35,606 nt of DNA from a virus. Below, in pieces: positions 1 to 35,606 of the stretch. Made by a program: the position numbers and the translations under genes. The notes under the pieces were generated by a model. That model worked only from the letters and a program-made list of their open reading frames with translations, had not been told where the DNA came from and did no database searches. Position 1 is the first letter of the stretch. Each line of letters starts with the position of its first letter. The stretch spans positions 1 through 35,606 of IMG/VR virus record IMGVR_UViG_3300012347_000093, one strand, 5' to 3'.

Positions 1-55
1 CTTGGTCTGAGAAACCGATAGACTTCGCATAGGCTTTAATCTCTTTGCGGGCTAA
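1..55. repeat. 55-nt terminal overlap, identical to 35552..35606 (circular-assembly signature)
   Basis: Direct comparison: cttggtctgagaaaccgatagacttcgcataggctttaatctctttgcgggctaa occurs at both window ends. It lies inside a reading frame that is continuous across the junction. Confidence 0.95.
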
Positions 56-745
56 ATCTGCTTTTACCTCATCCCTAAACTCAGGAATCCACTCCCTAAG
101 TTTTTGCGCTTCTTGTGCCAAATGACCTTTAAGCTGTTCTTGCTGTTCTGCCTGTTGCTGTTGTGCAATACGCTGTTTCTCAGCTTGAACCGCTTGCAGT
201 TGCTTATCTCTTTCTGCCCTCTCAGCGACCTTAATAGCATAACCAATAGGGTCTGATTCTCGTAACTCGGCTAGATTTTCATTGTCAGCAGGCTGATTGA
301 GCATCTGTTCGATTACTTGTAATCTTTGGGCGTAAGTGTCACGCAACTGTTTAGCTTCTTCGATTCTCGTTCTCTCTGCTTCCACAGCCTTACGAGTTTC
401 AGCCAAAGCCTGAGTTTTCTTTGTGTAATCTTTTGTGCGACTGTAACCTTGTTGAAGTTCCTCTAAGGTGACCTCAACTTCTTCATTGTCTACTTTGACT
501 TTGAATCGTTGTGGTTCTTTGGTTTCTTCTTCTTGGTATTCAGTTTCTTCTGCATTTTCATCTGTGTAGTCCTCTGAACCATCGTCTGAATCGGCTGAAT
601 ACTCAACTTCTTCAGATTCCTGTTCTTGTTGGTCTACCTCTGGTTGAGCATTAGCTTCCTCAGTAGGTGAGTCCATCAAAGACAAAAATGCACTAGCTGC
701 TTCGTTTACACTAACACTTCCATTAGGATTGGTGTTTTCACTCAT
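1..745 (-). CDS. capsid scaffolding protein, N-terminal ~248 codons (gene continues across the circular junction into 35307..35606)
   Basis: Open minus-strand frame from ATG 745-743 (MSENTNPNGSVSVNEAAS...) to the window edge, so it is absent from the ORF track. It has an acidic stretch (EEVEYSADSDDGSEDYTDENAEE) followed by K/E/Q-rich helical sequence. It sits between the portal and major capsid genes. I hand-translated the junction and it reads ...IGFSDQELANVYDARAVQTLFKAMQYEK..., 330 codons in total. Confidence 0.65.
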   Translation of the reverse strand, partial: MSENTNPNGSVSVNEAASAFLSLMDSPTEEANAQPEVDQQEQESEEVEYSADSDDGSEDYTDENAEETEYQEEETKEPQRFKVKVDNEEVEVTLEELQQGYSRTKDYTKKTQALAETRKAVEAERTRIEEAKQLRDTYAQRLQVIEQMLNQPADNENLAELRESDPIGYAIKVAERAERDKQLQAVQAEKQRIAQQQQAEQQEQLKGHLAQEAQKLREWIPEFRDEVKADLARKEIKAYAKSIGFSDQ

Positions 746-765
746 TGTTTTACCTTTTACGGTTG

Positions 766-996
766 TTAAAGAATCTTCCATTTCTTAGTTTGTATCTGCT
801 TATCATCAGCGATAGCTTGGATACTTGCCAAGAGTTCTTCAATAGCCCTGTATTTGATTAAAGACTTCTCTCGAAAGTCAAAATCATTTTCCTCACTATT
901 GAATATGTTGTTTTTATACAACAGTTTTTGATTTTCCACAAGTTCCATAAGAAACTCGTCACTTAGTAATACTCTTGCCCGTTCAGCTTTGTTCAT
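766..996 (-). CDS. hypothetical protein (head module, between portal and scaffold)
   Basis: 76-aa ORF with a 4-nt overlap with the portal stop. No motif recognised. Confidence 0.6.
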   Translation of the reverse strand: MNKAERARVLLSDEFLMELVENQKLLYKNNIFNSEENDFDFREKSLIKYRAIEELLASIQAIADDKQIQTKKWKIL

Positions 997-3083
997 AGAT
1001 TAGGAATATTAGGTGTGTTAGAAATACCTGCGCCAATAGTCATAGCCTTTAACTGGGCTTCTGCTTGGAACTCTGCTGTCTTTAATTCTAAGTCTGCCTG
1101 TGCCTTCTCACGCTTTAACTGAATCTCAGCCTGTGCTTTAGCTTGTTGCAACTGCATATCAGCTTGCGCCTTCTGTTGGTCTAGTTGCATCTGTTGCTGT
1201 GCCTTGGCTTGGTCAATCTGCATCTGTGCCTGTGCTTGCGCCATGTAAGCCTGAACTGCTGGGTCTACAGGTGGTTGCTGAGGTTGTGGGTTAGCAATCT
1301 GTTGTTCTAACTCAGGTGGAATCTCTTTGAAGAACTCACTACTGTCTTTATATCCAGCAGCTTCAATGAATCGACCTAGAGTTTCACGATACTGAGTCAA
1401 TGTAACCAATGGGTTATTAAAGCCTTGAGTACCTAGAATCTGCTCTTGCTTCTGTAACACCATTGCTACCATTGCCATTTGCTCTTGCTTGTTGCCTGTG
1501 CCTAGACCGACATTGATAGATAGGTCAAAACCGTTTACCCATTCTCTAGGGTCAATAGTGATGTACTTACCTCTCAAACGAATGATGCGTTCTTTGTCCT
1601 GATACTTGCATACCAAGTGAAGAATCTTCTCAAACAAGTCTTTTACGCCTGTTTCAGCAAAGATACGGGCAATCATCTCTACTTTACCTGCTGCTGCTGA
1701 CTGCATTGCTGCAACTGCTGTAGCTGTAGTGTTCTGTAGGATGTTAGGGTCTAAACCTTGTTGTGCATCATTTACACCTGTACGCTTAGACTGTACTTGG
1801 TCGAGATACTGCAACATTGGGAAAGACTGGCTTGCTGTCGGTGGTACTGACAATGGCACGATTGCGTTAGGATTCTTAATACGCACGATACCACCAGCAG
1901 TAACGGTTAACATATCGTCTAGGTTGACTTGACCTTCAACAACACCCATACGAGAGTTATTTGTAAGGTATAAGTTATCTAGAATCTGACGAGTTACTGT
2001 TGACTTGATTAGCTGTAGGTCTAATGTTCTGTCTGCCAAGCTATGACCAAAGAACTTGTGTGGCATAGGAATAGGGCAAATTGAACAGAATGGTACAAAG
2101 TCCACTTCTTCGTTATCTAGAATCTCTGAACCAGCATAAGTTACCTTACGGAGTTCAGCGATACCATCTTCGTCATAATCTGTCTTAATGTAGCACTCGT
2201 ACACTTCTACATCTTGCATAGAGAAGTCTAGGCTTGCCTGTTCATCAGGCATCTCACCTCGGTCATATCTAGCAATTCTTTCCTCAGAATAGGTTAAGTC
2301 TGAGTAGCTAGGCAATGTATCAATAATCTTCTTTTTGAAACCCATAGCTACTAATTCGCTACGAGTTACTAGCTTTCTGTGGGCTACGAAAGGTGCATCA
2401 GCAATCGTTCTAGCCTTCTTAGAGATTAAGAACTCCTCTGGTGGGACATTCTCAACAATAGCCTTACCGTTCTTCTTAGTGCGCTTTAATGTAACGCTGT
2501 ATGAAAACACAGGTGGCAATGGCATACCAGTCATAGGGTCAACATTCATTCCCTCTGGCATCTCTACTTCATCCATCTCCTGACTTACGACTTCGACCTC
2601 TGGGTCAGCCATAAGCATGGTCAATTCTTCTTCGTTGAGGTTCTGATACTTCTCTTTTGTTACATCAGTCTGTTCATCCCAATAGACCTTAACGATACCG
2701 TTCTTCTGTAACAAAGCATCCTTAAACCAGTTATGGAATAGGATTACGCCTGAGTTGTCATGGTTTAGCACCCAGTTAACATACTCAGTAGCTTGTTTAG
2801 CCTTTTCCTCGTCACCAGCAGACTTAGGTTCAAAGCGTACCATCTCATCAGACTGTGTGAATACTCGAATAAGTTGTGGCAATGCACCATCAACTACTTC
2901 AGCTACTTCACCAGTAACAATAGAAGAACGACCTTCGACCTCATTGCCATAGGCTTCTCTGTTGTAATACTGCAACGCTTTTCTGCGTTCATCAGTAGTT
3001 TCTGTTTCGATAAAGCCAAGACTGTTATCAATCTCTGACTCTAATATGCCTTTTAGTTTTCCGTCATCCATCAGACTATCCAT
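993..3083 (-). CDS. portal protein
   Basis: 696 aa. It overlaps the terL stop by 13 nt and precedes scaffold and MCP, so size and gene order are typical of a portal. The C-terminal 98 aa are Q/A-rich with five 11-residue repeats. Confidence 0.8.
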   Translation of the reverse strand: MDSLMDDGKLKGILESEIDNSLGFIETETTDERRKALQYYNREAYGNEVEGRSSIVTGEVAEVVDGALPQLIRVFTQSDEMVRFEPKSAGDEEKAKQATEYVNWVLNHDNSGVILFHNWFKDALLQKNGIVKVYWDEQTDVTKEKYQNLNEEELTMLMADPEVEVVSQEMDEVEMPEGMNVDPMTGMPLPPVFSYSVTLKRTKKNGKAIVENVPPEEFLISKKARTIADAPFVAHRKLVTRSELVAMGFKKKIIDTLPSYSDLTYSEERIARYDRGEMPDEQASLDFSMQDVEVYECYIKTDYDEDGIAELRKVTYAGSEILDNEEVDFVPFCSICPIPMPHKFFGHSLADRTLDLQLIKSTVTRQILDNLYLTNNSRMGVVEGQVNLDDMLTVTAGGIVRIKNPNAIVPLSVPPTASQSFPMLQYLDQVQSKRTGVNDAQQGLDPNILQNTTATAVAAMQSAAAGKVEMIARIFAETGVKDLFEKILHLVCKYQDKERIIRLRGKYITIDPREWVNGFDLSINVGLGTGNKQEQMAMVAMVLQKQEQILGTQGFNNPLVTLTQYRETLGRFIEAAGYKDSSEFFKEIPPELEQQIANPQPQQPPVDPAVQAYMAQAQAQMQIDQAKAQQQMQLDQQKAQADMQLQQAKAQAEIQLKREKAQADLELKTAEFQAEAQLKAMTIGAGISNTPNIPNL
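1059..1223 (-). repeat. five tandem 33-nt (11-aa) coding repeats in the portal C-terminus
   Basis: MQIDQAKAQQQ / MQLDQQKAQAD / MQLQQAKAQAE / IQLKREKAQAD / LELKTAEFQAE. The Met codons sit at 1223, 1190 and 1157, exactly 33 nt apart. Confidence 0.85.
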
Positions 3084-4324
3084 TTCGTGTTAATTTTGAG
3101 AGATTTACTCCAGTCGTTTGGTCTTTCATCAAGACCGACTGCAACATATCGCCAAGCATCCGCAGCATGAGAATGTTGGTCATGCAACGGTTTATCGCTA
3201 AACATCTTTGTATCAGGGTCTACAGCGTATCTATAGTGCCTTAAAGCCTGTAATCCCTCTGCACATCTGTTCTGGTCAAAGTAACACCTGTTCATTAGCA
3301 TCCTAGCAGCGTTAATGCCATCTGCAATAGATAGTTTAGGAGTTATTCTAACTGGCAAATTCATGCCTTCTATTATCTCTTTTGTGCTACGACCTGTCAT
3401 GTTTTTATGTTCTGCATCATGCGGTAACCAATGGTCACGATAGGTATAGCCCTTATTCTGAAGCACTTGCACATAATGGTCAATCGGCTTTTGGCAGTTC
3501 TGGTAGAAGTCTATTACTCTTACTTCGCCACCAGATAATGTCTGCACAAACCAAATAGATGTCATATCAGCCCATCCTAAGTCCCAGAAGGTACTTACAG
3601 GAATAGCTGTATCCACCATTATGTCTTTAATTCTTGTTTCTTCCTGTGCCTTACGCAACTCATTAGCGTATACCGCACCGTCTAGAACCTGTCTTGTATT
3701 ACCTTCCCATACATTAAGGTAAGCATCCACATCCCTAGCCTTCAAGTCCTCCATCTCATCTCTTAGGACTGATGGAAACCAAGGATTATCAGAATAGTTT
3801 ACTTTTACGACCTTAGCGTTGCTTGGGGGTAATACTACAAATCTCTTATATGTTTCGTCTGTATCTAACTCAGGATTGAATGTAATCCATATCTCAGAGT
3901 TTTCTTTACGAATAGTCGGAATCAATACATCCCATGAACTTTTAGATGTAGTCTGGGCTTCTTCTACCCAACAGATGTCTACACCCTCAAACGACTTAAT
4001 CTTTGTAACATTGTGCTTTAAACCAGCAAATAGGAACTCTGTCCCGTTCTTACCGTATATAGCAGTATTCTGTACCTCGTAGAAACTCTCTAGGTTTAGC
4101 TTTCTTATCTGGTCTGCTAGTAGTGCATGAACAGAATCGCTAATAGAGTTTTGAAACTCTCGGGCGCATAGTATTCTCAATGGCTTCTGTGCGCCTAAAG
4201 CTAACAAAGCTATAGCAGCACTCCATGACTTACTAGACCCACGACCACCGTAAGCCACCTTATATCTGTGAGGTTCAAACAAGAAACTCATCTTGTCCGA
4301 TAACTCTAGATTGAGTTCACTCAT
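3071..4324 (-). CDS. terL: terminase large subunit (Terminase_3 / PBSX-like)
   Basis: Walker A YGGRGSSKSWS, Walker B-like VDICWVEEA, and C-terminal nuclease-type acidic motifs (FWDLGWADMT, WLPHDA). 417 aa, directly upstream of the portal gene. Confidence 0.9.
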   Translation of the reverse strand: MSELNLELSDKMSFLFEPHRYKVAYGGRGSSKSWSAAIALLALGAQKPLRILCAREFQNSISDSVHALLADQIRKLNLESFYEVQNTAIYGKNGTEFLFAGLKHNVTKIKSFEGVDICWVEEAQTTSKSSWDVLIPTIRKENSEIWITFNPELDTDETYKRFVVLPPSNAKVVKVNYSDNPWFPSVLRDEMEDLKARDVDAYLNVWEGNTRQVLDGAVYANELRKAQEETRIKDIMVDTAIPVSTFWDLGWADMTSIWFVQTLSGGEVRVIDFYQNCQKPIDHYVQVLQNKGYTYRDHWLPHDAEHKNMTGRSTKEIIEGMNLPVRITPKLSIADGINAARMLMNRCYFDQNRCAEGLQALRHYRYAVDPDTKMFSDKPLHDQHSHAADAWRYVAVGLDERPNDWSKSLKINTKWIV

Positions 4325-4650
4325 TCAGGCTTCTTAAGATTAATATTGATTGAAGTCACAGTTTCTATAGCACCACCATCCAAGCCAGACATCTCTGTAA
4401 CTTGAATAGCCTTACCGTCTACTCTGTCCATGATTTCTTTAACAGCCCAAGGTTCTCCATCCTGTGCAGCTTCTACAAGTTTCCTAGCAATCATTCTTAG
4501 TTTGATTGCATCTTCTTGTACTAACTCTTTCCTTAATTGGTCAAAGAATAGTCTGCCCTTCTTGGCGTTTTGATTATTAGGTTGTCCACCTCTCGAATTA
4601 TTCGATTCAGATGTCAAGTTGTTGTTTTCGCTACTGTTTTCCATGTCCAT
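4321..4650 (-). CDS. terS: terminase small subunit (putative)
   Basis: 109 aa with a 4-nt overlap with terL. N/S/Q-rich basic N-terminus, then WAVKEIMDRVDGK. From memory this resembles small terminases of BPP-1/epsilon15-like podoviruses. Confidence 0.55.
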   Translation of the reverse strand: MDMENSSENNNLTSESNNSRGGQPNNQNAKKGRLFFDQLRKELVQEDAIKLRMIARKLVEAAQDGEPWAVKEIMDRVDGKAIQVTEMSGLDGGAIETVTSININLKKPE

Positions 4651-4687
4651 TCCGATTGGTTGATGGCTTAATGTTTTAAGTTGTTGT

Positions 4688-4699
4688 ATTTATACCACA
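4688..4699 (-). promoter_or_regulatory. possible extended -10 promoter element (TGTGGTATAAAT) upstream of terS
   Basis: The minus strand reads TG-G-TATAAA in the 51-nt gap between the 51-aa ORF and terS. No convincing -35 element. Confidence 0.2.
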
Positions 4700-4701
4700 G
4701 T

Positions 4702-4857
4702 TTAATGCAATATTTTATGTGTAATGAATTCTATTTGATTAACCTGTAATTCTATGGCTAAGTCTAGCAAGTCTGCATATAGACCTAGTAAGAAATCTTC
4801 TTTTTCTAAGATTGATGGGAATACTGTTGGTACTCCCTTAATCTCTACGGTTACCAT
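4702..4857 (-). CDS. hypothetical 51-aa protein (below the ORF-track cutoff)
   Basis: Hand translation: MVTVEIKGVPTVFPSILEKEDFLLGLYADLLDLAIELQVNQIEFITHKILH. Its ATG overlaps the upstream stop (TAATG), which suggests translational coupling. Confidence 0.4.
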   Translation of the reverse strand: MVTVEIKGVPTVFPSILEKEDFLLGLYADLLDLAIELQVNQIEFITHKILH

Positions 4858-5012
4858 TATTTCTTATACTTAGCTGTTTTAGCTGCTTCAGAAATAGCGA
4901 TAGCAATAGCCTGTTTAGGATTTTTAACAACTTTGCCACCTTTACCAGAGTGCAATGTGCCTTCTTTGTATTCGCCCATTACTTTACCGATTTTCTTCTG
5001 TGTCTTAGTCAT
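4857..5012 (-). CDS. small DUF6496-like protein (51 aa, below the ORF-track cutoff)
   Basis: Hand translation: MTKTQKKIGKVMGEYKEGTLHSGKGGKVVKNPKQAIAIAISEAAKTAKYKK. The core (E[FY]KxGxLHSG...V.NPKQAIAIAxSEA) matches a small bacterial family I recall as DUF6496. The start overlaps the upstream stop by 8 nt. Confidence 0.55.
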   Translation of the reverse strand: MTKTQKKIGKVMGEYKEGTLHSGKGGKVVKNPKQAIAIAISEAAKTAKYKK

Positions 5013-5442
5013 CTTCATATTCTTTTTCTTCCCATTGGTCGCAAGTTCTTAGGTCATGACAGATAAAGGTATATTTATGACAATAACCTCTTTCGCCACC
5101 TGTTTTGTCAAATTCTGACATTGGCACTACTTCCATAGCTTTCTTAGCTTCTAAAGTATTGTCAAAGTATTCGCAGTTACCGCATCTACGCATTTTTGCT
5201 TCTTCTTCTGGCATATCCCAGAACTCAGCAATCTTTATCCAGAAGTCTTTCGGATTCTTAGGGTCTTCTGCGCCAAGATGACGATTTTCCATCAATGCCT
5301 TTGTTATAGCATCATTAGATTTTTTATCTATTGGATACTTATTCTCATCAGCCATCATTTCCTCTAGCAAACCCATGCCTTCAGGCATATCTTTTTCCAT
5401 GCCTTCTTCTTTTGGCGCTAGTAATCCGACTGTTATCTTCAT
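5005..5442 (-). CDS. first late-operon protein with a HiPIP-like Cys motif (145 aa)
   Basis: I moved the start to ATG 5442 (MKITVG...) because it has AGGA 7 nt upstream and the longer track ORF would run through the terminator hairpin. C-terminal motif: RRCGNCEYF...GYCHKYTFICHDLRTCDQWEEK. Confidence 0.7.
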   Translation of the reverse strand: MKITVGLLAPKEEGMEKDMPEGMGLLEEMMADENKYPIDKKSNDAITKALMENRHLGAEDPKNPKDFWIKIAEFWDMPEEEAKMRRCGNCEYFDNTLEAKKAMEVVPMSEFDKTGGERGYCHKYTFICHDLRTCDQWEEKEYEDD

Positions 5443-5451
5443 AGAAATCCT

Positions 5452-5476
5452 AAAAAAAATCCCCAATCAAGGGGAT
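5452..5476 (-). terminator. intrinsic terminator between the tRNA and the late operon
   Basis: Minus-strand RNA reads AUCCCC-UUGAUU-GGGGAU followed by a U-run. That is a 6-bp stem and 6-nt loop; the U-run totals U8 counting the stem-closing U. It ends 10 nt before the RBS of the 5442 gene. Confidence 0.55.
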
Positions 5477-5566
5477 AAATCACTTCTCACTATTAATGCA
5501 AAAGTGTAGAAAACACTTCTCCAAGGACAATCTTACTACATTTTCAGAAAAGCTACAATATTTTTT

Positions 5567-5640
5567 TGGTGCTTCTAGACAGAATCGAACTGCCAATGCA
5601 TGATTACAAATCACGAGTTATACCATTTAACTATAGAAGC
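5567..5640 (-). tRNA. tRNA-Thr (anticodon UGU), CCA encoded
   Basis: The reverse complement GCTTCTATAGTTAAATGGTATAACTCGTGATTTGTAATCATGCATTGGCAGTTCGATTCTGTCTAGAAGCACCA folds as a cloverleaf. Acceptor stem GCTTCTA/TAGAAGC, D stem GTTA/TAAC, anticodon stem CGTGA/TCATG, anticodon loop TT-TGT-AA, T stem GGCAG/CTGTC with loop TTCGATT, then discriminator A and CCA. Confidence 0.85.
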
Positions 5641-5820
5641 CTACTCTATCTTTTGCTTACAATCTCTACATATCCATCTTTGATTAAGACCATCGTTGAA
5701 CACTTGCAAGTATCCAGTATGTCGTGGCTTGTGTGTCCTACAGTTATCACAAAGCCTTTTTTCCTGATAGTTTCCGATTGATTTCTTTGCTAATTCTGCT
5801 TCTGGCTTCTTGTATGTCAT
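5641..5820 (-). CDS. Zn-ribbon protein (CxxC...CxxC), 59 aa
   Basis: MTYKKPEAELAKK...CDNCRTHKPRHTGYLQVFNDGLNQRWICRDCKQKIE. The track start at 5826 is a TTG, so I prefer ATG 5820. The stop abuts the tRNA 5' end. It overlaps the Q-like ORF by about 74-80 nt. Confidence 0.5.
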   Translation of the reverse strand: MTYKKPEAELAKKSIGNYQEKRLCDNCRTHKPRHTGYLQVFNDGLNQRWICRDCKQKIE

Positions 5821-6133
5821 TCTCAAACTTCTTTACTGTTGTTCTAAGGTAATTAGCGATTGCATGGTTACTCTGGTATGGGTGACTGATATAAAAAGCC
5901 TTTAAAGCCCTTCTATGGTGTTCTGGTAGGTCTTTCATGCAAGATTCGACTACTTCCCCATCTTTCCAATCAATACTAGGCATATTTGGATAATCTTCCT
6001 CCATGACATTACCTAGCTCTGGGTTATAGTTTTTCTCAAAAGAGCGACAGGTCGATGGTTGTTTAGGAGATGGGTCATCTAGCCACAGGGTGACATAATA
6101 TGACCAATTTAGAAGTCTCTCATGGATATTCAT
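5747..6133 (-). CDS. putative late-gene regulator, antiterminator Q-like (QuuD / phage-82-type size and layout)
   Basis: 128 aa and the last sizeable gene of the early-left operon. ERLLNWSYYV near the N-terminus, a central Cys-containing acidic segment (DGEVVESCMKDLPEHHRRALKAFY), and a C-terminal helix (IANYLRTTVKKFENDIQEARSRI). The resemblance to small Q proteins is from memory only. Confidence 0.4.
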   Translation of the reverse strand: MNIHERLLNWSYYVTLWLDDPSPKQPSTCRSFEKNYNPELGNVMEEDYPNMPSIDWKDGEVVESCMKDLPEHHRRALKAFYISHPYQSNHAIANYLRTTVKKFENDIQEARSRISKEINRKLSGKKAL

Positions 6134-6393
6134 AATAGTTCCAAAGTATATGCCAACAAATCTTCTTCGGTCAAACCATATTTTTTTTCAAAAGCCTTCC
6201 TGCCAAGTCCATGAATTCCTGCATCTCCAGTATGGTGGCTTGGGCAGAGTGGGACGACTGGTGCATTATCTCTTTTCCCTGCTCGTCTAATATGATGCAG
6301 ATGGGGTGGGGTTTCTCCAAGTTCGAGATGTCGACATAATATGCACCCAAGTCTCGCAACTTTGTCATAGTGTTCCTTTTGCGCTTTAGTCAA
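6130..6393 (-). CDS. Ref-like HNH nuclease (RecA-dependent nuclease family)
   Basis: GCILCRHLELGETPPHLHHIRRAGKRDNAPVVPLCPSHHTGDAGIHGLGRKAFEKKYG. The C..C / HH / PLC..HH / GIH pattern is typical of P1 Ref-like phage proteins. Confidence 0.65.
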   Translation of the reverse strand: MTKAQKEHYDKVARLGCILCRHLELGETPPHLHHIRRAGKRDNAPVVPLCPSHHTGDAGIHGLGRKAFEKKYGLTEEDLLAYTLELL

Positions 6394-6823
6394 GGTTCAA
6401 AGTCCTGTATTTAGTTCCATCTTTCCATTGCTTGTCTGTCGCTTGTTGGTACAATTCAATCACTTGGTCAGGGGTTCTGAAGGTAGGAGTATTTTGTCCA
6501 GAAAAACAGAAAGCATACCAAAGAGGACAATCCTTGCTGTGATACCACTCGATAAATTGAGGAATCATGGCTACTTCAGACTCTTTGATATTTGCAGTAC
6601 CTTTGACACTAACCAATTTTGTACCATTGTTACTAGATACGAAATAGTCAGGAATATTCCTAATAAGAGGACTAATGGTATAAAAATTAGGTAAAGGGTC
6701 ATTCTTTTCATCAAATCCAATCCTTCTAAAAAATACTTCTTTGGTTTTACAGTATTGCTCAAATAACTTCTCGCCAATATTTGTACCAGAGTTCCTTTCA
6801 GCATAAGAGTTATTACCGTTCAT
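6386..6823 (-). CDS. hypothetical protein, possible PD-(D/E)xK nuclease fold
   Basis: 145 aa. IPDYFVSSNNGTKLVSVKG resembles a PD...(E/S)xK core, preceded by an acidic helix (GEKLFEQY). This call is weak. Confidence 0.3.
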   Translation of the reverse strand: MNGNNSYAERNSGTNIGEKLFEQYCKTKEVFFRRIGFDEKNDPLPNFYTISPLIRNIPDYFVSSNNGTKLVSVKGTANIKESEVAMIPQFIEWYHSKDCPLWYAFCFSGQNTPTFRTPDQVIELYQQATDKQWKDGTKYRTLNLD

Positions 6824-7152
6824 CTTGCTGACCTATCTAAAGCCCTGTTAGAACTCTCTAAAGACCTCCAGACCTCGACTTTAACCTCTGCACCTATCAT
6901 GAGCCATCTAATATGCTCAAACTCAACTATGGCTTGTTTAAGCTGTTCTAGGTGATCTTTATACCTTTGACTAGCATAAGCCTCTGATTCCTTGGCAGCC
7001 TCTGTCTTAGCCATCGACTGATTCATAATTTCAGATTTGATAGTTTTCCTGTATTCAGATAAATATGTGACATTAGCTTTGGCTATTGCAAATTTCTCAG
7101 CATTATCTCTAAGAAAATCTAAGCATTTAAAAATATTTATCTGTTCTTCCAT
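6820..7152 (-). CDS. hypothetical coiled-coil protein
   Basis: 110-aa ORF with 4-nt overlaps on both sides. Helical K/E-rich sequence. Confidence 0.6.
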   Translation of the reverse strand: MEEQINIFKCLDFLRDNAEKFAIAKANVTYLSEYRKTIKSEIMNQSMAKTEAAKESEAYASQRYKDHLEQLKQAIVEFEHIRWLMIGAEVKVEVWRSLESSNRALDRSAR

Positions 7153-7316
7153 ATTGCTATTAAACCTTTCTCTAATCTATCTCTAGCCTGTTTATTTCTT
7201 TTTTGCTCAACTAAAACTAAATATTCTCGCCTGATCTGCAAAGGTAGTTTTTCTAACCACCTTAACTCGCAGTCATGCCGATATTCCTCGCTATAAGTAT
7301 CGTTTAACTGGTTCAT
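7137..7316 (-). CDS. hypothetical conserved phage protein (59 aa)
   Basis: Start trimmed to ATG 7316 (MNQLNDTYSEEYRHDCELRWLEKLPLQIRREYLVLVEQKRNKQARDRL). The C-E-x-R-W...RR.YL..VE pattern recurs downstream of phage helicases, from memory. Confidence 0.5.
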   Translation of the reverse strand: MNQLNDTYSEEYRHDCELRWLEKLPLQIRREYLVLVEQKRNKQARDRLEKGLIAIWKNR

Positions 7317-8208
7317 AAGCAATCTCTGTATATTGCTGACTATGCTTCTCAAAGAACAATGGGATGATGCCTTCCCAATCTCCATTCCTAACCTTAGATA
7401 CAACTACTACAGCATCAGGGACAGAGTTATCAGCCATTCCATGATTGTTATAGGTCTCTCGCTCCTTCTTCCTGTTTCTATTGATAATCAGGACATTATC
7501 AGCAAGATCAGATATTGAGCCAGAACCCTTTAGGTCAAACTTACCAGCTTCATGATTCTCATCGTTACTTTTCCTGACATGGTGGACAAGCATAATATGA
7601 ATATCAACTTCTTTAGCTACTTCGCAAAGTGAGTTCATAAAGTCTTTCTGTCCGTCATAATCCGTCTCTCCCCGAGTGCATTTCATTAGGGAATCAATCA
7701 CAATATGACTGCATCCTAGCTCTAAGGCTGAATAGCGACAAAGGGCTATTACTTGCCATTGATCTAGATTTCCGACATGGTTATATAGGTAGAAGTTATC
7801 TAGCTTCCATTGCATAAACTGGTCAATCTGTGCTTCGCTTGGGAAGTTCTGACCTATAGCCTGTCTAGTCATCCTAGCTAAAGTAGTTACTGGTGGCATC
7901 TCTAAAGAAGCTACTAGAACCTTAGCTCCATTGTCTACAAACTCTAAGGCTATTTGACCTAAGATTAAAGACTTACCAGAGCCATTGCTTCCAGCAAAGA
8001 CAGTTACTTCCTTCTTCCTAAATGCTAGTTTTTGATGAGTAGACTTCCAAGGTAACTTATCGCCTAGGATGCCATGCTTTCGTTCCTCAAAATATTTAAC
8101 CAACTCATCCTTAAACTCAGACTTCTCATTGACCTGATTGCGGATAACTGAATATTCTGAATACTCTTGTAAATTTATATTGTTATTATCAATTAGCATA
8201 TATTTCAC
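7291..8208 (-). CDS. DnaB-like replicative helicase (RecA-type C-terminal domain only)
   Basis: Walker A GSNGSGKS, Walker B-like SHIVIDSLMKC, and IMLVHHVRK. 305 aa. Confidence 0.8.
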   Translation of the reverse strand: MKYMLIDNNNINLQEYSEYSVIRNQVNEKSEFKDELVKYFEERKHGILGDKLPWKSTHQKLAFRKKEVTVFAGSNGSGKSLILGQIALEFVDNGAKVLVASLEMPPVTTLARMTRQAIGQNFPSEAQIDQFMQWKLDNFYLYNHVGNLDQWQVIALCRYSALELGCSHIVIDSLMKCTRGETDYDGQKDFMNSLCEVAKEVDIHIMLVHHVRKSNDENHEAGKFDLKGSGSISDLADNVLIINRNRKKERETYNNHGMADNSVPDAVVVVSKVRNGDWEGIIPLFFEKHSQQYTEIAYEPVKRYL

Positions 8209-8494
8209 CTGTCGAATCTACAGCTACTAAAGATTTAGGCTTGCAATTTATGGACTCTACATACCATTTAGCAAATACCTCATCGCTTGCATCAGTTCCA
8301 TGCAATAGCTGAAGATTGTTGTTTTTAATAAACCAAAGATCATTTTTCTTAGGTCTGCTCGATTCTGTGTAGATCAAACCTACTTTATCACCATTGCAAT
8401 CTTTAGGGTTATACCAAGATGGTTTTTTTCCTACAAAAACAATGATGCTTTTAATATTCTGTAGGTTATCTATGACTTCCATATGACCGATCAT
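8189..8494 (-). CDS. hypothetical protein (replication module)
   Basis: 101-aa ORF overlapping both neighbours. No motif recognised. Confidence 0.55.
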   Translation of the reverse strand: MIGHMEVIDNLQNIKSIIVFVGKKPSWYNPKDCNGDKVGLIYTESSRPKKNDLWFIKNNNLQLLHGTDASDEVFAKWYVESINCKPKSLVAVDSTGEIYAN

Positions 8495-9177
8495 GGTTGC
8501 ACCACAGGAGCAAAGATATTGCCAAATCTACTAGAATCATCATTGGATGATGGTGCAGATATCTCATCTTCCCAGCATCTGTTATTTAACCAAGTCTGAG
8601 GGTTTTTAATATACCCATCTTTTACCTGTTTTGTTTGCTTGTAAAGATTGATTGATTTAATAATTTTTTGTAATAACTCATCATCAACTTTGATCTTCTT
8701 CCAAGAATTGAAAGCTCCACCTTTACCAGACTTATTTGGATACTCACTCCAAAACTTTTCAAAGCTATCTGTGTATATATGGTTCTTGGTTATTGGTTCT
8801 TGGTTCTTGGTTGGTTGAACGGTCGTTGAACGCTTGTTTAACCGAGCTTCAGCAGATGCCTTTCCTGCCCTACTTGCTTGGTCTAGCTTGTCATGATACT
8901 TAGCAATTTCCTCATCAACTCGCTTGTTATGCCAACATCCATCATCCTCTAAAACAAAGAATTCATTAAGAATGACATCAACAATTTCAACAGAAGTCCT
9001 AATTCGTCTAGCTAGTGTTGAACGGTCGTTGAACGGTTGTTCAGACTGATAATAAATATCAATCATTCGCCTGTAGGCTAAATCTTCTTCATTGCTGAGA
9101 TGGTTTGTGTGGGATAGATAATCTCCAATATGGAACGGATAAAAATTCATATTTTCCCTAGTCAAAGGTAGTCGCAT
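8491..9177 (-). CDS. DUF1376 (YdaU-like) replication-associated protein
   Basis: MNFYPFHIGDYLSHTNHLSNEEDLAYRRMIDIYY is the DUF1376 signature. The true start may be ATG 9150, which has AGGGA 6 nt upstream, rather than 9177. Confidence 0.7.
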   Translation of the reverse strand: MRLPLTRENMNFYPFHIGDYLSHTNHLSNEEDLAYRRMIDIYYQSEQPFNDRSTLARRIRTSVEIVDVILNEFFVLEDDGCWHNKRVDEEIAKYHDKLDQASRAGKASAEARLNKRSTTVQPTKNQEPITKNHIYTDSFEKFWSEYPNKSGKGGAFNSWKKIKVDDELLQKIIKSINLYKQTKQVKDGYIKNPQTWLNNRCWEDEISAPSSNDDSSRFGNIFAPVVQP

Positions 9178-9254
9178 TAAGAAGGTTGGCAGGTGGGCGA
9201 CAAGACCACTTTTCGGATAAAGTAATGAGCTTTCTCCTAGCCTTCCGAAATAGA

Positions 9255-9530
9255 TTAAAGCATATTTTTTACAAAATCAATAGCTTCTTGAGGATTATTT
9301 ATCCTTACTACTGGAGAACCCAGCCAAGTCCTTTGAAACTCTAGCTGCGCAGGGGTGAATGATGCCTTCTCGTCTCGCTTGACTTCGATAAGGTAGGTCT
9401 GCCCATTTATTCCAGCCAATAAATCAGGGCAGCCTTTGCCGACCTCATGCAGATTAAATACAGACATCCCCATAGCTCTTAGGTGTTCAACTATGGCTTT
9501 TTGATTTATGTCCACTCGCTTTGCTCTCAT
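9255..9530 (-). CDS. VRR-NUC domain nuclease
   Basis: GKGCPDLLAG...YLIEVKRDEKASFTPAQLEFQRTW. This is a PD...E-x-K core plus the Q..W motif typical of VRR-NUC. Confidence 0.8.
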   Translation of the reverse strand: MRAKRVDINQKAIVEHLRAMGMSVFNLHEVGKGCPDLLAGINGQTYLIEVKRDEKASFTPAQLEFQRTWLGSPVVRINNPQEAIDFVKNML

Positions 9531-9549
9531 ATATTCCTTGTAAGAAAAA

Positions 9550-9563
9550 TAGGGATACCCCTA
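9550..9563 (-). promoter_or_regulatory. short hairpin plus U-run in the leader of the early-left operon
   Basis: Minus-strand RNA reads UAGGG-GUAU-CCCUA-UUUUUCUU, ending about 12 nt upstream of the VRR-NUC start codon (ATG 9530-9528). It could be an attenuator or a protein-binding palindrome. Confidence 0.3.
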
Positions 9564-9602
9564 CTTGTTTAAAATCAATGACTTAGCAATATTAGGGTTT
9601 TC

Positions 9603-9651
9603 CTTACTAATTATTTTGCATTGTAAGCAATTCTGTAAGCTGGCAGTAAGC
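9603..9651. promoter_or_regulatory. candidate operator: three direct GTAAGC repeats at 12/11-bp spacing plus an inverted CTTAC
   Basis: GTAAGC occurs at 9623-9628, 9635-9640 and 9646-9651. CTTAC at 9603-9607 is inverted relative to GTAAG at 9623-9627. All lie in the 172-nt divergent intergenic region. Confidence 0.4.
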
Positions 9652-9702
9652 TAACTAGTTCATTATCTCTATTACTGAAGTTTAATTGTTTAAGGAGTTT
9701 AT

Positions 9703-9783
9703 ATGAAAGTTACTAAGTTAGATATTTTTGGTGCAGCGATTATCGGTGCAATTATTGGTTCAATGTTTGCTTTGTTTATTTAA
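9703..9783 (+). CDS. 26-aa hydrophobic peptide, first cistron of the early-right operon
   Basis: AAGGAG lies 7 nt upstream of the ATG. Sequence MKVTKLDIFGAAIIGAIIGSMFALFI contains a GxxxG motif (GAIIG). The stop lies inside the SD of the next gene (TAAGGAG). Confidence 0.5.
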   Translation: MKVTKLDIFGAAIIGAIIGSMFALFI

Positions 9784-9793
9784 GGAGATAGTC

Positions 9794-10048
9794 ATGGAAA
9801 ATAGAATCGTTGATTTACTAAATACTGAAGAATATAACCCATACAACTTGTTTAACTTTGGCGAAGCTATCATTGATGGCACGACTAAAGAACAAGAAGC
9901 ACGAATCAAAGAGTTGCTAGAAAACAGAGATTTTGAAGCACTTGGTCGTATGTTGTGGAATCAGACCACAGAATACTGGGAAAGAATTGCTACTGATTTA
10001 GCTTGTGACCAGTTAGCTAAGTGCAGTTTTCCTTATGAGGAGAGATGA
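9794..10048 (+). CDS. hypothetical protein (84 aa)
   Basis: Start trimmed to ATG 9794 (MENRIVDLL...), which has AAGGAG upstream. The longer track ORF overlaps the peptide gene. Confidence 0.65.
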   Translation: MENRIVDLLNTEEYNPYNLFNFGEAIIDGTTKEQEARIKELLENRDFEALGRMLWNQTTEYWERIATDLACDQLAKCSFPYEER

Positions 10049-10155
10049 TGATTAATAAATATCGTAGGCTACGGTATTCAGGTTGCAGTAAGTCTTTGGC
10101 TTTATATTTTGTTTGGCGCAGTTTTTTAATTAAGTTTTTTAGGAGAATCAAATGA
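10045..10155 (+). CDS. possible 36-aa basic peptide
   Basis: MMINKYRRLRYSGCSKSLALYFVWRSFLIKFFRRIK. ATGA-type overlaps at both ends fill an otherwise empty 103-nt gap. No separate SD. Confidence 0.3.
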   Translation: MMINKYRRLRYSGCSKSLALYFVWRSFLIKFFRRIK

Positions 10156-10682
10156 GTAAATATGCAGAATTAAGAAAGATTGATGTATCTAGCAAGATTG
10201 AGAAAAAGAACGGTCTTAGCTACTTATCATGGGCTTGGGCTGTAGATACATTGTTACAACACGACCCAATGGCTACTTGGTCTTATGGTCAGCCAGTATT
10301 GTTTGGTGAAACTGCAATGGTGTTCTGCACAGTTAATGCTTTTGGTAAGTCTATGACTGCACAGCTACCTGTTATGGACTACCGCAACAAAGCCATTCCT
10401 AACCCTGATGCTTTTGCTGTAAATACTGCTATGCAACGCTGTTTAGCTAAAGCCATTGCTTTACATGGATTAGGTCTAAGTTTGTATGCTGGTGAAGACT
10501 TATGGGAAGCTGAAGCAGAACCTGTAGATGTAACTGCATTAGTTGAAGATATTGCTAAGTGTACTGACATGGAACAATTAAAAACTGCCTTTGCAAAAGG
10601 TTACAAAGTAGCAAGCAAAGACAAAGAAGCACTAAAGCTAATCAATGATGCAAAAGAGTTGAAGAAGAAGGAATTAGCATGA
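10152..10682 (+). CDS. Rad52-like single-strand annealing protein (Sak / DUF1071-like)
   Basis: KKNGLSYLSWAWAVDTLLQHDP...FCTVNAFGKS...LPVMDYRNKAI...AMQRCLAKAIALHGLGLSLY, the pattern of Sak/Rad52-family phage annealases. Paired with the YqaJ exonuclease downstream. Confidence 0.7.
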   Translation: MSKYAELRKIDVSSKIEKKNGLSYLSWAWAVDTLLQHDPMATWSYGQPVLFGETAMVFCTVNAFGKSMTAQLPVMDYRNKAIPNPDAFAVNTAMQRCLAKAIALHGLGLSLYAGEDLWEAEAEPVDVTALVEDIAKCTDMEQLKTAFAKGYKVASKDKEALKLINDAKELKKKELA

Positions 10683-10903
10683 CATCCAACGAAATCAGCT
10701 TAATTAAACAGATGATGCAGTCTGGTAAATATAGTGCTGTACTAGACTTTATGCCTGAATATAACTTGCAGAAGTCTAAAGAGATTATTGAAAGCATGGG
10801 GTCTAAGTGGTGTTGTCACCCAGATAACTATGTAAAACGATTAGAAGTACCCATTGAAATATTGCAGCAAAACAAAACTAAAGTATTGAAAGGTAAAAAA
10901 TGA
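10679..10903 (+). CDS. hypothetical protein
   Basis: 74-aa ORF with 4-nt overlaps on both sides. Confidence 0.55.
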   Translation: MTSNEISLIKQMMQSGKYSAVLDFMPEYNLQKSKEIIESMGSKWCCHPDNYVKRLEVPIEILQQNKTKVLKGKK

Positions 10904-11082
10904 GAGTAGATGACAAGCAAGACTATAGCGATTTATGGATTAACTTACAGGTAGAAGTACGCCTAATGCACAGTTTCTTCCTACAAGGTCGTTGGTCTGA
11001 TGCAGGTAGCTGCGCTAAGAAGTGTGAGGAGATTAGCGGTAATTTAGCTAAACTTTGTATCGAAATGGATAATGTGGAATAA
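10900..11082 (+). CDS. hypothetical protein
   Basis: 60-aa ORF with a 4-nt overlap upstream. Confidence 0.5.
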   Translation: MRVDDKQDYSDLWINLQVEVRLMHSFFLQGRWSDAGSCAKKCEEISGNLAKLCIEMDNVE

Positions 11083-11180
11083 TGATTGTCCTATTTGTAC
11101 TTTTATTAGGTTTATTAGCTGGGTTAGGGTTTGTAGCCCTAATCCTTTGGTTAGGAGATAGAAATGGAACAAAGAACTGA
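11082..11180 (+). CDS. possible 32-aa single-TM peptide
   Basis: MIVLFVLLLGLLAGLGFVALILWLGDRNGTKN. TAATG overlap with the upstream stop. It ends 17 nt inside the exonuclease gene. Confidence 0.4.
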   Translation: MIVLFVLLLGLLAGLGFVALILWLGDRNGTKN

Positions 11181-11778
11181 AGAATGGTTTAAAGCCAGAT
11201 TAGGCAAAGTAACTGCTAGTAAGGTTGCTGATGTCATGGCTAAGACCAAAACAGGCGTTAGCGCATCTCGTGCTAATTACCTTACAGAATTAGTAGTTGA
11301 AAGACTTACTAATCAAAAAGCAGAATCTTTTACCAACGAGTATATGCAATGGGGAACTGATACAGAACCTCAAGCAAGAATGGCATACGAAGCGTTTAAA
11401 AGCGTTCTAGTTGATGAAGTAGGCTTTATTGACCATCCTAGTATTGATAATTTTGGTTGTTCTCCTGACGGGCTTGTAGGAGATGACGGGCTTATCGAAA
11501 TAAAGTGTATGTCAAGTAAAAATGCAGTAGAAACACTTATTGCAGGCAAAGCACCTAGTAAATATATTCCTCAAATGCAAACACAGATGGCAGTAACTGG
11601 TAGACAGTATTGCGACTTTGTTAGCTTTGACCCAAGACTTCCAGAGGATTTGCAGTTGTTCATTGTTCGTGTTGAACGAGATGATGAATACATTGCAAAA
11701 CTCGAAGAAGAAGTATCTGCTTTCTTGAAGGAAGTAGACGAAACAGTAACTAAACTTAAAGGTTTAAAGGAGAAGTAA
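11164..11778 (+). CDS. YqaJ-like (lambda Exo-type) recombination exonuclease
   Basis: RTEEWFKARLGKVTASKVADVM at the N-terminus. PD-(D/E)xK core CSPDGLVGDDGLIEIKC. AGGAG SD upstream. Confidence 0.85.
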   Translation: MEQRTEEWFKARLGKVTASKVADVMAKTKTGVSASRANYLTELVVERLTNQKAESFTNEYMQWGTDTEPQARMAYEAFKSVLVDEVGFIDHPSIDNFGCSPDGLVGDDGLIEIKCMSSKNAVETLIAGKAPSKYIPQMQTQMAVTGRQYCDFVSFDPRLPEDLQLFIVRVERDDEYIAKLEEEVSAFLKEVDETVTKLKGLKEK

Positions 11779-11779
11779 C

Positions 11780-12028
11780 ATGGCTGTTAAAAAACAACTC
11801 AAAGCTAAAGCTGGCACATACACAAACAAACAGGGCGAAGAAAAAACTCGCTATGTCAATGTAGGTGTATTACTAGAAACTGGCAAAGGTGAAATGCTAA
11901 AGATTGAATCTCTACCAGTAAATTGGGATGGTTGGATTTATTTTGCAGACTTAGAAAAAAGGCAAATTGGTGATAACCCTACAAAGTCACAAACACCAGA
12001 TTTAGATAGTCAAGATGTTCCTTTTTAA
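11780..12028 (+). CDS. mini single-stranded-DNA-binding-like protein with an SSB-type C-terminal tip
   Basis: 82 aa. AGTYTNKQGEEKTRYVNVGVLLETGKGEMLKIESLP is beta-rich and OB-like. The acidic tail ends DLDSQDVPF (compare the bacterial SSB tip D-D-D-I-P-F). It immediately follows the exonuclease. Confidence 0.5.
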   Translation: MAVKKQLKAKAGTYTNKQGEEKTRYVNVGVLLETGKGEMLKIESLPVNWDGWIYFADLEKRQIGDNPTKSQTPDLDSQDVPF

Positions 12029-12052
12029 CTAAATAATGACCGAAAGCGGATG

Positions 12053-12100
12053 CTATTGGATACTACTCAGCTTGTGCGAGATATTGCACATTCCCAATAG
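12053..12100 (+). other. nested inverted repeats in the SSB/wHTH spacer
   Basis: The outer arm CTATTGG (12053-12059) pairs with CCAATAG (12094-12100). The inner arm TGTGC (12073-12077) pairs with GCACA (12086-12090). No U-run follows. Confidence 0.35.
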
Positions 12101-12125
12101 ATGCAGCGAGTAGGTCACCTTAAAT

Positions 12126-12479
12126 ATGTATAGAGATAAAATTTACAAGTGCAATAGCGATAAGTTTAGAAGGACTAGCCACGAGATACTAACCTTCTTA
12201 TCTGGTAAAGCTATGTCAAAGCACGAATTAGCCATAGTGATGGATTTAAGCCTGTCTAGCATTAGTAACTATATGCACTTCTTAAAGAAACAAGGCTTGG
12301 TCTATATTGCTGAATGGATAAGTAACTATAAGAGTAAACCTACAGCTAAGTACCGATTTGGGACTAACCCAGATGTCGAGTATGTGTTTAAAAGGAAGTA
12401 TAGGTATAAGCGTAAAAATAAGCCTATTTCTAATGCTACCAATAGATGCGATATAGCTGCTTCATGGATAAGGGGATAA
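12126..12479 (+). CDS. winged-helix DNA-binding protein (MarR/ArsR-like fold) with a basic tail
   Basis: ILTFLSGKAMSKHELAIVMDLSLSSISNYMHFLKKQGLVYIAE has an HTH-plus-wing layout. C-terminal KRKYRYKRKNK. Confidence 0.55.
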   Translation: MYRDKIYKCNSDKFRRTSHEILTFLSGKAMSKHELAIVMDLSLSSISNYMHFLKKQGLVYIAEWISNYKSKPTAKYRFGTNPDVEYVFKRKYRYKRKNKPISNATNRCDIAASWIRG

Positions 12480-12481
12480 AT

Positions 12482-12649
12482 ATGTCATGTAATAACGATT
12501 GCAATCAAGGAAGGTCATGCAAATGTTCAAACAAGCAATGTCAAGAATCAGACAATCTATCGTTTCTATTATTGTTATTTTTATACTTGGCAATACCGTT
12601 GGGACTGGTAGTGCTTATCTTACGATTAGCAAAGACTGTCGGATTTTAG
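12482..12649 (+). CDS. possible 55-aa Cys-rich / C-terminal TM protein (frame A of an overlapping pair)
   Basis: MSCNNDCNQGRSCKCSNKQCQESDNLSFLLLLFLYLAIPLGLVVLILRLAKTVGF. AAGGGGA lies 5-6 nt upstream. About 130 nt overlap with frame B. Confidence 0.35.
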   Translation: MSCNNDCNQGRSCKCSNKQCQESDNLSFLLLLFLYLAIPLGLVVLILRLAKTVGF

Positions 12650-12702
12650 GAATGTTTAGAATAGGAGATGTGGCATTTGCTTGCCATGTACATACAAAAT
12701 GA
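12517..12702 (+). CDS. possible 61-aa N-terminal TM protein (frame B of an overlapping pair)
   Basis: MQMFKQAMSRIRQSIVSIIVIFILGNTVGTGSAYLTISKDCRILGMFRIGDVAFACHVHTK. AAGGAAGG upstream. Its stop overlaps the next ATG (ATGA). Confidence 0.45.
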   Translation: MQMFKQAMSRIRQSIVSIIVIFILGNTVGTGSAYLTISKDCRILGMFRIGDVAFACHVHTK

Positions 12703-12845
12703 GATACCCAGAAGTACCACAAGAAATAGCAGATGCACTAGCAGAACTGCTAAAAGCTAAGATGCCTAATGGCAGTTATGTTATTAAGAAAGACCACAGG
12801 ATTACAGTATTAAAGGCTGAGATTCTGTTAAGGAGAATGAAGTGA
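12699..12845 (+). CDS. hypothetical 48-aa protein (below the ORF-track cutoff)
   Basis: MRYPEVPQEIADALAELLKAKMPNGSYVIKKDHRITVLKAEILLRRMK. ATGA overlap upstream and GTGA overlap with the GTG start at 12842. Confidence 0.45.
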   Translation: MRYPEVPQEIADALAELLKAKMPNGSYVIKKDHRITVLKAEILLRRMK

Positions 12846-13153
12846 AAGAAGAAGCATTAAAGTTGGCTAATGACTTAGAAGAACTGCATGAGCAAGATTT
12901 AATTGATGGTGTTGCTCATCTATCTATGCCACAAGCATCTGCCATGATTCGCAGACTTGTAGAAAAATTGGATAAGCTAAATGGTTGCTTGATTGCAGAA
13001 CAAGAACACAATGAAATGCTACAAACAAAGCCATTAAGTGATGAGGAAATAACACAAGTATTTGATAAGTGTTATCCAAATAACGGTGATGGAGATGTAG
13101 TTACCTTAGTTGACTTTGCTAGGGCAATAGAAGAAAGGCATGGAATTAAATGA
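12842..13153 (+). CDS. hypothetical protein (GTG start)
   Basis: 103 aa with AAGGAG 6 nt upstream of the GTG. The C-terminal LSDEEI...FARAIEERHGI resembles a common phage small-protein ending, from memory. Confidence 0.65.
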   Translation: MKEEALKLANDLEELHEQDLIDGVAHLSMPQASAMIRRLVEKLDKLNGCLIAEQEHNEMLQTKPLSDEEITQVFDKCYPNNGDGDVVTLVDFARAIEERHGIK

Positions 13154-13401
13154 ACATCTTAGACGAAGCAAAAGAAATTATTTATGGCGATAGGGAAAAG
13201 ACCTATGGACACCCATCTGTAAACCTAGACAATATAGCTAAGTTTTGGAGTGTTTATCTAAAAAAAGATGTCAATGCACAAGATGTCGCTACAATGATGG
13301 TCTTGTTAAAATTAGCAAGAATGATGAACCAGCCTGACCACAGAGATTCTTTAGTAGATTCAGTAGGTTACTTAGCACTAATTGAAAGGATTAAAGAATG
13401 A
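13150..13401 (+). CDS. DUF6378-like phage protein
   Basis: IIYGDREKTYGHPSVNLDNIAKFWSVYL...DVATMMVLLKLARMMNQPDHRDSLVDSVGYLAL. The pattern is recalled as DUF6378. Confidence 0.5.
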   Translation: MNILDEAKEIIYGDREKTYGHPSVNLDNIAKFWSVYLKKDVNAQDVATMMVLLKLARMMNQPDHRDSLVDSVGYLALIERIKE

Positions 13402-13646
13402 ATGAGGTACAAAAATCTCAATTCTGGGAACAAGTTAATAATTTAGAACATCTAGCTTCTACTTTAAATAATTGTCAGTCTATAATTTCAATTTGTGCAG
13501 AAAGACAATGTGATGCAGAAAGTGGCGCATTATGGCTTGTTGCAGATGTATTGTCAGAAAAAGAAAATAAGCTAGACCAAATCATACAAAATCTCTTAGC
13601 CATATCTAGAGAATTAAACAAACCAATTAAGAAAGCAAAAAAATGA
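13398..13646 (+). CDS. hypothetical protein
   Basis: 82-aa ORF with 4-nt overlaps. Confidence 0.55.
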   Translation: MNEVQKSQFWEQVNNLEHLASTLNNCQSIISICAERQCDAESGALWLVADVLSEKENKLDQIIQNLLAISRELNKPIKKAKK

Positions 13647-13744
13647 ATTTGAACGCAGACTTTACTTTGTCAGAAGATGAACTAGAAGTAATCAGAGAAG
13701 CTATTAGACAGACAATGGCTGAGTATCTGGAGAATCAAAAATGA
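13643..13744 (+). CDS. possible 33-aa acidic peptide
   Basis: MNLNADFTLSEDELEVIREAIRQTMAEYLENQK. ATGA overlaps at both ends exactly bridge a 94-nt gap. Confidence 0.4.
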   Translation: MNLNADFTLSEDELEVIREAIRQTMAEYLENQK

Positions 13745-13947
13745 TGAAATGGCTAGGGACTTATCTATGTTTAATAGGTATAGCCCTGACTAGCTTCAAT
13801 GTATACCCCTTAAACCTTTCATTTGGGCTTATAGGAAGTTTTATTTGGATGGCTGAGGGGTACATAGCCAAAGATGGCGCACTCTTTACTGTAGAAGCCG
13901 CAGCTGTTGCTATTTATCTTGCTGGAATCTATAAGGTTGTATTTTAA
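13741..13947 (+). CDS. small 3-TM membrane protein
   Basis: 68 aa with three hydrophobic segments (LGTYLCLIGIALTSF, LSFGLIGSFIWMAEGYI, LFTVEAAAVAIYLAGIY). Last gene of the early-right operon. Confidence 0.6.
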   Translation: MMKWLGTYLCLIGIALTSFNVYPLNLSFGLIGSFIWMAEGYIAKDGALFTVEAAAVAIYLAGIYKVVF

Positions 13948-13970
13948 TTACACCCAATTACACCCAATTA
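13948..13970. repeat. 2.3 copies of the 10-mer TTACACCCAA
   Basis: ttacacccaa ttacacccaa tta begins directly after the stop at 13947. A partial third copy (aattacac) lies about 30 nt on. Confidence 0.8.
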
Positions 13971-14073
13971 TGCAAATCCTCTTTTGAAAAGTGGAATTAC
14001 ACAAACTGTATCTTATAAGTTACATTTCGGTAATATTTGTAAAGTATATGATACAAAATGACTCATAAATAAA

Positions 14074-14099
14074 GCATTAGGCTAGTTTATGCCTTTTTT
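14074..14099 (+). terminator. weak hairpin plus T6, candidate terminator of the early-right operon
   Basis: AGGC-tagtttat-GCCT (or GCAT...ATGC) followed by TTTTTT. The stem is only 4 bp. Confidence 0.3.
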
Positions 14100-14127
14100 A
14101 TAAACCATACTAAACTCCGTATATTTT

Positions 14128-14613
14128 CTATACAGTAAATTTATTGCCTTTTTTTAGGTTTTCTTTTGCTGTAATAACTCTTAAATTATCATAAGTATGA
14201 AGTCCACATACCAACTTACTATTTAATGGAATTAAATGGTCTACATGATACTTCTCAGTACCGTATTTATTTAACATTGCCGCTACAGAATAAAGGCATA
14301 ATATTTTTTCTAAATCAGCCCACCTTGGTATAGCATTTAATTTTGAAGTTTTATATTTTACTTTTAATGCATTATATTTTTCTTGTTTTTTTGCTTTTGC
14401 AGTTTTAATTGCTTGCTTTGATTTTTCTTTATTTAATTGTCTATATTTAGCAACACTACCTTTAATTTTTTCAGCATTTTTTTCAAAATAAATTTTATCT
14501 AACAACTTTTTACAAGTTTTACATTCTGTAGCAAAACCATCTTTTTTACTTTTATTTTTAGTAAAAGCATCTAGTGGTTTTTCTTGTTGGCATCTATAGC
14601 AATATTTAATCAT
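14128..14613 (-). CDS. HNH homing-type endonuclease
   Basis: HVDHLIPLNSKLVCGLHTYDNLRVITAKENLKKGNK is the HNH motif. N-terminal CYRC...CKTC Zn knuckle. Very AT-rich: 15 G+C in the 60 nt at 14401-14460 by hand count. Confidence 0.8.
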   Translation of the reverse strand: MIKYCYRCQQEKPLDAFTKNKSKKDGFATECKTCKKLLDKIYFEKNAEKIKGSVAKYRQLNKEKSKQAIKTAKAKKQEKYNALKVKYKTSKLNAIPRWADLEKILCLYSVAAMLNKYGTEKYHVDHLIPLNSKLVCGLHTYDNLRVITAKENLKKGNKFTV

Positions 14614-15611
14614 ACACCCCAGATTTTACCTCTAAATTGAATTTCACCAGCTTTCTCATCCCAAACTTGAACTAACTCAGGCATAAGCATATGACCTCTA
14701 TCAAAGGTTAGCATGGCAAAGCCAGACCGCCAGTCTTTAGGATTGTCCTCTGTGTAATCTGAAAATTGGTCACCATCAGGATTAGCAAGCATACCTGTTT
14801 GAACGCCATAACGAGTACCGTTGTAATCTGTATGTGGCTGAACAGCTAATACATGGGTATGACCAGTAACAAAGTGCTTACCACTATTTAATGCGTTAGC
14901 CCTACCAGCACCAAATGAACCCTTCCACTTGTGCTTGATAACTGTTTCGTCATTAATCCAGTAAGACCAACAAGGTTGCCATAGAGGAAAGTGGTCTTTA
15001 AGACAGAATCCCTTTACACCTTCAAACTGTGGAGAATGTGCCGCTAGGAATGTTTCAAATCTGGCATCATGGTTACCTAGAGTCCAGATAAGATTAGACT
15101 TAAATGTAGAAGCCTTTTCTATCTCGTTCATGTGATAGTCGACTGCTTCTAATTCTTCTTTGACTGATGGCTTAGAATCCCATCCAATACGAGGATGTCG
15201 GCTGATAGAAGCACCATCGAAGGCATCGCCATTACATACAATAATCTCAGGCTTGAACTCTTTAATCATTTCGACTAAAGCACGAAAAGCAGTTGTTTCA
15301 TCATCTGGGTAGAAATGGGCATCGGAGAATACTAGGACTCTGCCTTTCTCCATTGTGATACCTCTGCGGACTGAGTGCCTTGTGGCTTCTAGTCTTTCAT
15401 CAAGTTTTGCCTTGATTGCAGCCTTATCAAATGCTACGGTATTGCCTTTAACATTTTTTGTTTCTAGTAGGATTCCTCTTTCTGCTAGTTTATCCCTACG
15501 CTTATAGACAGTTCTTACATTAATACCAAGCGCATTAGCTACTGCTTGCGGAGATGCTAATTTTTGAAACAATTCAATAAATTGTTCTTCAGTACAAGAT
15601 GAAGCTGTCAT
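14610..15611 (-). CDS. HTH domain fused to a calcineurin-like metallophosphoesterase
   Basis: N-terminal SPQAVANALGINVRTVYKRRDKL is an HTH. All four phosphoesterase motifs are present: SDAHF, NGDAFDG, LGNHDARF and TGHTHV. Confidence 0.8.
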   Translation of the reverse strand: MTASSCTEEQFIELFQKLASPQAVANALGINVRTVYKRRDKLAERGILLETKNVKGNTVAFDKAAIKAKLDERLEATRHSVRRGITMEKGRVLVFSDAHFYPDDETTAFRALVEMIKEFKPEIIVCNGDAFDGASISRHPRIGWDSKPSVKEELEAVDYHMNEIEKASTFKSNLIWTLGNHDARFETFLAAHSPQFEGVKGFCLKDHFPLWQPCWSYWINDETVIKHKWKGSFGAGRANALNSGKHFVTGHTHVLAVQPHTDYNGTRYGVQTGMLANPDGDQFSDYTEDNPKDWRSGFAMLTFDRGHMLMPELVQVWDEKAGEIQFRGKIWGV

Positions 15612-15952
15612 TAGAGTTCCTTGGGGTCGTAACCTAGCTGAGTGGCTACTTTGTGAGATAAGGCATTAAAGACTGAATCGTGTTTATCCCAAGACTTACT
15701 ACCTTTTAGATACAGTCTCATATGGATAATTTCATGGGCAGTTGTTTTAGTGATATTCTCAAGATGTCCTATTTTTGCAGAAGAAATCCTTATAGTATTT
15801 GGTTCTGGTTCATATTCGCCATAACAGGTAGGGTCGTTATTAACCTCAAATACTACATTCTTGGATGGGGGTAGATTCCACCGATTGAAGGGCGGAAGTT
15901 GAATCAACATCTCATATACTGCTTGAACAGTTTGTGGAGTGACTAATTTCAT
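15611..15952 (-). CDS. SprT-like Zn metallopeptidase (putative)
   Basis: 113 aa with HExxH (TTAHEIIHM) preceded by YGEYEPEPNTIRIS, the layout of small SprT-like phage proteins. Confidence 0.5.
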   Translation of the reverse strand: MKLVTPQTVQAVYEMLIQLPPFNRWNLPPSKNVVFEVNNDPTCYGEYEPEPNTIRISSAKIGHLENITKTTAHEIIHMRLYLKGSKSWDKHDSVFNALSHKVATQLGYDPKEL

Positions 15953-15984
15953 ACCGCCTAGTATCCTATAGAAATATTACAATA

Positions 15985-16461
15985 TCAAGACTCAAACATC
16001 TCTTTCTCATGGGTTCTACGCTTAACTAGACCAGCCAAGACCTTACCGCCAGCCTTAGTCCAGACTAAAAACTGTTCAGCAGCACCTTCATAATCACCCC
16101 TATTGACCTTCATTCTAAGGGTAGAATTCTGCAAATTGCCCAATCCTACATTAAATGAGAAGGATACTAAAGCATCAAATTGCCCTTGTGTTAACGGTAC
16201 TTTGACCAATCTAAGGACTCCAGCTTCAAACCTAGCTAAGTCTTTTCTTAGTATCTCATCTATCTCATCGTTGCTTAGAACCCTATCCCAACCTGCAGGT
16301 ATAGGTAATTGTTTTCTATCAGCCAACTTAACTTTAGCATGGTTAGGGTCGATAACATGACCTACTCCTATAGTCCAAAGCAAGGCAGGGCATTGATAAG
16401 GTTTACTTCTAACACCCTCATCTTGCTTAATTTGATTAATACACTTTTGGCTAACTTGCAT
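15985..16461 (-). CDS. endolysin, GH24 (T4/P22-type lysozyme)
   Basis: DEGVRSKPYQCPALLWTIGVGH matches the E-x8-(D/C)-x5-T catalytic triad, with Cys at the Asp20-equivalent position. No N-terminal TM/SAR segment. Confidence 0.85.
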   Translation of the reverse strand: MQVSQKCINQIKQDEGVRSKPYQCPALLWTIGVGHVIDPNHAKVKLADRKQLPIPAGWDRVLSNDEIDEILRKDLARFEAGVLRLVKVPLTQGQFDALVSFSFNVGLGNLQNSTLRMKVNRGDYEGAAEQFLVWTKAGGKVLAGLVKRRTHEKEMFES

Positions 16462-16516
16462 TTTTAAAGAAGTCCTTAATTGCTTTAATTAGCGAACATT
16501 GCTTTTTAGCAGGGAT

Positions 16517-16542
16517 AGTCATATACATAGCAATATATGACT
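16517..16542. repeat. 9-bp perfect inverted repeat downstream of the GIY-YIG gene
   Basis: AGTCATATA (16517-16525), loop CATAGCAA, then TATATGACT (16534-16542). Confidence 0.7.
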
Positions 16543-16578
16543 GCTTATTCCGTATGTAGTCTAACCTCTCTGCGCTGG

Positions 16579-17154
16579 TCATTTTTTGCACTTATCAAAA
16601 TGATAACGATACATATTCCCACCTCCACCAACTAACCCACAGTTAGGACAAGTTACTAACTTTCTTTTACCTTTACAGGCTTCGCTTAGTTTCTTTGTAT
16701 AGTCTGGGTTATCAAGTCTTTTTTTAGCACCTTCAACATAAGGTTCTGAATCTCTTTTTGTGCCTTTAGTTTTCCCATACCTAGCTTTTCTTTCCTCTGG
16801 CGTAAGTCTTTGCATAACAGACTTCATATGCCAATCATCTCGTTTTGCTGGGCTTAAGTCACCAGAAGCAAATCCTGTAGCTGTAGTTTTTAGGTTATAT
16901 AACTTATCAATAAAACATTCTAAAAATGCTTCTTCTAATTCTCTTGCTTGTTCTACTGTTGTTGCAGTAGCAATTTGTTTAATTTCAAAGCAATCAGAAC
17001 CATATTTATTCCAAGCCCTTTGCAGTCTAATAGAATGATGCTTATTTTTATTTAGTTGAGTTTTATGTTCTTTTATTCGTCTTTTAATGTCGTTACTACT
17101 ACCAACATAAGCCATGTTGTTATTGACATTGACGATAGCATATAACCCAATCAT
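16579..17154 (-). CDS. GIY-YIG homing endonuclease (free-standing)
   Basis: IGLYAIVN...AYVGSSNDIKRRIKEH...N are the GIY/YIG, Arg, Glu and Asn motifs. C-terminal CPNC...HFDKC Zn finger. Inserted between the holin-like gene and the endolysin. Confidence 0.85.
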   Translation of the reverse strand: MIGLYAIVNVNNNMAYVGSSNDIKRRIKEHKTQLNKNKHHSIRLQRAWNKYGSDCFEIKQIATATTVEQARELEEAFLECFIDKLYNLKTTATGFASGDLSPAKRDDWHMKSVMQRLTPEERKARYGKTKGTKRDSEPYVEGAKKRLDNPDYTKKLSEACKGKRKLVTCPNCGLVGGGGNMYRYHFDKCKK

Positions 17155-17654
17155 TTTTTATTCCATCCTCTTGAACCGAACCAGTAACCAATACAAGCAC
17201 CTAACATAGCCATCTCATCAGAACTAAAGATAATATCTGTTGCTTTAATAAGGTCATCAACATTATTAATCAACTCATCGTGCATAAACATATAAGTCAT
17301 AATGCCAATATTGATTATAAATAGTTCTGCTACAAAAAGGTATGTGATTACAGGTCTAACTGTAGCCACAAAAGTAGAAGCCCAAGGAGAAGCCTTTTCA
17401 AGAACTTTAGCATCATGGGCATAGGCAGCTTTAGTCATATCTGCTTCAGTCTGCATTTCAATCTGGTCAGTCCTGATTTCCTCAATTTTAGCTTGGGCTA
17501 AAAAACCCCTTTCCATCATCTGCAATTCTCTTTCGGTTTGCATCTTAGCCAATTCTAGTTCATGGGATTTATCAGCTTTATCTTGAAAGAAATCCAATAA
17601 TCTAGGCAAACCAGAAACTAAAATACCGCCTAATGTTGAAATCAATGAAAACAT
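17151..17654 (-). CDS. holin-like membrane protein (resembles the GTA-type 3-TM holin family)
   Basis: Hydrophobic N-terminus MFSLISTLGGILVSGL, a coiled middle region, and two C-terminal TM segments (VITYLFVAELFIINIGIMTYMFM, AMLGACIGYWFG). One homing-endonuclease gene separates it from the endolysin. Confidence 0.4.
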   Translation of the reverse strand: MFSLISTLGGILVSGLPRLLDFFQDKADKSHELELAKMQTERELQMMERGFLAQAKIEEIRTDQIEMQTEADMTKAAYAHDAKVLEKASPWASTFVATVRPVITYLFVAELFIINIGIMTYMFMHDELINNVDDLIKATDIIFSSDEMAMLGACIGYWFGSRGWNKK

Positions 17655-17656
17655 AC

Positions 17657-18052
17657 TTACTCCTTATTAGCCAATGGATTATCTAAAGCCCTACGAATCT
17701 TGTTGTCGGTTTCCTTACGCATCTCTCGTAAGTCTTTATCGACTTCTCTAGAGAATTGCTTGTTATCTCTTTCTACCTGTTCAACAATCTTTTCAAGTCT
17801 ACGAACATCGTTTTTAATGTCGTTCTTAATATCTCTGGTGTAGTCATTAATCTTGGCTGTGTTTTCTTCTACAACAGATACCCTCTTGTCGTATTCCGAC
17901 ATATCAGGAATAGACTCCACTTTTGACCATGCTTCAAAAGCTACCCATAAGACACCCACAAGCGTAGATAAGACAGTTGCGCCAATACCAATAGCACCTA
18001 TTGTCATCTTCTTACCAAGTATCTCTACTTCTTTATCTTCCATATTGTCCAT
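17657..18052 (-). CDS. N-terminal TM plus coiled-coil protein (i-spanin-like architecture)
   Basis: TM segment IGAIGIGATVLSTLVGVLWVAF, then about 85 aa of charged heptad-like sequence (DIKNDIKNDVRRLEKIVEQVERDNKQF). Confidence 0.35.
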   Translation of the reverse strand: MDNMEDKEVEILGKKMTIGAIGIGATVLSTLVGVLWVAFEAWSKVESIPDMSEYDKRVSVVEENTAKINDYTRDIKNDIKNDVRRLEKIVEQVERDNKQFSREVDKDLREMRKETDNKIRRALDNPLANKE

Positions 18053-19439
18053 CTACCATTTCCTCATGCAGTTTGTGTGTGCCTACCATCATTAAATAAA
18101 AATCTCTGTCACTTCGTTTAATCGGCTTGCTTATCATCTTCTTGCTTAATAAATCCACAATCTGCACTTGTTCAATCTTTACTACTGGAGTTGCGATTGT
18201 TGGGACTTCTATATTTGCTACCTTGACCTGTTGCTTTGGTGCTTGCTTTGCATCTGGTTTTGCTTCCTGTTTTGTTTCTGCTTTGACAGCTTCTTTTGGT
18301 TTTTCTGTCGGTACAGGCTGTAACTGTTGCGTAGAAACAACACTTATCTGACTAGTTATCTGACTAGGCTTTGTAATTATTTCGTTTACCGTAGCATCTG
18401 CAACTATAGGTGTTTCTACTGATATTGCACCCGTAGTTGTTACTTGTAGTGAAGGCACAGGCTTGCTAGGAGTCACAATATTAGCTAAAGAATAGGCTTC
18501 AGCATAATTAGGGCATTGTCTATCATATAGTCCATTAAGGGCGCATTGCTGGGCATAATAGGCATCCTGATAGCCACTACATTGATTGCTATATAACTGA
18601 GAAATATTGCATTGCTGAGTTAAATAAGCCTGTTCGTATCCTACGCACCTAGAGTTATACAGAGGATTTAAGCTACATTGCTGATTAAAGTAGGCTTGTT
18701 CGTATCCTTGACAGGAAGGGCTATACAAAGCGTTTAAGCTACATTGCTGGCTTAGGTATGCCTGTTCATATCCAACGCATTGTGGGCTGTATAGAGGGCT
18801 TATAGCGCATTGTTGAGAAGTATAGGCTTCTTGGTATCCAGCACAACTAGGGTCGGATAACGGATTAGATAGGCATAAATTGCCTGTTGAAGCTACGCTA
18901 TCAATTACTAGTGTATTAGATGAATACCCTGAACCATGATAAAACTGTTCATATTGCCCTACATCTCCAGTTATTCCTCTGGTGACAGTACGCCAAGGAC
19001 TAATGTTAACCTTCTCGTAGTGCATACCAATATAGCCATCTGGTCTAATTTCTACGCCAAAGGTATTAAGGTTTTGAGGGACTCCATACTCTGAGATGTT
19101 TTCCCATGCGTATCTTTGGTACTGAGGAGTGCCTTCAGTTAGGAATCTGCCTTGCCCATAGTTAACTAAGTCAGTTTGTAGAGGAAGAATGGCAAAGCTA
19201 AATGGAGTACCGTTATTAGTCCTTAAATCAAATCCCTGACAGCACCAATGATTTTGCGGATTAAGAAACCCAACAACACCATTGCTGAACATATAAGACT
19301 CAGTAAATACACGACCATAGAAAGGGAAAGCAAATTGAAGTGGGACTCTAGCGTAGCCATCGTCAGAAATATTGTGTTGTACTACAACTTGTGCTGTCGC
19401 TATATTGCACCATAATGCAATAAGAACTAGCCACCTCAT
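18033..19439 (-). CDS. Sec-exported protein: NIDO-like domain, 22-aa Cys/Tyr/Gln repeats, and a K/P/Q/A/E-rich linker
   Basis: Signal peptide MRWLVLIALWCNIATA|Q. FAFPFYGRVFTESYMFSNGVVGF resembles the nidogen (NIDO) signature. The repeats and linker are described in the findings. Confidence 0.75.
   Translation of the reverse strand: MRWLVLIALWCNIATAQVVVQHNISDDGYARVPLQFAFPFYGRVFTESYMFSNGVVGFLNPQNHWCCQGFDLRTNNGTPFSFAILPLQTDLVNYGQGRFLTEGTPQYQRYAWENISEYGVPQNLNTFGVEIRPDGYIGMHYEKVNISPWRTVTRGITGDVGQYEQFYHGSGYSSNTLVIDSVASTGNLCLSNPLSDPSCAGYQEAYTSQQCAISPLYSPQCVGYEQAYLSQQCSLNALYSPSCQGYEQAYFNQQCSLNPLYNSRCVGYEQAYLTQQCNISQLYSNQCSGYQDAYYAQQCALNGLYDRQCPNYAEAYSLANIVTPSKPVPSLQVTTTGAISVETPIVADATVNEIITKPSQITSQISVVSTQQLQPVPTEKPKEAVKAETKQEAKPDAKQAPKQQVKVANIEVPTIATPVVKIEQVQIVDLLSKKMISKPIKRSDRDFYLMMVGTHKLHEEMVDGQYGR
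18492..18875 (-). repeat. coding tandem repeat, 66-nt period, about 5.4 copies
   Basis: C-x-G-Y-x-x-A-Y-x-x-Q-Q-C-x-x-x-x-L-Y-x-x-x repeated. The marker cattgct/cattgtt recurs at 18544, 18610, 18676, 18742 and 18808, exactly 66 nt apart. Confidence 0.9.
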
Positions 19440-19885
19440 TTTATCTTAGGGCGTTTAGGCATTAAATCAGGATTAGCTAACCAGTAGTCTTTAGCCTGAG
19501 TATTAGCCATACCGTTAATAGGACAAGGGACTCCACCATCCCACATAGCCCACCAGACTCGTGCATCATAGCAAAGCAATGCTACTGCAGGTGCTTTCAT
19601 CTGTAATGCAGATAAATCTCTAGATAATAGGACTACTTCACAATTCTCATCTCTTAAAGTCGTGCCTGTAGAGATACCAAAGATTTGGGTTTGTACTGCA
19701 GCAGATACACCACTACTACACATAATATTGTTAATAGTAGTGATGTTAGGGCTGATAGCAGAAGCTGGTGGTGACTTAACAATAGTTTCAGACTTACTTG
19801 TAGAGTCAGTTACTATAGGTTCAGCATAAGCTACTGTAATAAATACACCTAGAACTAAGCCTAAAATAAAATAAGCGAACTTCAT
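19436..19885 (-). CDS. Sec-exported hypothetical protein (149 aa, 5 mature-region Cys)
   Basis: Signal peptide MKFAYFILGLVLGVFITVAYA|EP. 4-nt overlaps with both neighbours. Confidence 0.65.
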   Translation of the reverse strand: MKFAYFILGLVLGVFITVAYAEPIVTDSTSKSETIVKSPPASAISPNITTINNIMCSSGVSAAVQTQIFGISTGTTLRDENCEVVLLSRDLSALQMKAPAVALLCYDARVWWAMWDGGVPCPINGMANTQAKDYWLANPDLMPKRPKIK

Positions 19886-20070
19886 TTGAAATGACCATTA
19901 CCAGCAAGCCAAGTCAAAAGTGCAAGAATACCAATACCGATAATATAAAATGCCTTCTTTACAACACCTTTGCCGACTGAAATATAGACATTCTGAATAA
20001 CCCTTTCGGTTACTCTCTCGACTAGATGCTCAATCTGCTCATCAGTTAAAGGTAAATTCTTGCCACTCAT
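19882..20070 (-). CDS. tail-anchored small membrane protein
   Basis: 62 aa with a C-terminal TM segment AFYIIGIGILALLTWLAG. Confidence 0.55.
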   Translation of the reverse strand: MSGKNLPLTDEQIEHLVERVTERVIQNVYISVGKGVVKKAFYIIGIGILALLTWLAGNGHFK

Positions 20071-20073
20071 TGA

Positions 20074-20283
20074 TTACTCCGCTTTAGGTTCTAGAGAGGC
20101 TTTAAGCATATTCATAAAAGCCTGTTTTCCTACTGCTAACTGGTCTAGGTTAAATTGTGATGAGCTAATCTTACGGTCTAAATCAAGAAGATGATTAACC
20201 ATCATCTGTTGCTCTTGAGTTAAATCTTCATATTGATACTCAACACCATCTATAGTTACTGGGGTCTTTTTATCTTTTCCCAT
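20074..20283 (-). CDS. hypothetical protein
   Basis: 69-aa ORF with its own AGGAG-like SD (aaaggagtaagtaATG on the minus strand). Confidence 0.55.
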   Translation of the reverse strand: MGKDKKTPVTIDGVEYQYEDLTQEQQMMVNHLLDLDRKISSSQFNLDQLAVGKQAFMNMLKASLEPKAE

Positions 20284-20308
20284 TACTTACTCCTTTAGTT
20301 AAAAAATC

Positions 20309-20590
20309 TTACCAAGGCAATCCGCTTGCGCTCACAGGATTCTTCTGCAATTCAATCTGAGCATCAAGGTTTGCTTCGATAGCTTCTAAGTCTAGTTTAT
20401 CTGCTACCCAAGCCTTAACTACTTCTTCAGTCAATGAAGCAAAAGGGATTACTGTATCGCCTTGTGCTACACCGACTGTGCTATATACAGATGCCATATA
20501 CTCACCATCTTGTTTAACAGCCGAATAGTGAACAGTAGTTACGATGTCACCGTTTGTGTTGCGGTCTAGTTGATTAATAATTAAGTTCAT
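20309..20590 (-). CDS. conserved small protein following the tail fibre
   Basis: 93 aa with a 4-nt overlap with the fibre gene. It ends ...NPVSASGLPW. From memory, similar small proteins follow tail-fibre genes in marine podoviruses. Confidence 0.55.
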   Translation of the reverse strand: MNLIINQLDRNTNGDIVTTVHYSAVKQDGEYMASVYSTVGVAQGDTVIPFASLTEEVVKAWVADKLDLEAIEANLDAQIELQKNPVSASGLPW

Positions 20591-22116
20591 TTGTTCTCCA
20601 ATGCTGTTATTCGCTCTGCTTGTGCATCAATAATAGCTTTCATCTCTTGGATAGCGGCAGTTAAAGTAGCTACTAAAAATGAAGTATCAATGCCTTGGTA
20701 TTTAGGTCTAGTTTGTTCTACACCGTCTTCATCGGTATAAGTTTCTACAGCATCTTTTTCACCTGTTACACAATCAGGAACAACTGCTTGTAATTCATGA
20801 GCAATAAAGCCTTGACCGTTAGAACCATCAGCTTTCCATGTATATGTGCATGGTTTTAATTGACCAACAACTGCCAAAGCATCGGTCATTGGTGCAATGT
20901 TTTCTTTTAAGCGATAGTCTGAGGATGTGTTGTAGGAAGTTGAAGAAGCCCCTGCATTGACTGAGCCAACAGCCGAACCACCGCCAGAAGGACTATAAAA
21001 TTGAAGTGCTGGTTGGGTATCTGTGGCAACACGAATTTTAATATCACCTACAGGAAGAACTGCAATCCCAGTAGCATTAGGTCTATCACCATCAAACCCA
21101 GTAGCATTGACAAACAAGTTACCGCTAGAGTCTATTCTCATGCGTTGTGTCCAGCCTGTCCCTCGAACAAATCCTTCGAAACGCAAACTTTGCCCGTTTG
21201 CATCTCCTGCAACTTTTTGCCTCCAAGATGATGTAGCACCATTATTTACAAAACCGTTATCTGTTCCACCAATTTCAACAGTTGCATCAGAAGAAGAACC
21301 GTAGCCTGCTGCCTGAATAAACCTGCCAGAGCCACTAATATCAAGCCTAACGCTTGGACTACTTGTACCAATACCCACATTACCAGAGGAGTCGATACGC
21401 ATACGCTCTGTTGGTGAATCAGCAGCCATATTTGCATTTGTATAAAACAATAATCCACCGCTTAAGGCAGTATCTGATGATTGGTCATAGGATTGAATGA
21501 CCGCAGTTCTATTGCTTAAATAACCTCTAAATTCAAGGCTAGTAAATGCTGGTGATGCAGTTGTTCCAGTTCCACCATTAATATTAATATAAGCATTACC
21601 AGATGTATTAGAAACAGTAAATTGTCTAGCAGAAACAGGATTATTAGTACCAACACTAACTCTATTATTAGTAGCATCAATAACTAAAGTATTGCTATCA
21701 AAGTTCAATCCATTAGGAATAGATACTGCACTAGAGTTAATAGTTAAAGCATCTCCGCTACCATCTCCTAGTGTTGCTCCACCGTTAGCAGCAAAAGCTC
21801 CAGAAACTGTTAAAGCATTGATAGTAGTTGTTGTACCATCAAACTGCATATTGTCGCTAGTAGCAACAACTTTGCTTCCGTTGGTATACAAAACTCTATT
21901 AGCTGTAAGGCTAGATAAAGTTAATGAAGATGAAGATACTGGTCCTAGAAAAGCATCGCCTTTAGTACCTTGTTGAAAGTCTTTTAAGTCTGCCATTACT
22001 TGACGAATAGCATTGTTGATGCCTGATGGGGCGCAACCTTCAGCAATGTTAATACTGTTTACATCGGTATTATTTGCTGCTATTGCATCATATTCACTAA
22101 TTTTGGTTTTTGCCAT
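20587..22116 (-). CDS. tail fibre with a C-terminal intramolecular-chaperone (peptidase S74) domain
   Basis: SSDYRLKENIAPM...GFIAHELQAVVPDCV...YQGIDTSFLVATLTAAIQEMK is the S74 signature. N-terminal anchor ISEYDAIAANNTDVNSINIAEGCAPSGINNAIRQVMADLK. Repeated RMRIDSSGN(V/L). Confidence 0.85.
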   Translation of the reverse strand: MAKTKISEYDAIAANNTDVNSINIAEGCAPSGINNAIRQVMADLKDFQQGTKGDAFLGPVSSSSLTLSSLTANRVLYTNGSKVVATSDNMQFDGTTTTINALTVSGAFAANGGATLGDGSGDALTINSSAVSIPNGLNFDSNTLVIDATNNRVSVGTNNPVSARQFTVSNTSGNAYININGGTGTTASPAFTSLEFRGYLSNRTAVIQSYDQSSDTALSGGLLFYTNANMAADSPTERMRIDSSGNVGIGTSSPSVRLDISGSGRFIQAAGYGSSSDATVEIGGTDNGFVNNGATSSWRQKVAGDANGQSLRFEGFVRGTGWTQRMRIDSSGNLFVNATGFDGDRPNATGIAVLPVGDIKIRVATDTQPALQFYSPSGGGSAVGSVNAGASSTSYNTSSDYRLKENIAPMTDALAVVGQLKPCTYTWKADGSNGQGFIAHELQAVVPDCVTGEKDAVETYTDEDGVEQTRPKYQGIDTSFLVATLTAAIQEMKAIIDAQAERITALENK

Positions 22117-22134
22117 GATTTCTTCCTTTGTTAA

Positions 22135-24165
22135 TTATTCTGCGCCTTCGTCTAAAGCATCAATTAATCTCTGCAATTCTACAGCACCTGTAGCTAATTG
22201 TTTTTGATTTTTGCTTGCCTTAGCCATGTTTTCTAAGATTCTTACACCATCAGGGCTAGTGATAGCTTTTGCAACATTCTCATAGTCTTTTCTGTAGAAA
22301 ATAGTCTGATAAACATTACCTAACGCTTCTAATGGATTCTTTGTTGCTTTTGCTACAGTTGAAACAGATTCTGCTTGAATCAAACCTTTTTCCATAGTAG
22401 GAGAACCAGCAGGCAGTCTACGACCTTGGGCTTCTAGAATGTCAATAAGGTTATTTAACCCTTGTGCAGCTTTAGCACCAGATTCGCCATAAACCTCTTT
22501 AAACGCAGCTTTAAGGTTTTCTCTCTGAGTAGTGTTCTTAACGATAGTATTTGCAAACTTAGCACCTGTAGTTCCAGTAGCACGAGATGTTTGGCTTTCT
22601 ACTTGTTCTAGAGATGAACGCATATACTGAGTTAAAAAGTCTTTAGGCAAAGCAGCATCAGCTTGCGCTAACGATTGCATTGTCATAGTTACTTTTTTAG
22701 GCGTTAAATTGACTGCTGCAGGGTTTTTAGCAAATACCTCTGCAAACTGTGAAGAAACCTCATTATCTCTTGCAATCTTAGCAATAGGGCTTTCTTGAAC
22801 AGGTGCAACAATTTTTTCTTTAGCTTGGAAATAGCTTTCTCTAGCTTCTTTGTAGTCAGGAATCTGGCTATCTGCTTTAGCTAATAAATTCTTTCTAGCT
22901 TGGTCATACGCCCTCATTTCACCAGTAACTTTACCTTCTGCTAATTTTGCTAAATTATCATACTTATCTTGTAAGTATTGGCGCATGGCTTCTACTTTAG
23001 CAATAGAGTTACCTTTATAACCCTTTAACATATCTTGGTAAGCAGCCACATTTTCTGTAGCCTTAGATGCTTCAGAAATAACAGCACTTTCATTTTCTAA
23101 ATTCTTCATCCAAGAAGGTGGAATTGATTTAGATTTAACTGCTTCAAAAGACTGACCAGCAGGAGATGTGCTTAACTCTGTCTGAGTTTTAGCCATTGTT
23201 TTTTCTGCAGCCCTTTGTGCTTCTGTACCAAGTCTTTCTCTACCTGTCTGTGGGAACATTCTTTGTAGTGTAGATAATGTTTCTTCTCCACGACTTCCCA
23301 TAAATTCAGCCATTAAAGGTGCTGAAGCAGGATTACCCTCTAATTGTCTTTGTAGTGCTGGTAGATTAGTTCTGCCACCAGTAACTTGCTGAATAGCTTC
23401 TACAGATGTAATAGGCATTTGTTGTTTAGATGCCATTTGCTGTAGTCTTTCAGCAGATGATAAATCTTGTGGCGTTACTCGCTTAGTAGACTCTGCATAC
23501 ATTCTCTCTAATGGAGATTTAAACATTGTTGGCGCAGGTATTAAAGGGGTAAACATAGCACCAGCAGTTCTAGCATACGGTTCTAAAGGCGTACCTTGGA
23601 ATGGGTAAGCTACAGCTTCTTCACCAACAGCAGATAATAACGAAGGCACAGCAGCACCACGAACAGGCGCAGAAACAATGTTTCTAACCACATTCTGTGC
23701 AGTTCTTCCACCAATAGTTTCAGCCCTTTGCATTGGTACGCCAGATTCACCAGCAATCTTAGTCATTTCTGAAGGAGAATAACCTCTTTCAATTTGGGCT
23801 AATGGTGCGCCAGTAAGCATATTAGTCAATGCTTGCATATTTGACATTACACGACCTGCGTAAGTGTCTTTTTTCATTTCCTCTGGTAATGCGCCTTCAA
23901 TCTTTCTTTCTACAGCAGCCCTACCTGATTCTATAGCTTTTGGTAAACCTAATACGCCAGCAAGACCTTGAACAATAGGATAGTTTGTTTTTGCCAATAC
24001 CTCATCAACAACACCAGCAGCACCTTCTTTTTCAATAAAAGGGTCTATTTTTTTATTTCTTTCCAAACCATCTTTAGCTAAAAGTTCGTCAACTTTAGAT
24101 ATTGGTGTTTTGGAGTCAAAGTCTGCTTCTGTTCCATCTGTCAGTTTAAATACTATTCTTGACAT
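22135..24165 (-). CDS. internal virion / ejection protein (putative, 676 aa)
   Basis: Large Ala/Gln/Lys-rich helical ORF between the other internal proteins and the tail fibre. No enzymatic motif recognised. Confidence 0.45.
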   Translation of the reverse strand: MSRIVFKLTDGTEADFDSKTPISKVDELLAKDGLERNKKIDPFIEKEGAAGVVDEVLAKTNYPIVQGLAGVLGLPKAIESGRAAVERKIEGALPEEMKKDTYAGRVMSNMQALTNMLTGAPLAQIERGYSPSEMTKIAGESGVPMQRAETIGGRTAQNVVRNIVSAPVRGAAVPSLLSAVGEEAVAYPFQGTPLEPYARTAGAMFTPLIPAPTMFKSPLERMYAESTKRVTPQDLSSAERLQQMASKQQMPITSVEAIQQVTGGRTNLPALQRQLEGNPASAPLMAEFMGSRGEETLSTLQRMFPQTGRERLGTEAQRAAEKTMAKTQTELSTSPAGQSFEAVKSKSIPPSWMKNLENESAVISEASKATENVAAYQDMLKGYKGNSIAKVEAMRQYLQDKYDNLAKLAEGKVTGEMRAYDQARKNLLAKADSQIPDYKEARESYFQAKEKIVAPVQESPIAKIARDNEVSSQFAEVFAKNPAAVNLTPKKVTMTMQSLAQADAALPKDFLTQYMRSSLEQVESQTSRATGTTGAKFANTIVKNTTQRENLKAAFKEVYGESGAKAAQGLNNLIDILEAQGRRLPAGSPTMEKGLIQAESVSTVAKATKNPLEALGNVYQTIFYRKDYENVAKAITSPDGVRILENMAKASKNQKQLATGAVELQRLIDALDEGAE

Positions 24166-24173
24166 ATATACCT

Positions 24174-25364
24174 TTAATAACTTTTACGAGTTGTATTGCC
24201 TGATGGCTTTGATTTTACCAAGTTATTTAATTCATTTATATCTAAAACTGAACCTAAAGATTTGTCATAAGCAGCAATAGCTTCTTCAGAATACTTACCT
24301 TCTCTACTTAGTTTCATTGCGTAATCAGACAATTTTGCGTTTCGAGTAGCAAATTTTTCAGCAGCATTAGCCATAAATTCACGACCAGCTTCACTGTTTG
24401 ATAATGATGGGAAGGCTGCGCTATATGCTTTAAATTCAATGTCTGATGTTGAACCTGAACCAGCAGGTCGCATTGTCGTAGCACCACGAATAGCTATTGA
24501 ATTAGCTAAATCTTGCGCTGTAACAGATTCGTTTGAAAGTCCTAAGTCTTTAGCTAACGATGTTCCAACTTTAACAATTTCACCGCCACCCTTACCTTTT
24601 AGCAAATCATTAATTGTTCTTGCATCTTGTGCAAATCTTCTTGCAGAACCTGCTGAACTTGAAAACTCGCCAATTCTCTCGCCAACTACTTTATCAGCAA
24701 TCTTTTCGCCTAAAGTAACATTTTGCTGAGGTTGTCCTGATGCCCTAAATGATAAAAATTGCTTTTGTTGGTCAGGATTCATTTTTGCAAATGCTTCAAA
24801 AGTCTTAACAGCATCTGGCTTATCTTCACCCTTGTAAACCATTTTTGCATACTCTAGTGGTGCATATTCAGATAATGCAGCCATAAACTTGTTTTGGTCT
24901 AAAACTTTAGATTGTGGCAAATTAACATTTGATTGCAATGCACCAACTGTTGACTGTGCGCCTTCTTGACCAAAATCTTGAATCTGGTCTAAAAGCATTT
25001 GCTGCTGAGAACCAGCACCAGACATAGTTAAACCTGTGCCAACTGGTTTAGTTGTGTATGCACCTTCTAAGTTAGTCCTAAACGCTTTCTCTCGTTTCTG
25101 CTTTTCCACCATGTCTTGAATCTGCATAGACTTAGCCATATCACTAAGAGTCTTATCCATAGCACCTTGGTAGCCTTGGTAGCCACCCAATAAAGCCTGA
25201 CCAATAGCCTGTCCTGTGCCTACAGGTCTAGCTTGTGGTCCTGACATAGATAATAGCTGTGCAATAGCGTTTAAAGCACCCATATTAAGTGCTTCATTCT
25301 TTGCTTGACCGTATTGTTCTTGCCCTAGCAAAGCTGCTAATGGATTTGTGTCTAATAGTGCCAT
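24174..25364 (-). CDS. internal virion protein (putative, 396 aa)
   Basis: Position and composition only. Confidence 0.4.
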   Translation of the reverse strand: MALLDTNPLAALLGQEQYGQAKNEALNMGALNAIAQLLSMSGPQARPVGTGQAIGQALLGGYQGYQGAMDKTLSDMAKSMQIQDMVEKQKREKAFRTNLEGAYTTKPVGTGLTMSGAGSQQQMLLDQIQDFGQEGAQSTVGALQSNVNLPQSKVLDQNKFMAALSEYAPLEYAKMVYKGEDKPDAVKTFEAFAKMNPDQQKQFLSFRASGQPQQNVTLGEKIADKVVGERIGEFSSSAGSARRFAQDARTINDLLKGKGGGEIVKVGTSLAKDLGLSNESVTAQDLANSIAIRGATTMRPAGSGSTSDIEFKAYSAAFPSLSNSEAGREFMANAAEKFATRNAKLSDYAMKLSREGKYSEEAIAAYDKSLGSVLDINELNNLVKSKPSGNTTRKSY

Positions 25365-25368
25365 ATTC

Positions 25369-26193
25369 TTATCCTAGTAATGAATATACATTTGGGGTTA
25401 ATACTCTTGGTGACTGTAGCAAATTAAGAGTTGGAGAATAATCTACTCCACCTGTAGGTCTAACCTGTTTTTGTTGCTGTGGTTGTCCTGCTACCTGTGG
25501 TTGACCGCCTAATAATGATTGACCTAATTTTAAAGCCCTTTGCACATCATTTAGACTTAAAGTTGTAGGTGCAGTAACTCCTGTAATACCTGCAGTTCCA
25601 GCTGGCAATGATTCAGCACCACCAAGATAACCTAAACCACTAGAAGCATTAGACCCTATTTGCCCAGATAATTGTGCTTGTGCAATTTGTTCAGCAGTTA
25701 ATCCAGCAGTACCTTCAGCCAATGTGCCAGCACCGCCTAACCATTCCATGCCACCTAAAGCACTTGTGCTAAGACCTGTTCCAGCAGCAGCACCACCTGA
25801 TGCAGTACCCGCACTTAATCCAAATCCTGTAGTTCCTGACCCTACTGCACCTGTTGATGCACCACCCAATGCTTGTGAACCTAAATAATCAGTTCCAGCA
25901 GAAGCAGCTTCGGCAGCAGAAAAGCCAGCTTGGGCAGCTTCAGCAGCAGTTGCGCCTTCAGCCAAAGCAGCAGTTTCGGCAGAGTTTCCAATAGCAGCAA
26001 TCTCAGGGGCAAAGTAAGCACCTGTAGCCGCAGCTATTGTGTACCACCCTCCAGGAATTTGTTCATTTACAAAATCATCTAAGCTACTACCAAACTCTTT
26101 AGTAGGTTCAATAATTTCATCTTCAATTTTGTTAGGGATGTCCTGCGTAACAAAATCTACTGCATCACTAACTTGTTTGTCTACCCATCCCAT
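25369..26193 (-). CDS. Gly/Ala/Thr/Ser-rich low-complexity virion protein (putative)
   Basis: 274 aa with long G/A/S/T tracts (GASTGAVGSGTTGFGLSAGTASGGAAAGTGLS). Confidence 0.4.
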   Translation of the reverse strand: MGWVDKQVSDAVDFVTQDIPNKIEDEIIEPTKEFGSSLDDFVNEQIPGGWYTIAAATGAYFAPEIAAIGNSAETAALAEGATAAEAAQAGFSAAEAASAGTDYLGSQALGGASTGAVGSGTTGFGLSAGTASGGAAAGTGLSTSALGGMEWLGGAGTLAEGTAGLTAEQIAQAQLSGQIGSNASSGLGYLGGAESLPAGTAGITGVTAPTTLSLNDVQRALKLGQSLLGGQPQVAGQPQQQKQVRPTGGVDYSPTLNLLQSPRVLTPNVYSLLG

Positions 26194-26641
26194 ATAAATC
26201 CACCTTTAATAGATAACCATCTTCTGTTTTTTCTACTGACTCCCAAGACTCCATCTTGCCATCGGGCCACTTTAATAATTCATCAATAACTTTTTTGTTT
26301 TTAAACTCAGTTTGAACTAAGTTAAAACCTTGTTTTTTCATGTGCCAATAAAACATAAAACAAGCAATTAAAAAGAATCTTTTTGTGTCACCAGACAATG
26401 TGTGAAAAGTAACAACTCCATCAGTAACATCTTCTATAACAAATAATGTGTTTAAAAATCTAACTACTGGATAACCAGCTTTTTGCAAGTTATACAACTG
26501 TCGCATACCTTGTTCAACAGGCATACCTTTGTAATTAACTCTTAAATCTCGTTCAACAATTTTACTTACAGGTATTTGCTTGTGGCTTTTTATTAACTGA
26601 ATTACTTTTTCATTTTCTAATGGATTAGTTACTTTTTTCAT
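26168..26641 (-). CDS. hypothetical protein, second gene of the AT-rich insertion
   Basis: 157 aa with a 4-nt overlap with the upstream gene and a 26-nt overlap with the downstream gene. No motif recognised. Confidence 0.55.
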   Translation of the reverse strand: MKKVTNPLENEKVIQLIKSHKQIPVSKIVERDLRVNYKGMPVEQGMRQLYNLQKAGYPVVRFLNTLFVIEDVTDGVVTFHTLSGDTKRFFLIACFMFYWHMKKQGFNLVQTEFKNKKVIDELLKWPDGKMESWESVEKTEDGYLLKVDLYGMGRQTS

Positions 26642-27342
26642 GCAAAAGCCTGTATATATTTTTTATCATCAACATTGTCAGGATGAAACTTTGCTGAGTA
26701 AATCTTAACCATTGGGAATAATACTTTCTTTGTAACAAAAAACATCCAATGAATTAAGTCTTTAATTACTAAAGGGTTTTTTAATTGCCCATCTTTGTAT
26801 GTATGCTTAATTGTATAACCAATCAAGAACTTCATTACATATAATTGGTTTACTTTTGCAATTTTATTTAATTCTTGTTTTGAGTAACCTAAATAATTCC
26901 ATAGGTCTATAGCTAAACTTTTATGACCTAATTCTTCTTTAGCGTGCCAGCAAAATAACTTGTAATCTCTACCACTTCTATTACCCCATCTTGTCAATAC
27001 AGACCTAGACATACAGGCAGCTAGATGTTCAATGGAAACCATTGTTCCTAACCAAAACTTAATCTGAGGTTTTCTCATTACTATCTTAGTTTTTTGAAAC
27101 TCAGCTTCTTCCATATCTTTAAGGTTATGCCTGTCATTAAATGACTCATGTGCGTTGGCATGGGCTAATTCTTCTTTGATAAACTCTAACATTCTTTGTT
27201 TTAGGTTCTCATCTTGAACTTTAGGTAAATAACTTTTAACTATTTCAGCAAAAGCCCTTTCCCATGCAGGAAATAAAATACTTGAAGCGTTACCATAATG
27301 ACTCCATACAGGAGAGTTATCGCACCAATATTTTTTTTCCAT
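26638..27342 (-). CDS. ferritin-like 'predicted metal-dependent hydrolase' family protein (recalled as PF10118-like)
   Basis: FIKEELAHANAHESFN and HAKEELGHKS are two E-E-x-x-H motifs, plus SIEHL. The N-terminal NSPVWSHYGNASSILFPAWERAF matches my memory of that family. Confidence 0.5.
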   Translation of the reverse strand: MEKKYWCDNSPVWSHYGNASSILFPAWERAFAEIVKSYLPKVQDENLKQRMLEFIKEELAHANAHESFNDRHNLKDMEEAEFQKTKIVMRKPQIKFWLGTMVSIEHLAACMSRSVLTRWGNRSGRDYKLFCWHAKEELGHKSLAIDLWNYLGYSKQELNKIAKVNQLYVMKFLIGYTIKHTYKDGQLKNPLVIKDLIHWMFFVTKKVLFPMVKIYSAKFHPDNVDDKKYIQAFA

Positions 27343-27347
27343 AGTAT

Positions 27348-28283
27348 TTAGAATAATAAACCACCTAATGCAGCACCTAAACCGCCACCAGCTACACCAT
27401 AACCACTAGGAGAAGTTAAGCTAAATGGAGTGTTATTAATAAACGACCCTAATGCTTGACCACCTAAGTAGCCTAAACCAGCACCAGCAGCAGTATTAAT
27501 AATAGGGTTGCTAGGCATAGATGTTTGTTGTGATTGGCTACCAAAGTTACCCATAGGGCTACCATAAACAGACGATAAGTAACCAGATAATTGCTGGTAC
27601 GGTAACTGTTGTTGGAATTGGAATCTCTGCATTTGTTCTTGTAAAGGTTGTGCAGCGATAGCTTCTCTTGCAGCACCAACTTGGGCTAACTGTTGAGATG
27701 GGATATATTGTTGTGCATACATACTAGGTGCGGCAGCAGCTAAACTTGCTTGACCTAATTGTGCCTGTTGTTGCAATCCTCTTTCAGCCATATATTGCTG
27801 ATTAGCCATAGTGCCAGTAATGTCACCTAAAGCACGACCATAACCCTCTGTAGCCTGTCCTAATGCGTTTTGCATAGCACCAGAACCATAGCGACCAGAC
27901 TTAGAGTAAAGACTAGCAATCTGTGGCAATACTTGATTAGAAAACTGTTGTTCTAATGGTCGAGTTGCAGCCTGCATAGCCTGTTGTTGGTATGGACTAC
28001 CTTGTAGGAAGCCACCTTGTGCAGTTTGACCAATGCCACTTAAAGACTGTTGGTAAGCGTTTTGGGCTTGTTGCAATACAGGGCTTGACTGTCTAGCCAA
28101 TGCTTCCTGTTGTGACAAGGCTTCTTGCGTTTGTGTAGACGGGCTAACATAAGTCTGTCCTTGGAAAAACTGAGGTTGTTCACCTGTCAAGAATAGACTT
28201 TGCGCCCTCTCTAAGCCTGTCTGTAAATAAGGCAATAAAGCTGGGTCAATGCTTGATGTTGATGTAGTTGATTGAACTGCCAT
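27348..28283 (-). CDS. Gln-rich virion protein with a C-terminal glycine-zipper segment
   Basis: 311 aa, Q-rich throughout. Ends AAGAGLGYLGGQALGSF...GYGVAGGGLGAALGGLLF. Confidence 0.45.
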   Translation of the reverse strand: MAVQSTTSTSSIDPALLPYLQTGLERAQSLFLTGEQPQFFQGQTYVSPSTQTQEALSQQEALARQSSPVLQQAQNAYQQSLSGIGQTAQGGFLQGSPYQQQAMQAATRPLEQQFSNQVLPQIASLYSKSGRYGSGAMQNALGQATEGYGRALGDITGTMANQQYMAERGLQQQAQLGQASLAAAAPSMYAQQYIPSQQLAQVGAAREAIAAQPLQEQMQRFQFQQQLPYQQLSGYLSSVYGSPMGNFGSQSQQTSMPSNPIINTAAGAGLGYLGGQALGSFINNTPFSLTSPSGYGVAGGGLGAALGGLLF

Positions 28284-28293
28284 GATTTTTCCT

Positions 28294-29076
28294 TTATCCG
28301 ACTACTATGTATTTGTAAGTTTTGTTTGCTGTGTCATTAGCAAAATGACTAACGACTGCGCTACCGTTTGTTTGTGAACTAATGTATACACTACCTGATG
28401 ACAATGGTGCTATATGCTGAACCGTTACAATCGCTGCTGGAATAGCAGGTCTTGGGATACCAGTATCTGCTGCATAATGCTCTAGTGCTACATCTGTGCT
28501 ACTGGTTGTTCCTGCAATCTGGACATAATCTCCTGCTTGCATCTCAATAAAGGTATTAACTGTGCCAATGACATGGCTAGGATTATCTATATTTTTTCGA
28601 GCAGGAATATCAAACCTACTAGCAGACCTCGGGACATCTGTGCCATTCAATCTAAACCAGACATCTGCATATTGTGGATCATTAGCATTATTAACTAACT
28701 GTATTGAGAATTGGACATTGTAGATGCCATAGTTCCTGACATACAGTCTAGAGTCAAGCGAAAGATAAACACCGCTTGCTTCTTCTGTGTTGTCATACAC
28801 CACTACCGCAGTAGAGCCTACACTCGGAGCAGTCTGATCTGAATTGTTTGTAAAGCATCCATAAGGAGCTGCATCATTTTCAGCAGAGTCAGACGATGGT
28901 ACGACAATGATTACTGAATCTATACCGATGCGAGCATCTGTGATTGTTGTAGTTGTTGCCCACCCTGTATTAAGAGTAACAAGACCAGTATTATTAGTCT
29001 TGCCATTCATAATGCCATTGACTACTTCAGCAACTCCCCGAGGGTCAGCTCCGAATGGTGGTAATTGTCTAAACAT
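28294..29076 (-). CDS. virion structural protein with a C1q/TNF-like (BclA-C-like) C-terminal domain (putative)
   Basis: N-terminal MFRQLPPFGADPRGVAEVVNGIMNGKTNNTG. C-terminal YGIYNVQFSIQL...VWFRLNGTDVPRS...FIEMQAGDYVQI is a jelly-roll-like pattern. Confidence 0.4.
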   Translation of the reverse strand: MFRQLPPFGADPRGVAEVVNGIMNGKTNNTGLVTLNTGWATTTTITDARIGIDSVIIVVPSSDSAENDAAPYGCFTNNSDQTAPSVGSTAVVVYDNTEEASGVYLSLDSRLYVRNYGIYNVQFSIQLVNNANDPQYADVWFRLNGTDVPRSASRFDIPARKNIDNPSHVIGTVNTFIEMQAGDYVQIAGTTSSTDVALEHYAADTGIPRPAIPAAIVTVQHIAPLSSGSVYISSQTNGSAVVSHFANDTANKTYKYIVVG

Positions 29077-30758
29077 TATCTATTCCCTATAGGAACAATC
29101 TCAACATCAGCACCGATAATAGAATCCCAATTAAATCCAGTAGGGCTAATTGTTAATCTATGATACTTACCAATACTTCTTAGCGAAACCCTGTTCTCTG
29201 CATCGGCAGATATAGGAGTTCCATAAATAACCTGTTCACTTAGCAATCTTCTTGTGGCTATCGAGACATTAGCAGAGCCATTATCAATAATAGGCTTTAC
29301 TAAGGTTACAGCAGTAGCAAAATTTTCAGCCGACAGCTCTCCTGTCGAAATTGTAGCACTAGAGCTTTCTCCTGTAAATGTAATAATTTTCTTTCCTCTA
29401 ACTCCAGAAAAGAGCATTTTTCCACCTACCCAAAGCCTAGAATCTAGACTTGTTTGCAAAGCATCAATGCTAGACGAGAAGTTATCCAAGCCCTCTAAGG
29501 TAATAGCGGCTGTTGAGCTAGGAGCTACTCGGTTGACATTTGTAGTGCCACTAGACCATTTTTTAGTCTGAAAGTTATAAATAATTAACTTATTGGCAGA
29601 GCCACCAGACCATTTATCAGGGTAAGCCCAAACAATGAGCTTTTTGAATGGGTCTACAGCCACAGACATATTGTAAAGGTAGCTCTCGTCTACATCATTG
29701 AAAAAGTATCTATCGACCTTTTCTCCACCAATAGAGACGATATTTTGACCATCGCAAGAGTAGAAGCCATCATCAGACAAGAAGAATGATACACCTTGGT
29801 ACTGAATAATAGAGTTAGCTTCATAACACCCTAGATTCCTAGAGATATTGTCAAACTGGAACACAATAGGGCTACCGACATAACTCATCCTGTGGATAGA
29901 GCGATCAAGGAAAACTAAGCCAAATTCGCCACCAGTTACACCTACTACCGAGCCACCGTCAGGAATATCCTGATAATCAGCCTGAGTTGTTGCAGATGGA
30001 GTCCAGCTAGTTTCATCATTAAGAGCAGACCATTGAACTCGGTTCTGCTTAATAATGCTGTCATTAATATAGCCAGATACCACAAAGTCTCTAACTACTG
30101 TGACATACCTAGCCTTTGGTGCATCAGCAGATAAGTCATTGAAAACAGTAGAAGTTCCCATTAAAAAGCCCTGTAACTTATCATGCCCATTAGCAGCTAT
30201 TAATTGGTTATTAAACTGGGTAAATCTCCATCTTTGTTCTTCAATATCGTTATATGAAACAGTCGAAACAATGCCAGTATCCGCTACGCTTGTAATATCT
30301 GTACCTGTTTTGCTATAGGTAAAGGTAGTAGTTGTAGGGGTTGAAGCAATAGTAAAAGAGCCATTCAAGCCTGTATTGGTGTCTACTAGAACAGTTACAG
30401 TATCTCCAGTAGTGTAGCCATGAGCTGCTGAAGTTGTAATAGTTACGACATTCGTAGCCCTAGCAACAGTAGTAACAGTCCTGACATTTTTAGAGACATT
30501 ATCAAGATTGAAGTTAGTTGTATTTAACTTATATATCTCTTTATTGCCACCAGCAAACATAGCCACAGAACCATCAGATTCTCTAGATGCAACGACATTA
30601 GTTAGGTTTTCGTTAGCATCATTACTGTAATTTACAGGACTAGCTATAGAGCCATAGCCAACAGTTTTAGGGTAGACATTCTCAGCTACAGTTAATGCGC
30701 CTATTACTGAAGGCTGATCTGGTAGCCATTCGCCAAAAGTTATTCTTTGATTTGCCAT
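29076..30758 (-). CDS. large tail (nozzle/tubular-type) structural protein (putative)
   Basis: 560 aa. The N-terminal MANQRITFGEWLPDQP is recalled from podovirus tail proteins. It sits inside the tail module. Confidence 0.4.
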   Translation of the reverse strand: MANQRITFGEWLPDQPSVIGALTVAENVYPKTVGYGSIASPVNYSNDANENLTNVVASRESDGSVAMFAGGNKEIYKLNTTNFNLDNVSKNVRTVTTVARATNVVTITTSAAHGYTTGDTVTVLVDTNTGLNGSFTIASTPTTTTFTYSKTGTDITSVADTGIVSTVSYNDIEEQRWRFTQFNNQLIAANGHDKLQGFLMGTSTVFNDLSADAPKARYVTVVRDFVVSGYINDSIIKQNRVQWSALNDETSWTPSATTQADYQDIPDGGSVVGVTGGEFGLVFLDRSIHRMSYVGSPIVFQFDNISRNLGCYEANSIIQYQGVSFFLSDDGFYSCDGQNIVSIGGEKVDRYFFNDVDESYLYNMSVAVDPFKKLIVWAYPDKWSGGSANKLIIYNFQTKKWSSGTTNVNRVAPSSTAAITLEGLDNFSSSIDALQTSLDSRLWVGGKMLFSGVRGKKIITFTGESSSATISTGELSAENFATAVTLVKPIIDNGSANVSIATRRLLSEQVIYGTPISADAENRVSLRSIGKYHRLTISPTGFNWDSIIGADVEIVPIGNR

Positions 30759-30760
30759 AT

Positions 30761-32287
30761 TTACCTTTTAATTCTTCTAACTGGTCTAACTCTAAATCCT
30801 AGAGTTCCTGAGCCTGCTGGTGGTGGATTAAATAGAACTCCTCCTGAACCGCTTGTGAAATCATAAGCCCAGACATAGTATATCCACCCTCTTATTGCCA
30901 TGCTATAGGTTGGCTTATTAGTGCTAGACCAATAACCATTGCCCTTTAGCTTTTGGTCAGTATTCTTAGTAAATGCCTTAGAAGCATTAACCATAGTAGT
31001 TAATTCATCTTTAGCAGGGAAATACCAATCCTTATAACCATTAATTGTAAGGGAGCTAATATTCTTAGCAATACCAAACTTATTCTTCTCGATCAATAAG
31101 ATATTGTTAGATGAGCCATCATAATCACTCAAACCAAAGAAGTTGAATACTTCTTCCCATCTGTTCGCAGCAATCTCATTAGCAATAGGTGACATAACTA
31201 AGTCATAGACTCCACCGCTTGCATCTTTAGTAGTGCCGACATAGTAACCACCCTTATACAAATCACCGATAACAGGGTCTGTAATCTCAGGATTCCAATT
31301 AGGGTCAGTAGTAGGTACACCAGTCCAATTATCTGTAGGAGTTCCTGTGCCAGTCCAGCTATCAGTAGGAGGAGTAGTACCTTGCCAATCCCCTGTAGGT
31401 GGAGCAACTGGAGGAGACCAATTCTCACCAGCTTTAGTACCTTTGCAGATGATATTAACTAAAGAGCTAATAGCCCCTTTGCCATTAAACTCAGCATTAG
31501 GGTAAGCACTAACACTAGCAATACCATTAATTGTTCCTGTGCCACCATAAATAACACCACCTAATGATGATACTGAGGCAGTCCCTGTTACTGAGCCTGT
31601 AGAAGTTCTATATCTGATACCGCTTGCATCTACTGTTGCAGAAGAACTAATAGCTCCTGCGCCTAATCTATATCTAATACCACTCGCTAAAACGCTTGCA
31701 GAGCCATTTATAGCACCAGCACCAGAGTAGGTAGCATAACCAGCAGAAGATACTGTTGCAGAGCAATTAATCGAGCCTGTAGAGAATCTAAATCGAATAG
31801 CTGATGCTTCTACTGTAGCCTGAGCTGTAATTGAGCCTGAGCCTGTAAATATGACGATAGCACTAGCTGAAGCAGTAGCAGTAGCATCAATAGCCCCTGT
31901 AGAAGTTCTGTATCGAACTCCAGAGCCAATTACTTCAGCAGAGCCTGTAATATCAGCATTACCGCTTAAAAGAGAGTTAGCAGATGCTTGTACCGATGCA
32001 GTAGCATCAATAGTTTGCAATGGGGCATATATTACACAGACATCTTCTCTAGTCCAAATCTCATCATCTAAAGAGTATTGGAGACTATCTATAGTGCCAA
32101 AATAGTTTAAATCTTCTAGAGTAAATGCACCGCATTTTTGACCTTGAGCAACAAAGCCACCATCATCAACAAAAAAGCAGAAGTCAGACTCCCAGATAGG
32201 GTCATCTAATGAAAACCCTAACTTATCTAGAGTTGCTACCGCATCAAGGGATTCTAGTGTAGTAAATGAACCGCATACTACTGGCAT
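30761..32287 (-). CDS. multi-repeat protein with a C-terminal DUF1566 (Lcl-C-like, lectin-type) domain; receptor-binding candidate
   Basis: C-terminal GYKDWYFPAKDELTTM...GYWSSTN...GFRVRPVRRI is the DUF1566 pattern. Upstream lie about nine ~20-aa repeats and TPPTDxWTG repeats. Confidence 0.6.
   Translation of the reverse strand: MPVVCGSFTTLESLDAVATLDKLGFSLDDPIWESDFCFFVDDGGFVAQGQKCGAFTLEDLNYFGTIDSLQYSLDDEIWTREDVCVIYAPLQTIDATASVQASANSLLSGNADITGSAEVIGSGVRYRTSTGAIDATATASASAIVIFTGSGSITAQATVEASAIRFRFSTGSINCSATVSSAGYATYSGAGAINGSASVLASGIRYRLGAGAISSSATVDASGIRYRTSTGSVTGTASVSSLGGVIYGGTGTINGIASVSAYPNAEFNGKGAISSLVNIICKGTKAGENWSPPVAPPTGDWQGTTPPTDSWTGTGTPTDNWTGVPTTDPNWNPEITDPVIGDLYKGGYYVGTTKDASGGVYDLVMSPIANEIAANRWEEVFNFFGLSDYDGSSNNILLIEKNKFGIAKNISSLTINGYKDWYFPAKDELTTMVNASKAFTKNTDQKLKGNGYWSSTNKPTYSMAIRGWIYYVWAYDFTSGSGGVLFNPPPAGSGTLGFRVRPVRRIKR
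31448..32017 (-). repeat. about nine degenerate ~20-aa coding repeats ((S/G)xG(A/S)I...A(T/S)V.ASGIRYR)
   Basis: Examples: TSTGAIDATATASASAIVIF, TGSGSITAQATVEASAIRFRF and GAGAISSSATVDASGIRYRT. Confidence 0.75.
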
Positions 32288-32293
32288 GATTCA

Positions 32294-32680
32294 TTAAGCC
32301 AAAGTAACGGATAAATTACCAGAAGAAATCTTGAAAATATCGCCAGTTTGAATAGTCTTAGAGCTATCCAATGGAGTATGGTACAAAAGATTACCAGAGG
32401 TAGCAGAATCCCAGATACCGATATGAGTAACTGTTCCCCAGTCACCAGTAGCTTGAGCAAACTCTACAGCAGCAGAGGTTACAGATGCACCATTGCTAGG
32501 TGCGGCAAAAGTTGCCTCCTCTCGAGCATACGAGCCACCAGATACTTCTGCACCAGTACCAGCATCAGTAGGGTCAGCAGTATGCAATGAGACATATACA
32601 GCAGATGGGCTTGTATAACTGGTATTTCTTAGAGTTGCATTAATAAGTGCATTTTCTAAAAAGTTTGACATTTCAGCCAT
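32294..32680 (-). CDS. small virion/tail-associated protein (conserved phage family, function unknown)
   Basis: FLENALINATLRNTSYTSPSAVYVSLHTADPTDAGTGAEVSGGSYAREEATFAAPSNG...WGTVTHIGIWDSATSGNLLY. The pattern is recalled from many podovirus and prophage tail modules. Confidence 0.45.
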   Translation of the reverse strand: MAEMSNFLENALINATLRNTSYTSPSAVYVSLHTADPTDAGTGAEVSGGSYAREEATFAAPSNGASVTSAAVEFAQATGDWGTVTHIGIWDSATSGNLLYHTPLDSSKTIQTGDIFKISSGNLSVTLA

Positions 32681-32689
32681 GATATTTCC

Positions 32690-33310
32690 TTATCTTGAAG
32701 TTACTTTCATTTGTAATGGGACACCGCTATATTCTGAACCTTCATCTGAGGTAGAGATAGAGTTAATCGCTCTATCATAAAGACTAACCCATAACTGAAT
32801 CCTTGCATCATTAATGAGATAAGGTTCTGCTTCTAGTAATGCACCATATAACAGGGCATCAGGGTAATTAGCTAAGAATATATTGTTTGCATTGCTATCT
32901 GATAAAACAGGAGGCTTTGCATAGTAAAGAATCTCTAGTGTTCGGCTTCCATCAGGAATTGGAGCAAATACAAGCTCTGCTGCAAATACTGTGTAGTAAA
33001 CAGGTAAGCCAGACTCATCTGCCCTAGCATCTCTTGTGAAGGCACTAGGAGCAAGATAAGTAACAGGCATCCTTGGGTTGCCTTGGATATATAAATCTCT
33101 AACTTGGAGAAAATCTGATGGTAATGCTACCTTGGCTTCTCCGCTTGTCATTGCTGAAGCAGCCGACTTAAGCATCTGTCTTGTTCGCAACTCTCTAGCA
33201 AGACGAGTTTCAGCTAAAGTAATAAAGTCAGGAATCTGAGTAGTTAAATCTGTCCGACCTAAGTAATTAGCTACTGTAGTCTTTAGTGCCGAGTAGTTTG
33301 TGAAAGCCAT
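32690..33310 (-). CDS. head-tail adaptor / head completion protein (putative)
   Basis: MAFTNYSALKTTVANYLGRTDLTTQIPDFITLAETRLARELRTRQM. The N-terminal pattern is recalled from adaptor-position genes of BPP-1/epsilon15-like phages. Confidence 0.35.
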   Translation of the reverse strand: MAFTNYSALKTTVANYLGRTDLTTQIPDFITLAETRLARELRTRQMLKSAASAMTSGEAKVALPSDFLQVRDLYIQGNPRMPVTYLAPSAFTRDARADESGLPVYYTVFAAELVFAPIPDGSRTLEILYYAKPPVLSDSNANNIFLANYPDALLYGALLEAEPYLINDARIQLWVSLYDRAINSISTSDEGSEYSGVPLQMKVTSR

Positions 33311-33312
33311 AG

Positions 33313-33942
33313 TTAATCCATTTCGATGTTATGCCAGCCATATTGATATGAGCCAATATGCTTAATTTCTAGTGATAAATCATGGTCTACATAAGTCTTA
33401 AAGCCAATATCAGCAGCCTTAATACAGAAGTAGATGTCCTCACCTAAAATCTTACCTTGAGGTAATTGCTCAAAGTAGAACCAAGGCTTCTCTAAATCTT
33501 TAAATACACAAGCATCAATCAGCATGACTCCACAGCCTATGCCATCAACAATCTCAATGCCTGTCTTGCCTTTAGAGAATACTGGATGCCATACAACATG
33601 GCTATCGAATACCTCTAGTGTCTTAGCTGTAGGCTTGACTGGTTCACTTCGAGTTGTAGCGTTTACACCTACAATCGCCTTATTATGATTTAACAGCTTA
33701 AGCAAGCTATCTTTAGGAAACCTCATGTCTGCATCAATAAACAAGACATGGGTGCATCCATCATCTAAAGCGGACTGAACCATATTGTTTCTTTGGTCAA
33801 ATATCAATGTACCCATAGAAGTGTAGAGATTAATCTGCACCTTAGAGTTCTTATTTGTATAGTTCACCAAAGCAGCCAAATCAAAGGCTGTTCCTACTTC
33901 CATTGTTCCCCTTGCAGGGATACATATTCCAACTTTACTCAT
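33313..33942 (-). CDS. GT-A fold glycosyltransferase (family-2-like)
   Basis: VGICIPARG at the N-terminus. DxD in HVLFIDADMRFP. GCGVMLIDACVF...PWFYFE...GEDIYFCIKA...H. Confidence 0.7.
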   Translation of the reverse strand: MSKVGICIPARGTMEVGTAFDLAALVNYTNKNSKVQINLYTSMGTLIFDQRNNMVQSALDDGCTHVLFIDADMRFPKDSLLKLLNHNKAIVGVNATTRSEPVKPTAKTLEVFDSHVVWHPVFSKGKTGIEIVDGIGCGVMLIDACVFKDLEKPWFYFEQLPQGKILGEDIYFCIKAADIGFKTYVDHDLSLEIKHIGSYQYGWHNIEMD

Positions 33943-34274
33943 ACAACACCGCCACGAGTTCTAAACACTACATTGTCTGGGTCATTAAGCCAACGCTTAA
34001 ATGCAGGTGTATCAATTACATGATAACCACGCATAATCCCTTTTTTGTTTAACTCATCCACAATCACAGTAGGAATAGATGCAATCTTGTTCTTAGGGTC
34101 GTATAACTCCCCAGACCATCCTGTTCTACCGCTATTTTGATTGTATTGTTGTTTGTTGTGTTCGATAAAGTCTGTCAAATCTACCTTAGATTCAACGATT
34201 AAACCGCCATCACCGTCAGATAAAACGGTTCTTACAACTCCATTGCTTGTTTCGAGATTGCCAAGTTTGGACAA
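33939..34274 (-). CDS. hypothetical head-module protein (TTG start)
   Basis: 111 aa. TTG start with AGGAGAGGAAA immediately upstream. Ends FKRWLNDPDNVVFRTRGGVV. Confidence 0.6.
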   Translation of the reverse strand: MSKLGNLETSNGVVRTVLSDGDGGLIVESKVDLTDFIEHNKQQYNQNSGRTGWSGELYDPKNKIASIPTVIVDELNKKGIMRGYHVIDTPAFKRWLNDPDNVVFRTRGGVV

Positions 34275-34286
34275 TTTCCTCTCCTA

Positions 34287-34316
34287 TAGAAAATGAGGGT
34301 GAGTTTCCCCACCCCC
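34287..34316 (-). terminator. hairpin plus U-tract just after the major capsid gene (attenuator/terminator)
   Basis: Minus-strand RNA reads GGGGGUG-GGGAAACU-CACCCUC-AUUUUCU. The stem is 7 bp including one G-U pair. Confidence 0.5.
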
Positions 34317-34331
34317 AATTCTACACAGTTA

Positions 34332-35294
34332 TTAAGCTGCGTTCAAGTCAAATACACCACCGTGTGCTGCTTCGTTCTTAACTTCAAGAGTCAATTCAGC
34401 AAGGATTTGTGTCTTGTCGCTGTCACCAGCCTTAGCCAATTCGATAGTCTGGAATGGGCGTAGGTACGCTAAAGCTGCGTATTCTGGGTCTAACAACAAT
34501 GCATCACGAGTACGCATGAAACGGTTAGGAACAATGCTGATTTGACCGAAGTCTGACTGATAGATGTCAGCACCAGCCAAAATTGTAGCTTGACCACCGC
34601 TTACAGGTGCTTGGTAGCGTTGTGCTGCCAAACCTGTGAAGCCAGATACTGTCTGCTTCAATGCTGGAGATACGAACAATACTGAAGGTGTGCCACCTGA
34701 TGTGAATACTTCACGAACTACTTCTTTCAACATTGCTTCTGTGAAAGTACGAGTTGTGTCAGCATCTACACGGGCAGATACACCGATAGTTGTAGGGTCA
34801 GCACCAGCAGTAGTTGTACCAGCACCAAATGATGTGTTTGTCTTGATGAAAGACAATAGTGAAGACATCTTACGGGCTGTGTTTGTACCGTTACCAGCAA
34901 CTAATGCTTGGTTAGCTGTAAGGATAGTTTCGATGTCACGCTTGATTTCTGCAGAACCTTTAGCTAATTGATAAGCCTTCTCAGACTTACGACCAGCCTT
35001 GTCTACTGACTCCAATGTGCCAGAAACTTGAACAGTCTTACCAACGATTTGTGTTAAGTTGCCATAACGAGTTGTCGGTGACAAAGTTGCAGAAGTTGCA
35101 TCAGCACCTTCAACTAAAGCGTTAGCTGTAGTAGCTGCAGCCAAGCTGTCAGTCTGCCACTCGTGGTTTACAGCAGTAGCCTTAGTCTTACCAATAGAAG
35201 ACATAATTGGTGTGTCTGTTGGGCTGATGTTGTAGATTACATCTGATAGGTCTTCACGCTGACCGATTGCATCATATTTTGTGTAAGTTGCCAT
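34332..35294 (-). CDS. major capsid protein (HK97 fold; SU10/BPP-1/epsilon15-type family, recalled as DUF5309)
   Basis: REDLSDVIYNISPTDTPIMSSIGKTKATAVNHEWQTDSL is the family signature. 320 aa. It follows the scaffold gene and has the highest local G+C and a strong AAGGA SD. Confidence 0.85.
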   Translation of the reverse strand: MATYTKYDAIGQREDLSDVIYNISPTDTPIMSSIGKTKATAVNHEWQTDSLAAATTANALVEGADATSATLSPTTRYGNLTQIVGKTVQVSGTLESVDKAGRKSEKAYQLAKGSAEIKRDIETILTANQALVAGNGTNTARKMSSLLSFIKTNTSFGAGTTTAGADPTTIGVSARVDADTTRTFTEAMLKEVVREVFTSGGTPSVLFVSPALKQTVSGFTGLAAQRYQAPVSGGQATILAGADIYQSDFGQISIVPNRFMRTRDALLLDPEYAALAYLRPFQTIELAKAGDSDKTQILAELTLEVKNEAAHGGVFDLNAA

Positions 35295-35306
35295 TTCTCT
35301 TTTCCT

Positions 35307-35606
35307 TTAAATAAATTTTTCAAATAGTTTTGCAGCATCTTGCTTCTTGCCTGTTTGCTTCAGCTTCTGAAACTGCTTTTTCATTGCATCTTGTTCTGAT
35401 GTCCCTTGTTGCTGGGCTACACCAGATTTGAGAGTCTTGGGTGCTTCATTAACCTTTTTAGTGGCTACTGACTTTCCCTTCATCAACTTCTCGTATTGCA
35501 TGGCTTTAAATAGCGTTTGAACTGCCCTTGCATCATATACATTGGCTAATTCTTGGTCTGAGAAACCGATAGACTTCGCATAGGCTTTAATCTCTTTGCG
35601 GGCTAA
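35307..35606 (-). CDS. capsid scaffolding protein, C-terminal part (same gene as 1..745)
   Basis: The frame stays open upstream of the track's internal Met at 35501 and is in phase with 1..745 across the 55-nt overlap. Ends ...KQDAAKLFEKFI, with a TAA stop at 35307-35309. Confidence 0.65.
   Translation of the reverse strand, partial: LARKEIKAYAKSIGFSDQELANVYDARAVQTLFKAMQYEKLMKGKSVATKKVNEAPKTLKSGVAQQQGTSEQDAMKKQFQKLKQTGKKQDAAKLFEKFI
35552..35606. repeat. 55-nt terminal overlap, identical to 1..55
   Basis: See feature 1..55. Confidence 0.95.

Follow-up and report, generated by a model that had tools for sequence, protein, structure and literature searches.

A three-gene module for exported and membrane proteins, linked to lysis genes, was found in the window (the whole stretch of 35,606 nucleotides analysed here, positions 1 to 35,606 of IMG/VR virus record IMGVR_UViG_3300012347_000093), and its middle gene codes for the protein under study (hereafter the target). 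The target carries the signs of an exported protein and consists, in this order, of a Sec-type signal peptide, a beta-sandwich of ~170 aa (the head), five and a half 22-aa units, a disordered linker, and a C-terminal helix. With function read from synteny only, we tentatively propose that the target may be a periplasmic component of the lysis cassette, its C-terminal helix docked on the i-spanin-like product of the downstream gene (TM-CC) and its head on the wall or the outer membrane.

The target ORF is read from 19439 to 18033 on the minus strand and starts with ATG, and its recomputed 468-aa translation is identical to that of the original prediction. The gene runs in the same direction as the structural and lysis genes, and no promoter or terminator signal was found internal to its stretch. 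The claim that the protein carries a signal peptide and is exported was borne out by the pattern conserved in homologues and by their Cys counts, and export is thus supported at the sequence level. The N-terminus has a positive n-region, a hydrophobic h-region and small residues at -3 and -1, as in type I (Sec/SPase I) signal peptides, and in 117 full-length homologues the n-h-c pattern with a small-x-small site followed by Q is kept across 58 distinct N-terminal sequences. K/R occurs within the first 5 residues in 115/117, the hydrophobic core is present in all 117, the cleavage site has A/S at -3 and A/T/S at -1, Q stands at +1 of the predicted site in 115/117, and the Cys count of the mature protein is even in 117/117. 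A lipoprotein reading was discarded, since the signal-peptide Cys is not a conserved residue and is missing in several homologues (for example P0029, P0047, P0091); when the family was compared with the lipobox [LVI][ASTVI][GAS]C, the Cys was not invariant and the residue at -1 was often W, T or F.

Table 1. Features of the target gene and its neighbours (nucleotide positions refer to the window, aa positions to the target).
Feature	Positions	Strand	Description and basis
Endolysin	15985..16461	minus	T4-type lysozyme, without signal or SAR sequence; PF00959 E 7.5e-43; phrog_7
Holin-family protein	17151..17654	minus	167 aa; phrog_6637; homologous to Mosig_00203, which passes the Pfam GTA_holin_3TM cut-off
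TM-CC (downstream partner)	17657..18052	minus	131 aa; N-terminal TM helix, coiled coil, C-terminal NPL (i-spanin-like); alignment
Target gene	18033..19439	minus	468 aa; exported NIDO-like / CX9C-repeat / linker / C-terminal-motif protein; ORF and translation, AF2 model
C-terminal region	18036..18233	minus	aa 403-468; helix 442-467, ends in near-invariant H-E-E-M-V-D-G-Q-Y-G-R; alignment
K/E/P/A-rich linker	18234..18323	minus	aa 373-402; predicted disordered; variable in alignment; TonB-like in composition only
S/T/V-rich segment	18324..18491	minus	aa 317-372; AF2 pLDDT <50, predicted disordered
Family-conserved motif P..VQVSTTGxxSVETPxVADxxVNExIT	18369-18461	minus	~aa 327-357; conserved alignment columns
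Repeat array	18492..18875	minus	aa 189-316; 22-aa unit; six C-x9-C loops in alternation with 5.5 helices of 12 residues; 66-nt periodicity, AF2
Full repeat units (5)	18780-18845, 18714-18779, 18648-18713, 18582-18647, 18516-18581	minus	partial sixth unit next
N-terminal beta-sandwich	18876..19391	minus	aa 17-188; divergent NIDO-superfamily member, vicinal Cys66-Cys67; AF2 strands pLDDT ~90, profile link to NIDO
Signal peptide	19392..19439	minus	aa 1-16 (MRWLVLIALWCNIATA, then Q); n-h-c pattern and small-x-small site; AF2 helix 2-15
sp149 (upstream partner)	19436..19885	minus	149 aa; signal peptide, conserved disordered stretch, small 4-Cys helical domain; phrog_20531, AF2
62-aa protein	19882..20070	minus	C-terminal TM helix, directly upstream of sp149; topology by eye, BLAST conservation in some loci only

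The head is the most conserved part of the family (60-90% identity, many invariant residues). The resemblance to the nidogen (NIDO) domain noted in the original prediction holds at the profile level, by way of giant bacterial proteins, but not as a direct match: Pfam NIDO (PF06119, gathering score 25 bits) matched neither the target at E ≤ 0.1 nor the isolated N-domain, and found nothing in 40 family members (the target and 39 relatives) even at E ≤ 10. A profile of the N-domain, on the other hand, matched giant bacterial proteins with E-values of 1e-30 to 1e-41 over stretches that coincide with their Pfam NIDO stretches, and 4 of 6 of these segments, when isolated, scored 27.7-35.5 bits against Pfam NIDO. 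In hhalign, the N-domain profile (A4) and the giant-protein segments (A5, picked for matching A4) aligned at 99.4% (E 4e-21, 129 columns). Only through these intermediates does the N-domain appear to be homologous to the NIDO-type domains of giant bacterial surface proteins; the profile search collected 1577 clusters at 50% identity, which make up the N-domain superfamily. The head has in common with NIDO domains (nidogen, alpha-tectorin, MUC4, giant bacterial surface proteins) the extracytoplasmic placement as well as the motifs FxFPFYG...SNG..xF and W(E/D)(N/D), while it differs in escaping the Pfam model, in its vicinal Cys-Cys, and in being a single N-terminal copy in a phage protein. To our knowledge, NIDO has no established biochemical function, therefore membership gives no mechanism for the head.

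The 22-residue repeat with an exact 66-nt period and 12 Cys, which had been claimed together with a linker following it (present, K/E/P-rich), was recovered in full. The period was found by TRF and by a separate repeat search, identities at lag 22 of the protein amount to 59/110 (shuffles: mean 10, maximum 24 in 10,000 trials), and the 12 Cys lie at positions 189-309. Identity between units is 50-68% at the amino-acid level and 48-71% at the nucleotide level, which suggests that the repeat is old and under selection. In the AF2 model there is one helix per unit (pLDDT >90) covering the C-x11-C stretch, the C-x9-C stretch is non-helical, and the array opens and closes with a C-x9-C loop; the regular Cys spacing is therefore better read, on the predicted structure, as six C-x9-C loops with a helix after each. 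A C-x11-C disulfide pairing was rejected, as it would strand the array's first and last Cys, and the disulfide would need to bridge a helix of 12 residues. No match to the repeat was found in Pfam, PHROGs, NCBIfam or the PDB, in agreement with the earlier statement that it comes from no described family. Recurring C-x9-C spacing and an oxidising compartment are reminiscent of twin-CX9C (CHCH) proteins, but there C-x9-C lies in a helix and the fold is one helix-turn-helix, whereas in the target it encloses a predicted inter-helix loop within tandem 22-mers. A CHCH identity, for which two CX9C-bearing helices are required, was thus discarded, and the Pfam CHCH model reached E 0.77 at best, in only 2/40 family members. 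The number of C-x9-C loops ranges from 0 to 21 among relatives, and the array appears to be an optional, variable-length insert in a much larger family set by the N-domain and the H-x-E-M-V-D-x-Q-Y motif.

After the array, D348 and N352 are invariant in the family alignment, as are H458 and Q465 further on. The C-terminal motif is present in most of 150 distant representatives and also in gp53 of Pelagibacter phage HTVC115P, and the C-terminus of the target is hydrophilic, without a TM helix. The K/E/P-rich linker is a feature common to TonB- and TolA-type periplasm-spanning proteins, the layout also resembles theirs in that an extended spacer would keep a globular domain far from the inner-membrane anchor, and one relative has been auto-annotated 'tonB' (MW202481). 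A TonB identity requires an N-terminal TM anchor and the TonB C-terminal domain and was rejected: the target has a cleavable-type signal peptide instead of the anchor, lacks that domain and has no Pfam or NCBIfam match. In addition, its orientation is opposite to that of TonB/TolA, with the head N-terminal and the putative anchor contact C-terminal.

The close family comprises 1938 homologous clusters at 90% identity, all of them unnamed. Searches with the whole target gave no match in Pfam, PHROGs or NCBIfam, nor in 50,697 GenBank phages (tblastn, megablast), where the isolated N-domain retrieved only noise at E ≤ 5. The PDB sequence-profile search returned nothing, Foldseek with the full AF2 model returned nothing with E < 0.001 from the PDB, and its matches in BFVD were uncharacterised phage proteins only. 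The family was absent from a contig scan of 185,579 bacterial species genomes, and the only match in a rescan with the repeat array was a 3.4-kb contig in a 'Bifidobacterium' MAG, which is itself a fragment with sp149 and a family member and is probably mis-binned phage DNA. As judged from these genomes, the family is phage-specific. Nothing on it was found in the literature on pelagiphage spanins, spanin-less phages and NIDO in phages.

The upstream and downstream partners are tightly joined to the target gene. The stop of sp149 overlaps the target start by 4 nt (ATGA), and the start of TM-CC overlaps the target end by 20 nt, with the GAGGA ribosome-binding site of TM-CC inside the H-E-E-M codons of the target; these overlaps suggest that the trio is translationally coupled. 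The AF2 model of sp149 has a small helical domain with half of the protein disordered, neither fold nor sequence matched the PDB, and homologues occur in pelagiphages, roseophage CRP-207 and Ralstonia RSP15. TM-CC has, by sequence, the topology and the coiled coil of an i-spanin and was not recognised as belonging to a known i-spanin family; against PHROGs, 2/13 members matched Rz-like spanins weakly (E 9e-4, 7e-3) amid coiled-coil noise. The 62-aa protein is a possible fourth member of the module. Small tail-anchored proteins analogous to it are encoded near the trio in MW202481, Mosig and lineage L090.

The same arrangement, with a small exported 4-Cys protein upstream and a coiled-coil NPL protein downstream of the target, recurs in ~90 related phage loci, and the trio was recovered in essentially all 80 viral loci, the most distant included, as well as in lineages L088 and L090. 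With swapped head domains, it is found in Pelagibacter phages HTVC115P and Mosig, roseophage CRP-207 and the freshwater phage MW202481. Both podoviruses and T4-like phages are among the carriers. Where at least 2 kb of downstream sequence were available (n = 70), there was, within 3 kb, a holin-family gene in 62 loci and an endolysin gene in 60, the endolysins across all loci studied being of four unrelated types (PF00959, M15, GH19, Hydrolase_2). For instance, in the T4-like lineage L088 the target homologue and TM-CC flank the holin, and the trio adjoins a GTA_holin_3TM gene in the myovirus Mosig; no holin or endolysin was recognised beside the trio cluster of HTVC115P. Within a lysis cassette that is otherwise mosaic, the trio is the element that stays constant.

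No ORF with a lipobox was found anywhere in the window, nor any embedded or separate o-spanin gene, and the genome holds no other candidate than the target for the outer-membrane step performed by two-component spanins such as lambda Rz/Rz1. The target gene is placed as an o-spanin gene would be, overlapping and probably co-translated in the lysis cassette with that of TM-CC, a type-II inner-membrane coiled-coil protein and putative i-spanin. Further likenesses are the predicted periplasmic location, the long disordered Pro-containing region and the Cys residues. However, the target differs from o-spanins in having no lipobox or lipid anchor, in being 10-20 times larger, and in its folded head and stalk, while, unlike in Rz/Rz1, a third exported protein (sp149) always accompanies it, and in one sublineage a Cys/Pro-rich, o-spanin-like lipoprotein is encoded directly after TM-CC. 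A unimolecular spanin (T1 gp11 type) was rejected, with neither a lipobox nor a C-terminal TM helix in the target. Kongari et al. (2018) counted 13% of phages as spanin-less and considered that other anchors could replace the o-spanin (PMC6139136).

Four roles had originally been offered, namely envelope remodelling, superinfection exclusion, periplasmic lysis and surface adhesion, of which lysis fits best and the adhesin least. On its genomic context, the target is probably the outer-membrane- or wall-facing partner of TM-CC. Made late in infection as the middle product of a translationally coupled trio (4-Cys exported protein, target, inner-membrane-anchored coiled-coil NPL protein), it would be exported by Sec into the periplasm and oxidised there. 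Four parts would do the work: an adhesion head of the NIDO type, a stalk in which C-x9-C disulfide loops tie the helices, a long and flexible linker, and the H-x-E-M-V-D-x-Q-Y helix, which would dock on the periplasmic end of TM-CC, an i-spanin analogue, while the head would bind a conserved component of the wall or the outer membrane. The pair could then span the envelope like a two-component spanin, with an anchor based on protein adhesion instead of the o-spanin lipid anchor, and act in the last step of lysis, after removal of the wall by the endolysin. As the target lacks a membrane anchor, there is no obvious way for it to fuse membranes as Rz/Rz1 does. In the sublineage with the lipoprotein, a canonical spanin pair would already exist without the target, and its retention there points to an added or different role. 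A stalk of 0-21 loops would also be odd for a match to the periplasm width in a spanin-like role, although the ~110-aa disordered linker could buffer such differences.

The interleaving of the trio with holins and its retention even beside the o-spanin-like lipoprotein would also suit a module for lysis timing or superinfection sensing, in which the exported proteins, like the T4 periplasmic antiholin RI, would respond to a signal in the periplasm or attach to the holin or TM-CC on its periplasmic face, and so hold back or set off lysis instead of breaching the outer membrane. The small size of sp149, about that of RI, together with its predicted export, helices and disulfides, points in the same direction; a cleavable signal peptide is described for RI (PMC8385771). 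We consider this reading unlikely, as the PDB sequence and fold searches with sp149 gave no similarity to RI or any antiholin, and a 400-800-aa protein with an adhesion head and a stalk is far more elaborate than known antiholins. Moreover, the adjoining holin family varies (GTA_holin_3TM, phrog_3427, hol_L032 type) while the trio stays constant, which speaks against the trio as a specific binding partner of the holin.

Superinfection exclusion or receptor masking, which we regard as still less likely, would have the head bind, from within the periplasm, a component of the host envelope, so that the entry of competing phages is blocked or progeny are not wasted on cell debris, as with T5 Llp or Cor. 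An exported protein with an adhesion-type fold, encoded in podoviruses just downstream of the tail-fibre genes, and with heads swapped between host groups (NIDO-like here, unrelated in pelagiphages and MW202481), is what such a role could look like. Yet the head is 60-90% identical where the adjacent tail fibres vary widely or are undetectable, the opposite of a receptor-matched protein, and among the genes seen beside the trio of L081, L088 and Mosig, where it stays with lysis genes, none was recognised as coding for a tail fibre. The masking proteins known are lipoproteins whose expression is early or comes from prophages, whereas the target is co-directional with structural and lysis genes. 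RI, Llp and Cor are, like the target, phage-encoded exported proteins of the periplasm or outer membrane, but they have no sequence or fold similarity to it, are small single-domain proteins or lipoproteins, and do not occur in a conserved trio with a coiled-coil membrane protein.

A virion- or tail-associated adhesin, with an uncleaved hydrophobic N-terminus and a Cys-rich stalk oxidised only after release, would agree with the position of the gene at the end of the structural module, the occurrence of NIDO-like domains in adhesins and the repeat-number variation common in fibres, but it is highly improbable: tailed-phage virions assemble in the cytoplasm, the N-terminus varies and yet holds the exact signal-peptide pattern with its small-x-small site before Q, the neighbouring genes on both sides likewise encode membrane or exported proteins, in L088 the gene interleaves with that of the holin, and the target matched no PHROG structural-protein family and nothing in the PDB at E ≤ 0.001 (structural entries in the PDB and BFVD lists all had E ≥ 0.3).

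Returning to the proposed lysis role, it is conceivable, though doubtful, that the trio as a whole is an unrecognised, lipoprotein-independent system for breaching the outer membrane, in which an adhesion head replaces the lipid anchor. A very large set of uncultured freshwater podophages would use it, and versions with swapped heads would serve phages of SAR11, roseobacters and related streamlined bacteria. In roughly one in eight phages that infect Gram-negative hosts no spanin can be recognised (PMC6139136), and the target family offers a testable candidate for the opening of the outer membrane. The results also extend the NIDO superfamily to phages, define a new 22-residue repeat of a helix plus a disulfide loop (as predicted) whose copy number changes freely, and put right two public annotations, 'tonB' and 'putative lysozyme'. 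The family is very common and phage-specific, tied to holin and endolysin genes in most loci and carried by phages of some of the most abundant aquatic bacteria, and in many aquatic phages the target is probably a component, not described before, of the exit from the host.

The target, an exported protein with a NIDO-like head, a CX9C repeat array and a linker, starts with ATG, and translation of its ORF reproduces exactly the 468-aa product transcribed in the original prediction. The features noted in that prediction are confirmed, and its interpretation finds partial support. Among 5.8 billion proteins searched, 1938 clusters are homologous to the target, every one metagenomic in origin and unnamed. 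The predicted export is supported by a comparison across 117 full-length homologues with 58 distinct N-terminal sequences: 115 have K/R among residues 1–5, all 117 have a hydrophobic core, and the cleavage site carries A/S at −3, A/T/S at −1 and (in 115/117) Q at +1, a pattern kept by all 58 sequences. The mature homologues invariably have an even number of cysteines (117/117), as an oxidising compartment predicts. A lipoprotein identity was rejected, as the cysteine within the signal peptide is not conserved.

Coordinates of the target, its neighbours and related features (window unless a locus is named)
Feature	Residues (aa)	Position (strand)
Target ORF	1-468	19439-18033 (-)
Signal peptide	1-16	19392-19439 (-)
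N-domain	17-188	18876-19391 (-)
Repeat array	189-316	18492-18875 (-)
S/T-rich segment	317-372	18324-18491 (-)
Conserved motif	about 327-357	18369-18461 (-)
K/E/P linker	373-402	18234-18323 (-)
C-terminal region	403-468	18036-18233 (-)
sp149, conserved stretch	24-49	19739-19816 (-)
GIY-YIG-like ORF		16579-17154 (-)
SprT-like protease and metallophosphoesterase genes		14610-15952 (-)
HNH-like ORF		14128-14613 (-)
33-nt tandem repeat		1129-1235
CRP-207 (L093, MZ892987.1) gp73		3292-3873
MW202481.1 (L084), sp149 homologue and TM-CC regions		4501-4929 and 5844-6251
L075, tandem TM-CC paralogues		7907-9018

Both TRF and find_repeats reported the 66-nt period in the gene, and the proposed 22-residue repeat was borne out by lag-22 identity in the protein (59/110 positions; mean 10 and maximum 24 in 10,000 shuffles). 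Since the units share only 50–68% amino acid and 48–71% nucleotide identity, they did not arise by recent duplication but are ancient and kept by selection. The repeat had not been recognised from any described family and indeed matched none in Pfam, PHROG, NCBIfam or PDB; a weak CHCH (CX9C) match (E 0.77 in just 2/40 family members) was discarded, as the predicted structure does not fit. In an AlphaFold2 model built from a 40-sequence alignment, residues 19-182 form a beta-sandwich (pLDDT about 90), each repeat unit forms a single 12-residue helix (pLDDT > 90), aa 323-432 are predicted to be disordered and a C-terminal helix spans aa 442-467 (pLDDT about 65-69). Because the array both opens (C189-x9-C199) and closes (C299-x9-C309) with C-x9-C, the most economical disulfide scheme would be six such loops alternating with the helices. 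Close relatives carry 2 to 14 loops; in the wider family the array is an optional component, its 150 best representatives having anywhere between 0 and 21. This wider family is defined by its signal peptide and its NIDO-like head, which an extra domain of ~200 aa sometimes precedes, together with a linker of low complexity and a ...SDRLHQEMVDxQY[RK] motif at the C-terminus. A family-conserved motif within the disordered part (...VQVSTTGxxSVETPxVADxxVNE...) is probably a binding segment. The upstream neighbour, sp149, contains a strongly conserved stretch (PIVTDSTS...KSPPPSAISP) that is also predicted by AlphaFold to be disordered, and both stretches are candidates for mutual or partner binding via strand addition.

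The claimed nidogen (NIDO) resemblance was not recovered directly, as Pfam NIDO matched neither the target, nor 40 relatives (E ≤ 10), nor the isolated N-domain, but it did emerge through intermediates. Searched against 1.84 billion representative proteins, an N-domain profile retrieved 1577 clusters at E ≤ 1e−3, among them six giant proteins (P0304, P0350, P0355, P0370, P0374, and P0384; 2182–4657 aa, 4–7 tandem domain copies each, E 1e−30 to 1e−41). When three giants were scanned whole, Pfam NIDO matched P0350 (2e−45) and P0355 (2.6e−12), with no match to P0374 at E ≤ 0.01; Big_3_5, PPC, Laminin_G_3, and CarboxypepD_reg domains also occur across the three. The stretches found by the N-domain profile coincide with the Pfam NIDO stretches, 4/6 isolated giant-protein segments pass the NIDO gathering score, and hhalign of the phage profile with 15 giant-protein segments gave 99.4% probability (E 4e−21), a number that is not independent, as the segments were chosen by their match to that profile. 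The contig of one giant, P0350 (L091), was traced to a bacterial MAG, where the gene adjoins an N_methyl/SBP_bac_10 gene, a type typical of Planctomycetes. Judged from these profile matches, the head is a divergent member of the NIDO superfamily, an extracytoplasmic adhesion/matrix fold without defined biochemistry, and the prokaryotic NIDO-like domain appears far commoner than Pfam coverage implies.

Essentially all of the 80 IMG/VR loci place the target between sp149 on its upstream side (149 aa, exported, four cysteines, phrog_20531) and TM-CC on its downstream side (131 aa; N-terminal TM helix, coiled coil and invariant C-terminal NPL), and this trio is kept even in the most distant loci. 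In the window, the sp149 stop and the target start overlap (ATGA), TM-CC starts within the target's end (20-nt overlap) with its GAGGA ribosome-binding site inside the target's H-E-E-M codons, and no promoter or terminator signal interrupts the gene run around the trio. The same layout with unrelated head domains was found in Pelagibacter phages HTVC115P (gp53 ending in ...HNELVDMQYR, gp49 in ...ENPLSNMK) and Mosig, roseophage CRP-207 and freshwater phage MW202481. CRP-207 gp73, annotated as "putative lysozyme", is a TM-plus-coiled-coil TM-CC homologue ending in ...ADNPL, and its label is probably a misannotation. In MW202481.1, two short antisense CDS are annotated in place of the sp149 homologue, and an unannotated TM-CC ORF overlaps the end of the "transport protein tonB" gene, a label that seems to rest on linker composition. 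Coiled-coil length in the TM-CC family varies through insertions (131 to 209 aa); one 70-kb phage contig (L075) carries two tandem paralogues of 209 and 157 aa.

Downstream sequence of 2 kb or more was available for 70 loci; within 3 kb downstream of the trio, 62 of these carry a holin-family gene and 60 an endolysin. In myovirus Mosig a GTA_holin_3TM gene adjoins the trio, and in L088, a T4-like phage, the holin separates the target homologue from TM-CC. As all loci studied, taken together, encode four unrelated endolysin types (T4-type lysozyme, M15 peptidase, GH19, and Hydrolase_2) and at least three types of holin, the cassette is mosaic and the trio its constant part. Between holin and endolysin the window carries a 191-aa ORF with a GIY-YIG-like N-terminus (by eye); it is absent from 80+ related loci, where holin directly abuts endolysin, and appears to be a homing-endonuclease gene recently inserted in the cassette. 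After the endolysin come SprT-like zinc protease (HEIIH motif) and metallophosphoesterase genes, which keep this position in many relatives (Pfam on L001/L002; tblastn), and the leftward operon ends with an HNH-like ORF of 161 aa (HVDHLIPL...N motif, by eye).

The window is a podovirus genome of ~35.6 kb (portal, terminase, primase-helicase, tail fibre with S74 chaperone, endolysin), whose closest cultured relative by portal sequence is Methylophilales phage Venkman (59%; 61–64% to freshwater Manatee Spring phages). Venkman itself lacks the target gene: it is among the GenBank phages, none of which matched the target. Within the 3' part of the portal gene is a tandem repeat with a 33-nt unit (3.2 copies, 65% matches). 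When 185,579 bacterial and archaeal species genomes were scanned twice, no relatives turned up except on one 3.4-kb contig (L087, CAYQCU010000037.1) of an "uncultured Bifidobacterium sp." MAG. The sole contents of this contig are an sp149-like gene and a family member of 810 aa, and it probably represents phage DNA binned in error with a Gram-positive MAG. The family is large, phage-specific and uncharacterised.

TM-CC has the topology of an i-spanin, and since its members gave just two weak matches to Rz-like spanin PHROGs, this assignment rests on topology and position. A small Cys/Pro-rich o-spanin-like lipoprotein immediately follows TM-CC in one sublineage (L070-L075 and L080-L083), and no lipobox ORF was found in any frame of the window. 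Spanins were not found in 13% of phages of Gram-negative hosts, and the o-spanin might be substituted by other anchors (Kongari et al., PMC6139136). In the mechanism we propose, the target would be exported late in infection and then oxidised; with its C-terminal helix docked onto the tip of TM-CC in the periplasm and its head bound to a conserved wall or outer-membrane component, it would form an envelope-spanning complex that acts after the endolysin. The head is very highly conserved (many invariant residues), unlike the variable adjacent tail fibres, which favours a generic ligand in the envelope over the phage receptor. The evidence for such a complex is synteny, and we regard it as possible, at somewhat below even chances; it is weakened by the missing membrane anchor of the target, a freely varying stalk length and, in one sublineage, the presence of a lipoprotein alongside the target. 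A more modest claim, that the target belongs to the lysis cassette as one of its periplasmic components, is likely correct. A role as a lysis-timing sensor seems improbable, and exclusion or receptor masking slightly more so. A virion adhesin is very hard to credit. The genomic behaviour of the target family ties it to host lysis, and, tentatively, the trio may constitute a spanin-like envelope module.
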